This document shows, one piece after another, positions 1 through 58,523 of a DNA stretch of 58,523 bases. Origin of the DNA: an uncultured Blautia sp. (GTDB lineage: Bacteria > Bacillota > Clostridia > Lachnospirales > Lachnospiraceae); NCBI GenBank assembly GCA_946545425.1, contig CAMNNM010000001.1, positions 1 through 58,523 of the forward strand. The letters are read 5' to 3'. Made by a program: the position numbers and the translations under genes. Position 1 is the first letter of the stretch. Each line of letters opens with the position of its first letter. The notes under the pieces are model-generated. The model did not search any database. It saw nothing but the letters and a program-made list of their open reading frames with translations, and was not told the origin of the DNA.

Positions 1-446
1 AGCGGAACATCTCCGGTTCCGGGCGGCATATCCACAAACAGATAATCCAGATCGCCCCACGCCACGTCTGTCCAGAACTGCTTTACCATACCGGCCAGGA
101 TCGGTCCTCTCCAGATGACAGGCGTGTCTTCGGTAGGCAGAAGCAGATTGATCGACATGATCTTGATCCCGTTGCGTGATACAAGGGGATTGATGGCTCC
201 CTCAACGCCCGTCGCAGGTCCTTTCACGCCGTACATTCTTGCAATGGACGGTCCTGTGATATCGGCATCCATGATTCCAACCTTATACCCCTTTGCCGCC
301 ATCATATTGGCAAGTGATCCGGTTACAAAGGACTTGCCGACTCCGCCTTTTCCGCTGATGATTCCGATCACATGTCCGATATGAGATCCGGCATTCAGTT
401 CTGCTTTCAGACTGTCCGCTTTATTCTTTGAGTTTCCGTCTGACAT
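1..446 (-). CDS. Mrp/NBP35 (ApbC-like) P-loop ATPase, Fe-S carrier; truncated by the window edge
   Basis: Manual translation from ATG 446: MSDGNSK...ISGKGGVGKS...DADITGPS...VIWRGP...DYLFVDMPPGTGD; AAGGAG SD upstream. Confidence 0.9.
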   Translation of the reverse strand, partial: MSDGNSKNKADSLKAELNAGSHIGHVIGIISGKGGVGKSFVTGSLANMMAAKGYKVGIMDADITGPSIARMYGVKGPATGVEGAINPLVSRNGIKIMSINLLLPTEDTPVIWRGPILAGMVKQFWTDVAWGDLDYLFVDMPPGTGDVP

Positions 447-593
447 GATTGTACTCCTTTTGATGATACTCGGCAGCATTCTGAATGCAGCCGGCATGTC
501 TTATTGTAGACGCGGTACCTGTTTTTGTCAATTCTTCCCATAAATGGTGCGGTTCCCTGTCTCAATTTCTCTTACCTTTTTTCGGTGTATGAA

Positions 594-622
594 TTGCATG
601 TACCCGGAAACTGTCGTACAAT
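594..622 (+). promoter_or_regulatory. sigmaA-type promoter of xpt
   Basis: TTGCAT(594-599)-17 bp-TACAAT(617-622). Confidence 0.6.
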
Positions 623-693
623 AGTTGATACAACCCTGCAGAGGGGCTGCCGCAAAAGAGAACAGTCGACAGGACAGACAAATGGAGGAACAG

Positions 694-1263
694 ATGGAAT
701 TACTGAAGCAGAGAATTCTGAAGGACGGCACGGTAAAGCCGGGCAATATTCTGAAGGTAGACAGCTTTCTGAATCATCAGATGGATATCGGTTTTCTGAA
801 TGAGATCGGAAAGGAATTCAAAAGACGGTTTGAAGGGCAGCCGATCAACAAGATTCTTACGATTGAGGCATCGGGCATCGCCATTGCATGCATTGCCGCT
901 CAGTACTTCGATGCACCTGTAGTTTTCGCCAAGAAAGCCCAGAGCCTTAACCTGGACGGCGAAATGTTTACCACAAAGGTAAAGTCCTATACGCACAACC
1001 GGACCTATGATGTCATTCTTTCCAAAAAGTTTCTTGGTCCGGAAGATCATGTTCTTCTGATCGATGATTTCCTGGCGAACGGAGAAGCGCTTCTGGGTCT
1101 GATCGATATCGTGAAGGAATCCGGAGCCGTTCTTGAGGGTGCCGGCATCGTGATCGAGAAGGGTTTTCAGCCGGGTGGTAAGAAGATCCGGGATATGGGG
1201 ATCCATCTGGAGTCGCTGGCGATCATTGAGTCCATGACGGAGGATTCGCTGACGTTTGCGTAA
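694..1263 (+). CDS. xpt: xanthine phosphoribosyltransferase
   Basis: [25 protein letters not shown] motif LIDDFLANG; GGAGG at 684-688 favours ATG 694. Confidence 0.93.
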
Positions 1264-1273
1264 TAAAAAAATA

Positions 1274-1323
1274 CCTGTGAAAAAACTGGCTTGAACATAA
1301 CAGTTTTTTCACAGGCTCTTTTT
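1274..1323. terminator. bidirectional intrinsic terminator
   Basis: cctgtgaaaaaactg / cagttttttcacagg inverted repeat with A and T tracts between convergent genes. Confidence 0.8.
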
Positions 1324-2645
1324 TAATCTTCCGGTTTCTGAGTCGGGGTTGGGTCTGCTTTGGCGGGTTTTTCCCTGGGGGTATCGCTGTCGGCGGCACC
1401 GGATGAAGGCGCGGGCGTTGGCGTAATTGTTGGCGCCGGCGTTCCGCTTGCCCCTGGTTCCGGAGTCGGAGAGAGCTGTATCCTCAGTTCTGCTTCCGTA
1501 AAGTAACCGTTGTCCGCAAGCATTTCATAATTATCCTGGTCGATCACTTCGGTGTCCACAAAGATCGTGCTGACAATTTTTACTCCATTGTCGTACATTT
1601 CATAATCCGAAATTTCCGGATCTTCGCTCCCCTTCAGCAGCGTATGCACCGTCTCGGCACATTTCTGCGCAAGTATCCTGTTGTCCAGGAATACGGCAGA
1701 CCCGATCGAACCTGAGGCGATTTTCTTGATCGTCTCAAGCTTGCGTCCTGCTGTGGTGATATAGGGCAGTTTTTCTTCTTCCCTGAGATCCTTCAGAATT
1801 TCAATGGCATAGTCCTCGTCCGCAGTAATAAGGATATCCGGCACTCCGCCTTTATAAAATTCGGTACGGATCTTCTCAAACCGGTCCGCGGCACTTTTTT
1901 TATCGGAATCCATGACGGCAGTCTCGTCAAAGGACATAAGACCTGACGGTATGGAAAGAACGCCCTTTTCTATTGCAGGCTCCAGGACTTCCATCAGTCC
2001 GTTGTAGAAGAACAAAGACTGAATGCTGTCAGGCGCGCCCATCAGCATCTCCATTTTGAGAGGCCGGACAACCGGCGCCGTGCTTTCCTGTGAAATGCCC
2101 ATGGCGGCAAGGATCTTTTCGCCAGCCTGGTTTCCCACCGACCTGGCGTTAAAAGCCATATAGTAATCCAGATCGCCCGTATCCATGATCAGGGTATCGT
2201 AAGAAAATACAGGAACCGATTTCTCATCCGCAGCCACAAGCTCATCGCCAAGAGAATAAGCATCAACGGGTGCAATGACAAGCGCCGACACGTCCTGCTC
2301 CAGCAGTTCTCTGAACTGCTGCTTCTGAAGATCGGCGTCATTCTCTGCATATTGGATCAGCGGTAAAAATCCATAATCATCCAGCTTGATCTGCATTCCG
2401 GCCGCATCGATTCTCCACCTTGCATCCCACTGCTCGGAAGGAAGAAGGATTCCGATCTTTTCTGCATTTTCCGGATCAACCTGCTCCGGGACATCCGTTT
2501 CGGCATCCGTATCTGCACCGTTTCCCTGCTGTTCTGTCTCCTTACTCTCGCCCGCGTCCTTTGTTGCCCGGCTTCTGCTGCATGCCGTTGAAAAAACAAG
2601 CATGGATGTCAGCGACATCAGAAGCACGAATTTCCATCTGTTCAT
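1323..2645 (-). CDS. orphan sugar-ABC substrate-binding lipoprotein (ChvE/XylF-like, degenerate pocket) with Pro/Thr-rich tail
   Basis: Lipobox VFSTAC; GILLP..RW, ALVIAPVD, YDNGVK motifs; SD GAAAGG before ATG 2645. Confidence 0.8.
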   Translation of the reverse strand: MNRWKFVLLMSLTSMLVFSTACSRSRATKDAGESKETEQQGNGADTDAETDVPEQVDPENAEKIGILLPSEQWDARWRIDAAGMQIKLDDYGFLPLIQYAENDADLQKQQFRELLEQDVSALVIAPVDAYSLGDELVAADEKSVPVFSYDTLIMDTGDLDYYMAFNARSVGNQAGEKILAAMGISQESTAPVVRPLKMEMLMGAPDSIQSLFFYNGLMEVLEPAIEKGVLSIPSGLMSFDETAVMDSDKKSAADRFEKIRTEFYKGGVPDILITADEDYAIEILKDLREEEKLPYITTAGRKLETIKKIASGSIGSAVFLDNRILAQKCAETVHTLLKGSEDPEISDYEMYDNGVKIVSTIFVDTEVIDQDNYEMLADNGYFTEAELRIQLSPTPEPGASGTPAPTITPTPAPSSGAADSDTPREKPAKADPTPTQKPED

Positions 2646-2656
2646 ATATAAACCTT

Positions 2657-3313
2657 TCACTTATCCGTCTTATACCTGCGCGCCAGCTGTTTCAGGTATT
2701 CACGGTATGCCTGCGACACCTTTCGTGGTTTCAGGATCTGGATATCTTCTCCCATAGCCGTGATCCAGCCGAAAAACACTTTGTCGTCACGGAGCGGTAC
2801 CACGGCCACACTTACCCCGTCACGATCCTTAACGGAAATATTCGACCCGAAAAACTCTCTTGCAGCTTCCTCCCCCGCAGGCGTACAGGACAATTTCATC
2901 TGTTTTCCGCTGTCGGAAGCAGCCGGAAGATTTCCGGTATGCATCCATGCCTGTTCGTCGCCTCCGTCCTCAGTACGATCGCCGGAGGTCTCCTGGGCTC
3001 TATCTGCTTCCAGCTGCTGTCCGTTATCCGGTACCTGAGCAGCGGCAGAACGCACAGAAAACCCTCCATTTACCATCTCGCCTGCATTGGCGACATAATA
3101 ACCGGAAGGTCTTTCCCTTTTGTACTGAATATCCATACCAAATAAACGAAGAGCCTCCATGTCGTCATAAATACTCTTACGTTCTGCCCGAATTCCCTTA
3201 TCCTGTAATCTGTCAATAATCTCCTGCATCGAGATCGTATGATTCTCCCCTGTTTCACACATCATCTGCAGCAGAAAAAGGACTTTCGCTTTCTGATTAT
3301 TATATTTCGCCAT
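2657..3313 (-). CDS. WYL-family-derived regulator: wHTH plus C-terminal WCX-like domain, central WYL domain apparently absent
   Basis: N-term NQKAKVLFL...SMQEII..L...GIRAERKSIYDDMEALR; C-term FFGWITAMGEDIQILKP; only 218 aa. Confidence 0.7.
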   Translation of the reverse strand: MAKYNNQKAKVLFLLQMMCETGENHTISMQEIIDRLQDKGIRAERKSIYDDMEALRLFGMDIQYKRERPSGYYVANAGEMVNGGFSVRSAAAQVPDNGQQLEADRAQETSGDRTEDGGDEQAWMHTGNLPAASDSGKQMKLSCTPAGEEAAREFFGSNISVKDRDGVSVAVVPLRDDKVFFGWITAMGEDIQILKPRKVSQAYREYLKQLARRYKTDK

Positions 3314-3406
3314 TTTTTCCCCTTATTCTATATCTTTTCTTTCCCCACAGTCATACATGTAAATTACTCAATTGTACAATACACAAAAAGAATTCAGAAT
3401 ATCGTT

Positions 3407-3510
3407 AAAAAAAGTGTCAAAAGCCCCTTCTGCCTTTGGCACATCCGCATCCGTCCATACTGCCCGGATTATTCTTCTCCTTTCCGCAAAGTCTCTTGTA
3501 CTTTCGAGGT
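3407..3510 (-). ncRNA. candidate small RNA or attenuated leader (~104 nt)
   Basis: Consensus promoter upstream; terminator hairpin 3414-3442 followed by U7. Confidence 0.45.
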
Positions 3511-3516
3511 AAATTT

Positions 3517-3545
3517 ATTATACAAAAGCCTACCTGACTTTTCAA
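3517..3545 (-). promoter_or_regulatory. sigmaA-type promoter
   Basis: TTGAAA(3545-3540)-17 bp-TATAAT(3522-3517). Confidence 0.7.
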
Positions 3546-3605
3546 GTATTTTCAGAAGGAAACTTTTTTCGGACAAGAAATATGCATTGCCATATTTCAT
3601 AGTGT

Positions 3606-3638
3606 AAAAAAAGGACTGCTTCAAGCAGTCCCTTTTTT
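3606..3638 (-). terminator. intrinsic terminator of the alpha operon
   Basis: ggactgct-tca-agcagtcc hairpin flanked by A7 and T6. Confidence 0.85.
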
Positions 3639-3647
3639 ACGCGATGA

Positions 3648-4184
3648 TCAGACCAGTTCAAGAACGACCATCATAGCGGCGTCACCGCGGCGCGGTCCGA
3701 TCTTGACGATTCTTGTATAACCACCATTACGGTTTACATATTTCGGTGCGATCTCGCTGAACATCTTCTCGACCATGTCAACATACTTGGTGTTTTTCTT
3801 GCGGCCGGCTCCCTTTTCGGGAACTTCCTTGACCGGATAGAAAACCTTCAGCATCTGACGGCGTGCATGCAGTCTGGAAGGAGAATCCTTTTTGATCTGT
3901 TTCTGAACTTCATCATAAACAGTCTTCTTCTTGCCGTCTACAACTTCCTTTACACGTTTTCCGTCGGCGTCCTTGCGCGGAACCTTTGCGGTAACGGTAA
4001 CGTTCTCAAAGTTGTCTTTCTCACGTACGGCAGATGCGATCAGGCCTTCCGCGATCTTTCTGACTTCCTTTGCCTTTGTCTCAGTCGTAACGATCCTGCC
4101 TCTGTAAAGAAGCATGGTTACCTGGTTCCTGAGAAGCGCTTTTCTCTGATCTGATGTTCTTCCTAATTTTCTATACTTTGCCAT
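3648..4184 (-). CDS. rplQ: 50S ribosomal protein L17 (with internal insertions)
   Basis: [21 protein letters not shown]...TTETKAKE...[17 protein letters not shown]; GGAGG SD. Confidence 0.97.
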
Positions 4185-4198
4185 ATTTTCCTCCAATT

Positions 4199-4302
4199 CC
4201 GGGACGGAAAGACACGCTTGTTCGGACTTACTGTCTGTCCGCCGGCTCCCGGATCCATTTTTCTTACACAGACACGCTGGTTACGGACTTACTGTCTGTA
4301 TA
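4199..4302 (-). repeat. tandem duplicated hairpin motif upstream of rplQ
   Basis: agacacgcttgttcggacttactgtctgt (4210-4238) and agacacgctggttacggacttactgtctgt (4270-4299). Confidence 0.85.
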
Positions 4303-4310
4303 GCCAATAA

Positions 4311-5270
4311 TTATTCTTCTGACGGTTTCAGCTGAAGTCCAAGCTCTTTGAGCTTCGAGAGCACCTCTTCGAGAGATTTGCGTCCGAGGTTGCGCACCTT
4401 CATCATGTCTTCCGACGTCTTGCTGCAAAGTTCCTCAACCGTGTTAATGCCGGCGCGCTTCAGGCAGTTATAGGAACGTACAGACAGCTCAAGCTCATCA
4501 ATGGACATTACCATTGCCTTCTCAACACTGTCATTGCGCGGCTCGACCATGACCTCGGCGGTCTTCGCATTCTCGGAAAGATCGATGAACAGGCTCAGAT
4601 GCTCACTGAGCACCTTTGCTGCAAGGCTGACTGCCTCATCCGGATCGATGGTTCCGTTGGTGTATACGTCGAGCGTGAGTCTGTCATAATCTGTGATCTG
4701 ACCGACACGGGTATTTTCGATCGTCATATTGACACGTTCTACCGGAGTATAGATTGCATCAACGGCAAGCACTCCGATCGGCATGTCGGCAGACTTGCCC
4801 TTATCCGCGCTCACGTATCCACGACCGTTGGTGATCGTCATCTCCATCGCAAGACGGCAGTCCTTTCCGCCGTTCAGCGTGGCGATAACCTGATCAGGAT
4901 TCATGATTTCAATCGAGGAATCAACTTCAATATCAGCAGCGGTCACGACACCCTGACCTTCGCGCTCGATATAAGCAGTCTTCGGCTCATCGTCATTGGA
5001 TGTATTTTTGATCGCAAGGTTTTTGAGATTCATGATGATCTCGGTAACGTCTTCCTTGACGCCCGGGATTGAACTGAATTCATGAAGAACTCCGTCAATC
5101 TTGACCTGGCTTACTGCCGAACCCGGAAGAGACGACAGCATGATTCTTCTGAGAGAATTTCCAAGGGTCGTACCATAACCGCGCTCAAGAGGCTCCACAA
5201 CGAATCTCCCGAAACGTTTATCTTCTGACATCTCAGTAATTTCTATCTTCGGTTTGTTGAAATCAAACAC
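4311..5270 (-). CDS. rpoA: RNA polymerase alpha subunit
   Basis: [17 protein letters not shown]; [14 protein letters not shown]. Confidence 0.98.
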
Positions 5271-5322
5271 TATAATTCCCTCCTAATAAAGTTAAGGAAA
5301 ATCGAAGGGCTGATGATGCAGA

Positions 5323-5916
5323 TTATTTAGAATACAACTCGACGATAAGCATTTCGTTGACCGGAACGTCGATTGCTTCTCTTCTCGGGAGTTCCTTCAC
5401 GGTTCCCTTGAGATTTTCCGGATCTGCTTCAAGCCATTCCGGAACGGTTCTTCCGGATGTAGCATCAAGAATCTGTTTATATCTCTCAGAGCTCTTCGCT
5501 TTTTCTTTGATTTCGATCTCGTCGCCAGCCTTGACAAGATAGGACGGAATGCTGACATACTTGCCGTTTACAAGTACATGTCTGTGTCCCACGATCTGGC
5601 GCGCTTCTCTCCTGGTTCTGGCAAAACCAAGACGGAAAATTACATTGTCGATTCTGCTCTCAAGCATGACCATCATGTTTTCACCGGTCTGTCCGGGCAT
5701 ACGGTCTGCCTTTTCATAATAATTGCGGAAAGGCTTCTCAAGAACGCCGTAGATGAATTTGGCTTTCTGCTTTTCCTTCAGCTGTAAGCCGTAATCGGAG
5801 ACCTTCCTGTTTGCACGCTTCAGCTGTCTTTTGGATTTCTTGTCAATTCCAAGATATAACGGATCCAGGCCCAGAGATCTGCATCTCTTCAGGACAGGAA
5901 CTTTATTTACTGCCAT
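5323..5916 (-). CDS. rpsD: 30S ribosomal protein S4
   Basis: SDYGLQLKEKQK, LESRIDNVIFRLG, LIVELYSK. Confidence 0.98.
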   Translation of the reverse strand: MAVNKVPVLKRCRSLGLDPLYLGIDKKSKRQLKRANRKVSDYGLQLKEKQKAKFIYGVLEKPFRNYYEKADRMPGQTGENMMVMLESRIDNVIFRLGFARTRREARQIVGHRHVLVNGKYVSIPSYLVKAGDEIEIKEKAKSSERYKQILDATSGRTVPEWLEADPENLKGTVKELPRREAIDVPVNEMLIVELYSK

Positions 5917-5973
5917 TTAAGACTACCTCCATAATTATCATACCGGTAGCACCGGTCATCAGATTATCGTCAA

Positions 5974-6366
5974 TTATACCCTTCTTCTCTTCGGCGGACG
6001 GCATCCATTGTGCGGAACCGGAGTGACGTCGCGGATGCTGAGAACCTCAAGTCCGCATGCCTGCAGCGCGCGGATTGCGGCTTCACGTCCGGAGCCCGGT
6101 CCTTTAACCATAACATCAACTGTCTTAAGTCCGTGAATCAGCGCAGCCTTTGTAGCTGTCTCCGCTGCCATCTGTGCTGCATAAGGGGTAGATTTCCTTG
6201 AACCTTTAAATCCGAGACCGCCTGCACTTGCCCATGAAAGAGCATTTCCTTCACCGTCCGTCAGAGTGACGATCGTATTGTTGAAGGAAGACTGAATGTG
6301 AGCCTGTCCGTGTTCAACGTTTTTCTTGACACGACGCTTTGTCGTCTTTTTTGCATTTTTTGCCAT
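5974..6366 (-). CDS. rpsK: 30S ribosomal protein S11
   Basis: [31 protein letters not shown]. Confidence 0.98.
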
Positions 6367-6411
6367 TTTAAAACTAACCTACACTTTCCTTTTTATTGAA
6401 CGGGTATATGA

Positions 6412-6780
6412 TTATTTCTTCTTGTTTGCTACAGTTCTCTTCGGACCCTTTCTGGTTCTTGCATTGTTCTTTGTATTCTGTCCGCGGACCGGAAGTCCTT
6501 TACGATGACGAATACCTCTGTAGCAGCCGATTTCCTGCAGTCTCTTAATGTTCAGAGCGACTTCTCTTCTAAGATCACCTTCGACCATCATCGTCTCTTC
6601 GATGACAGTGCTGATTTTCTTTACTTCTTCATCGGTAAGATCTCTTACCCGGGTATCCGGATTCACACCTGCAGCTGCAAGGATCTTGTCGCTGCTTGTT
6701 CTGCCGATACCGTAAATATAGGTAAGTCCGATTTCAATTCTCTTATCTCTTGGTAAGTCTACACCAGCTATACGAGCCAT
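6412..6780 (-). CDS. rpsM: 30S ribosomal protein S13
   Basis: [10 protein letters not shown]..., [15 protein letters not shown]; start set to ATG 6780 with GGAGG SD. Confidence 0.97.
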
Positions 6781-7052
6781 GTACTGTTTCCTCCATTCCA
6801 AACTGGATATTTCTGATAATTTTGAAAGCCTTCCGCCGTACATCACTTACAGATATTCTGTAAGGTGAAATGGGATGCATCACGCGGTACCTTTCCTGTC
6901 CTAACTGGGGTGTCTCGGTCACACCCAGCCGTCACCGGCGTTTTGACGGCCTTTCCGAATCTTCAATGGCCTGCGGCCATCTGCCTCTCGGTATTAGGCA
7001 ATACATGCTTCAGTCTGACACGGCAGAAGAACTGATCTGCCTGATGAGTATG
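6781..7052 (-). promoter_or_regulatory. multi-hairpin intercistronic RNA between rpmJ and rpsM
   Basis: Six short inverted repeats in 270 nt, no credible ORF. Confidence 0.45.
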
Positions 7053-7166
7053 TCAACCCTGACGCTGTTTGTGCTTCGGATTCTCACAGATGATCCTGAT
7101 CGATCCTTTTCTCTTGATGACCTTGCATTTTTCGCAGATCGGTTTGACAGATGATCTTACTTTCAC
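7053..7166 (-). CDS. rpmJ: 50S ribosomal protein L36 (Zn-binding type); absent from ORF track
   Basis: GTG start, [37 protein letters not shown]; AGGAGG SD. Confidence 0.97.
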
Positions 7167-7284
7167 CGGAAATCCTCCTTCCAATTGTGAGATGTGCCAT
7201 GTTCAGGCCCGGGTCAAGACCCTCACATAACAAAAGCCTGCAGTTCCGGTGTGCCTGTACAAGGTTCACAGGCACGCACAGTCT

Positions 7285-7313
7285 ATTGTATCATCGACTG
7301 TTCCGAAATGCAA
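7285..7313 (-). promoter_or_regulatory. promoter of the rpmJ-rpsMKD-rpoA-rplQ operon
   Basis: TTGCAT-17 bp-TACAAT with extended -10 TG. Confidence 0.7.
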
Positions 7314-7361
7314 GCTTTTTTTACCATTATTATTTTAGCTCAGGTACTGAACACTAACCTG

Positions 7362-7580
7362 TTATTTATCACGCCAGATGATCCTGGCCTTGTCAAGGTC
7401 ATAGGGTGAAAGCTCCAGCTTTACCTTATCTCCCGGAAGGATCCTGATAAAGTTCATTCTGAGCTTACCGCTGATATGTGCCAGCACCACGTGCTTATTC
7501 ACAAGTTCTACGCGGAACATTGCGTTTGGAAGTTTTTCGAGTACGGTACCCTCAACTTCGATCATATCTGATTTGGACAT
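7362..7580 (-). CDS. infA: translation initiation factor IF-1
   Basis: [10 protein letters not shown]...[26 protein letters not shown]. Confidence 0.98.
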
Positions 7581-7638
7581 CTGTATCCTCCTGTATAAAA
7601 ATCCGGTTCCCTTTCAGAAACCTTTCCCGGCTTATGTC

Positions 7639-8403
7639 TTATTTCCAGGGCTTTGTAAGTGTCAGGATCTCCGGTTCTCCGTCGGTGATCAGGATGGTGT
7701 TTTCGTAATGAGCGGAAAGAGATCCGTCCATTGTAACCACAGTCCAGTCATCGTCCAGCCACGCCACATCACCGCGTCCCAGATTGATCATAGGCTCGAT
7801 TGCCAGCGTCATCCCCGGGAGAAGCTTAATGCCTCTTCCCTTCTGCGGATAATTTGGAATGACGGGGTCTTCATGCAGATGTGTGCCGATTCCATGCCCC
7901 GTCAGATCCCTGACGATACCAAATCTGTGCTTAGCGGCACAGGCGCCGATTGCTTTGGAAATATCATTCAGATGCTTTCCGGCTCTGGCGTATCTGATCC
8001 CGGCAAAAAAACATTCCTCGGTTACCCGGATCAGTTTCCTGGCTTCTTCCGGAACCTCGCCCACGGCGTAGGTACGTGCGGCATCGGAATGATATCCCTT
8101 ATAGATCAGTCCGGCATCGATCTTTACAAGATCTCCTTCCTGAATGATCTTTTTTTCTGACGGAATACCATGGACCACCTCGTCGTTTCTGCATATGCAG
8201 AAGGATCCGGGAAAGCCTTCGTAATTCAGAAAATTCGGCGTACACCCAAGGGAACGGATCATTTCTTCACCGATCCTGTCAAGCTCCTTTGTACTCACGC
8301 CGGGTTTAATATAAGGATACAGGTCTTCGTGAACCTTTTCGAGCAGATGACCAGCTTCCCGCATCAGCTCGATCTCGTGTTCTGATTTGACAGTAACCGA
8401 CAT
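7639..8403 (-). CDS. map: methionine aminopeptidase type I
   Basis: VHGIP, DAARTY, GHGIG..LHEDP, AIEPM, SAHYENT. Confidence 0.96.
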   Translation of the reverse strand: MSVTVKSEHEIELMREAGHLLEKVHEDLYPYIKPGVSTKELDRIGEEMIRSLGCTPNFLNYEGFPGSFCICRNDEVVHGIPSEKKIIQEGDLVKIDAGLIYKGYHSDAARTYAVGEVPEEARKLIRVTEECFFAGIRYARAGKHLNDISKAIGACAAKHRFGIVRDLTGHGIGTHLHEDPVIPNYPQKGRGIKLLPGMTLAIEPMINLGRGDVAWLDDDWTVVTMDGSLSAHYENTILITDGEPEILTLTKPWK

Positions 8404-8411
8404 AAAATCTC

Positions 8412-9131
<720 letters not shown>

Positions 9132-9185
9132 TTATAGTATCACGTAAAGGCTGCAGCGCCGGACCGGCACCGCAACCTTACGAAA

Positions 9186-10502
9186 TTACTTCTCGAGGAA
9201 GCCCTTATAATTACGTACGATCATCTGAGACTCGACCTGTTTTACTGTTTCCAGTATAACACTTACGATAATGATGATCGAGGTACCTCCAAACGAAACG
9301 CTTGCGTGGAAGATTCCGTTAAAGAAGAACGGAATGATCACCACGATGATGAGTCCGACAACACCGATGAAGATCAGATAATTAAGAATATTCTCAAGGT
9401 AATCCGATGTCGGTTTGCCGGGACGGATACCCGGAATGAAGCCGCCCTGCTTCTTGATATTGTCTGCTACTTCCAACGGATTGAAGGTGATGGAAGTATA
9501 GAAATAAGCGAAGAAAATGCAGAGAGCGATGTACACCAGAAGTCCCCAGCTGTACTGAATCTGTCTCGGGTTGCACCAGTTCTGGGAATTCAGACCCGCA
9601 AGGATCTTCGACCCGATTCCTGTTCCGCCGCTCTTTCCGGCCAGCTGTGCGATAATGCCGGGGAAAGACATGATGGACGAAGCAAAAATTACGGGGATAA
9701 CGCCTGCGGTGTTGATCTTCAGCGGAATATAGGTGGACTGTCCTCCCGCAAGCTTTCTTCCAAGCATCTTTCTGGAATACTGTACGGGAATACGTCTTTC
9801 TGCTCCGTTAAGGATCACGACCAGCACGATTACTGCAAGAATGATCGCAATAATGATGATGGCACTCAGAATCGCCATTGCAGGCTTTTTGCCGATCACG
9901 AAGTTTGTGAACAGCGTTCCGATATCGCTCGGAATACGTGAAACAATATTGATACACAGGACGATGGAAATACCATTTCCAATTCCTTTTTCTGTGATAC
10001 GTTCACCGAACCACATCATTACAGCGGAACCTGCCGTCAGACACACCACAACAACAAGACCCTTGAAGAAATTGATGTTGGGGATCAGGCCCTGGCGTCC
10101 AAAGCCGATCGTCATGGCTACAGATTCAAACAATGCAAGACCGACCGTCACATATCTTGTGATCGCAGTCATTTTCTTGCGTCCCTCTTCGCCGTCGCGC
10201 TGCATCTCTTCGAGTGCCGGAATCGCGATGGTAAGCAGCTGAATGATAATGGATGCCGTGATGTACGGTGTAATATTCAATGCCAGAATCGACATCGAAG
10301 TGAAGGAACCGCCGGTAAATGCATCAAAGAAATTGAACGCATCATTTGAAGTGCTGGCAAAGAATTCTTTGAAGAAGTCCTTGTCGACTCCCGGCACGGG
10401 AAGCTGGGATCCGAGTCTGATCACAAGGATCATGAACAGCAGATATAACAGCCTCTTGCGCATGTCCTTCATTCGAAACAGATTTTTAATTGTTTCAAAC
10501 AT
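9186..10502 (-). CDS. secY: preprotein translocase SecY
   Basis: ITPYITASII, GIGNGISI, IPGIRPG, FGGTSIII. Confidence 0.98.
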   Translation of the reverse strand: MFETIKNLFRMKDMRKRLLYLLFMILVIRLGSQLPVPGVDKDFFKEFFASTSNDAFNFFDAFTGGSFTSMSILALNITPYITASIIIQLLTIAIPALEEMQRDGEEGRKKMTAITRYVTVGLALFESVAMTIGFGRQGLIPNINFFKGLVVVVCLTAGSAVMMWFGERITEKGIGNGISIVLCINIVSRIPSDIGTLFTNFVIGKKPAMAILSAIIIIAIILAVIVLVVILNGAERRIPVQYSRKMLGRKLAGGQSTYIPLKINTAGVIPVIFASSIMSFPGIIAQLAGKSGGTGIGSKILAGLNSQNWCNPRQIQYSWGLLVYIALCIFFAYFYTSITFNPLEVADNIKKQGGFIPGIRPGKPTSDYLENILNYLIFIGVVGLIIVVIIPFFFNGIFHASVSFGGTSIIIIVSVILETVKQVESQMIVRNYKGFLEK

Positions 10503-10942
10503 CAGATCACCTCTACAGAACCGCCTGCTTCTTCAATTTTCTTTTTCGCAGTCTCGCTGACAGCGTTAACCTTGACATTGAGCTTCTTAGTAAGATCTCC
10601 GTTGCCGAGGATCTTAATGCCGTCGCCCATCTTGCTGATGGTTCCGGTCTCAAGAAGCATCTCCGGCGTAACTTCGGTACCGTCCTCAAAACGATTCAGG
10701 ATATCGACGTTGATTGCAACAATGTCTTTGGAGCTTCTGCACTTGAAGCCCCTCTTGGGCAGACGTCTGTATAATGGCATCTGACCGCCTTCAAATCCCG
10801 GTTTCTTGTGCCCGGAACGTGCTAACTGACCCTTGTGGCCCTTGCCGGCTGTTTTGCCGTTGCCTGAACCATGTCCACGGCCTCTTCTGAAATTATCATT
10901 ATGTGTCGAACCTTCTGCAGGTCTTAACGTTGATAAATCCAT
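10502..10942 (-). CDS. rplO: 50S ribosomal protein L15
   Basis: [33 protein letters not shown]. Confidence 0.97.
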
Positions 10943-10969
10943 GATGGCACCTCCTTCTTGTTCTGTACT

Positions 10970-11152
10970 TTATGCTTCTTCTACTTTGACCATATACTGT
11001 ACCTGCTGGATCATTCCTCTTGTGCAGGGATTATCCGGCAGTTCAACCGTCTTGTTGACCTTGCGAAGGCCCATTGCTTCAACAGTTTTTCTATGCTTCG
11101 GTACAGCGCCAATCGGAGATTTTACCAATGTGACTTTTAATTTATCTGCCAT
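10970..11152 (-). CDS. rpmD: 50S ribosomal protein L30
   Basis: [11 protein letters not shown]...GLRKVN; position between rpsE and rplO. Confidence 0.95.
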
Positions 11153-11165
11153 TTTCATATCCCCC

Positions 11166-11675
11166 TTACGCCAGAATATCGTCCACAGATTTTCCGCGCT
11201 TTCTGGCTACTTCTTCCGGAGTCTTCAGATTCTGAAGACCGTTGATGGTGGCCAGAACGACGTTCTGCTTATTCCTGGAGCCCATGCATTTTGCACGGAT
11301 GTTTCTGATTCCGGCAAGCTCGACGACCGCACGTGCGGGGCCGCCGGCGATGACACCGGTACCTTCCGGAGCACGTTTCAGAAGCATCTCTGCGCTTCCG
11401 AACTTACCGATAAAATCATGTGTGATGGAGTCATTCTCATCACGTGCTACAGAAACAAGTTTCTTCATGGCATCTTCTTTGCCCTTGCGGATGGCTTCCG
11501 GAATTTCAGCGGATTTTCCGAGTCCTGCACCCACATGGCCGTTTCCGTCGCCAACAACTACAAGTGCAGTGAAACGCATCGTACGGCCGCCCTTTACGAC
11601 CTTGACAACACGTTTAATGCTGACGACTTTATCCTGCAGCTCAAGCTGGCTGGCATCGATCAGATTTGCTTTCAT
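11166..11675 (-). CDS. rpsE: 30S ribosomal protein S5
   Basis: [27 protein letters not shown]. Confidence 0.97.
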
Positions 11676-11694
11676 GTGTGTTATCCTCCCTCTC

Positions 11695-12063
11695 TTAGAA
11701 CTTCAGACCCGCTTCCCTGGCTGCATCGGCGAGTGCTTTGACCTTTCCGTGGTAGATGTATCCGGCTCTGTCGAATACGATCTTGCTGATTCCGGCTTCA
11801 AGAGCTCTTCCAGCGATCACGGTTCCAAGATGAGCAGCAGCCTCGACATTGTCGGTATACTGAAGACCTTCCTTCACATCCTTCTCAAGAGTGGATGCGG
11901 ATACAAGAGTCTTACCAGCGACATCGTCGATGATCTGAACATACATGTTTTTATTGGAACGGAACACAGCCATACGGGGAGCGTCGGCGGTTCCTTTTAA
12001 ATAGTGACGTAATCTTCTGTGCTTTTTCTGACGAATTTCCGCCCTGGATCCTTTGCTTATCAT
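11695..12063 (-). CDS. rplR: 50S ribosomal protein L18
   Basis: [37 protein letters not shown]. Confidence 0.97.
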
Positions 12064-12080
12064 GTCTTCACTCTCCTTAA

Positions 12081-12620
12081 TTATTTCTTACCGGTCTTGC
12101 CGACCTTACGTCTGATGATTTCGTAGTCATACTTGATTCCCTTGCCCTTATACGGCTCAGGTCTTCTCTTGTCTCTGATCTCAGCTGCGTACTGTCCGAC
12201 TTTTTCTTTGTCGATACCGGAAACAATAATCTTGTTTCCGTCAACTTTGGACTCCAGTCCTTCCGGGTCCTCCATCTCGACCGGATGAGAATAACCAAGG
12301 TTCAGGACAAGCTTATTGCCCTGCTTGTTTGCTCTATAACCAACACCATTGACTTCGAGCGTCTTGGTGAATCCTTCGCTTACGCCTACGACCATGTTGT
12401 GGATCAGGCTTCTGGTAAGACCATGAAGAGATTTCATTCTCTTAAGATCATTCGGTCTGGTTACGACCACATGGCCGTCTTCCAGTTTGATCTCCATCTC
12501 TGCCGGAAGAGTTCTCTCCAGCGTTCCCTTCGGTCCCTTGACGGCCACATGATTTCCGTCTGCGATTTTGACTTCAACGCCAGCCGGAATTGCGACCGGA
12601 AGTCTGCCTATACGTGACAT
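12081..12620 (-). CDS. rplF: 50S ribosomal protein L6
   Basis: [25 protein letters not shown]. Confidence 0.97.
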
Positions 12621-12720
12621 ATATTTGTCCTCCTATTACTTAGATTATCGGAGAAGGATCTCTGCGTCATGCTGTTCCTTCTCTGTTTTCAGCACTCAGG
12701 CAATCAGCCCCTTTGGCCGG

Positions 12721-13122
12721 TTACCAGATAAAGCAGAGTACCTCACCGCCAACATGCTGTTTACGTGCTTCCTTATCGGTGATAACACCCTTGTTCGTGG
12801 AAAGGATGGCGATTCCAAGTCCGCCGAGGACCTTCGGGATCTGATCCTTTCCTGCATAGATACGAAGACCCGGTTTGCTGATTCTCTTCAGACCGGTGAT
12901 GATCTTCTCGTTCTTGTCATCGCCATACTTCAGTGTGATGACAATATCCTTTGCAGGACCGTTGTCAACAAGTTCATACTTTGCGATATATCCTTCGTCA
13001 ACCAGAATGTCTGCGATGGCAAGCTTCATTTTGGAAGACGGAACCGTTACAGTGTCGTGCTTTGCAGTATTTGCATTACGGATTCTTGTAAGCATATCTG
13101 CAATCGGATCGCTCATTGTCAT
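12721..13122 (-). CDS. rpsH: 30S ribosomal protein S8
   Basis: [27 protein letters not shown]. Confidence 0.97.
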
Positions 13123-13210
13123 GTCAGTATCCTCCTTAAAAGACTTTACATGTACTTATACAGCCACAGAACCAGAAGCGGCTGCTTCTGTGGCAGAATA
13201 TCCAGATGAA

Positions 13211-13396
13211 TTACCAGGATGCCTTCTTGACTCCCGGAATCTGTCCCTTATATGCAAGCTCGCGGAAACAAATTCTGCAGATCCCGTATTTTTTCAGATA
13301 TGCGTGCGGACGGCCGCAGATTCTGCAGCGTGTGTATTCTCTTGTGGAGAACTTCGCCGGGCGCTGCTGTTTGATTTTCATTGCTGTTTTAGCCAT
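13211..13396 (-). CDS. rpsZ: 30S ribosomal protein S14 type Z (Zn-binding)
   Basis: RCRICGRPH...GICRICFRE...PGVKKASW. Confidence 0.96.
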
Positions 13397-13415
13397 GAAT
13401 ATTTCCTCCTAACAC

Positions 13416-13955
13416 TTACTTGGCAAACGGCATTCCAAAGAGTCTCAGAAGCTCTCTTGCTTCCTCGTCAGTCTTAGCCGTAGTAACGAAGACAACGTCC
13501 ATACCCCTTACCTTGTCGACCTTGTCATACTCGATCTCGGGGAAGATCAGCTGCTCTTTGATTCCGAGGGAATAATTTCCTCTGCCGTCAAAACCGTTGG
13601 GGTTTACGCCGCGGAAGTCACGTACACGCGGAAGAGCAAGGTTGATCAGACGATCTGCAAATTCATACATCTTGTCGCCGCGAAGCGTGGTCTTGCAGCC
13701 AATGGACATGCCTTCCCTGATCTTGAAGTTTGCAACGGACTTCTTTGCCTTGGTGATAACGGCCTTCTGACCGGTGATGATCTGCATGTCGTTTACTGCG
13801 GAATCAAGAAGCTTTGCGTTTTCCTTGGCTTCTCCGACGCCCATGTTTACGACGATCTTTTCAAGCTTCGGCACTTCCATAACGTTTTTGTAGCCGAATT
13901 TCTTTGTCATGGCATCCATGACTTCGTTCTTATAAAAATCCTTAAGTCTGCTCAC
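13416..13955 (-). CDS. rplE: 50S ribosomal protein L5
   Basis: [30 protein letters not shown]. Confidence 0.97.
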
Positions 13956-13970
13956 TTGTTATGCCTCCCC

Positions 13971-14282
13971 TCAGTTGATGGTCTTACCGGTTTTCTTGGC
14001 ATAGCGGACCTTTTTGCCGTCTTCTGTGCGGAAACCGACTCTGGTAGCCTGGCCGTCAGCAAGCAGCATAACGTTGGAAACATCGATCGGAGCTTCCATC
14101 TGGACGATTCCGCCGTTCTGATTTGCAGCAGACGGTTTGGAATGTTTGGATACCATGTTGATGTTCTCTACCACTACCTTGTGATCCTTGACATGAACGG
14201 AAAGGACCTTTCCGTCTTTGCCTTTATCTTTACCGGCGATAACCCTGACGGTATCACCTTTTTTAATTTTCATAGCTGACAT
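13971..14282 (-). CDS. rplX: 50S ribosomal protein L24
   Basis: KOW motif [16 protein letters not shown]; EAPIDVSNV. Confidence 0.97.
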
Positions 14283-14295
14283 GCGGCACCCTCCA

Positions 14296-14664
14296 TTATA
14301 ATACTTCCGGAGCTAAGGAAACGATCTTCGAAAACTTCTTCTCACGGAGCTCTCTGGCAACCGGTCCGAAGATACGGGTTCCTCTCGGAGTTAAGTCATC
14401 TTTAATGATAACCGCTGCGTTCTCATCAAAACGGATGTAGGATCCGTCCTTGCGGTGTGCGCCTTTTACACTGCGTACTACGACTGCCTTGACAACATCG
14501 CCCTTCTTGACAACACCGCCGGGTGTTGCATCTTTAACGCTGGCAATGATGGTATCGCCAATATTGGCATATCTTCTGGTGGAGCCGCCCATAACACGAA
14601 TACAAAGGACTTCTTTTGCACCAGTGTTGTCGGCAACTTTCAGTCTTGTTTCCTGCTGAATCAT
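14296..14664 (-). CDS. rplN: 50S ribosomal protein L14
   Basis: [28 protein letters not shown]. Confidence 0.98.
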
Positions 14665-14677
14665 ACTGGCTTCCTCC

Positions 14678-14932
14678 TTATTTCACTTTCTCGACGATCT
14701 CGACCAGTCTCCATCTCTTATCCTTGGACAGCGGTCTGGTCTCCATGACCTTTACGGTATCGCCGATGCTGCATTCGTTATTCTCGTCATGAGCTTTCAG
14801 TTTATATGTTCTCTTTACGATCTTTTTGTAAAGAGGATGTTTGATATGGTCTTCAATCGCAACAACGATGGTCTTGTCCATCTTATTGCTCGTGACCTTA
14901 CCCGTACGGGTTTTTCTCAGATTTCTTTCCAC
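14678..14932 (-). CDS. rpsQ: 30S ribosomal protein S17
   Basis: [25 protein letters not shown]. Confidence 0.97.
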
Positions 14933-14949
14933 GGCTGTATCCTCCTAAA

Positions 14950-15159
14950 TTATTTAGACGCTTTAGCCTGCTCAGTGATTACTGTCTGGATCCTGGCAAT
15001 ATTCTTGCGGACTTCTTTGATCCTGCCGGTATTGTCCAACTGATTGGTTGCATTCTGAAATCTCAGATTAAAAAGTTCTTTCTTGGCAGCGACGAGTTCG
15101 TCTTTCAGCTCTGCTGCGGATTTTGCTCTTAAATCTTCCACGAATTTATCAATCTTCAC
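14950..15159 (-). CDS. rpmC: 50S ribosomal protein L29 (GTG start at 15159 or 15168)
   Basis: [29 protein letters not shown]. Confidence 0.95.
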
Positions 15160-15586
15160 TGTCTTCACCGCCTTCTAAGTCTGCACGAGAAACTATTTTG
15201 CACTTGACCGGAAGCTTGTTGGACGCGAGACGCAGTGCCTCCTGCGCAACTTCCTGTGAAACGCCTGCGATCTCGAAAAGAACGCGGCCCGGTTTCACGA
15301 CTGCTACCCAGTAATCAACAGTACCTTTACCGGAACCCATACGGGTTTCAGCCGGCTTTGCAGTAACCGGTTTGTCCGGGAAAATCTTGATCCAGACTTT
15401 ACCGCCACGCTTGATATAACGGGTCATGGCAACACGGGCTGCCTCGATCTGGTTCGATTTGATCCAGGCCGGCTCTACAGCCACAAGACCATATTCACCG
15501 TAATTGATCTTATTTCCACGGAGAGCTTTGCCGCGCATGGATCCGCGGAACTGTTTACGACGTTTTACTCTTTTCGGCATTAACAT
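15149..15586 (-). CDS. rplP: 50S ribosomal protein L16
   Basis: [23 protein letters not shown]. Confidence 0.97.
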
Positions 15587-16242
15587 TATTTATCGCTCCC
15601 TTCCTTATTCCCCTTTGCAGGAAGAACTTCGCCGTTGTAGACCCATGCCTTAACTCCGACCTTGCCATACTGGGTGTCGGCTTCGGCAAATCCATAGTCA
15701 ATGTCTGCACGCAGTGTCTGAAGCGGAATGGTTCCGTCACTGTAGAACTCGGTACGAGCCATATCAGCGCCGCCAAGTCTTCCGGATACGCTGGTCTTGA
15801 TTCCAAGAGCTCCGGCTCTCATGGTTCTCTGCATGGTGGACTTCATTGCACGGCGGAAAGAGATACGATTCTCAAGCTGCTGAGCTATGTTCTCGGCAAC
15901 AAGCTGTGCATCACGGTCAGGTCTCTTGATCTCCTTGATGTCAACGATCAGCTTCTTGTCGGTAAGCTTCTGAAGCTCGGCTTTTACCTTCTCGATTTCT
16001 GCGCCGCCCTTGCCGATAACGATACCGGGCTTAGCGGTATAGATGATGACCTTGACTCTGTCAGAGGCTCTCTCGATCTCGATCTTGGAAACGCCTGCGC
16101 TGTAGAGTTTCTTCTTCAGGAACTTTCTGATATTATAGTCTTCAACAAGATAGTCAGCAAAATCCTTGTCTGCATACCATCTTGAATCCCAATCTTTGAT
16201 AATTCCGATTCTAAGACCATGCGGGTTAACTTTCTGTCCCAT
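15586..16242 (-). CDS. rpsC: 30S ribosomal protein S3
   Basis: [33 protein letters not shown]. Confidence 0.98.
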
Positions 16243-16253
16243 GTTTTGCCTCC

Positions 16254-16643
16254 TTATTTCTCATCCAGGACAATGGTAATGTGGCTGGTTCTCTTGAAGA
16301 TCCTGTAAGCACGGCCCTGTGCCCTGGGCTGGATCCGCTTCATTGTCGGTCCCTTGTTGGCATAGCACTTTGCGATATACAGGTTGTCAGCATTCATTCC
16401 ATTGTTGTTCTCTGCATTAGCGACAGCTGACTCAAGCAGCTTTTTGATCACGCTGGATGCATATCTGGGATTATATGTAAGGATTCCAAGAGCCGATTTC
16501 ACGTCTTTGCCGCGGATGACATCCAGCACGTAGCATGCTTTCTGCACCGGAACTCTGGCATAAGACAGTTTCGCGGACGGTCTTGTCTCTCTGTTATTCT
16601 CATTTCTGGCTCTCTTAATCTGGCTTCTATGTCCCTTTGCCAT
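16254..16643 (-). CDS. rplV: 50S ribosomal protein L22 (N-terminal extension)
   Basis: [32 protein letters not shown]. Confidence 0.96.
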
Positions 16644-16774
16644 TTTAAAGTGCCCTCCTTTCGTTCTATCCGATCTTTTGCATGCGGTGCGACACCTTCA
16701 CACCGCTTCGCATACACACGTAGATATCCGCCTGCCGGATTCTTTCCGGCAGGCAGACTGCCATTCTCTTTTTA

Positions 16775-17053
16775 TCAGCGTACGCCTGACTTTTTCTCGC
16801 CGCCGTGGCCTCTGTATGTTCTGGTGGCAACAAACTCGCCAAGCTTATGTCCTACCATATCCTCGGTTACATAAACCGGAACATGCTTTCTTCCGTCATG
16901 AACGGCGATCGTGTGACCTACAAAAGACGGAAAGATCGTTGAACTGCGTGACCAGGTCTTGATTACGGCTTTATCATTCGCGGCGTTCAGCGCGTCAATC
17001 TTTTTCAGAAGGCTTGCTTCGGCATAAGGTCCTTTTTTTAATGAACGAGACAT
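16775..17053 (-). CDS. rpsS: 30S ribosomal protein S19
   Basis: [23 protein letters not shown]. Confidence 0.97.
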
Positions 17054-17068
17054 TATATATCCTCCTTA

Positions 17069-17914
17069 TTATTTCGATAAAGCTCTGCCATCGCGTCTTC
17101 TTACGATGAGCTTGTTGGACTGCTTGTTCTTCTTACGGGTCTTCAGACCAAGAGCCGGCTTGCCCCACGGTGTGCTCGGGCCCGGACGGCCGATACCAGC
17201 CTTGCCCTCGCCGCCGCCGTGCGGATGGTCGTTCGGGTTCATGACTGAACCGCGGACCGTCGGTCTGATTCCCATATGACGGATGCGTCCTGCCTTACCA
17301 TAACTGATCAGGTTGTGATCGCCGTTTCCGACAACGCCGATGGAAGCGCGGCAGTTGATCGGAACCATTCTCATCTCGCCTGAAGGAAGACGAAGCGTTG
17401 CATATTTGCCTTCTTTTGCCATCATCTGAGCCGCATTTCCTGCAGAACGGACCATCTGTCCGCCTCTTCCCGGATGAAGCTCGATGTTGTGGATCATGGT
17501 ACCAACCGGAATCTTCTCCAGCGGCATGCAGTTTCCGACTCTGACTTCTGCTTCCGGTCCGTTCATGATCGTCTGACCGACTTTCAGTCCTTCCGGAGCG
17601 ATGATATAAGCCTTTGCGCCGTCTGCGTATGAAATAAGGGCAATGTTTGCCGTTCTGTTCGGATCGTATTCGATGGATCTTACCGTTGCCGGAACACCGT
17701 CTTTATTTCTCTTGAAATCGATGATTCTGTATTTTCTTCTGCTGCCGCCGCCGTGATGTCTCACAGTGATCTTGCCCTGATTGTTGCGGCCTGCATTTTT
17801 CTTAAGAGACGTAGTCAGGGATTTCTCGGGAGTTGACTTTGTGATCTCTGAGAAATCGGAGCCTGTCATATGTCTTCTGGATGGTGTATAGGGATTATAG
17901 GTTTTAATTCCCAT
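17069..17914 (-). CDS. rplB: 50S ribosomal protein L2
   Basis: [26 protein letters not shown]. Confidence 0.98.
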
Positions 17915-17990
17915 GACGTTTAACTCCTTTCAGTCTTTATCTGCACGCTTACTGATGCGTTTACCTTTCAGCCGGAAGGGCCGGCCGAAA

Positions 17991-18290
17991 TCAAAGTCCC
18001 TGGAAGATCTCGATTTCCTTGCTGTCTTCGGTCAGGAACACGATCGCCTTCTTGGTCTTGGCGGTCTTTCCGAAAGTCATTCCGCGGCGTTTGGTCTTGC
18101 CGGGAAGATTCATTGTGTTGACCTTTCTGACCTTGGTGCCTTCGAACATCTTCTCGACGGCGTCCTTGATCATGGTCTTGTTGGCTTCCGGATGTACCAG
18201 GAACGTGTACTGCTTATCGCCCATCAGTCTCATGGACTTCTCGGTCACGACCGGTTTCAGAATGACGTCATAATATTTAAGGTCTGCCAT
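17991..18290 (-). CDS. rplW: 50S ribosomal protein L23
   Basis: PVVTEKS, ANKTMIKDAVE, KKAIV. Confidence 0.96.
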   Translation of the reverse strand: MADLKYYDVILKPVVTEKSMRLMGDKQYTFLVHPEANKTMIKDAVEKMFEGTKVRKVNTMNLPGKTKRRGMTFGKTAKTKKAIVFLTEDSKEIEIFQGL

Positions 18291-18910
18291 TATGCGTACA
18301 CCTCCTCGATAGTCTTAACGGCGTCCTTGGTGACCACCAGGGTCTTGAACTTCAGGACATCGTATACATTAATGGTTGAAGGAGTAGCCGTCTTGACGTC
18401 TGCGATGTTGCGGGCGGAAAGAACGACGTTCTCGTTGTTGTCGGCTGTCACGATCAGAGCGTTCTGAGCCTTCAGGCTGTCAAGCACCTTGATCATGTTC
18501 TTTGTCTTGATGCCGTCAAATGCAAGGCTGTCAAGAACGATGATGCTGGAATCCTGAACCTTGGAGGTAAGGGCGCTCTTAAGAGCAGCTCTTCTTTCCT
18601 TCTTGTTCATCTTGAAGGAATAGTCTCTGGGAGTCGGCGCAAAGATCATTCCGCCGCCGGTCCACTGTGCGGCACGGATGGATCCCTGTCTTGCATGACC
18701 TGTACCCTTCTGTCTCCACGGTTTTCTTCCGCCTCCGCTCACCTCGGAACGGCCCTTGGCCTTCTGAGTGCCCTGGCGTTTATCTGCAAGCTGGCGTACA
18801 ACTGCCAGATGGACAAGATGCTCGTTGATCTCTACACCGAACACAGCATCGTTCAGATCGATCGTACCGACCTCGACGCCTTCCATGTTATAAACTTTTA
18901 CGTTTGCCAT
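18290..18910 (-). CDS. rplD: 50S ribosomal protein L4
   Basis: [21 protein letters not shown]. Confidence 0.97.
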
Positions 18911-18928
18911 CTCTGTGCTCCTCCTTCC

Positions 18929-19564
18929 TTACTGTAAGGACTTCACTGTCTCTTTGATGGTTACCAAAGATTTCTTAGGTCCAGGAACAGCACCTTTGAC
19001 CAACAGTAAGTTATTTTCTGTATCTACGCGAACGATCTCAAGATTCTGAACGGTGACCTGTACGTGTCCCATCTGTCCGGGCATCTTTTTGCCGGGATAT
19101 ACACGGCTGGGATCGGATGAAGTTCCGTTGGAACCTGCATGACGATGATATTTGGAACCGTGGGTCATCGGTCCTCTGGACTGTCCGTGTCTCTTGATCG
19201 CGCCCTGATATCCTTTACCTTTGGAAATCGCGGTAGCGTCCACGTGGTCGCCTGCTGCAAAGATGTCTGCTTTGATTTCCTGTCCGACTGCATATTCAGC
19301 CGCGTTCTCAAAACGGAACTCCCGGATGAATCTTCTCACAGAAGTGCCGGCCTTCTTGAAAACGCCCGTTTCAGGTTTGTTGACCAGCTTTTCACGGATA
19401 TCGCCGAAGCCAACCTGTACGGATGCATAGCCGTCTTTTTCTTCTGTCTTGACCTGAGTAACGACGCAGGGGCCTGCCTGAAGAACAGTAACAGGGATCA
19501 GCATTCCGTTCTCATCGAAGATCTGGGTCATTCCGACCTTTGTAGCTAAGATTGCTTTCTTCAT
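18929..19564 (-). CDS. rplC: 50S ribosomal protein L3
   Basis: [30 protein letters not shown]. Confidence 0.97.
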
Positions 19565-19650
19565 TTTCTAAATCCTCCTATAGCGGATTGCCGTCAGGCA
19601 ATCATATAATTTATCATAAAGGCTCCGCATTGCGGTCACGCCTTCATTTT

Positions 19651-19962
19651 TTATTTCATCTTGATATCAATGCTGACACCGGCAGGCATTTCCAGTCTGG
19701 AAAGAGCGTCGACCGTCTTCTGGGTCGGTGCGATGATATCGATCAGTCTCTTGTGTGTTCTCTGCTCGAACTGTTCTCTGGAATCTTTGTACTTATGTAC
19801 AGCACGAAGAATGGTAACTACTTCCTTCTTGGTGGGAAGCGGAACCGGGCCGCTTACCTTTGCGCCGTTCTTCTTGACTGTGTCGACGATCTTTCCTGCA
19901 GATGCGTCAACAAGCTGATGATCATAAGCCCTGAGTGTGATTCTCATAATCTGATTTGCCAT
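19651..19962 (-). CDS. rpsJ: 30S ribosomal protein S10
   Basis: [27 protein letters not shown]. Confidence 0.98.
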
Positions 19963-19974
19963 AAAAAAAGTCTC

Positions 19975-20188
19975 CTCCTATTCGTACTCTTTTAAGCAGT
20001 ACGACAAGCGGCGACTGTACACATCTCCGTGTGTGTCCATACTCTCCGGATCACACACCCCATCCCGAACGATGGCATCTGAACTTGTACAGTGACTTGT
20101 CGTCAGTTTATAAACTTGACATTCGCTCCACGGAAAACCCGTCTCTATGGACGGCAACCTCTCGCTTCATAGCTATCATGCCACAGCA
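19975..20188 (-). promoter_or_regulatory. S10-operon structured leader RNA (Firmicutes rpsJ leader type)
   Basis: mRNA contains AUGAAGCGAGAGGUUGCCG...GGUUUUCCGUGGAG..UGUCA, resembling Firmicute S10 leaders as I recall them; further long stems downstream. Confidence 0.65.
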
Positions 20189-20194
20189 TTAGGT

Positions 20195-20223
20195 ATTATA
20201 CATAATTCGGGCATCCAATGCAA
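20195..20223 (-). promoter_or_regulatory. S10 operon promoter
   Basis: TTGCAT-17 bp-TATAAT. Confidence 0.75.
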
Positions 20224-20316
20224 GCTTTTTTTTCAGAAAACAGAATTTTTTTCTTTCTGTCTTCAAAGCCCGCCCGGATGCCCGATGCAAGTTCATTTAT
20301 ATAGGAAGTTTCTCTT

Positions 20317-21570
20317 TCAGATCAGATCCGAGTAATCCAGGATCGTCACATTTGTGATATCATCTCTCACCACGTCCGGCTCGTCGCCTTCTTCCCTGGC
20401 GATGCTGCTCAGTTCCTCTGCCGTGTAGGAAGGGATGGCCCGCTTTACCGGCTGCGGTTTTTCCTCATCCCCGCCGTCCGCATCGGCCTCTTCGCCGTCC
20501 TCGTCTCCGAACACTTCCTCTTCGTCTCCGGCCGGTTCCCCGTTCTCGTCATCGGAAGGCTCCGTATCCGAAAGATCCTCACTGCTGTCAAAATCCTCCG
20601 GCGTCATGTCGGAGTCTCCGGCTTCCTCCGGGAACTCTTCCGTTTCATCCAGAGAAGAGGTCTCTTCTGCAGCTTCTTCTGCAGCTTCTTCTACCGCATT
20701 TTTGACGTTTTTCCTACCGGTTCGTCTTTTTTTTTTAATCTCGTCCAGCGTCTCGTCGGCGGTTGCCGCTGCTGCAACTTCCTGCTTCAGCAGTTCATGT
20801 GCCTCTCTTTCCGGAGAGACGTCCGGTATTTCACTAAAATCCTCGTCTTCATAGTCGTCATCGTCGTCATCTTCTTCGATCTCGTCTACGAAACCGCCGG
20901 TATGGACGGTTTTAACGGGAGCTTTCTTCTGTTTTCTGCCCCGTTTTTCCTCTCTGCGGATCTCGTCCTCTTCCTCACGGAATTTCTTTTCGCGGATCTT
21001 TTCCTCTTTTCTGAGTTCCTTCTCGGATTTCACATAGCCGCGCTCTGTATCGCGTTCCGTATCGTCGTCGTAGGAGTCATCCTTTTTCCACAGCTCGGAA
21101 ATGATGAAAAGAATGATAAGGAACAGGACCACAAGACCGATGATGATCAGGCCTTCCACGGACTTGACCGCAACCTGAAGGTATCCGATATACGGAATCG
21201 TGGAGAGAAACTTCTGCGGGAATACCTTCGGAACATATTCCTTGTTGGTGAAGGACACCGTAAGGTATTTGTCTTCTGTGGTGCTGGGATCCGTTACCGT
21301 CGCGGTGCCGGATTCCGGAGAAATGTTATACAGCTGATATTTATATGTGGCGTCCTCGTCGTTTACAAGGATCAGATCGCCCGACACAGCCTCGGTCACC
21401 TTTGCCGGGTAAGCATAGGTAACGCTTCCAACGGGAAGATTCGTCGTCTGATCTGCGCTCTCCACAACAAAGGTGGTCACGCCAAAGAATGAAGGCAGCG
21501 TCAGCGCCAGCGAGCAGATGATCGCCACGATAATTACAAAATGAATGATAAACTTCAGGAATCTGGACAT
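20317..21570 (-). CDS. membrane protein: degenerate SipW/S26 signal-peptidase-like domain plus long acidic tail
   Basis: TM-LPSFFGVTTFVV..LPVGS..GDLI..IPYIGY-TM layout; catalytic motifs missing. Confidence 0.6.
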   Translation of the reverse strand: MSRFLKFIIHFVIIVAIICSLALTLPSFFGVTTFVVESADQTTNLPVGSVTYAYPAKVTEAVSGDLILVNDEDATYKYQLYNISPESGTATVTDPSTTEDKYLTVSFTNKEYVPKVFPQKFLSTIPYIGYLQVAVKSVEGLIIIGLVVLFLIILFIISELWKKDDSYDDDTERDTERGYVKSEKELRKEEKIREKKFREEEDEIRREEKRGRKQKKAPVKTVHTGGFVDEIEEDDDDDDYEDEDFSEIPDVSPEREAHELLKQEVAAAATADETLDEIKKKRRTGRKNVKNAVEEAAEEAAEETSSLDETEEFPEEAGDSDMTPEDFDSSEDLSDTEPSDDENGEPAGDEEEVFGDEDGEEADADGGDEEKPQPVKRAIPSYTAEELSSIAREEGDEPDVVRDDITNVTILDYSDLI

Positions 21571-21683
21571 TTGAAGTTCCCCCCTTGCATGATTTTTGGT
21601 TTCTCTGGGATTTCGTATCCCGGCCGGTCCAGTCTGCGGAGCCCTGGCGAAAAGAGGTCTTCCCTTTCACCTGCTCCGGAACC

Positions 21684-21938
21684 TCATTGTCTGCTAAGAT
21701 ACTTTTCGATGCTGTTCATGGCGACTTCTTCGTCTTCCCCGTTCGCCGAAAGAAGAATCTCTTCGCCGGCATCAAGCCCCAGCGTCATCATACCCATGAT
21801 GCTTTTTGCATTCACCTTCTTCCGTCCTATTTCAACGTAAATCTCGCTGTTGAACTGGCTGGCGACCTGAACCAGCTGTGCCACAGGTCTGGCTTCCAGT
21901 CCGGTCGACAAGTTGATGGTGATGGGTTTTTTGATCAT
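21684..21938 (-). CDS. HPr-family Crh-like protein (His15 replaced by Glu)
   Basis: GLEARP in place of GLHARP; NAKSIMG with Ser46 intact; follows whiA. Confidence 0.9.
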   Translation of the reverse strand: MIKKPITINLSTGLEARPVAQLVQVASQFNSEIYVEIGRKKVNAKSIMGMMTLGLDAGEEILLSANGEDEEVAMNSIEKYLSRQ

Positions 21939-21939
21939 G

Positions 21940-22896
21940 TTACTGCTCCTCCTCTTTTTCCCGCAGCTCATCAGCAAGCTCGCCCAGTCTTCTCAGCCTG
22001 TGATTCACTCCTGATTTTCCGACCTGCGGGTCCAGCATGCATCCTAGTTCCTTCAGTGTTGCATCCGGATATTGCAGCCGCAGCCTGGCGACTTGTGTCA
22101 GACCTTCGCTCAGACTGTCAAGTCCCTTCAGCTTCTCGATCAGTCTGATGTCGTCAATCTGTTTAACCGCTGCACTTACCGTTTTATTGATGTTTGCCGC
22201 TTCGCAGTTGACCTTCCGGTTGACCGAATTCCGCATTTCCTTCAGTATCCGTATGTTTTCCAGATCGAACAGGGCCGTGTCCGCCCCCATCAGTCCCAGA
22301 AGATCCACGATCTGCGAACCTTCCTTTACATACAGTACAAAAGTCTTTTTGCGCAGCACAATGCGGGCATCGATACCGAAGGATCGTATCATCGCCTGAA
22401 CGCCCTGTGCCCGAACTTCATCCGGAAAGACGATTTCAAAATGATATCCCTTTTCAGGGTCGCTGATCGACCCTGACGCAAGAAAAGCCCCTCGTATATA
22501 AGCTCTTCTGCAGCAGTCCCTCTGTGTGATCAGAGAACTTCTGTCAAACCCGACCGGACCCGCAGGGAGTTCATATGCCACTTTTACGGCTTCCAGGACC
22601 CGGATCGTCTCTTCCGGTCCGGGGATACGGCCGGTATATGCCTTTCCCCGCCTGGTATATATGTCTCTCTCATCCAAAACTACCGCTTTTATATTAAATG
22701 TTTTTTTTAATAAAGTAAAGCATTTTCTTAAAATCGCTTCATTCTCTGTCCGGATCAGAAGCTCGGAATCGCCGTTTTGATCCTGTTCAAGAGATCCGCA
22801 GGCACAGATAAGCGCACTCAGTTCCGCCAGGCAGCAATGCCTGGCCCTTTCCGTATATCCGGAGAGCTCCTTTTTCACCATCCCTGAAAAAGACAT
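21940..22896 (-). CDS. whiA: DNA-binding protein WhiA
   Basis: RGAFLASGSISDPEKGYHFEI, NRKVNCEAANINKT, GKSGVNHRLR. Confidence 0.95.
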   Translation of the reverse strand: MSFSGMVKKELSGYTERARHCCLAELSALICACGSLEQDQNGDSELLIRTENEAILRKCFTLLKKTFNIKAVVLDERDIYTRRGKAYTGRIPGPEETIRVLEAVKVAYELPAGPVGFDRSSLITQRDCCRRAYIRGAFLASGSISDPEKGYHFEIVFPDEVRAQGVQAMIRSFGIDARIVLRKKTFVLYVKEGSQIVDLLGLMGADTALFDLENIRILKEMRNSVNRKVNCEAANINKTVSAAVKQIDDIRLIEKLKGLDSLSEGLTQVARLRLQYPDATLKELGCMLDPQVGKSGVNHRLRRLGELADELREKEEEQ

Positions 22897-22911
22897 GCGT
22901 CTCCCCCTCTC

Positions 22912-23799
22912 TCAGCTGTTTACCGGAGCTGCCGTTCTTGCCTTGTCAAAATCTCTGTGCTCGAGACGGATGCTGTACTCCTTCTTGTTCGCAAGTCTGT
23001 CGTACAGTTCCCGGGCAACCGCCACCGAACGATGTCTGCCTCCCGTACACCCGATGGCGATCACAAGGCTTGTTTTCCCTTCCTTTACATATTTGGGTAT
23101 CAGAAAGGCGACCATCTTTTCCAGCATGTCCATAAAGGTTGCGGCATCGGCGTCCTGCATCACATACCGGTAAACGTCGTCGTCCATTCCGGACTGTGCT
23201 CTTAAGTTTTCCACATAGAACGGATTCGGCAGAAATCTGACGTCAAAGACAAGATCTGCGTCCGCCGGAATACCATATTTAAAGCCGAAGGAAAGCAGCG
23301 TGATCACAAGGTTTCCAAACGCCAGGTCCTTCACAAAAATGCGTTCCAGTTCCTGATGAAGCTCCCTCGTCAGAAGATGTGTCGTGTCTATAATATAATC
23401 CGCCTTCTCACGAAGAAATTCCATTTTTTCCCGCTCCAGCGTGATCCCTTCGTCCACTCTAGCGCCCCTGGCCAGCGGGTGGGTGCGCCTTGTCTCTTTA
23501 TAACGCTTGACAAGAGAAGCGTCGGACGCGTCCAGAAACAGGATTTCAGGAACGCAGCCGTACTCTTCCATCCTCTTCAGTACCAGCTTCAGCTCTTCCA
23601 GATACGATCCGCCTCTCGCATCGATCCCGATGGCAGCGTTCTGGACTTCATTTTCACGATTATCCAGCATTAATGCGGCAAATTTTTCAAGAAGCGGCAC
23701 CGGAAGGTTGTCCACACAGAAATAATGCATATCCTCCAGCATTCTGAGGGCCGTGGATTTTCCCGCACCGCTCATCCCCGTTACAATGACAAAACGCAT
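22912..23799 (-). CDS. rapZ: RapZ/YvcJ nucleotide-binding protein
   Basis: TGMSGAGKS, SFGFKYG, DVRFLPNP, IGCTGGRHRSV. Confidence 0.95.
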   Translation of the reverse strand: MRFVIVTGMSGAGKSTALRMLEDMHYFCVDNLPVPLLEKFAALMLDNRENEVQNAAIGIDARGGSYLEELKLVLKRMEEYGCVPEILFLDASDASLVKRYKETRRTHPLARGARVDEGITLEREKMEFLREKADYIIDTTHLLTRELHQELERIFVKDLAFGNLVITLLSFGFKYGIPADADLVFDVRFLPNPFYVENLRAQSGMDDDVYRYVMQDADAATFMDMLEKMVAFLIPKYVKEGKTSLVIAIGCTGGRHRSVAVARELYDRLANKKEYSIRLEHRDFDKARTAAPVNS

Positions 23800-23829
23800 C
23801 GCCAAGCTGCTCCTTTCGGTTTTCGTGTC

Positions 23830-24741
23830 TTAAAAGTCACCGAGAAACCGGACTTCCGGTTCCAGTCTTACCCCAAACCGGCTGAAGACGCCGTCAGTGA
23901 CTTCCTGCATAAGTTTCTTTACATCCGCGGCAGTCGCATGCCCCTTGTTGATTATGAAACCGCAGTGTTTTTCCGAGACGCAGGCGTCCCCCACACAATA
24001 CCCTCTGAATCCCGCGTCCATAATCAGTTTTCCGGCAAAATAACCCTCCGGCCTTTTGAAGGTGCTGCCTGCGCTGGGATACTCAAGGGGCTGTTTTTCG
24101 ATCCGCCGCCTTGCCAGATCCTGCATGGTCATGCGGATCGCATCCGTTTCCCCTTTTTCGAGCCGGAATACAGCGCGGACCACAGTATAGCCCTTTTCTC
24201 TGATCACGCTCGTCCTGTACGCGAGACCAAGATCAGACGCCGCGACCGTACGGATCTGCCCCCGGTCCGTAAGAACGACCGCCTCCTCCAGAACATTCTT
24301 TATCTCTCCGCCGTAGGCGCCGGCGTTCATGACTACGGCTCCGCCCACGGTTCCCGGGATACCGGATGCAAATTCCAGTCCTGTAAGCGATGCATCCCTC
24401 GCAGCTGCGGAAACACTGGCCAGAGACGCGCCGGCCTCGGCCGTGATGCGCTGCCCCTCAGTCTTCAGAGCACTCATGTTCCGGTAGATCTGTATTACGA
24501 CGCCCCGGAATCCGCTGTCGCTCACCAGCAGGTTGCTGCCGTTTCCAAGAATAAAAAAGGGAACGCCCTCTTCCCGGCAGATGCCAAGGATTACGGCTGC
24601 CTGATCCGCATTCTCCGGTACCGCAAACACATCCGCCGGTCCTCCGATCCGGAAGGTCGTGTGCGCGGCCATCGGCTCGTTCAGCTTTATGACCTGTTCC
24701 CCGGCTTCCGCCCGCAGTCTTTCGATCACTCTGTTTTCCAA
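23830..24741 (-). CDS. murB: UDP-N-acetylenolpyruvoylglucosamine reductase
   Basis: HTTFRIGGPA, GNGSNLLVSD, GIPGTVGG..MNAGAYG, SAGSTFKRP. Confidence 0.96.
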   Translation of the reverse strand: MENRVIERLRAEAGEQVIKLNEPMAAHTTFRIGGPADVFAVPENADQAAVILGICREEGVPFFILGNGSNLLVSDSGFRGVVIQIYRNMSALKTEGQRITAEAGASLASVSAAARDASLTGLEFASGIPGTVGGAVVMNAGAYGGEIKNVLEEAVVLTDRGQIRTVAASDLGLAYRTSVIREKGYTVVRAVFRLEKGETDAIRMTMQDLARRRIEKQPLEYPSAGSTFKRPEGYFAGKLIMDAGFRGYCVGDACVSEKHCGFIINKGHATAADVKKLMQEVTDGVFSRFGVRLEPEVRFLGDF

Positions 24742-24753
24742 TCTGCATTCTCC

Positions 24754-25470
24754 TTATACTGTTCTTCCGGCAAGAACCGACTGCACTGCTTCCTCAGCAG
24801 CCAGATATCCCATGATTCCTGCGATCCCGGTATCGTTTACCGTCTGTTTTTCCGTACGGCTTTCCTCCGGAGTTCCGCTTTTTCTGCCGGAAGTCCTGTT
24901 TTTTCGCAAATAAAGCACCCGGGTATTCCGAAGTGCAAATCTTTTCGAACTGTTTTCCAGATCTTTTATCAGAAACCCCAGACCGGATCTTAGTATTCCG
25001 TCAACACAGATCTCTCCCGGCCCGGCCAGGCTGTTTACCAGCGACACTACCGGAACCTGTTCTCTGGAAGCTCTCTGAAACAGTTCCTTCTTTTCCGCAG
25101 CCGTTCCCAGTGCGTCCACAACGCAGCTGAAGCTTCCAAGATCGAACAGATGCGCGGTTTCGGCGGAATATCCGATCTCGTAGGTATTGATCAGAAGCGA
25201 GTCGTCGATTCCGCCAAGAAACCGTTTTCCGGCTTCCACCATTGTAAGTCCCTTCGTCGTACGAAACGCAAAGGGATGTCTGTACACATCGTCATCCGTA
25301 AGACGTCCTGCATCGGCCAGGGTCAGGCCGCCCACGCCGCGCCGGCAAAGAGCCTCTGCAGCAGACGCTCCGGCGATGCCCAGGCCCAGAACGGCGATCC
25401 TGGCTTTTCCAAGTATCTCTGCCTCTTTTTTATCTGTCAGAAGAGCTCTGTATTTCACACCGGTACGCAT
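24754..25470 (-). CDS. ThiF/TcdA-like E1 family protein (divergent)
   Basis: GLGIAG Rossmann motif, EAL.R.GVG.LTL.D, VVDALGT. Confidence 0.7.
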   Translation of the reverse strand: MRTGVKYRALLTDKKEAEILGKARIAVLGLGIAGASAAEALCRRGVGGLTLADAGRLTDDDVYRHPFAFRTTKGLTMVEAGKRFLGGIDDSLLINTYEIGYSAETAHLFDLGSFSCVVDALGTAAEKKELFQRASREQVPVVSLVNSLAGPGEICVDGILRSGLGFLIKDLENSSKRFALRNTRVLYLRKNRTSGRKSGTPEESRTEKQTVNDTGIAGIMGYLAAEEAVQSVLAGRTV

Positions 25471-25490
25471 GGTCCGTCCTCCCGAAATCG

Positions 25491-26882
25491 TTACCAGTCT
25501 TCTTCCTCATTGTAGGTCACGTCCTCCTCCCAGTTTTCTTCTTCGGTGTACGTGTCCTCCTCATAATATTCATCTTCAGCAGCGTCGTCTTCTTCGTAAT
25601 ATTCTTCTTCGTATCCGTCGTCCGTGTATTCGTCGTATCCCGCGTCTTCCCACTCCGACAGATCCGTACTCTCTTCCGCGTTTTCGCTGATCGACGCCCC
25701 GCCGCCCGTCTTTCCGGTAACTCCGGTCTCCTGGCAGAGGAAATTGTAGATTCCCTTCATCTCGTCGGTGATCCGGACCTCGTAAACCTTCTGAAGATCC
25801 AGAGCCGCCTCGTTCAGATCTCCCTGCATATAGGAAATATAAGACAGCAGCAGATAGCGGAACGTATCGTTCTGTTCGCTGAGAACCTTGTTCAGCTCCT
25901 CGGTCTGCTCCACTTCACTTCCTGAGGCCTCCGCCGCATTCTGCGCTTTGGAAAGCTCAGCTCCCTGGCTTGCCATGGATTCGCTGTACTTTACGATCTG
26001 ATCGTTTGCCTGACGGTATATTCCCTGACGGATGGCCGGCATTACAAGAAGCCAGAAGCCCAGTGCGCCTGCCGCGATGCCCCCCATGAATCCAAGAAAA
26101 AGGGGGATCCCCGACCTGCTCCGGTAAGCCGTCTGCGGAATCACGAGTCTGGTTTCTCCGCGGTCGTCCAGAAGGTCGACCGCATCCGTTTCCGTTTTCT
26201 TTCCGGAAGAGCGGGTCAAAGCGCCAAAAAGCCCCTTTTTCTGTTCCAGCTGCGTGGAAACGCCGGTCTGTTCGTCAACCTCTTTCAGAAAACGGAGCGT
26301 CGTGGTGTTTGTCTTGTCGATCTTTGCCGCCCTTTTCAGGACTCTCCTGGCTTTTCCCCATTCATGATCCTTCATCTGGATCAGCGCCAGCAGGTGATAT
26401 CCCTTGATCAGCTTGGGGTTCTGCGCCAGTATCTTGCGAAGGCGCAGAGCAGCCATGTCGTCATGCCCCTCTCTGCAGAGTGAAAGGGCCTGATTATACT
26501 TACGGATCGTTTCATTGATGGCTTCCAGCCGGTTCGGATTTGCCTGGAGACGTTCAATGTAATCCGAGGCTATATTCTTTTTGGGCTGCAGGTTTTTGCT
26601 GATGACCCACTCACTGAGCGCCGCCACGACTTCGCCGGTCTCAAAATAGACCAAGCCCAGAAGATTCCTGGCGCTGATATTGTTCTTGTTGAAGGTAAGA
26701 CTCTGCTTCAGACAGGAAATGGCGCCTGACAGATCGCGGATGCTGGCTTTTTCAAGCCCCTGATTATAGTAATACTTTGAAAGGTATTCCACCTTTCTCT
26801 GTACCTTGATATTGAAACCGCAGTGCGGGCAGAATTCCTGGTCGTCATCTCTTAAAGATGATCCGCAGTTTATACAATTCAT
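25491..26882 (-). CDS. zinc-ribbon plus TPR membrane protein with acidic C-terminus
   Basis: CxxC...CxxC N-terminus, TPR-like repeats (ARNLLGLVYFETG), one TM helix, E/D/Y-rich tail. Confidence 0.8.
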   Translation of the reverse strand: MNCINCGSSLRDDDQEFCPHCGFNIKVQRKVEYLSKYYYNQGLEKASIRDLSGAISCLKQSLTFNKNNISARNLLGLVYFETGEVVAALSEWVISKNLQPKKNIASDYIERLQANPNRLEAINETIRKYNQALSLCREGHDDMAALRLRKILAQNPKLIKGYHLLALIQMKDHEWGKARRVLKRAAKIDKTNTTTLRFLKEVDEQTGVSTQLEQKKGLFGALTRSSGKKTETDAVDLLDDRGETRLVIPQTAYRSRSGIPLFLGFMGGIAAGALGFWLLVMPAIRQGIYRQANDQIVKYSESMASQGAELSKAQNAAEASGSEVEQTEELNKVLSEQNDTFRYLLLSYISYMQGDLNEAALDLQKVYEVRITDEMKGIYNFLCQETGVTGKTGGGASISENAEESTDLSEWEDAGYDEYTDDGYEEEYYEEDDAAEDEYYEEDTYTEEENWEEDVTYNEEEDW

Positions 26883-26910
26883 AGGAAGCTCCTTTTTCGG
26901 AGAAATTCTG

Positions 26911-27066
26911 TTATCTCATGCGCCTCGGAGTCTCTTTCGACTCTTTGAGCATATCCCGCAGGATATCAAGAAGATCGCTCAGCTCACGGGCGTAGATCGC
27001 ACCTTCCGCGTCCGTCACATCCAGACACGGTTCGAACTTCTTCAGTTCTTCCTCATAATCGATCAT
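26911..27066 (-). CDS. small hypothetical protein (51 aa); absent from ORF track
   Basis: MIDYEEELKKFEPCLDVTDAEGAIYARELSDLLDILRDMLKESKETPRRMR; G-rich SD, overlaps the folC end and fills the gap to the TPR gene. Confidence 0.75.
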   Translation of the reverse strand: MIDYEEELKKFEPCLDVTDAEGAIYARELSDLLDILRDMLKESKETPRRMR

Positions 27067-28384
27067 CTGACTTTCCCCCATTCAAAGCCTTTATCATGCC
27101 CACAAGATACAGAGACCCGACGCAGAACAGAATCCCGTCCTCTCCCTTTTTCCGGAAGGCGTGCCTCAGCGCGGCTTCCGGATCCGGTTCTGCAACGGTA
27201 TCCGCCGCGCCGCCCTGCCGGAACAATTCCGCCAGAGTCTGTGCCGGCGCCTGCCGCGGTCCGCCGACCTGTGTCGTCACAATGCTCCGGAACAGGCCCG
27301 TCTTTGTTATCTCTGATATCATATTTTTATAGTTCTTGTCGCTGACCGAAGAATAAAGCAGAGTCAGCGGGGCCTTCCCGGAATATCGCTGTGCCGTTTC
27401 CAGAAAGCGCCGGATCCCGTCCTCGTTATGAGCCCCGTCCACAATTACCCCGGGCAGGATCTGTTCCATCCGCCCCGGCCAGCACGCAGACCGCAGTCCG
27501 TCAGACAGGGCCTTCTCCGGGATCATGCCCGGATACCGGCTGTTCAGTTCCTCTGCAGAGGCGATGCACAGAGCCGCATTCATAACCTGGTAATCGGCGA
27601 TGAAAGGGATCGTATACGTTTTATCCTGGCACGCCCTGCCGTACCGGAAGACAATGCCTTCCGGCAGATACCGGAGGATCCTGGTTTCGCTGCGCTTCAC
27701 GATCCGGAAGGGAGCTCCCGTCTCGCGTGCTTTTTCCCGCAGTACCAGAAGAGCCTCCCCGTCGTTTCCGTCCAATACGCAGGGAACTCCCTTCACCAGG
27801 ATTCCTGCCTTTTCTCCCGCGATCTCACGGATGGTGTTTCCCAGGTACTGAACATGGTCGATGCTGACGGACGTGATGACACAGAGGATCGGATTCTCCG
27901 CCGCCGTCGTGGCGTCCAGTCTTCCGCCGAGGCCGGTCTCAAGGATCGCAAAAGAGACCCCTGCATCCCGGAAGATCACCATGCTCATCAGAAATAAAAG
28001 CTCAAAGTATGTCGGATGCGCGAGTCCTTCCTTTCCGGCCCGGTCAACCATTTCCATCACCTGACGGAAAGCCCGCAGGAACTCCTCATCCCGTATCATC
28101 ACGCCGTTGACAACGAATCTCTCGTTGATCCTGACTAGATGGGGCGAGGTAAAAAGGCCGCAGGAATGTCCCGCGCATCGCAGCACGGAATCCAGAAACG
28201 CGCAGGTACTTCCCTTTCCGTTGGTTCCGGCCACATGGATGATCCGGAAGCATTTCTCCGGATTTCCGAGAAGCGCAAGGCATCTTCTCGTGTGTTCAAG
28301 ACTGTTCTTGCTGGTAAATTTCGGTGTGCTCTCGATATAAGACACCGCTTCTTCGTAACTTATGTTCCGCTCTTTAATTTCCAT
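27053..28384 (-). CDS. folC: folylpolyglutamate synthase/dihydrofolate synthase
   Basis: HVAGTNGKGS, FTSPHL, ETGLGGRLDAT, WPGRME, DGAHN. Confidence 0.95.
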   Translation of the reverse strand: MEIKERNISYEEAVSYIESTPKFTSKNSLEHTRRCLALLGNPEKCFRIIHVAGTNGKGSTCAFLDSVLRCAGHSCGLFTSPHLVRINERFVVNGVMIRDEEFLRAFRQVMEMVDRAGKEGLAHPTYFELLFLMSMVIFRDAGVSFAILETGLGGRLDATTAAENPILCVITSVSIDHVQYLGNTIREIAGEKAGILVKGVPCVLDGNDGEALLVLREKARETGAPFRIVKRSETRILRYLPEGIVFRYGRACQDKTYTIPFIADYQVMNAALCIASAEELNSRYPGMIPEKALSDGLRSACWPGRMEQILPGVIVDGAHNEDGIRRFLETAQRYSGKAPLTLLYSSVSDKNYKNMISEITKTGLFRSIVTTQVGGPRQAPAQTLAELFRQGGAADTVAEPDPEAALRHAFRKKGEDGILFCVGSLYLVGMIKALNGGKSDDRL

Positions 28385-30384
28385 TTGTTCTGGCTGTACA
28401 GAGCATATACCGCCCGGTCATAACTCTTGCTGAGTGCCTTTCTTGTGGAGCTGTTGCTTCTCTGCACCACGGAAAGACGGTCAAAATCATCCAGCTCCGT
28501 TCCGGAGATGATCAGTGTCGTTGGATTCACATATACCGTATCATACCAGTCGCCGTTCAGCTTTACCTGGCTTGAAGGCGTAAAATTGGTACCGTGCAGA
28601 TAGTAGACATGCTCCGACTCCAGACCCTTCACAATGCTGTCCAGTGTCACATCGTAAAGTCCCATGCGCATGCTGACTCTCTCAAACGGGCTTTCTCCGC
28701 CGTACAGGTATTTTTTTCCGTACAGAAGATCGTACTGGATCATCTCCAGATCGACCTGGTAATTTTTTGTATTCTTCCTTGCCTGATGGTAACGGATCAC
28801 ATTTCCTTCGTGGATGCCGACCCGGTCGAGGATCTCGGCGCCCATCTGGAAGGCGGCGATATTCTCGTCCTGCTTCTTCATCCCGAAATTGTTATAGATC
28901 ACATATTCCGTCTGGAACAGGTAACGGTTCTTCATATCCTCCACGGTAAGATCCATGGTGGGCAGATGATCTCCGTACATCACAAGGATACAGTCTTCGG
29001 GATACTCCTCCAGCGCGTCCACAAGTTCCTGGACAAACTGGTCCATTTCATACATCTGATTTACAAAGTATTCCCACTTGTAATTCATGATCTCGTTCGG
29101 AGCGCCGGTTACGGTGATCACCGGATCCTCAAGAACCGGTTCCGACGGATAGTCGCCGTGTCCCTGAACGGATACGGTGTAAATATAATCCGGACCCTCG
29201 GAGGAATCCAGGCATTTTAAGATCTCGTCTGTCAGGATCTCGTCCTTGATCCAGCCAAGGGGATTTGTATTGTCTTCCTCCGGCATGTATTCACTGGAGG
29301 TAAAAGTATCGAAGCCCAGACGCGGAAAGACCGTACGTCTGGAATAAAAGTTTGCTTCATTGTTGTGCACCGCATGGGTGGAATAACCGAGGTTCTTCAG
29401 AACATACGGGACACTCTCGCAGGTATTTTTCTGCAGGATGCTCTTATATGGATATTCACCAGGCCCGAAATAGTGAAGGCTCATGCCGGTGATGCACTCA
29501 AATTCCGTGTTGGCCGTCCCGGCTCCCACCGAAGGAACCTTGAAATAGCCCGAAGAATATTCTTCCATCAGTCTTCTGAAATTCGGGATCGGGTCCTCCG
29601 AGCACTCCAGATAATTGACCTCCAGCGGGTCCATAAAGGACTCCAGCTGAAGGAAAATGATATTCGGTCTTTTTTCGTTGTTGGTGGCGGGAAGATCTTT
29701 TCCCGAATCGGAGATCCGTTTCATCTCCTCTTCGGAATAGTTGTTCGGCTGGCCGATACCGGTATTGAAAACCGTGGTTGCCAGACAGTATGGATATCCA
29801 TAATCCTCGTAGGCAAAAGCGATATTACCGAAATACTGTGAGAGCACCCGTTTATCGATCGCAAGGCGGGTGACGCCCCAGAATGCGGCAAAGCCTGCCA
29901 GCACCAGGGGAATATTCACCTTTAAAAGCCTCTTTCCGCGGAACCACGGAGACCGGATCAACATGATCAGGAGCAGGAACGCCAGGATTCCAAGCCCGGC
30001 ATAGATTCCCTTGATCGCGACCTCCGGCATGTATTTTTTCAGAAGCGACAGGCCGTCCGTCATGTTTTTGATGTCCGGTCCCGTAAACGGCGTGACACGG
30101 TTCATGAGCAGGATTCCGTCGATCATGGCCAGCAAAAGCCAGAAAACCGTAAGGACCGATCTCCAGAACACCCGTTTTCTGAAAAGATAAACGATCAGAA
30201 AGGTGGTAAAAATGATATACGCATTATAGGCGAATACCAGCGGTCTTTCCGTCATATACTGCCATGTCTGCGTAAAGGATCTTCTGCAGATCCATTCCAC
30301 CACAAAGTACAGCACCCAGCAGTACGCGGCCTGTGCCGGCAGTGAGATCTTATTCAGCACATCATACCATTTCCAGCTTTTCAT
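28360..30384 (-). CDS. LTA synthase family (sulfatase-like phosphoglycerol transferase) membrane protein
   Basis: N-terminal TM helices, PNIIFLQLESF, GTANTEFE, VQGHG.Y, YGDHLP. Confidence 0.88.
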   Translation of the reverse strand: MKSWKWYDVLNKISLPAQAAYCWVLYFVVEWICRRSFTQTWQYMTERPLVFAYNAYIIFTTFLIVYLFRKRVFWRSVLTVFWLLLAMIDGILLMNRVTPFTGPDIKNMTDGLSLLKKYMPEVAIKGIYAGLGILAFLLLIMLIRSPWFRGKRLLKVNIPLVLAGFAAFWGVTRLAIDKRVLSQYFGNIAFAYEDYGYPYCLATTVFNTGIGQPNNYSEEEMKRISDSGKDLPATNNEKRPNIIFLQLESFMDPLEVNYLECSEDPIPNFRRLMEEYSSGYFKVPSVGAGTANTEFECITGMSLHYFGPGEYPYKSILQKNTCESVPYVLKNLGYSTHAVHNNEANFYSRRTVFPRLGFDTFTSSEYMPEEDNTNPLGWIKDEILTDEILKCLDSSEGPDYIYTVSVQGHGDYPSEPVLEDPVITVTGAPNEIMNYKWEYFVNQMYEMDQFVQELVDALEEYPEDCILVMYGDHLPTMDLTVEDMKNRYLFQTEYVIYNNFGMKKQDENIAAFQMGAEILDRVGIHEGNVIRYHQARKNTKNYQVDLEMIQYDLLYGKKYLYGGESPFERVSMRMGLYDVTLDSIVKGLESEHVYYLHGTNFTPSSQVKLNGDWYDTVYVNPTTLIISGTELDDFDRLSVVQRSNSSTRKALSKSYDRAVYALYSQNKWKLKSGT

Positions 30385-30397
30385 TCACTCCTGCTCC

Positions 30398-33049
30398 TTA
30401 TGCCAGATGCGAAAGCTGTGCAAGGACTTTCTCTCTCATTTCCTTATATTTCTCGAGCTTGGCCTTTTCGGCAGCCACCTTCTGTTCCGGTGCCTTGTTC
30501 ACAAATCCGGGATTGTTCAGCATGCCCTCGCATCTTGCGATTTCCTTCGACAGACGTTCTTTCTCCTTTTCAAGGCGTTCCGTCTCTTTTTCGCGGTCCA
30601 CGAGATCCTCCAGCGGCAGATAGACCACCGCGTTGGACACTACGATCGATACCGCATCTGTTCCGATTCCGGTCTTGTCGTTCTGTACATGGAATTCCTT
30701 TGCAAAGGCAAGATTTCCGAAGGCGGGGCTCACAGCCTCGTACATACGGGCGTCCTTCTCGCCGGAAGTAACGATAAATACATTGGTCTTTCTGTTCTGG
30801 GGCACCTGCATGCTGATCCTGCTGTCACGGATGCCTCTGACCACTTCTTTCATGCAGTCCACGGCTGATGCGGCCTCCGGGAAGTCATATTCCGGACGGT
30901 ACACCGGCCAGTCGGCGATCATGATGGATTCCTCTTCCGGAAGAAGCGTACAGTAGATTTCTTCCGTAATAAACGGCATAAAGGGATGAAGAAGCTTGAG
31001 CGCTTCCGTCAGGACGGTCCTGAGGGTCCACAGAGCCTCTCCGCCCGCCTTTTTGTTTTCGTCATAATTCCAGAGACGGGTCTTGACGATCTCGATATAC
31101 CAGTCGCAGAATTCGTCCCACAGGAAATCGTATACCTTGGAAACAGCGATTCCAAGCTCATATTTTTCCATGTTCTCGGTCACTTCGCGGACCACGGAAT
31201 TCAGATGGGACAGGATCCATTTATCCTCCAGGCAAAGATCCTGAAGGTCATCCGGACGCACGCACTCTTTTCCCTCGAGGTTCATGAGAATGAACCGGGA
31301 AGCGTTCCAGATCTTGTTGGCAAAGTTACGGCTGGCCTCCACCTTTTTCCAGGAGAAGCGCATGTCGTTGCCCGGGGCATTGCCGGTCATCAGGGTCAGT
31401 CTCAGAGCGTCGGCTCCGTACTGATCGATGACTTCCAGAGGATCGATGCCGTTTCCGAGAGATTTGCTCATCTTGCGTCCCAGCTCGTCCCGCACCAGTC
31501 CATGGATCAGTACGTGATGGAACGGAACCTCCCCGGTCTGCTCCAGTGCCGAGAACACCATGCGGATGACCCAGAAGAAAATGATGTCGTATCCGGTAAC
31601 CAGGACATCCGTCGGATAGAAATATTCCATCTCAGGAGTCTTTTCGGGCCAGCCAAGGGTTGAGAAGGGCCAGAGGGCCGAGCTGAACCATGTGTCAAGG
31701 GTGTCCTCATCTTGGCGGAGCTTTTCGGCTCTGCATCTGGGGCACATTTTCGGTTTTTCCTTGGCGACCACCATCTCGCCGCACTCCTCGCAATAATAGG
31801 CCGGGATCCGGTGTCCCCACCAGAGCTGTCTGGAAATGCACCAGTCCTTGATGTTCTCGAGCCAGTGCAGGTAGATCTTGTCAAAACGCTCGGGTACAAA
31901 CTGAAGCCTTCCGTCATCAAGGGCCTTGATGGCTTCCTTTGCCATCTCATCCATACGGACGAACCACTGGGGCTTGATCATGGGTTCCACGGTCGTTCCG
32001 CAGCGGTCATGCGTACCGACGCTGTGGCTGTGGGGAACGACCTTCACAAGAAGGCCCAGCTTCTCAAGGTCCGCCACGATGGCTTTTCGGGCCTCATAGC
32101 GGTCCATGCCCGCGTATTTTCCGCCCAGGCTGTTTATGGTGGCGTCGTCGTTCAGGATGTTGATCTCTTCCAGCCCGTGCCGTTTTCCCACTTCAAAGTC
32201 GTTGGGGTCGTGAGCCGGGGTGATCTTGACGCATCCTGTTCCGAATTCTCTGTCCACATAGGCGTCGGCGATCACGGGGATCGTTCTTCCCGTAAGGGGC
32301 AGCTCCAGCATCTTTCCCACAAGATCCTTATAGCGCTCGTCCTCCGGGTTCACCGCCACGGCGGTATCTCCCAGCATGGTCTCCGGACGGGTCGTGGCGA
32401 TCTCGACAAAGCGGCCCTCTTCTCCGACGATCGGATAATTGATGTGCCAGAAAAATCCGTTCTGGTCCTCATGCTCGACCTCGGCATCCGAAATGGAGGT
32501 CTGGCATACCGGACACCAGTTGATGATCCTTGATCCTTTATAGATATATCCTTTTTCGTAAAGGCGGATGAACACCTCCTGAACCGCGGCGGAGCAGCCC
32601 TCGTCCATGGTGAAGCGTTCTCTGTCCCAGTCGGCGGAAGCGCCCAGCTTTTTCAGCTGATTGATGATCTTTCCGCCGTATTCCTTTTTCCATGCCCATG
32701 CATGCTCAAGGAATGCTTCCCTTCCGATCTCGTTCTTGTCGATGCCCTCGCTGCGAAGCTTTTCCGTGACCTTTACCTCGGTGGCGATGGCGGCATGGTC
32801 GGTACCCGGCTGCCAGAGAGCCTCAAATCCCTGCATTCTCTTAAAACGGATCAGGATATCCTGCATGGTTTCGTCCAGCGCATGTCCCATATGCAGCTGG
32901 CCCGTGACATTGGGCGGCGGCATTACGATGGTAAACGGCTTTTTGTCCGGATTCACTTCTGCATGAAAATATCCTTTTTCCATCCACTTCCGGTAGAGGC
33001 GGTCCTCGATCCCGGCGGGATCATATGTCTTCGCAAGTTCTTTACTCAT
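30398..33049 (-). CDS. valS: valyl-tRNA synthetase
   Basis: [34 protein letters not shown]. Confidence 0.97.
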
Positions 33050-33157
33050 GGTTTCCTCCATTAACATGCTGCTGTATCTGTTCCGCTTTTCGCTCCGGGA
33101 CGCCCTGCATCCCGGACCGCCTGCGGCAGGGGGTACAAATGATAATACATTCTAAAT

Positions 33158-33221
33158 ATTTTAGACCAGAATCTGCAGAAATGCAACCTTGATTGCGGTT
33201 TCCGGCATCTTATGGTATACT
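33158..33221. promoter_or_regulatory. divergent promoters for valS (-) and cdd (+)
   Basis: Minus TTGCAT-17-TAAAAT (33186-33158); plus TTGCGG-17-TATACT (33193-33221). Confidence 0.55.
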
Positions 33222-33280
33222 TTGACTAAGTACGGACGTCCTTTAATCATGCATTTGGCACTTTTTTTCAGGAGGTCATT

Positions 33281-33715
33281 ATGACAGACAATGCAGCAGC
33301 CATTCTTATACGCGAAGCCATGAACGCACAGCGGCACGCCTATGTTCCCTACTCCCGTTTCCGGGTCGGGGCTGCCCTTCTCTGCAGCGACGGAACCATC
33401 TATCAGGGGTGCAATATCGAAAACTCCTCCTATGGCGCCGCCAACTGCGCGGAACGCACGGCCTTCTTTAAGGCGGTGTACGACGGACACCGTGATTTTG
33501 ACGCCATCGCCATCGTCGGAAACCACGAAGGCACCGACAAATACGACTACTGTCCGCCCTGCGGCATCTGCCGTCAGGTCATGGCGGAATTCTGCGACGG
33601 TGAGAAATTTCAGGTAATCCTGGCAAGATCCGAGACCGACTACCGGATCTATCCCCTGAAGGAGATCCTTCCCTTCGCCTTTACGCCGAAAAATCTCATC
33701 GGGGACGAAGGGTGA
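33281..33715 (+). CDS. cdd: cytidine deaminase (homotetrameric type)
   Basis: PYSRFRVGAAL, NIEN, CAERTA, PCGICRQ. Confidence 0.95.
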   Translation: MTDNAAAILIREAMNAQRHAYVPYSRFRVGAALLCSDGTIYQGCNIENSSYGAANCAERTAFFKAVYDGHRDFDAIAIVGNHEGTDKYDYCPPCGICRQVMAEFCDGEKFQVILARSETDYRIYPLKEILPFAFTPKNLIGDEG

Positions 33716-33719
33716 CGGC

Positions 33720-35240
33720 GTGCAGACGATGACAGAACCAAAAAGCGCCCCTCTGCTTCCCGAAGAATTTGAAAGAAGGATGCAGCGTCTCCTCGGGGAA
33801 GACTTTTCCGATTTTCTTGCATCCTATGACCGTCCCCGCACCTATGGGCTTCGGGTCAACACCTCCCGGATCTCCCTGGAGGAATTTGAAAAACTGGTGC
33901 CCTTTCCCGTAAGAAGGATTCCCTGGATCTCAAACGGATATTTCTACGACGAGGACGTACGTCCCTCCCGATGCCCGCTGTACCAGGCAGGGCTTTATTA
34001 TCTGCAGGATCCCGGTGCCATGACGCCCGGTTCACGGCTTCCCATAAGGCCCGGAGACCGGGTGCTCGATCTGTGTGCGGCGCCCGGCGGGAAAGCCTGC
34101 GCCGCGGCGGACCGTCTGAAGGGAGAGGGGCTGCTTGTGGCCAACGATATCAGCGCTTCCAGGGCAAAGATCCTTCTCCGTAATCTTGAAATGTGCGGCA
34201 CTGTCAATGCATTTGTTACAAATGAAACGCCCGGACGGCTCCGGGATCAGTATCCCGGCTTTTTTGACCGGATCCTTCTGGACGCTCCCTGCTCGGGAGA
34301 AGGAATGTTCCGGAAAGACGAGGCGCTTCTTAAGGACTGGAGTCCCGGAAAGTCGGACGAGCTGTCCCGTATTCAGAAAGATCTTCTGACCGCCGCCGCC
34401 GATATGCTCAGTCCCGGCGGCACGCTTCTTTATTCCACCTGCACCTTCTCGAGAGAGGAGAATGAAGAGAGCATTCTGCATCTTCTGACCGTCCGGCCCG
34501 ATATGCATCTTGTTCCGCTTGAATGGTATGAGGGTTTCGCGCCCGGCGTCCTCCCGGACACCCCCTCTCCTGAAGCCGTGTCTCTGTCCCTGTGCGCCCG
34601 CATCTATCCTCACCGGATGGACGGCGAAGGACAGTTTCTTGCTCTGCTTCAAAAAGAGGGCGGGGCGCGTTTTGTTCCCGAAAAGGAGGACGCTGCCGCC
34701 TCTGTCCCCTCTCTTTTCTGCCCGCCGGAGACCGTATCTTCCGGCCGGAATAAAAAAGGCGGCAGAAAGAAAAACGCGTCGTTATCCGGCCCGGACCCCA
34801 GAGCGCTCAGCCTTGTCACCGGCTTTCTGTCCGGCATCGGCGCCGGTTCCCTGGGCGGAGCCCCTCTGTCCGTTTCCCGGATAGAGATAAGGGGAGACAA
34901 GGTCTACTATCTTCCTCCCTTACCGGTAACCCCGGCCGGAACGGTATTTCTTCGCAACGGCCTTCTGATGGGGGACCTGAAAAAGGACCGGTTCGAGCCT
35001 TCCGTACAGCTCGCCCTCGCCTTCCGGAGGGGCGAAGTCAAAAGATCCGTCGATCTTCCGGTCGACGACCCGCGTCTTGTACGGTATCTGGCCGGCGAGC
35101 CCATTACCCTCGCCGGGCACGAGGCTTCCGGCGGCAGCGGATGGCACCTGCTTACAGTGGCAGGATACCCTCTTGCTTTCGGAAAAATCACCGGAAATGT
35201 TCTGAAGAACAAATACCCCTCCGGCTGGCGTACCTGCTGA
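33720..35240 (+). CDS. RsmF/NOL1-NOP2-Sun rRNA m5C methyltransferase
   Basis: DLCAAPGGK, LDAPCSGEGMFRK, YSTCTF, KNKYP.GWR. Confidence 0.9.
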   Translation: MQTMTEPKSAPLLPEEFERRMQRLLGEDFSDFLASYDRPRTYGLRVNTSRISLEEFEKLVPFPVRRIPWISNGYFYDEDVRPSRCPLYQAGLYYLQDPGAMTPGSRLPIRPGDRVLDLCAAPGGKACAAADRLKGEGLLVANDISASRAKILLRNLEMCGTVNAFVTNETPGRLRDQYPGFFDRILLDAPCSGEGMFRKDEALLKDWSPGKSDELSRIQKDLLTAAADMLSPGGTLLYSTCTFSREENEESILHLLTVRPDMHLVPLEWYEGFAPGVLPDTPSPEAVSLSLCARIYPHRMDGEGQFLALLQKEGGARFVPEKEDAAASVPSLFCPPETVSSGRNKKGGRKKNASLSGPDPRALSLVTGFLSGIGAGSLGGAPLSVSRIEIRGDKVYYLPPLPVTPAGTVFLRNGLLMGDLKKDRFEPSVQLALAFRRGEVKRSVDLPVDDPRLVRYLAGEPITLAGHEASGGSGWHLLTVAGYPLAFGKITGNVLKNKYPSGWRTC

Positions 35241-35272
35241 GACAAGGTTTTGCAGGAAGGAGCGGGCGGCGC

Positions 35273-38200
35273 TTAAATCTCCCGCGCGCCGCCTCCGCTC
35301 TCCCCGGCCGGAAGCGGAATACATTTTCCAAGCGTGAAGGAATAAATGTATATTTCCTTCACATTTTTCTTTGTAAGCCGGTTCAGCGCACACGCATAAT
35401 CTTCCAGCTGCACATGATACAGATCGATCAGCTTCTGTTCCTGTCCCCTGTGCACAAAATCCGTCTTGTAATCTACAAGCACGATCTCATCCTCTTCCAG
35501 AAAATACGCGTCGATGATTCCCTGTACCAGGACTCCCGTGTCCGCCATCCAGGACGGATCCAGTTCCGAAGCGTTTCTCAGGATCATAAAAGGCTGTTCC
35601 CTGTAAAGCTTTCCGTGAAGTGCGGCATCCTGCATGCGTCTTCCGAGATCTGTTTCCAGAAAGATCCGGATATCTTCTGTACGGATACTGTCTGCCTGCG
35701 GCTTTGTAAGAAGTCCCCGTTCTTCTAAGGCGGCGATCTGACCCGTCAGCTCTTCTTCCCCGGTCTTTGCATAGTCCAGATGCTCCATTACGGCATGATA
35801 CGCCGTTCCCCGCTCGGCTCCCCTGCTTCCTCCGCCGGTCTCCTTTTTCTCGATGAATTCCGGGATCAGAGGGATCACATCCGGTTCGGCCAGAATATTC
35901 TCCTCCAGCTCGGACTCGTCCGCATAGCTCCGCTTTTTGAGCTCCGACACGCTTACCTTTTCAGGAATCAGATCCAGCTCCTCAAAGGGATAGCGGCAGG
36001 AAAACTGCTTATCCAGCGCTTTCCGGATTTCCGGATCATATTCCCGTTCTTCATCCCAATGCTTCAGGATCTCTTCATCAGCAAGACTGTCAAGTTCCTG
36101 CTCCGCCGCTTTCCGGGCCATCTGCGCCGGGCCGATGATCCGGACCACAAAATCCGCCGACGGATCCTGTAAGGCAGGGGAAGGAAAAACACTGCACCCC
36201 GCCTCCGAAAACAGTTCCTGCATGGCATGATGACCCGACAGTGCAGGAAGAATAAAATCCCATCCGTTCCTGGCGCGTCTCCGTACTCTGTATGGAAGCA
36301 GCATCTCACCGCGTCTTCCTGATGCGGCGGCTTTTTCAAGCTCCGCCCCGACATCTTTCATGGTTCCCGTGATGATCAGCTTTTCCTTTGCCCTTGTGAA
36401 GGCGACGTAAAGGATCCGCAGATCCTCTCCCAGTTCTTCGGCGTACATTACATTCCGGATCAGTGTCTTCTGAAGCGTCTTCATCCTGCAGCGAAGATCC
36501 GGAAGCACCGCGTCCATGCCGATTCCAAGATCGGGATGGATCAGTACTCCGGCGTTCACGTCATTAAAATTAAAGCTTTTTCCCATCCCGGCAGCAAATA
36601 CCACAGGAAATTCAAGACCCTTGCTCTTATGGATCGTCATGATGGACACCGCGCCGTCCCCGGCCCCCGACAGATTCGCTTCTCCGAAGTCCACCTCATA
36701 TTTTTTCAGCTGCTCGATGTAACGGATAAAGTTGAAGAGCCCCTTGTAGCTGGTCTTTTCGTACTCTCTGGCTCTTGCGATCAGCATGGAGAGATTGGCT
36801 CTCCTCTGGGCTCCGCCCGGCATGGACGCCGCTGCGTTCCCGAATCCGGTTTCCTTCAGAATCGCTGCGATCAGCTGATGCACCGGAATTGTCATGCTTC
36901 TTTCCCGGAAAGCGTCAAGCTGCGTAAGAAACGTCCGGATTTTCTTCCCTACTGCATCCTTTTCACCGTCTTCCCCGCCATATTTTTCCGAGAAAGCCCG
37001 GATGCTGTCATACAAAAGGCCTTCCGGAAATTCGGCCCGCACGTCTGCCAGCTCGGAAGGAGACAGTTCCGCGAAGGGCGATCTCAGGACGCCCGCAAGC
37101 GGAATGTCCTGTCTCGGGTTGCTGCAGATCTGCAGATAACATAAAAGCGTCTGCACCTCCGCCGCGGAAAAATACCCGGTTCTGGATACGGTGTAAACAG
37201 GGATCCCCTGTTCCTTAAGTACCTCGGCAAAAGTCTCGGCCCAGCCGGTGTAGGTGCGCAGGAGTATCACGATATCCCCATAGCGGATTTCCCGGTATTC
37301 TTTGCTCTTCCGGTCGTAGATTTTCTGTGTGTTCATCAGCTCCCGGATCCGCTGCGCGATCATCAGGGCCTCCGTCTCCTGGGCGCTTTTTCTTTCATTT
37401 CCGCCAGCCGTCTTTTCTTCGCTTTCTTCCGGCCGGTCTCCGGATGCGGCTTCCCGGCCTTCGTCTTCTTTGTGTTCTGCGATCAGGATCTCCGTACGCA
37501 GGTCGCTTTCCTGCGGCGCTTCGGGATAATCCGCTCCGCAGTAAAGGGCCGCCGCATCATCGTAGGTGATCCCGCCCATATCCTTTCCCATAAGGGAACG
37601 AAACAGATAGTTCACACTGCCGAGTACCTCGCTACGGCTTCTGAAATTCATATGAAGATCGATCTTCTGTTCCTGCTCTCCGTTCTCCGGATACCGTTCG
37701 TATTTTTCCATGAAGAGTTCAGGCCGGGCAAGCCGGAACCGGTAGATACTCTGCTTCACGTCTCCTACCATAAAAAGATTCCGGCGTTTTACAGCCCATC
37801 CGGAGACACAGTTCATGATCGTTTCCTGAAGGAGATTGGAATCCTGATATTCGTCGATCATGATCTCCTCGTATTTTTCAGACAGCTCCCGGGCTGCGTC
37901 GGACATCTCCTCCCCGCTCCCGCGAAGGATCTGAAGGGCCAGATGCTCGATATCATTGAAATCCAGCACGTTCTTCTTTCGTTTTTCCCTGCGGAAAGCC
38001 TCCATAAACCCCCTGGCAAGCTCCGAAATGACACAGATCTGCTCTCCGGCCAGGTCCGACAGCTTCATCTGCTGCGCAAAGCTGAGGTCAAACAGGTCGT
38101 TCGCAAGGCTTTTCAGGATTTCCTTTTCTTCCTCCCGGAGCAGCTTTACTTCTTCTTTTTTCCGTGCGTCGCATCCTTCCTTTGTCCTGCTAAAGGCTTT

Positions 38201-39046
38201 GAACTTCAAATTTCGGAGCTCTCCGGCCATCCTGTCAAAGTCCCTGTTCCCGGAACAGGAAAGAAGAGAAGCGCAAAGACCCTTGTCGGATTCGAGCGCG
38301 GGAAGGAGCACCTCCAGTCCGTCTTCCGGATCGGCACACAGATCTTCTGCCTCGGATAAAAGATCTGAAGCGGAAAGAAGCTGTCTTTCTGTCTGTTCCC
38401 AGAGTATTTCATACAATGGCGATCTGCGGAATTCCTCTTCGTCCCGGCACGCATTTGCACAGTGTTCCAGCCATTTCTCCGGGTCCGGGTTGCTCATGGC
38501 CTGATCGTACACCTTCATGATCAGGCTGCTTATGGCTTCGTCATTTTTGCCAGGTGCGGCTAATTCGGCAAACGTCAGGAAGTCGCTGTTTCCTTCCCGG
38601 TACCGTTCTTCCAGGAACGCGTTCATCACATCCTGCCGGAGAAGCTTCAGCTCTCCTTCCTCCCCGATCCGGTACCCGGCGTCCAGGCCGATCAGATGAT
38701 AATAGTTTTTCAGAAGATATGCGCAGAATCCGTCGATCGTGGTGATCTGCGCCGTGTGGACCAGCGTCATCTGTCTCTGCAGGCGTGCATTCTCCGGGTT
38801 GTCATAGATCAGCTGTTCCAGAGCCTCCACGATTCTTCCCTTCATCTCCGCCGCAGCCGCTCTTGTAAATGTCACGACCAGAAGCCGGTCAACATCCACC
38901 GGATTTTTTTCATCGGTGATCTTTTGAATGATCCGCTCCACCAGTACCGCGGTCTTCCCCGATCCCGCGGCGGCGCTGACCAGAAGGTTCCGGCCTCTGA
39001 GGGATATGACCTTCTGCTGATCCTCAGTCCATCTGATCTCTCCCAT
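35273..39046 (-). CDS. addA: ATP-dependent helicase/nuclease subunit A
   Basis: SAAAGSGKT, IDEYQD, GDVKQSIYRFR, TIHKSKGLEF, LVDYKTD. Confidence 0.96.
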   Translation of the reverse strand: MGEIRWTEDQQKVISLRGRNLLVSAAAGSGKTAVLVERIIQKITDEKNPVDVDRLLVVTFTRAAAAEMKGRIVEALEQLIYDNPENARLQRQMTLVHTAQITTIDGFCAYLLKNYYHLIGLDAGYRIGEEGELKLLRQDVMNAFLEERYREGNSDFLTFAELAAPGKNDEAISSLIMKVYDQAMSNPDPEKWLEHCANACRDEEEFRRSPLYEILWEQTERQLLSASDLLSEAEDLCADPEDGLEVLLPALESDKGLCASLLSCSGNRDFDRMAGELRNLKFKAFSRTKEGCDARKKEEVKLLREEEKEILKSLANDLFDLSFAQQMKLSDLAGEQICVISELARGFMEAFRREKRKKNVLDFNDIEHLALQILRGSGEEMSDAARELSEKYEEIMIDEYQDSNLLQETIMNCVSGWAVKRRNLFMVGDVKQSIYRFRLARPELFMEKYERYPENGEQEQKIDLHMNFRSRSEVLGSVNYLFRSLMGKDMGGITYDDAAALYCGADYPEAPQESDLRTEILIAEHKEDEGREAASGDRPEESEEKTAGGNERKSAQETEALMIAQRIRELMNTQKIYDRKSKEYREIRYGDIVILLRTYTGWAETFAEVLKEQGIPVYTVSRTGYFSAAEVQTLLCYLQICSNPRQDIPLAGVLRSPFAELSPSELADVRAEFPEGLLYDSIRAFSEKYGGEDGEKDAVGKKIRTFLTQLDAFRERSMTIPVHQLIAAILKETGFGNAAASMPGGAQRRANLSMLIARAREYEKTSYKGLFNFIRYIEQLKKYEVDFGEANLSGAGDGAVSIMTIHKSKGLEFPVVFAAGMGKSFNFNDVNAGVLIHPDLGIGMDAVLPDLRCRMKTLQKTLIRNVMYAEELGEDLRILYVAFTRAKEKLIITGTMKDVGAELEKAAASGRRGEMLLPYRVRRRARNGWDFILPALSGHHAMQELFSEAGCSVFPSPALQDPSADFVVRIIGPAQMARKAAEQELDSLADEEILKHWDEEREYDPEIRKALDKQFSCRYPFEELDLIPEKVSVSELKKRSYADESELEENILAEPDVIPLIPEFIEKKETGGGSRGAERGTAYHAVMEHLDYAKTGEEELTGQIAALEERGLLTKPQADSIRTEDIRIFLETDLGRRMQDAALHGKLYREQPFMILRNASELDPSWMADTGVLVQGIIDAYFLEEDEIVLVDYKTDFVHRGQEQKLIDLYHVQLEDYACALNRLTKKNVKEIYIYSFTLGKCIPLPAGESGGGAREI

Positions 39047-39047
39047 C

Positions 39048-42000
39048 TCATTCCACCTCCTGATCTGCTGTTTTCATGATTTCCGTCCAGATCTCGTCAT
39101 CGGACATCTTCCGGATTTCCCTGTAACCGCATCCGGGGATCTTTCTGTCAAATCCGCAGGCTGCCTGATAGGGACAATATGTACAGGCGGTCTTATCCTT
39201 CATCCGGTAGGGCGTAAGGGAAGCATCCCCCTCCAGGATCTGCCGCTGAAAAGCCCTGATCTTTTCCCTTACAAATAATGATAACGCGTCGAACTGCGTT
39301 CTGTCGGCCGCAGATGTACCTCTTTTTGCGAGGGTTCCTTCCTTTGTGAGCGCTGCGGGGATCGAGGCAAGCGTCGAGTCCAGGCGTTCCAGAATATCCT
39401 TCTCTGCCGGCGCAAGGCCGCTCATCTTCAGCTCCTTCAGGATCTCCTGATCCAGGATATCGGAATGAAATGCCTCTGCATCCCCTGACATGATCCGCTG
39501 AAGGATCTGATCCTTCAGATCCCGCCCGGTCTTTGTGCCCGTGCTGCTGATCATCGGATCGCTGACAGGATAATAATAGATTCCCGCCGGAACCACCTCT
39601 TTTCCGGGGTGCTTTTTCCGCTCGGTCTGCATGGCCCCGTCCATGTATACCACCAGCTGCAGCTGAAGTCCGTGATACACAGACAGAAGATCAAAGGAAG
39701 TGTTTCCCGTCTTGTAGTCGATCACCTTTACAAAAACCCTGTCGTCTTCCTCGCATACATCGATGCGGTCGATTCTGCCTCCAAAATACTTTACTTCAAA
39801 GCCTTCCGGTTCGAAGCTGCCATTCTGAAGCTGTTTCTGGAGCGCCCAGACCGTACGCCGCAGGATCCTGCGGGCACGTTCCACCATGGCTTCGTTTCTG
39901 CTGCTGCTCTTCAGAATGGTATTTCCATAATCCGCAGCCGTGCGAAGCAGACATTCGTCGATCAGACTGTCGCGCTCTTTGTCCGGAATGCTCTTCCAGC
40001 TGCCGCCCTGTTTCCGGATCTCCTCGCTGAAGCTCTGCAGCGACTGATGCACAAGGTTTCCAAGATCCGCCGGGGTCAGTTCATATTCCGCACGTTCTTT
40101 CAGCTTCAGCGCATATCTCAGAAAATGGGCATAGGCGCAGGCAGCGTACAGTTCCAGTCTCGTGGCGTTCGTCTCGGCAGCGGTTCCATAAAGGATCCTC
40201 GCGGCTTCCCTGCTGATATGGTCCCCGGGCCTTGTCATCACCGACAGCTTTGCCAGACGCACAGCGGATTGACGGTATCCGGGATTTCTTAAATACCAGC
40301 CGTACAGCTCGCCGAACAGCGGATCGTCTCTGCGGTATGCCCTGTCGCCCAGCAGCCCGATCAACACCTTAAACCCCGCTTCCGGCGTCAGGATATCTCC
40401 CGTGTTTCCGCCGGCGCCCGGTTTTTCTGTGCTCTCAACACCTATACCTGGAAAAAGCTTCTGCACCGTCCGCACAAGGTAGGACGGCGCGGCCGCCTCT
40501 CCTTTACTGTTGGCCGTCACGTAGGAAAGTGTCAGATAATTCTGCGGCTTTGTGAGATTCAGATAAAGATAGAATCTCTGCATGTCGATCTGCTGTCTCG
40601 GATCCGGTGCCAGCTCAATCCCCGCATCTGCAAAGAATTCTCTGTCCATGTCCGTGAGAATGCCGCCGGAATCCGTCCGCTTCGGAATGTTTCCGTCGTT
40701 CACGCCCAGAAAGAACAGTGCCTTCACATCCTTCAGTCTGGTCCGTTCCATGTCTCCGACCATGACCTGGTCCTGGCCCGGCGGGATCAGCGCCACCTTG
40801 GCGGAGCCAAGTCCTGTTTCAAGAAGCTTTGTAAACTCCTCTCTTTCCATCCGCTCATTTCCCAGGATTTCCACCATCTGATCCAGAAGCCGCATCACGA
40901 TGCCGTAAATCTGGGCATATTCCCGTTCCATGGCGGGGTCCTTCAGGACGTGGAAGCGTTCCTCCTGAATCTTAAGCTTTTCCTGAACGCGGCATCTTAC
41001 AATAAACTCATAGAGTATCCTGCAGTATTCTTCCACGGTCCTGCTGCCCTTCGACATTTCCGTATACAGCTGCTCCGTCTCATTCAGAAAGCGCTCCCGG
41101 AGCTCGTTCAGAAGAACGGCCTCTTCCGGATCCATTCCATGGCATACCCGCACCCAGCGTTCCCGCCAGGCATCCATTCCGTGAATGCCAAGTCCCCGAA
41201 GATAATTTTCCAGCCTGTCTGCCTCCTCCCGTGTAATGGAAGATATGCCGCACCGCAGATACCGGACCACACTCTCAAAAGAAAACCTCTGATCCAGCAT
41301 GAAAAGAGACGCGCGGATAAACTCCACCAGCGGATTCATCAGAACCGTGTGTGTCTCGTCAATAAAGCACGGAATGTCTGCCTCCGAGAACTCCTGCCGG
41401 ATGATGGATGCATATTCCTCCAGGTTTCCGGTGATCACGGCGATCTCCCCGTACCGGATCCCTTCGTCTCTCACCAGCCTTTTGATCCGTCTGGCCGTCT
41501 CTTCGGTTTCCTCAACCGGCCCGGTCCCATAAAAGATCCGTATGTTATTCTGTTCTTCTTCATACGTCCGGTTCCGGTAACGAAACAGGTTTTCTTCGAG
41601 GAAGCGAAGTGCCTGCGCACTGTGAAACCTCGTTTTTTCACTGTGACGCAGATAAACGTCCTCTCCCCGGTCCTCTGCAACCGAGGATAACGTCAGGATC
41701 ATGACGCCGCTCATAAAAAACAGCCTGTCCTTTGCCGTTTTTCCGGGCAGAAACGACGCAGCATCCGCCGTAACCGTCACATATACGTCCGACGCCGTCT
41801 TAAGAAGCTCCCGGAGTACCTTGACCTGAACCGGCGTAAAGCCGGTGAATCCGTCCAGAAGCACTACGCTTCCCCTCAGGCGCTGATACCCGCAAAGCAA
41901 CTCTGCCAGGCGGTCCATGGACTCCTCCCCCGTCATATAGTGCCCGCTCAGATATTCACGAAAAGCGCTGTAAAGCCTTCTCATATCCCTGAGCTTTGCT

Positions 42001-42458
42001 GAGAGAAGGGTCTTCTCCCCTGCGCTTTTTTCCATCGTTTCCAGCATATCGGAGTCGACGTCGTACAGCATGAATTCCGAGATCAGCGACTTGATCTCAT
42101 CGAGGCTTCCCGGACTCTTCATCTGCCTGCCAAGATAGGGAAGCGCATCACCCAGCATGGAGGACAGGCGCCTGAGGATCAGGCATTTTCCCGTATCGTC
42201 CAGAAGGACGGCTCCGCCGCAGCCGGCTTCCTGAAGAACACGATAGGCAAGTCTCTGAAAGCTGACCACATCGATATTCAGGATTCCCTTTGAAGGAGAC
42301 ATGTTCACGACGGTTTTCTGTGTCTGCATCGTAAACTGCTCCGGAACAACAACATAATAAAGTACATCCGGGTGGCTTTCGGCCTCCCGGATGATCTTCT
42401 CATACCCGTAATAAGACTTTCCCGTACCGGATCCGCCAATGATAAACTGCAGTGCCAT
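39048..42458 (-). CDS. addB: ATP-dependent helicase/nuclease subunit B
   Basis: GGSGTGKS, VPEQFT, GRIDRID, VIDYKTG, Fe-S cysteines CTYC...C. Confidence 0.93.
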   Translation of the reverse strand: MALQFIIGGSGTGKSYYGYEKIIREAESHPDVLYYVVVPEQFTMQTQKTVVNMSPSKGILNIDVVSFQRLAYRVLQEAGCGGAVLLDDTGKCLILRRLSSMLGDALPYLGRQMKSPGSLDEIKSLISEFMLYDVDSDMLETMEKSAGEKTLLSAKLRDMRRLYSAFREYLSGHYMTGEESMDRLAELLCGYQRLRGSVVLLDGFTGFTPVQVKVLRELLKTASDVYVTVTADAASFLPGKTAKDRLFFMSGVMILTLSSVAEDRGEDVYLRHSEKTRFHSAQALRFLEENLFRYRNRTYEEEQNNIRIFYGTGPVEETEETARRIKRLVRDEGIRYGEIAVITGNLEEYASIIRQEFSEADIPCFIDETHTVLMNPLVEFIRASLFMLDQRFSFESVVRYLRCGISSITREEADRLENYLRGLGIHGMDAWRERWVRVCHGMDPEEAVLLNELRERFLNETEQLYTEMSKGSRTVEEYCRILYEFIVRCRVQEKLKIQEERFHVLKDPAMEREYAQIYGIVMRLLDQMVEILGNERMEREEFTKLLETGLGSAKVALIPPGQDQVMVGDMERTRLKDVKALFFLGVNDGNIPKRTDSGGILTDMDREFFADAGIELAPDPRQQIDMQRFYLYLNLTKPQNYLTLSYVTANSKGEAAAPSYLVRTVQKLFPGIGVESTEKPGAGGNTGDILTPEAGFKVLIGLLGDRAYRRDDPLFGELYGWYLRNPGYRQSAVRLAKLSVMTRPGDHISREAARILYGTAAETNATRLELYAACAYAHFLRYALKLKERAEYELTPADLGNLVHQSLQSFSEEIRKQGGSWKSIPDKERDSLIDECLLRTAADYGNTILKSSSRNEAMVERARRILRRTVWALQKQLQNGSFEPEGFEVKYFGGRIDRIDVCEEDDRVFVKVIDYKTGNTSFDLLSVYHGLQLQLVVYMDGAMQTERKKHPGKEVVPAGIYYYPVSDPMISSTGTKTGRDLKDQILQRIMSGDAEAFHSDILDQEILKELKMSGLAPAEKDILERLDSTLASIPAALTKEGTLAKRGTSAADRTQFDALSLFVREKIRAFQRQILEGDASLTPYRMKDKTACTYCPYQAACGFDRKIPGCGYREIRKMSDDEIWTEIMKTADQEVE

Positions 42459-42494
42459 GGATCCTCCCTTTCTCCGGCCAGGACGCCGGATCTG

Positions 42495-43373
42495 TTATTT
42501 TGAAGCGCGAAGGATTTCCTTCAGTTCTTCCACCGAAAAGTTGAAATGGTTTCCGCAGAAATGACAGTTCATCTCGATGGGCCTGCCCTCCTGGATCATC
42601 TCGTTCAGGTCCTTGCGCCCGATGCTGACGAGCGCCTTTGCCATGCGCTCCTTGCTGCAGTTGCAGTGGAAACGGGTATCAAGCCGGTCCGTGATCTCCA
42701 GATCGAATCCTTCCAGAATCCTGGAAAGAAGTCCTTCCGGTGTCGGATCCTCCTGAAGAAGGGATGTAACCGATGAGATCGCCGAAAGATTCTTCTCAAG
42801 CTTCGCGATCGTCTCTTCCTCTGCAAAGGGCATCATCTGAATGATGAATCCGCCGGACTGCGCCACAGTGTTGTCCTTGTTCATCAGAACGCCGAGTCCG
42901 ACAGCCGAAGGCGTCTGTTCGCTGGCGGCAAAGTAATACGTGAGATCGTCTCCGATCTCCCCGGTCTGAAGATCCACCGTCCCCACATAGGGTTCTTTCA
43001 TTCCAAGATCGCGGATGACCTGAAGGGTTCCCGGCCCCAGAGCACCGGCGACATCCAGCTTTCCGTCCTTGTTGGGAGGAAGGATCACCTCCGGATTCTC
43101 CACGTATCCTTTTACATTCCCCTTTGCGTCCGCCGTCACGATCAGCCGTGCGATCGGGCCCATGCACTTGATCTGAAGGGTCAGGACTGCATTCTCTTCC
43201 TTCATCATCGACCCCATCATGGCTCCGGCTGTCATAAGCCGTCCGAGCGCGGCCGTCGCGGCCGGGCTGGTCTGATGTCTTTGCCTTGCCTCCTCCGTCA
43301 TGTCTCTTGTTACCGCTGCAAACGCGCGGATCTGCTGATTTCCTGCCATGGCTCTGACAATCTGGTCACTCAT
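42495..43373 (-). CDS. hslO: Hsp33 redox-regulated chaperone
   Basis: SEQTPSAVGLGV, GGFIIQMMP, CNC and CHFC zinc ligands. Confidence 0.95.
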   Translation of the reverse strand: MSDQIVRAMAGNQQIRAFAAVTRDMTEEARQRHQTSPAATAALGRLMTAGAMMGSMMKEENAVLTLQIKCMGPIARLIVTADAKGNVKGYVENPEVILPPNKDGKLDVAGALGPGTLQVIRDLGMKEPYVGTVDLQTGEIGDDLTYYFAASEQTPSAVGLGVLMNKDNTVAQSGGFIIQMMPFAEEETIAKLEKNLSAISSVTSLLQEDPTPEGLLSRILEGFDLEITDRLDTRFHCNCSKERMAKALVSIGRKDLNEMIQEGRPIEMNCHFCGNHFNFSVEELKEILRASK

Positions 43374-44148
43374 CTTTTATATCCTCTCTCTGGTTTTCTT
43401 TTATGATCTCTCTGGCAATAAAGGTAAGTCTGCCGGTATTCTTATCAGGCTCCCTGCGGGTATATGCCTCATAAACTCCTTCCGGTCTGAGGCCGGCCTT
43501 TTCAAGAAGTGCAAGGACCTCCCGTGCCGTCCACCCCTTCTGTACATGCAGCTCCTCGTCCTTCTCGTACAGACCGTCTTCCCTCTTCAGAAACAGGGTC
43601 AGTGCACAGGTATTGAGATCCGTTTCGGCGTCATACTCGTTTTCCCAGATGAAGCTTCCCTCATCCCGGTTTTCCGCGATCACCTGCTCGCCGATCGTCC
43701 GATATTTTGCCGGCGTGTTCACGTCGAACACAAAAATCCCGCCCGGGTCAAGATAGTTGTTCACCAGACGGAATACGGAAAGGAGTTCTTCATCGTCCAG
43801 CATGTAATTCAGACTGTCGCATACGCTCACCACCGCCCGTACCGTCCCGTAGAGCTCAAACTCCTGCATGTCCTGCATAAGGTACAGGATGTCGTGTCCC
43901 GACGCATCCCTTTTTTCTGCCGCTTTCATCAGCATTTCATCGGAAGCGTCGACGCCGATCATGTCGTACCCGTCTGCTGCGAGGAGCTCCGTCATTGTCC
44001 CGGTTCCGCAGCCCAGATCCAGCACAAGTCCGTCGGAAATCCCGTACTCCTTCAATACCCCGGTGATAAAATCCTTCCACCCCGGATAATCGATATTATC
44101 CTGAAGAATGTCATAGATCCTGGCAAATTCTTCATATGCATCGTGCAT
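43366..44148 (-). CDS. class I SAM-dependent methyltransferase
   Basis: VLDLGCGTG, GVDASDEML, DSLNY, LDPGGIFVFD. Confidence 0.9.
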   Translation of the reverse strand: MHDAYEEFARIYDILQDNIDYPGWKDFITGVLKEYGISDGLVLDLGCGTGTMTELLAADGYDMIGVDASDEMLMKAAEKRDASGHDILYLMQDMQEFELYGTVRAVVSVCDSLNYMLDDEELLSVFRLVNNYLDPGGIFVFDVNTPAKYRTIGEQVIAENRDEGSFIWENEYDAETDLNTCALTLFLKREDGLYEKDEELHVQKGWTAREVLALLEKAGLRPEGVYEAYTRREPDKNTGRLTFIAREIIKENQREDIKDE

Positions 44149-44295
44149 GAAATCATCCTTTCCATGTCAATCTTTACAGCTGCCTGGGGCTGTCTCCTTC
44201 AGAGTATATCAACAACCCGGCGCAATGTCAAAATGGATTCCGTCCCCGCTGACTTTCAGTCTTCCATGCCCTCTTCCCAATTTCCCGATTTGTCC

Positions 44296-44324
44296 TTGAC
44301 AAGCATGGAAACAAGACTTATAAT
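44296..44324 (+). promoter_or_regulatory. consensus sigmaA promoter of the cold-shock gene
   Basis: TTGACA-17 bp-TATAAT. Confidence 0.85.
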
Positions 44325-44365
44325 CTTAACATGTAAGGACTACCCTCCTGAGGGTATTATGCTGT

Positions 44366-44429
44366 AAATCACTGGCTTTTAGAGATTATATTTACTGTAT
44401 ATAGTCTGTAAAAGCTGGTGATTTTTTTT
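44366..44429 (+). terminator. terminator-like hairpin inside the csp 5' leader
   Basis: aaatcactggcttttagagattatat / atatagtctgtaaaagctggtgattt, with T8 at 44422-44429. Confidence 0.55.
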
Positions 44430-44471
44430 ACCAGATGTTATTTTATTCACAAATCAATGGAGGTAACACAA

Positions 44472-44672
44472 ATGAACAAAGGGACTGTGAAATGGTTTAA
44501 CGCGGAAAAGGGCTACGGCTTTATTACCGGCGAAGACGGAAACGATGTCTTCGTACATTTTTCTGCCATCAACTGTGAAGGCTTCAAATCTCTCGAAGAG
44601 GGACAGGCTGTCACATATGATCTGGTTGAAGGAAACCGCGGAATGCAGGCTGCTAACGTAACAAAGCTTTGA
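44472..44672 (+). CDS. cold-shock protein (CspA family)
   Basis: [24 protein letters not shown]; GGAGG SD. Confidence 0.97.
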
Positions 44673-44690
44673 TTTCGGACTGATCTTATC

Positions 44691-44779
44691 AAAAAGGACT
44701 TCCCTCTTTAAAGAAGGAGGTCCTTTTTATTTCCGGCCTTATCGCGCAGAAGGCGGATGGAAAGTACATTCCATCCGCC
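44691..44779. terminator. terminator hairpins between convergent genes
   Basis: aaaaaggact...ggtccttttt (44691-44728) and ggcggatggaa/ttccatccgcc (44752-44779). Confidence 0.7.
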
Positions 44780-44787
44780 CCGTGATC

Positions 44788-45210
44788 TTATTTGTTCTGA
44801 TCTGCTTCTGAATCCTGTGTCTCTGATGCCCCTGCATCGGCTTCGCCTTCTGAAGCCTGCTCAGTTTCAGCCGTTGTCTCAGCCGCCTGCTCTTCTGCAG
44901 TCTCTTCCGTCTCTGCAGCTGCTTCTTCTGCGGCAGCTTCTTCTTCGGCTTCTTCATGCTCATGCATTTCCGTGCTCATCAGGTAGTCGTCTATCGCGGC
45001 TGTATCCAGTGTAGTCGTCTCAACCGTAACATTTTCATTGTTCACCCGGGTTACCCTTCCATAAATGGAGTACCCGATCCAGCAGACGATGGCTGCCAGG
45101 ATTACAAGGGCAACAGTCTTCTCGATCAGCAGAAGACGCTTTTCCTTTTTGATGATCTGTTTACGGTTTGCTTTCTGTTCTTTATAGATATCTACTTTTT
45201 TCTGGCTCAT
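44788..45210 (-). CDS. hypothetical single-pass membrane protein with acidic tail
   Basis: Basic N-terminus, one TM helix, E/A-rich C-terminus; SD and upstream TATAAT. Confidence 0.8.
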   Translation of the reverse strand: MSQKKVDIYKEQKANRKQIIKKEKRLLLIEKTVALVILAAIVCWIGYSIYGRVTRVNNENVTVETTTLDTAAIDDYLMSTEMHEHEEAEEEAAAEEAAAETEETAEEQAAETTAETEQASEGEADAGASETQDSEADQNK

Positions 45211-45363
45211 TTCCGTGAATCTCCTTTGATCATGTTTCCCCGCATTGCGGCACTTGGAGTATTATAGCACAGCAGACCGAAAAAGTGAAGAGAAAAATCG
45301 TCCTTATGGATTTTTCGCCGGATATGTGCTAGGATTGCACCAGAAGAAATAAGGAGATCCCGT

Positions 45364-45861
45364 ATGCGCGCATTTGAAATATCAGACCGAAAAGATTTTA
45401 CCGCCATGCTGTTCCTCGGAACCGTATTTGATGACTTCCAGCTTACCAGCGCCCGTTTCGACACCTTCGCAGGCTTCACCATCGAGGGACACCGTAATTC
45501 CGGATATTACGATTCCGATGAAGACGCAGAAGGTTTCACGAAAACCGAATATATTCTGTGGAAGGAGGCAAGACCGCATGCCTTCCAGCTGATCCGCGGA
45601 AAGAAACCGCCCCTGCGTTTTCAGATCGTATTCCGGTATCCGCAGGACCTGCCTGTCATTCCTGCCGCCATGGATCTCGCCGCAAAGGCACCCGGAACCG
45701 CGCTCTATCTGAATATCGGCTACAAAAACCAGCAGCTGACCTGCACCACCGGCGCTGCTTCCCCGGGATTTATTCCGGGATTCCGCCCGGACCCCGTATG
45801 GGATCAGGCCATCGAACACTTCCTGAAATCCCATGGCCTGGCCTTCCAGGTTCTGTCATGA
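45364..45861 (+). CDS. conserved hypothetical protein (DUF5721-like)
   Basis: AAGGAG SD; FTIEGH, RPHAFQLIRGKKPP motifs recalled from this family. Confidence 0.7.
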   Translation: MRAFEISDRKDFTAMLFLGTVFDDFQLTSARFDTFAGFTIEGHRNSGYYDSDEDAEGFTKTEYILWKEARPHAFQLIRGKKPPLRFQIVFRYPQDLPVIPAAMDLAAKAPGTALYLNIGYKNQQLTCTTGAASPGFIPGFRPDPVWDQAIEHFLKSHGLAFQVLS

Positions 45862-46227
45862 ACCCTTTGTTTTTGCTTCCTCTTCTGATTTACGAAGCTT
45901 TCTGCTCCGCTCTATGTAGTCCGCGACGATCGACAGAAATTCCATATTGGTCATCTTGTCGTCCTTTTCGATCGTATACCCGGCCATCTCTTCGAGCAGG
46001 CTTCTGTTATCATTCAGCGCCTTCTGCACCACCGTCGTAATACCGTGCGCGACATTCGAGTCTGTCGTTCCGTATTTTGCAGCAATCGGAGGATACATGT
46101 CCTTTGTGATCCTCAGCCGTCTGTCAGGATTGTCTAGAAGGATCCTGATTCCCATGATCGAATAGTAATAACCGCCGTACTTTTTTGTGATATGTAGTTT
46201 TGCTATGATCTGCTGAACATCATCCAT
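45856..46227 (-). CDS. stand-alone Spo0A C-terminal DNA-binding domain protein
   Basis: GYYY, ITKDMYPPIAAKYGTT, TNMEFLSIVADYI; no receiver domain. Confidence 0.82.
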   Translation of the reverse strand: MDDVQQIIAKLHITKKYGGYYYSIMGIRILLDNPDRRLRITKDMYPPIAAKYGTTDSNVAHGITTVVQKALNDNRSLLEEMAGYTIEKDDKMTNMEFLSIVADYIERSRKLRKSEEEAKTKGS

Positions 46228-46339
46228 GATTTCTTCCTCCTTTTTCAGGATAATACTACAAAATGATTAAAATATGCAGAAAAGGAATAAAAAAGTATTC
46301 AATATATAATTTTGGAAGAAAATGGAATCGAAAAATACA

Positions 46340-46414
46340 AAACCGCCGCCGGCATCCGGACCCGGACAGCATAAGCTGCAGCTGTTGTTGGTTTCCTGTT
46401 GCCGACGGCGGTTT
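46340..46414 (-). terminator. long hairpin downstream of htpG
   Basis: aaaccgccgccggca / tgccgacggcggttt. Confidence 0.5.
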
Positions 46415-46447
46415 CTGTTTTTGTGATTGTCAGTTATAAAAAAGCGG

Positions 46448-48529
46448 TTATCTGGTAAGCTTCATCAGAATCTCATTGCTGCGGGCGACGAACCTGGTCA
46501 TCTCGTCCGGCGTCAGCTGCCGGTAGCCGAGCATGGCAAGATCGTACAGCTGCTCGCACACGATTCCGGTATTCTCCTCTTCCTTATGGTCTGAAACATA
46601 TTTCACAAGAGGATGACTGGTATTCAGTACAAGAACCTCCTGACCGCCAAAAGCGGACGGATCCATTCCGTACATGTTATACATCTTCATCATATCCTGC
46701 ATTCTGCGGCTTTCTTCCGGCAGAGTGATCATGGCAGCGATGTTCTGGTTCTTCAGATTCTCTGTCTTTACCTCGAGTTTTTCATTCTTCAGCTCCTTGC
46801 GGAACAGTTCCGTAAGAGCCTTGGACATTTCCTCGTCTGTGCTTTCTCCGGAACGAAGCTCCTGGCTCAGATCGGCGTCGATCCTTCTGAACTGTACGCT
46901 TTCGTTCTTTCTTTCAAGATGAGAGATGAACGGGGTATCGATGTTGTCCTTCAGCAGCACGGCGTCCTTGCCGGCTTCTTTAAACATATTGATATACTGG
47001 CTCTGAAGCACTTCGTCCGTCACGTAGTAAATGGTGGTCTTTTCCTTTTCGGAGCTGTCCTTTTCTTCCTTCTTTTCGTCTGCGGAGGCAGTCTTTTCTT
47101 CTGCTTCTGCCTGCTTTCCCGCATCCTCTGCGTTTTCTTCCGTCTTCTTTTCTGCTTCGACGCAGTCCTTCAGGGTAAGATACTTTCCGGCAAGATTCTT
47201 AAACAGTACATAGTCGCTGACCTTGTCCGCGAATTTGTCGTTTTTGATCACGCCGAATTTGATAAAGGGGCTGATGTCGTCCCAGTATTTCTCGTAGGAC
47301 TCCCGGTCGGTCTTGCACATTCCGGTGAGCTTGTCGGCAACCTTTTTGGTGATATAGTCGGAAATCTTCTGAACAAATCCGTCGTTCTGAAGTGCGGACC
47401 TGGATACGTTAAGCGGAAGATCCGGGCAGTCGATCACGCCCTTCAGCAGAAGAAGGAATTCAGGAATTACTTCCTTGATGTTATCGGCGATGAACACCTG
47501 ATTGTTGTACAGTTTGATCTTTCCCTCGATGGATTCGTATTCCATGTTGATCTTCGGGAAATACAGGATACCCTTCAGGTTGAAAGGATAGTCCATGTTC
47601 AGGTGGATCCAGAACAGCGGCTCCTTGAAGTCCATAAAGACCTTGCGGTAGAACTCTTTGTATTCTTCTTCCGTACAGTCGTTCGGGTGCTTCATCCAGA
47701 GCGGATGGGTATCGCTGATGGAGACCGGACGCCTGTTGATCTTGACACGGTCTCTGGCCGGAGAAACTTCGACGGTCTCCTTCTCTCCCTTGTCGTTTTC
47801 ACGCTCCTCGGTTTTCGCGTCCTCATGAATACGCTCCACGATCACGTCGTCGTCACGAAGCTCCGACTCGTCGATGGTGTCGTACTCCTGGGGCGCATTC
47901 TCGGTGGAGAGGAAGATCTCGACCGGCATGAAGGAACAGTACTTGTCCAGGACCTCGCGCATACGATACTCGTTTGCAAACTCCACGCTTTCGTCGTTCA
48001 GGAACAGCGTGATCTCGGTTCCGGGTTCGGTCTTGCTTCCCTGCTCCATATCGTACTCGGTACCGCCGTCGCATGTCCAGTGTACGGGCACGGAGCCTTC
48101 CTTATAGGAAAGAGTATCGATATGGACCTCATCCGCCACCATGAACGCCGAATAAAAGCCCAGACCGAAATGACCGATCATCTGATCGTCGGTCGTCTTG
48201 TCCTTATACTTCTCCAGGAATTCCGTTGCGCCTGAAAACGCGATCTGGGTAATGTATTCCTCAACCTCGTCCGCCGTCATTCCGATACCGTTATCGATGA
48301 ATTTAAGGGTTTTGGCTTCCGGATTGACCAGCACGCTGATCTTCGGCTTATAGTTCTCCGGGAAGGTGTATTCTCCCATTACCTCGAGCTTTTTCAGCTT
48401 TGTAATGGCGTCACAGCCGTTTGACACCATTTCACGGGCAAAAATGTCGTGGTCCGAATACAGCCACTTTTTGATAATCGGAAATATGTTCTCACTGTTG
48501 ATGGATAAACTGCCTTTTTTTGCTTCCAT
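46448..48529 (-). CDS. htpG: molecular chaperone HtpG (Hsp90)
   Basis: REMVSNGCDA, DNGIGMT, IGHFGLGFYSAF, DLPLNVSRS. Confidence 0.96.
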   Translation of the reverse strand: MEAKKGSLSINSENIFPIIKKWLYSDHDIFAREMVSNGCDAITKLKKLEVMGEYTFPENYKPKISVLVNPEAKTLKFIDNGIGMTADEVEEYITQIAFSGATEFLEKYKDKTTDDQMIGHFGLGFYSAFMVADEVHIDTLSYKEGSVPVHWTCDGGTEYDMEQGSKTEPGTEITLFLNDESVEFANEYRMREVLDKYCSFMPVEIFLSTENAPQEYDTIDESELRDDDVIVERIHEDAKTEERENDKGEKETVEVSPARDRVKINRRPVSISDTHPLWMKHPNDCTEEEYKEFYRKVFMDFKEPLFWIHLNMDYPFNLKGILYFPKINMEYESIEGKIKLYNNQVFIADNIKEVIPEFLLLLKGVIDCPDLPLNVSRSALQNDGFVQKISDYITKKVADKLTGMCKTDRESYEKYWDDISPFIKFGVIKNDKFADKVSDYVLFKNLAGKYLTLKDCVEAEKKTEENAEDAGKQAEAEEKTASADEKKEEKDSSEKEKTTIYYVTDEVLQSQYINMFKEAGKDAVLLKDNIDTPFISHLERKNESVQFRRIDADLSQELRSGESTDEEMSKALTELFRKELKNEKLEVKTENLKNQNIAAMITLPEESRRMQDMMKMYNMYGMDPSAFGGQEVLVLNTSHPLVKYVSDHKEEENTGIVCEQLYDLAMLGYRQLTPDEMTRFVARSNEILMKLTR

Positions 48530-48603
48530 TTATGTCACTCCTCTGCCTGCGGACTTATTCTGTCGAATCATTGTCAGATTCTTTTATCCTGCAGTTTTCC
48601 TTA

Positions 48604-48632
48604 ATGATAATCCCGCCGCAGAGAAAAGTCAA
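48604..48632 (-). promoter_or_regulatory. htpG promoter
   Basis: TTGACT-17 bp-TATCAT. Confidence 0.65.
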
Positions 48633-48639
48633 GAAAAAT

Positions 48640-48666
48640 CTGGCACTCAGTTCTATCGAGTGCTGA
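48640..48666. promoter_or_regulatory. CIRCE element (HrcA operator)
   Basis: cTGGCACTC-N9-GAGTGCTGA versus consensus TTAGCACTC-N9-GAGTGCTAA. Confidence 0.85.
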
Positions 48667-48736
48667 TAAAGCACTGTGTCAGGGTTCTCCTGCCGCGTGT
48701 GCAGCAGGATGCTCAGCGTTTCTCCCCTTTGCCGCT

Positions 48737-48779
48737 AAAAAGGCCGCTGTTCCGGAATTCCGGTTCACAGCGGCCTTTT
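48737..48779 (-). terminator. terminator of the surface-protein gene
   Basis: aaaaggccgctgt...acagcggcctttt. Confidence 0.75.
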
Positions 48780-48838
48780 GTCTGTTCAGATCATGCGGAA
48801 AACATCTGCTGCTTCCTGTATGACTGTTTCTTCTGTTT

Positions 48839-51616
48839 TCAGCGTTTCCTTCTGCGCATCAGGATGATCAGCAGAATGATGACGGCGGCTGCGGCAGCCG
48901 TCAGCGCGATCACCAGCGGAAGAACCGGGTTGTCATCGCCTGTCTGAACTCCCTTGACTGCCTTTGCAGCCGGCGTTCCCTTGATCTGGCCCGTTCCCAC
49001 GATGAAGGAAACCTTTTTGGTATCCGTCACATTGGAATCGACCCATTTGACGCCGTCGAAGCTCTGCTGCATATAATTTACGGTTAATGTATAATTTCCG
49101 TTCCGGCCGATCCGGAAGGTTGCGGAATAGGGTTCGCTGCTCCAGGATCTGGCTTCGCCGTCCACAATATACCATGTTCTGGGAACATATCTCACATCGC
49201 CCGACTTGGGATTTGTGTTGTCCATTCCTGCGCCGATGGCCGTAAAGGAAATCTTGGTCTCTGTTGTATAAATTCCGTCGCTGGTGATCCCGGAGATCCA
49301 GTTGCGTGACGGATCCGGAATGATCGGTGTTCTGCCGTTCACTGATACGTTTACCGCCGCGGCAAGAGGAATGTTGTCCGGGTTCTCAATGCCTCCCGGA
49401 AGAGTGACCGTTCCGGATACCTTAAAGGTCTGAGGATCTCTGGAGGCGGGATCGTAAGCTGCCGAAGCCACATCCCACATTACATTGGCCTTCATGTCTC
49501 CGTTTGTCGTTTTAATGACCACGTCCGCCGGCAGCAGAAGCCCGGCAGCGCTCTTCTCGGCGCCTGAGGCAACTCCGGTAATGTCCGCAGGGTTCTGAAT
49601 ACCGGTAAGCTTTACAGAAACCGACGAAACCGAGAATGTAGCCGTAAGGCTTCCCTGGGCGTTTTCCGCATTGGGAACGGTGATCGTCTCACTGTACTGT
49701 CCTTCCGGAAGCGCAGCTTTCGGGACCACGGTGAATGAAGCGGTTTCCTTCGGAGCCAGCACCACGGACGAAAGCGGTCCGATCACAAAGTTTGTGCTGA
49801 CCGGTTGCTGCAGATGGATCGTCGTATTTCCTGTATTGACGACCGTTACAGTCACCGGCTGCGGCACTTCGGCGTAGCCGGCTTCCTTATTTCCAAATAC
49901 CGCGCTTGCGGGAGCGACGGTGATCGCGGGGATCTTCTGCTCTTCCACGGTAAAGTCCGCAGTGACATGCGCCGCAGGAGATACTCCCTCTGCAGCATAT
50001 ACCGGAATACTGTCGCTGTACGCCCCTGCCGGCAGTCCGGGCGCGGGCTGAATGGTAAAGGTCGCTTCCTGGCCGGGCTCCAGTACGGCTTCAAGTCCGC
50101 TGACGGTAAAATAGCTGCTGGTTCCGGTTTTTACGCTGACCGCGGAAGAACCTTCATTTTTTACATATATGGTTTCCGCTTTCGGAAGCGAATCCACCGT
50201 ATATCCCGCTTCGGCGCTTCCGAAGCTGACCGCCGGTTTCGATACGCTGACGGACGGTACGTCTGTAGGCGTAGGCTCCGGCACGTCCGTAGGCGTAGGC
50301 TCCGGTACAGTTGTAGGCGTCGGTTCCGGAACATCCGTAGGCGTCGGCTCCGGTACAGTTGTAGGCGTCGGCTCCGGTACGTCCGTGGGCGTCGGTTCCG
50401 GTGCCGTTGTCGGTACGGGCGTTTCCGACGGTGCAGGTTCAGGCTCAGAGACCGGCTCCACTGTTTCCTCTTCCGGCATGATCTCCACCACCGCCTCATA
50501 GGAAACCTCAGCTCCCTCGAGTGAACGGTAGGTGATGACCTCACTGTGGACGCCCGGTTCGGTCTCTTCATCTTCAGAAAGTCTCGGAATCACCCAGAGA
50601 TCCACCGACTGCCCCGGTTCCAACGTTTCGTGGATATCCTGCACCATGAAAAATTCCGGTGCGATACCTTCAAAATTCAACTCCGCATTACCGGTGTTTG
50701 TGATGGTCACATACTGTTCTTCGACTGTCTCCATATCCCCGGAGATCTTCCCGAAATCCACCTTTCCGTCTTCGCCGGCGGTCCTGATTTCGGCGGAACA
50801 GACAGGCAACTCTTCCGAAGCAGTCTCATCAGGTGCTTCAGCGGTATTTTCCGTATCTCCGGTATTGAACACATAGACTTCCTCGTGTGCATCTTCCATG
50901 CCTTCCGGGAGCATGCCCATTTCAGACATGGTCGACCAGGACTCGGATTCCGTTTCCTGCAGTCCGGACGCCTGTGTATCATCCGGCGTGAACACGGTCA
51001 TGCTGCCCTCTTCGATAAACTCTGTATCTTCTGTCTCGGGCAGGAATTCTTCCGTCTGTTCTCCGCTGCCGGGCAGAGCTTCTTCTGCCTGCTCCGTATC
51101 GCCGGACTGGGACTCTTCCGTCTGCTGTGTGCTCTGTGGATTTTCAGCGGCTTCCTTCCGCTCTTTCGCTTCCTGCTCCGTTGCCGCAACCGGAAGCGTA
51201 CGGACCGTCGCCGTGCCTGCAAGGCCCTTTTCGCCGATACCCGACACGGTGAGAGAAAGGACGCTGTCCAGGTCTGCCTGGACCGGGGTGTACGTTTTTG
51301 CGCTGCCCACCTGCGTCATGGTCCCGTCGCTGTTCACCCTGTTCCACTGGAATGTCAGTTTGTCCTCCGTAATGCCCTCGGGCTTTAATGTGCTCCAGTC
51401 GGCAGTAAGAAGGATTCCCACTGCCGGAAGCCCCTTAATGGAAACCGTTCCGCTGATTGCTGCCGGCGCAGGTACCTGTGTCTGGGTCTCGCCGGACTGT
51501 TCCTGTACATCGGAGGGATAATACTCCATTACCTCTTCCGCACGGACAGGCATCTGAAGCGTTCCTGTCATCATGACGGCGGACATTGCCGCCGCAAGCC
51601 ATCTGTTTATTTTCAT
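48839..51616 (-). CDS. sortase-anchored cell-surface protein with Ig-like domains and PT repeats
   Basis: Signal peptide ending VRA-E; three 'FG...TV.N.G' Ig-like modules; C-terminal VQTGD, TM helix, RRRKR. Confidence 0.85.
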   Translation of the reverse strand: MKINRWLAAAMSAVMMTGTLQMPVRAEEVMEYYPSDVQEQSGETQTQVPAPAAISGTVSIKGLPAVGILLTADWSTLKPEGITEDKLTFQWNRVNSDGTMTQVGSAKTYTPVQADLDSVLSLTVSGIGEKGLAGTATVRTLPVAATEQEAKERKEAAENPQSTQQTEESQSGDTEQAEEALPGSGEQTEEFLPETEDTEFIEEGSMTVFTPDDTQASGLQETESESWSTMSEMGMLPEGMEDAHEEVYVFNTGDTENTAEAPDETASEELPVCSAEIRTAGEDGKVDFGKISGDMETVEEQYVTITNTGNAELNFEGIAPEFFMVQDIHETLEPGQSVDLWVIPRLSEDEETEPGVHSEVITYRSLEGAEVSYEAVVEIMPEEETVEPVSEPEPAPSETPVPTTAPEPTPTDVPEPTPTTVPEPTPTDVPEPTPTTVPEPTPTDVPEPTPTDVPSVSVSKPAVSFGSAEAGYTVDSLPKAETIYVKNEGSSAVSVKTGTSSYFTVSGLEAVLEPGQEATFTIQPAPGLPAGAYSDSIPVYAAEGVSPAAHVTADFTVEEQKIPAITVAPASAVFGNKEAGYAEVPQPVTVTVVNTGNTTIHLQQPVSTNFVIGPLSSVVLAPKETASFTVVPKAALPEGQYSETITVPNAENAQGSLTATFSVSSVSVKLTGIQNPADITGVASGAEKSAAGLLLPADVVIKTTNGDMKANVMWDVASAAYDPASRDPQTFKVSGTVTLPGGIENPDNIPLAAAVNVSVNGRTPIIPDPSRNWISGITSDGIYTTETKISFTAIGAGMDNTNPKSGDVRYVPRTWYIVDGEARSWSSEPYSATFRIGRNGNYTLTVNYMQQSFDGVKWVDSNVTDTKKVSFIVGTGQIKGTPAAKAVKGVQTGDDNPVLPLVIALTAAAAAVIILLIILMRRRKR
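50255..50398 (-). repeat. six 24-bp coding tandem repeats (EPTPT[D/T]VP)
   Basis: Units such as cggtacagttgtaggcgtcggctc with period 24. Confidence 0.92.
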
Positions 51617-51639
51617 ATCAATTCCTCCTGACAATTTTT

Positions 51640-51661
51640 CAAGTCTCGCTTGCGAGACTTG
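51640..51661. repeat. perfect inverted repeat in the surface-protein 5' region
   Basis: CAAGTCTCGC-TT-GCGAGACTTG. Confidence 0.8.
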
Positions 51662-51740
51662 CGCGCCGCACGGCCGTCTTCCGTCCTTCGCCTGAATTCA
51701 TTCTAGCACACGGAACAGCGTCCGTGTAAAACGCACTTTC

Positions 51741-52397
51741 TCATCTGCTCCGGAATATTTCCGGCAGATCTCCGGGCCGTTCTGCCAGCGCGTCCGCTCC
51801 GTAGTCTGTCAGTTCTTTTCTTCCCCGGTATCCCCATACCGCGCCTACTGTAAACATGCCGGCTGCATGCCCGGTCTCCATGTCCGTCGAGGAATCTCCG
51901 ATATACATGCATTCTTCAGGCTGAGCCCCGGTCTTTTCGGCTGCAAGAAGCGCCATATCCGGAAACGGTTTCCGCCGGATCCCTTCCATCTGCCCGATGA
52001 CCGCTTCGAACACCCCCGGATACAGAACGTCAACCACTTTTATGGCTCCCTCGGCGGGTTTGTTGGAGCACACGGCAAGGGAAGCTCCAAGACGCTTCAA
52101 TTCCGAGAGTGCTTCTCTCATACCCTCATACACCGTCACACCCTGCATGGGATCCGCATTAAATTTCTTCCGATACATCCGTTCTGCATCTTCAAGGAGC
52201 CGCAGCTCCGGATCTCCCGCATCACGAAGGCATCGTTTTACCAGTTCCGTCGCCCCGTCGCCGCAGTAATACCGGAAATTATCGAGCGGAAGCTCCTTCA
52301 GTCCGAAATGCTTCAGTACCTCATTGGCCGGAAGCCACATGGATTCCAGCGTATAGGCAAGCGTTCCGTCCAGATCAAACACACAGGTCTTCAGCAT
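51741..52397 (-). CDS. HAD-family phosphatase (phosphoglycolate phosphatase-like)
   Basis: FDLDGTL, CSNK, KPFPD, YIGDS..D. Confidence 0.88.
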   Translation of the reverse strand: MLKTCVFDLDGTLAYTLESMWLPANEVLKHFGLKELPLDNFRYYCGDGATELVKRCLRDAGDPELRLLEDAERMYRKKFNADPMQGVTVYEGMREALSELKRLGASLAVCSNKPAEGAIKVVDVLYPGVFEAVIGQMEGIRRKPFPDMALLAAEKTGAQPEECMYIGDSSTDMETGHAAGMFTVGAVWGYRGRKELTDYGADALAERPGDLPEIFRSR

Positions 52398-53002
52398 GAT
52401 GTGTTCTCCTTTCCGGAATTTCTGAGATCGATCCCCAGCTTTTTTGCCTCGTGGATCAGACGTGCGGCAGGCAGTCCGACTACATTATTATAGTCTCCGC
52501 AGATCTTCTGCACATAAATGCCCCATAGTCCCTGAATACCATAGGCACCTGCCTTGTCCATGGGCTCGCCGGTCCTGATATACTCCAGGATTTCCTCCCG
52601 GCTGACCGGATAGCAGGTAACATCGGTGCATTCATGAAAGGTTTTCCTTTTCCTTTCACCCCTGCCGCCGTACAGGATCGTCACGCCGGTATATACCTGG
52701 TGTGTCCGCCCCTGCAGAAGCGTGAGCATTTTAAGAGCGTCTTCTTCACTCTCCGGCTTTCCCAGAATCTTTCCGTCACACGCCACGACCGTATCCGCGC
52801 CTATGACGACGGAGTCTGAATCCTTTACAAGGGTATCTGTACCGGATGCTTTTATATATGACAGCTCCTCCACCAGCTCCGCCGGATCCGTTTTTATGCT
52901 TTTTTCCTCCGCTCCGGAGGTTATGATTTCAAAATGTATCCCTGCCCCTGCCAGAATTTCGCGTCTCCTTGGTGAAGCCGAGGCCAGTATGATTTTTCTC
53001 AT
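52391..53002 (-). CDS. maf: Maf family nucleotide pyrophosphatase
   Basis: ILASASPRR, GADTVV, GKP, DKAGAYGIQG, NVVGLP. Confidence 0.93.
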   Translation of the reverse strand: MRKIILASASPRRREILAGAGIHFEIITSGAEEKSIKTDPAELVEELSYIKASGTDTLVKDSDSVVIGADTVVACDGKILGKPESEEDALKMLTLLQGRTHQVYTGVTILYGGRGERKRKTFHECTDVTCYPVSREEILEYIRTGEPMDKAGAYGIQGLWGIYVQKICGDYNNVVGLPAARLIHEAKKLGIDLRNSGKENTSC

Positions 53003-53261
53003 AGATTTCCGTCTCCCGTAAAATGTCTGTCAGACAGCCGGCTTTCTTTCCGGACCGCCCATCCCGGGAGGATCCGAAATTTCAGCTTCAGGCTGCCTGC
53101 AACAGTATAGACCCATCGGCGGCCGGCCGCAACTTTTTTTACATTTATTTTAAATTTCTCTTTTCTTTTCCGCAAAAAAGTATTACAATACCGATATATA
53201 AGTTCCTGAAACAATTGCTGGCAGGGCTTTTAACCTCTACAACGAAAGGAGAAATTTAAAC

Positions 53262-53603
53262 ATGGCTAAGCGTAACAAGCTGCTTGGATTACTCGGTGTT
53301 GCTGCTGCAGGTGCGGCTGCTGCCTACATTTACAAGAAATCTACCCAGAAGGTCGAAGACGATTTCGACGATGACTGGGATGACGACGATTTCGATGATG
53401 ACGAAGATGAAGATGAAGAAGACGAAGCAGAATCAGAAGACGGAGACGCAGAAGATTTCAAAGACTGGGACGGAGATGCTGCTGACGCAGTCGAAGAGGC
53501 AGCAGAGACTGCTGAAGAAGCAGTCGAAGAAGCAGCTGACGCGGTCGAAGAAGCGGTCGACGCTGCGAAAGAAGCTGCTGAAGATGCTGTGGAAGAGCTT
53601 TAA
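53262..53603 (+). CDS. small membrane-anchored, extremely acidic hypothetical protein
   Basis: AAGGAG SD, hydrophobic N-terminus, D/E-rich body, downstream terminator. Confidence 0.8.
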   Translation: MAKRNKLLGLLGVAAAGAAAAYIYKKSTQKVEDDFDDDWDDDDFDDDEDEDEEDEAESEDGDAEDFKDWDGDAADAVEEAAETAEEAVEEAADAVEEAVDAAKEAAEDAVEEL

Positions 53604-53647
53604 GAAGCAGATGCTGAAATAAATATAGTCGAAAGAATGGCTGTCAT

Positions 53648-53691
53648 AAAACTGCCGCCGGGTCTTTTGGGGACCCGGCGGCAGGTTTTTT
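53648..53691. terminator. bidirectional terminator
   Basis: ctgccgccgggtc / gacccggcggcag with A and T tracts. Confidence 0.8.
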
Positions 53692-53693
53692 CA

Positions 53694-55358
53694 TTATCCC
53701 GGCAGCTTGAAGGAACTCTTCAGAGAAACGATCCGGTTGAATACCGGCGCGCCTTCTCTGGAATCCTTGTAATCCACCACATAGAAGCCGTTTCTTACAA
53801 ACTGGAAGCTCTCAAATGCCTTCGCTTCCATAAGAGAGGGCTCCACGTAGCCTTCTCTGATCACAAGAGAATTCGGATTCAGGTTCAGAGAACCGTCTTC
53901 CTTATTGTATACGCCCTTCTCTTCATCCACGATGTTCTCGTAAAGACGTACGGTGGCTTTTCCTGCCTGTGAAGCCTCGACCCAGTGGATTGTCCCCTTG
54001 ACCTTTCTTCCGTCCGGCGCATTTCCGCCTCTGGTCTCGGGGTCATAGGTACAGTGGACTTCCTTCACGGAGCCGTCTTCGTTCAGCTCGTATCCGGTGC
54101 AGGTCACGAAATATGCGTTCATGAGGCGTACTTCCGCACCCGGGAACAGTCTCTTATATTTCCTGGGCGGATCTACCATAAAGTCTTCCCGCTCGATGTA
54201 AAGCTCTTTTCCGAAGGGCACCTTTCTGGTCCCGAGAGATTCGTTCTCCATATTGTTGGGAACCTCCAAATACTCGGGCTCATCGGAAGGATAGTTGTCG
54301 ATCACAAGTCTGACGGGATCGAGAACGGCCATGACTCTCGGTCTCTTCAGCTTCAGGTCTTCGCGGATGCAGTATTCGAGCATCGCATAGTCGACCGAGC
54401 TGTTTGCCTTGGAAATGCCGCACATGTCCACGAACATCTTGATGGATTCGGGCGTGAAGCCTCTTCTTCTGAGGGCCGCGATGGAAACCAGACGCGGATC
54501 GTCCCAGCCGTCCACGATGCCTTCCTCCACCAGCTTTTTGATATAGCGCTTGCCGGTGACCACATTGGTCAGATACAGCTTCGCAAACTCGATCTGCTTC
54601 GGCGGATGCGGATATTCCAGTTCCCGTACGACCCAGTCGTACAGCGGTCTGTGGTCTTCAAACTCCAGGGTACAGATGGAATGGGTGATCCCCTCGATGG
54701 CATCCTCGATCGGATGGGCAAAATCGTACATCGGATAGATGCACCAGGTATCGCCTGTTCTGTGATGCGACATATGGGCCACGCGGTAGATGACCGGGTC
54801 TCTCATGTTCATGTTCGGCGACGCCATGTCGATCTTCGCTCTCAGCACCTTCTCGCCGTCGGCGTATTTTCCTTCTTTCATCTCGGTGAACAGGCGAAGG
54901 TTCTCTTCTACGCTGCGGTTTCTGTAGGGACTTTCCTTTCCGGGCTCTGTAAGGGTGCCGCGGTATTCCCGGATCTCATCGGCCGTAAGGTCGCAGACAT
55001 AGGCTTTGCCTTTTTTGATGAGCTTTACGGCTGCTTCGTACATCTGGCCGAAATAATCGGACGCAAAGAAAAGACGGTCCTCCCAGTCGGCGCCCAGCCA
55101 GCTGATGTCTGCCTTGATCGATTCCACAAACTCGGATTTTTCTTTGGTGGGGTTCGTGTCGTCAAAACGCATATTGAATTTGCCGTGGTACTCCTGTGCC
55201 AGGCCGTAGTTCAGAAGGATGGATTTTGCATGTCCGATATGAAGATATCCGTTCGGTTCCGGCGGAAACCGGGTATGCACGGTATCGTAAACGCCCTCGG
55301 CAAGATCCTTGTCGATAATATTTTCAATAAAATTTCTGGAGCCTGATTCACTGCCCAT
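53694..55358 (-). CDS. glnS: glutaminyl-tRNA synthetase
   Basis: [45 protein letters not shown]. Confidence 0.96.
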
Positions 55359-55457
55359 TATTCTTTTCCTCCTCAGAAAGGTTTGCTCTGGTTTTTAATA
55401 TTAGCACATGTAGGGCAGGTAAGCAAATTCTTTGTGAGATTTTTTTAAAATTACGTG

Positions 55458-55489
55458 TTGACAACCCGGGTTATTTCTGTTAGTATAAT
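55458..55489 (+). promoter_or_regulatory. tRNA promoter
   Basis: TTGACA followed by TAGTATAAT. Confidence 0.65.
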
Positions 55490-55518
55490 CGAGTGCCAGC
55501 GAGAAATCGCATGCATAA

Positions 55519-55591
55519 GCTGCCGTGGCTCAGTCGGTAGAGCGTCGCCTTGGTAAGGCGGAGGTCACGGGTTCGATTCCCGTCAGCAGCT
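55519..55591 (+). tRNA. tRNA-Thr(GGT); CCA not encoded
   Basis: Cloverleaf: D arm gctc/gagc, anticodon loop ttGGTaa, T arm acggg-TTCGATT-cccgt. Confidence 0.95.
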
Positions 55592-55594
55592 TTC

Positions 55595-55627
55595 AAAAAA
55601 GGACTGTGCAAACGCACAGTCCTTTTT
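55595..55627. terminator. bidirectional terminator between tRNA and LysR gene
   Basis: aaaaaaggactgtgc-aaac-gcacagtccttttt. Confidence 0.85.
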
Positions 55628-56550
55628 CATTGCTTCGGATCTTCTGTATCCCCGTACAATTCTTTCGTAACGCGCAGAAGCCGCCGCACCTTTTCAGACG
55701 GCCGCATTCTGGAATTATAGACCACGTTCAGATTCCGAAGCGCCCCGCCTTCCGCGATCGGGAACATCAGCACGCTCCCGTCCGTGATCATGTCGCTGGC
55801 TGCCAGCCTGGAGATCAGTGTCAGACCCAGTCCCTGTTTCACTGCCTGCAGAATTGCCGTGGTGCTGGACATCTCGGCGATCACGTTCAGGTCCTTCTCC
55901 TGGATTCCCATGCCATGCAGGAGAAGGAGTGCTTCCTGCCTTGTTCCGGAGCCGGGCTCTCTTAAGATCATCGGTTCTTTCCGGATCCAGCCGGGTTCCG
56001 GCCTCTTCTCCTGAATCGTTCTGTATTTTTCCGTATTCGGTGAAATGATGAGCAGCTCGTCCTGATAAAACGGAACATAGGTACAGTTCATATTGGGATG
56101 GGTCGTTCCGCAGAAGCCGATGTCCGCCCGGTTCTCTTCAATTTCCTTCACGACCCCCAGACTGTCTGTCTCGTGGATCCGGAACCGGAGCCGCGGCCAG
56201 CGTTTTCCGGCCTCCGCGATGATGGCAGGAAGCAGAAACTGGGACGGGATCGTCGATGCAGCCACCAGAACCTGCTGATTTCCCTTCTGGTTTTCTTCGA
56301 TATGCAGCGTCTGACGGATCGATTCGCTGGCCTCCACGATCTGACGGGCGTAAAGATAGATCTTTTCACCGTCTTCCGTCAGCTCCACGCCCCGTGTCGT
56401 CCGCACGAAGAGATGGGTGCTCAGCTCCTTCTCCAGTGTCTTGATACAGGAGCTGACCGTAGGCTGGGTCAGATACATTTCCTCCGCCGTCTTGGAAAAG
56501 CTTTTGTTGTCTGCAATTTTCACAAACGCCGTGATCTGTGTCAGATTCAT
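55627..56550 (-). CDS. LysR-family regulator, selenium-metabolism associated by context
   Basis: SFSKTAEEMYLTQPTVS HTH, REPGSGTR; ATGA overlap with selB stop. Confidence 0.9.
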   Translation of the reverse strand: MNLTQITAFVKIADNKSFSKTAEEMYLTQPTVSSCIKTLEKELSTHLFVRTTRGVELTEDGEKIYLYARQIVEASESIRQTLHIEENQKGNQQVLVAASTIPSQFLLPAIIAEAGKRWPRLRFRIHETDSLGVVKEIEENRADIGFCGTTHPNMNCTYVPFYQDELLIISPNTEKYRTIQEKRPEPGWIRKEPMILREPGSGTRQEALLLLHGMGIQEKDLNVIAEMSSTTAILQAVKQGLGLTLISRLAASDMITDGSVLMFPIAEGGALRNLNVVYNSRMRPSEKVRRLLRVTKELYGDTEDPKQ

Positions 56551-58463
56551 CGAAATGCTGTCCTTTCCGTCTCCGCCCCTGTTTTTTCCGTTACGTGGAT
56601 CTCGTCAAAATACCCGATCAGCGTTCTGGTCTCTTTTCTGCTGATCCCGAACATCTCTTTTACATCCGTATATTTCAGAACCTCATGATTTTTGAAATAG
56701 GCTGCGATCCTGTCCCTGGCCTCGCTGACGAATCTGCCCGAAAAGTACAGATCTTCCGCCGCCCGTACGATCTCTCCCTCAAAAGCCAGCTCGTTCAGAA
56801 CGTCCCTCACCTGTCCCGGGTCAAAACCGCCGGTGTCCAGGGTGACCATGCTAAGCATCCTGTTTCCATTCTCTCCAAAGGCAGCGTTCAGAAGATCCTC
56901 TATCTGCCGGAATTTTTCGTCCTTGATGATCTCATCGTCCTCCAGGCAGACAAGATCCCCGTGGGTTTTCAGAAGTTTTTTCTCTTCCAGAACTTTCAGG
57001 CAGCCGTCAAAGACAGCCGGCCTCAAGGTCTTCATAAAACTGCTTCTGATCTGTGCCCTGCCGATTCCTCTCCGGTAAGGATGGCGTTTTTTCTCTGCCG
57101 TCAGCATCCGGATAATCTTCTGTCCGGTCTCCCTCATACATTCGTCGTGCCAGTACCACGGTCCTCCGGGCGCACAGGCAGGATGGACCGTCCCGTCCTC
57201 CGTCAGTTTTTCAAGAAGCGGCAGCACCTCCCCGGGCGTCATGGACAGCTTTTCGGCCAGTTCCTTTGCCGACGGCAGGCTGTTTTTTGCTTCCCGGATA
57301 TGAACCGCCAGAAGATCGGCGTCCGATCCGTTTTCCTTATGATCCAGTTCCCGGATCACATCCGTGTCGAAGCGCTTATGCGGCTTTGGTACCGGATCCA
57401 GGATGATTCCTCCTCCGATGGTCTCTTCCGGAGAATAGAACCGCACGACAAACCGGTCTCCCCGCTTCACAACCGTCTTTTTTTCCAAAATAAGCTGTGC
57501 AGCTGCCGTTTCCCCGGGCTTCAGTTCATCCCGGTCCAGAAGCACCGCCCGGCAGAGAAGTTCACAGGTCCCTGTATAAAAATGCAGCCGCGAGCGGTTT
57601 TTCACCCTTCTCTGAGAGGATGCGAGTACCTGCAGCCGCACATCCACGCGCTCTGTGGGCGTCATGCTTCCGGCCGGTGCGATCACGCAGCCTCTTCTGA
57701 TCCTGTCCCGGCTGATCCCGGACAGATTCAGAGCGCACCGTTCTCCGGCGGTGCAGCTGCTGCGGTTTTTTCCATGAACCTGGATATTACGGATCCTGCA
57801 TACTTCCCCTTCCGGAAAAACCTGCATCGGTTCCCCGGCTTCCAGCGTCCCGGAAAGCAGCGTTCCGGTGACGATGGTCCCCTGACCGGCCAGCGTGAAT
57901 ACACGGTCTGCCGGCAGCCTTGGAATCCCGCTGCCCTCCCGCTCTTCCACCTCGTTTTTTACCATGCCGGAGATCAGGGCTTTCAGCTCTTCGATCCCCT
58001 CTCCGGTCTTTGACGAGACCCGGACGCAGGGCGCCTTCTGAAGGATCGTTTCCTTCAGCTCCTCCCGGATTTCTTCCTCCGCCATGGACAGCCATTCTGC
58101 CGTGACCAGATCACACTTTGTCAGCACCAGGATCGTCTTTTTTACGCCCAGGAGTGTAAGAATGTCCAGATGCTCCCGGGTCTGGGGCATCACGCCTTCG
58201 TCTGCCGCCACAACAAAAAGGACCAGGTCCATGCCGGTCACACCCGGCACCATGTTTCCGATAAATTTTTCGTGTCCCGGCACATCGATGATGCCGCACC
58301 GGGTACCGTCCTGCAGATCGAACCAGGTAAACCCCAGTTCAATGGTGATCCCCCGCTCCTTTTCTTCCTTCAGCCTGTCCGTGTCTCTGCCCGTCAGCGC
58401 CCGGATCAGGGCGGTTTTTCCATGATCGATATGCCCCGCCGTTCCGATGATCACATGTTTCAT
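56547..58463 (-). CDS. selB: selenocysteine-specific translation elongation factor
   Basis: GTAGHIDHGKT, EEKERGITIELGF, DVPGHEKF, RFYSP..TIGGG, C-terminal winged-helix SRK. Confidence 0.95.
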   Translation of the reverse strand: MKHVIIGTAGHIDHGKTALIRALTGRDTDRLKEEKERGITIELGFTWFDLQDGTRCGIIDVPGHEKFIGNMVPGVTGMDLVLFVVAADEGVMPQTREHLDILTLLGVKKTILVLTKCDLVTAEWLSMAEEEIREELKETILQKAPCVRVSSKTGEGIEELKALISGMVKNEVEEREGSGIPRLPADRVFTLAGQGTIVTGTLLSGTLEAGEPMQVFPEGEVCRIRNIQVHGKNRSSCTAGERCALNLSGISRDRIRRGCVIAPAGSMTPTERVDVRLQVLASSQRRVKNRSRLHFYTGTCELLCRAVLLDRDELKPGETAAAQLILEKKTVVKRGDRFVVRFYSPEETIGGGIILDPVPKPHKRFDTDVIRELDHKENGSDADLLAVHIREAKNSLPSAKELAEKLSMTPGEVLPLLEKLTEDGTVHPACAPGGPWYWHDECMRETGQKIIRMLTAEKKRHPYRRGIGRAQIRSSFMKTLRPAVFDGCLKVLEEKKLLKTHGDLVCLEDDEIIKDEKFRQIEDLLNAAFGENGNRMLSMVTLDTGGFDPGQVRDVLNELAFEGEIVRAAEDLYFSGRFVSEARDRIAAYFKNHEVLKYTDVKEMFGISRKETRTLIGYFDEIHVTEKTGAETERTAFR

Positions 58464-58523
58464 CTCTGTTGTACCTGTATGCCCGGAACCCTTCCTCTAT
58501 CGTCTTTTCTGCCCGGCCGCCTG

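Follow-up and report, generated by a model that had tools for sequence, protein, structure and literature searches.

Among described systems, the L17-Actino-Proteobacteria leader (Eckert and Weinberg 2020, PMC7247131; Rfam) is a conserved-loop hairpin upstream of rplQ, the bL17 gene, with a ligand predicted from the single gene downstream. It is the precedent for L17 among ribosomal protein leaders (r-leaders), and, according to the same source, L17 leaders have so far only been predicted. It occurs in other phyla, its loop is of the UACCUGAUACGG type in the 23 rows listed, and neither its model nor its loop consensus matches the locus studied here. The L17 downstream element (L17DE, RF01708; PMC2864571) is likewise a structured RNA beside rplQ, found in Firmicutes and proposed to serve L17 feedback, but it lies downstream of the gene, in Lactobacillales and Listeria, and its model has no match here. 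Some r-leaders, those for L20 and S15 among them, mimic rRNA: the mRNA carries a copy of the rRNA site and so competes with it for free protein (PMC7247131). These differ from the present case in protein and fold, and the mimicry proposed below is not significant by sequence alone. The uS4 operator in the alpha operon of Escherichia coli, with its proposed second site, and the S4-Clostridia leader (RF03140) belong to the same operon, in which rplQ is controlled apart from rpoA, but both precede rpsM, the E. coli operator is a pseudoknot, and neither shares a likeness with the motif studied here. The control of rplQ, lying as it does behind an rpoA that is regulated separately, is a question of long standing (PMC10931766).

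One published candidate comes closer. HMP2_6386 (Fremin and Bhatt 2021, PMC8040213 supplement) is an unnamed 36-nt element with 52 instances in Ruminococcus lactaris/torques, Dorea, and Blautia. It lies within 25 bp of rplQ in 20 instances, and its size, hosts, and place fit the Shine-Dalgarno (SD)-proximal unit described below; compared by listed length, hosts, and position, it probably covers one clade's version of that unit. It differs in having one covarying pair and neither name nor function; "L17" is absent from the main text of PMC8040213, and the listed table rows contain no family-wide range, tandem units, or rRNA comparison. A Roseburia candidate from the same source, HMP2_3720 (45 nt, within 5 kb of rplQ), may be another piece of the motif. 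Our search (most subscription papers and the 30 leader candidates in the PMC11109978 supplement lay outside it) found no paper describing a Lachnospiraceae rplQ leader, and the searched parts of the PMC7247131 supplement held no match to the motif consensus. The statement in the original prediction that it knew of no such described leader has to be qualified by the unnamed HMP2_6386, listed upstream of rplQ in Dorea/Ruminococcus-type Lachnospiraceae.

The window, by which we mean the whole 58,523-nt stretch of DNA analyzed, carries the spc/alpha cluster on its minus strand, with rplQ as the last gene before a terminator-like hairpin. The rpoA-rplQ spacer, 126 nt on the minus (mRNA) strand, holds two hairpin units. 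The features are as follows.

4311 to 5270, minus strand: rpoA, RNA polymerase alpha, named by sequence and operon order; the spacer begins at its stop codon
4265 to 4302, minus strand: unit 1, the upstream hairpin, with a 10-bp stem; a recent duplicate in this lineage (model score, 28.7 bits; member of the training set)
4275 to 4292, minus strand: conserved loop of unit 1 (family consensus R-UAAG-H-CC-RAN-N(1-4)-GC-R)
4247 to 4253, minus strand: 5' strand of the basal helix P1, with compensatory changes relative to genus relatives
4205 to 4241, minus strand: unit 2 (P2), the SD-proximal hairpin and the copy common to relatives (41.2 bits; member of the training set)
4215 to 4231, minus strand: unit 2's conserved loop, of which the first 8 nt are like 23S 2807-2814; a lone G-C pair joins loop position 5 and the penultimate base
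4198 to 4204, minus strand: 3' strand of P1, ending 3 nt short of the SD
4190 to 4194, minus strand: rplQ Shine-Dalgarno sequence GGAGG
3648 to 4184, minus strand: rplQ, encoding bL17 (178 aa; PF01196)
3882 to 4019, minus strand: rplQ codons about 56 to 101, a conserved bL17 insertion of ~46 to 50 residues that is unaligned in any solved bL17 match
3605 to 3640, no strand assigned: terminator-like hairpin past the end of rplQ, flanked on either side by T/A runs, from sequence; predicted on the plus strand only
6900 to 6955, minus strand: S4-Clostridia leader (RF03140; Rfam) at the head of the same operon, unlike the rplQ motif
20097 to 20178, minus strand: S10-Clostridia leader (Rfam)
55519 to 55591, plus strand: tRNA

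A short rpmJ (L36)-like ORF also lies between infA and rpsM (7053 to 7184, minus strand).

The stem of unit 1 has 10 bp, including one G-U pair; unit 2 is paired at 9 of 10 stem positions, with one C-U mismatch, and its loop ends 30 nt before the rplQ ATG. P1, a 7-bp helix, encloses unit 2 and stops 3 nt before the GGAGG. Across their core the two units are identical at 28 of 30 positions (BLAST E value, 0.003), which bears out the original prediction of two copies of one motif in this spacer. The same prediction took the stems of both copies to pair, as they do in unit 1, but did not flag the mismatch in unit 2; its basal closure of 6 bp ending 4 nt from the SD is correct on that count and becomes 7 bp ending 3 nt away in the fuller one. 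Folding z-scores against shuffles were -3.5 for unit 1, -2.6 for unit 2, and -2.8 for unit 2 with its basal helix; the whole spacer scored only -1.5 and does not stand out from shuffles. A loose 13-mer search with 2 mismatches allowed found 2 occurrences versus 1.04 expected, which is the chance level, so the case rests on conservation and covariation and not on the repeat alone. BLAST and model searches of the source genome (88.6% complete) revealed no copies beyond the two units; with few copies per genome and a single context, the element does not behave as a dispersed (REP-like) repeat. A check against Rfam, suggested with the prediction, returned no family for the motif, either in the spacer, where nothing was found even at an E value of 10, or at 20 related loci.

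By loop pattern we selected 146 distinct units, 124 of which were aligned; the 22 left unaligned comprised near-duplicates, rows that had been parsed wrongly, a single false match, and some units with bulged stems. In the 124-row alignment, 88.8% of cells pair, compared with 59.4% in shuffles and no more than 45% in slid registers, and double changes occur in all 12 pairs, including all 11 stem pairs. RNAalifold recovers the P2 stem, and each of the 11 stem positions pairs in 112 to 141 of the full 146 units. The loop is 15 to 18 nt long, and its conservation is partly built in by the loop-based selection of units. Independent of that selection is the covariation of the lone loop pair, formed by position 5 and the penultimate base, which is G-C in 116, A-U in 11, G-U in 2, and A-C in none of 129 units. 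Loop positions 8 and 12 are C-G in 108 of these units, U-A in 4 (all of the U8 cases), and unpaired in 17; this pair is broken in both units of the window. G-U cells outnumber A-C cells (160 versus 44), an excess that favors the mRNA strand. The covariation that the original prediction proposed to look for is therefore present in all 11 stem pairs and in the lone loop pair, and the mRNA strand carries the covarying secondary structure by which r-leaders are recognized. Single-strand folding predicts that loop position 1 pairs instead with the penultimate C; we rejected this pairing, since at position 1 an A faces C in 24 cases and U in none.

P1 covaries within the genus group, where one position changes from G-C to C-G and the next is U-A in 10 and C-G in 5 of 18 distinct strand pairs. 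Across the family it is irregular, and its margin over shuffles exceeds 1 kcal/mol in 41 of 64 cases. Reading by eye, we saw an inserted hairpin that splits P1 at seven loci (L096, L122, L126, L130, L132, L169, and L201), with the outer part still pairing just before the SD, and at three others (L046, L112, and L118) the 5' partner of P1 changes together with an altered SD region.

A covariance model of the hairpin (model R1) matched 83 of 151 Lachnospiraceae genomes, sampled at about one per genus, with 107 matches in all; up to 26 of the searched genomes are represented in the loci that supplied training rows, and some of the named training loci may be duplicates. All matches but one (106 of 107) share the strand of rplQ and precede it by no more than 186 nt, the position at which an r-leader is found. 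An rplQ match was present in 142 genomes, and we read the spacer in 138 of them (of the other four, three were truncated, and in one rplQ was not behind rpoA). A pattern-plus-stem rule detected a single unit in 53 spacers, two in 38, and none in 47; applied to the reverse strand the rule gave 0 hits, and to shuffled sequence 0.49 per set. Of the unit-less spacers, 31 are 50 nt or shorter, three are R1 matches missed by the rule, and five carry a variant form. The variant, seen at L143, L166, L179, L184, L187, and L218, consists of a short stem, YUANG-CYGAA, an 8- to 10-nt or hairpin insert, GCA-NN, and the strand that closes the stem. It has an additional YUA/UAR helix, is kin to the main motif, and is missed by R1. 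Within the genus, 17 of 18 other genomes yielded the locus, with one unit each; the L018 locus ends before rpoA.

Outside the family, R1 matched 3 of 95 genomes of the order, one match being a genuine unit upstream of rplQ (in family f21, where L225 is another case) and two lying in coding sequence. In the class sample, 1 of 147 genomes gave a weak match, again in coding sequence, and the loop was found in none of 70 further Clostridia rpoA-rplQ spacers. Weak R1 matches away from rplQ (G047, G190, G236, and G274) all fall within coding sequence and were taken as chance. A pattern scan of metagenomes, which covered 3 of 64 parts and 119 loci, placed 74 of 75 stem-bearing matches next to rpoA/rplQ and 0 of 44 stem-less ones. 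The sole stem-bearing match elsewhere (L440, 251 to 269, minus strand) lies in AT-rich DNA after a short ORF and is probably due to chance. Viral contigs gave 27 pattern matches, 1 with a stem and none beside rplQ, and neither the R1 genome searches nor the metagenome scan found the motif before other ribosomal protein genes. In this comparison across Lachnospiraceae and Clostridia, of the kind that the original prediction had advised, the motif is conserved family-wide and is neither missing from relatives nor scattered as a generic repeat.

In 65 of 89 complete spacers, 30 to 37 nt separate the end of the final loop from the ATG; the distance of that loop from the rpoA stop varies from 29 to 124 nt (10th to 90th percentile). 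In a few spacers the units are more than 100 nt from the SD. At four loci (L088, L089, L094, and L116) both units lie 66 to 230 nt from the start codon, displaced by a long inserted hairpin or other sequence. Two assemblies, G041 (L033 and L197) and G046 (L150 and L151), have two rplQ loci each, perhaps through bin contamination, and in G041 a unit is present at both. By position and structure the motif belongs to the r-leader class, as a putative member with respect to binding. It is a real family-wide RNA motif, and its fold differs from those of the catalogued L17 elements.

On a quick RpoA-plus-bL17 tree of 152 rows, the source genome is nested in a clade (SH-aLRT, 98) whose 28 other rows each have one unit. 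The stems of its two units agree at 13 of 16 positions, the highest value among 40 two-unit spacers; a second isolated two-unit case (L034) agrees at 10 of 16, and the remaining two-unit spacers agree at 0 to 8 and look older. The duplication in the source genome is recent and independent of the other two-unit cases. The two-unit state undergoes 16 changes on the tree, at least 8 of them forced by well-supported branches, in a labeling of unit number that includes some rule errors (L117 and L215). These changes indicate that two sites are recurrent but optional. Of the two-site operator originally envisaged, then, the arrangement recurs in the family, but the second copy is not needed, since genus relatives have one. 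Spacing between units clusters at 34 to 35 nt and 56 to 62 nt, with 61 nt in the recent duplicate of the source genome.

Since the source genome has no assembled 23S rRNA, we used the rRNAs of relatives. Numbering was mapped to E. coli 23S with a +1 offset, set from what we take to be the 23S landmarks; helix names and pairings are likewise those we assume. The 23S site survey parsed 31 of 33 Lachnospiraceae loci, an uneven draw made up mostly of the best matches to one relative's 23S end. The resemblance to helix 101 suggested in the original prediction did not survive this survey: where E. coli has GUAAG in the strand concerned, 29 of 31 Lachnospiraceae 23S rRNAs have GGAAG, and covariation joins the C of the loop's "GC" to the final G of UAAG, whereas the pairing in helix 101 would be to the lower stem. 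The best profile match to the first eight bases of the loop was 23S 2807-2814 in all five complete Lachnospiraceae 23S rRNAs. This segment, which we take to follow the 3' strand of H98 and to begin H99 (the H98/H99 junction), reads GUAAGACC in 28 of 31; at 2811-2889 the pair is G-C in 30 cases with a single A-U, and all 31 have G2890. Among 28 other Clostridia, the UAAG of 23S is constant and 2807 varies (G in 23, A in 2, C in 2, and U in 1), and position 1 of the leader loop varies as 2807 does (G in 103, A in 24, C in 1, and U in 1). The 8-12 loop pair parallels 2814-2886.

An equally good 8-mer arose by chance in 17% of simulated 16S-plus-23S sets and in 0.5% when the comparison was restricted, post hoc, to domain VI. 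The H98/H99 match fits in sequence and in partner pairing and is not significant by sequence alone (chance, 0.17); it also requires a circularly permuted topology, and the leader's inner pairs are mostly broken. The loop may well copy the H98/H99 junction. Other rRNA sites were rejected. The tip of helix 96 shows a strong likeness in some genomes (G147 and G014), with a 3' side that differs in two of three same-genus 23S rRNAs (G001 and G002); for the H71 loop, for 16S around 1090, and for 23S around 1339 and 1300, the matches were linear only and scored lower. Model R1 searched against rRNA found no meaningful match.

In published work bL17 is placed at H47, H61, H100, "H10," and H57 (PMC11354259), and the equivalent of the 23S 3' tail touches uL3, uL13, bL17, bL19, and bL32 (PMC5694952); the available parts of these two papers name no bL17 contact at H98/H99, and our literature search for nucleotide-level bL17-rRNA contacts found none. 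The nearest named relatives of the bL17 encoded here are mostly labeled Blautia. Its insertion is predicted to form a long β-hairpin (mean pLDDT, 82). About 53 of 118 sampled Clostridia have a long bL17, a form present in none of the matched solved structures. We speculate that the insertion could reach the H98/H99 junction. A link between insertion and motif was dropped: in Clostridia outside the order, the motif is absent from 40 of 40 genomes with long and 30 of 30 with short bL17, so their co-occurrence says nothing.

We propose that the motif is a feedback operator through which bL17 would repress rplQ translation, a reading of ligand and repression that we hold to be probable, if by no wide measure. 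With rplQ the only gene downstream, bL17 is the likely ligand by the single-gene principle (PMC7247131). We infer that the loop is a protein site, and likewise each step from binding onward. Free bL17 would bind the hairpin loop, with P2 standing in for H98, RUAA for the linker, and the G-C pair and following purine for 2811-2889 and G2890. Bound bL17 would then hinder 30S loading beside the SD, either sterically or by locking P2 on P1, and rplQ translation would be repressed separately from the S4 leader at the operon head. A second unit, optional and having arisen more than once, might add avidity or cooperativity.

Ensemble energies gave no support for a simple switch coupled to P2. When P2 was forced, opening of the -20 to +3 region cost more in 26 of 89 spacers and less in 34, and spacers with units were not more occluded than those lacking them (medians, 4.7 and 4.4 versus 5.4 kcal/mol; P = 0.19). 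The initiation site of the source genome is strongly closed (9.4 kcal/mol), and an anti-SD hairpin is present in some predicted folds. Placing a ribosome at the rpoA stop lowered the cost at unit-less sites from 5.4 to 2.6 kcal/mol and left unit-bearing sites nearly unchanged (4.7 to 4.6).

This last result, the missing energetic switch, and the fixed spacing to the SD would all suit a structural element that needs no ligand, whether a standby site or enhancer setting rplQ initiation apart from rpoA or a mark or protection of a processed mRNA end. We nevertheless think such an element unlikely: a single-stranded loop that hardly varies and has one isolated covarying pair, carried on a freely covarying stem, exceeds what stability or enhancement would need, and the repeated duplication of the loop-bearing unit better fits a binding site. 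That site could in principle be a true H98/H99 mimic and yet serve another 50S protein at the 23S 3' tail (uL3, bL32, or uL13), with rplQ cross-regulated from another operon. The match at 2807-2814 is compatible with this, and uL3 presumably lies near 23S 2810-2811. In addition, uL3c, uL13c, and bL32c contact the equivalent tail, and an extension of uL13c fills in for a lost H98 (PMC5694952). Such cross-regulation is quite improbable, however, given that the motif was found before no other ribosomal protein gene and that an operator for uL3 or uL13 would be expected before its own operon; the S10 operon here has its own leader.

A second uS4 site, extending alpha-operon control past rpoA, would accord with the S4-Clostridia leader in this operon and with E. 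coli, where the synthesis of bL17 is repressed by uS4 and a second site upstream of rplQ has been put forward, though not on strong evidence (PMC10931766). The motif has no likeness to the S4-Clostridia leader in sequence or structure, which makes a uS4 site very unlikely. Its best 16S profile match is also weak (8.4 bits) and lies near position 1090, which we take to fall outside the uS4 site. Neutral duplication or a generic repeat is scarcely credible for the motif. The duplication in the source genome is recent, with 13 of 16 stem positions identical, but family-wide conservation, covariation, and rplQ-exclusive placement refute this explanation for the motif itself, and solely the extra copy of the source genome could be neutral.

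Returning to bL17 as the ligand, we offer a more elaborate scenario tentatively, regarding it as doubtful. The ~50-residue β-hairpin of clostridial bL17 would reach the H98/H99 junction, a contact that appears in no solved ribosome; Lachnospiraceae would have copied this junction, circularly permuted, into a single hairpin operator and then duplicated it repeatedly into a cooperative two-site switch. If this scenario is right, bL17 could be tested directly as a translational repressor for the first time, and a new protein-rRNA contact would have been predicted from an mRNA motif; if the mimicry holds, a role could be assigned to the unstudied clostridial bL17 insertion. The element is ~40 nt long, well defined, and common in a dominant gut family, and it exists in natural one-site, two-site, and no-site versions, so that both the ligand and the value of the second site are directly testable.

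No terminator or promoter was predicted in the spacer on the mRNA strand. In each of four metatranscriptome runs from four studies, the 4 of 11 RNA data sets that were compared, one RNA contig spans rpoA, the spacer, and rplQ, contigs from which strand, ends, level, and a single transcript are not readable. Among the 40 differences listed, out of 51 between these contigs and the window, none falls in the spacer. The contigs end at 3628 to 3640 in three of the four runs, with no cover at 3534 to 3600. At one related locus (L105), a TwoAYGGAY RNA (RF01731) lies downstream of rplQ on the opposite strand (2166 to 2331, minus strand).
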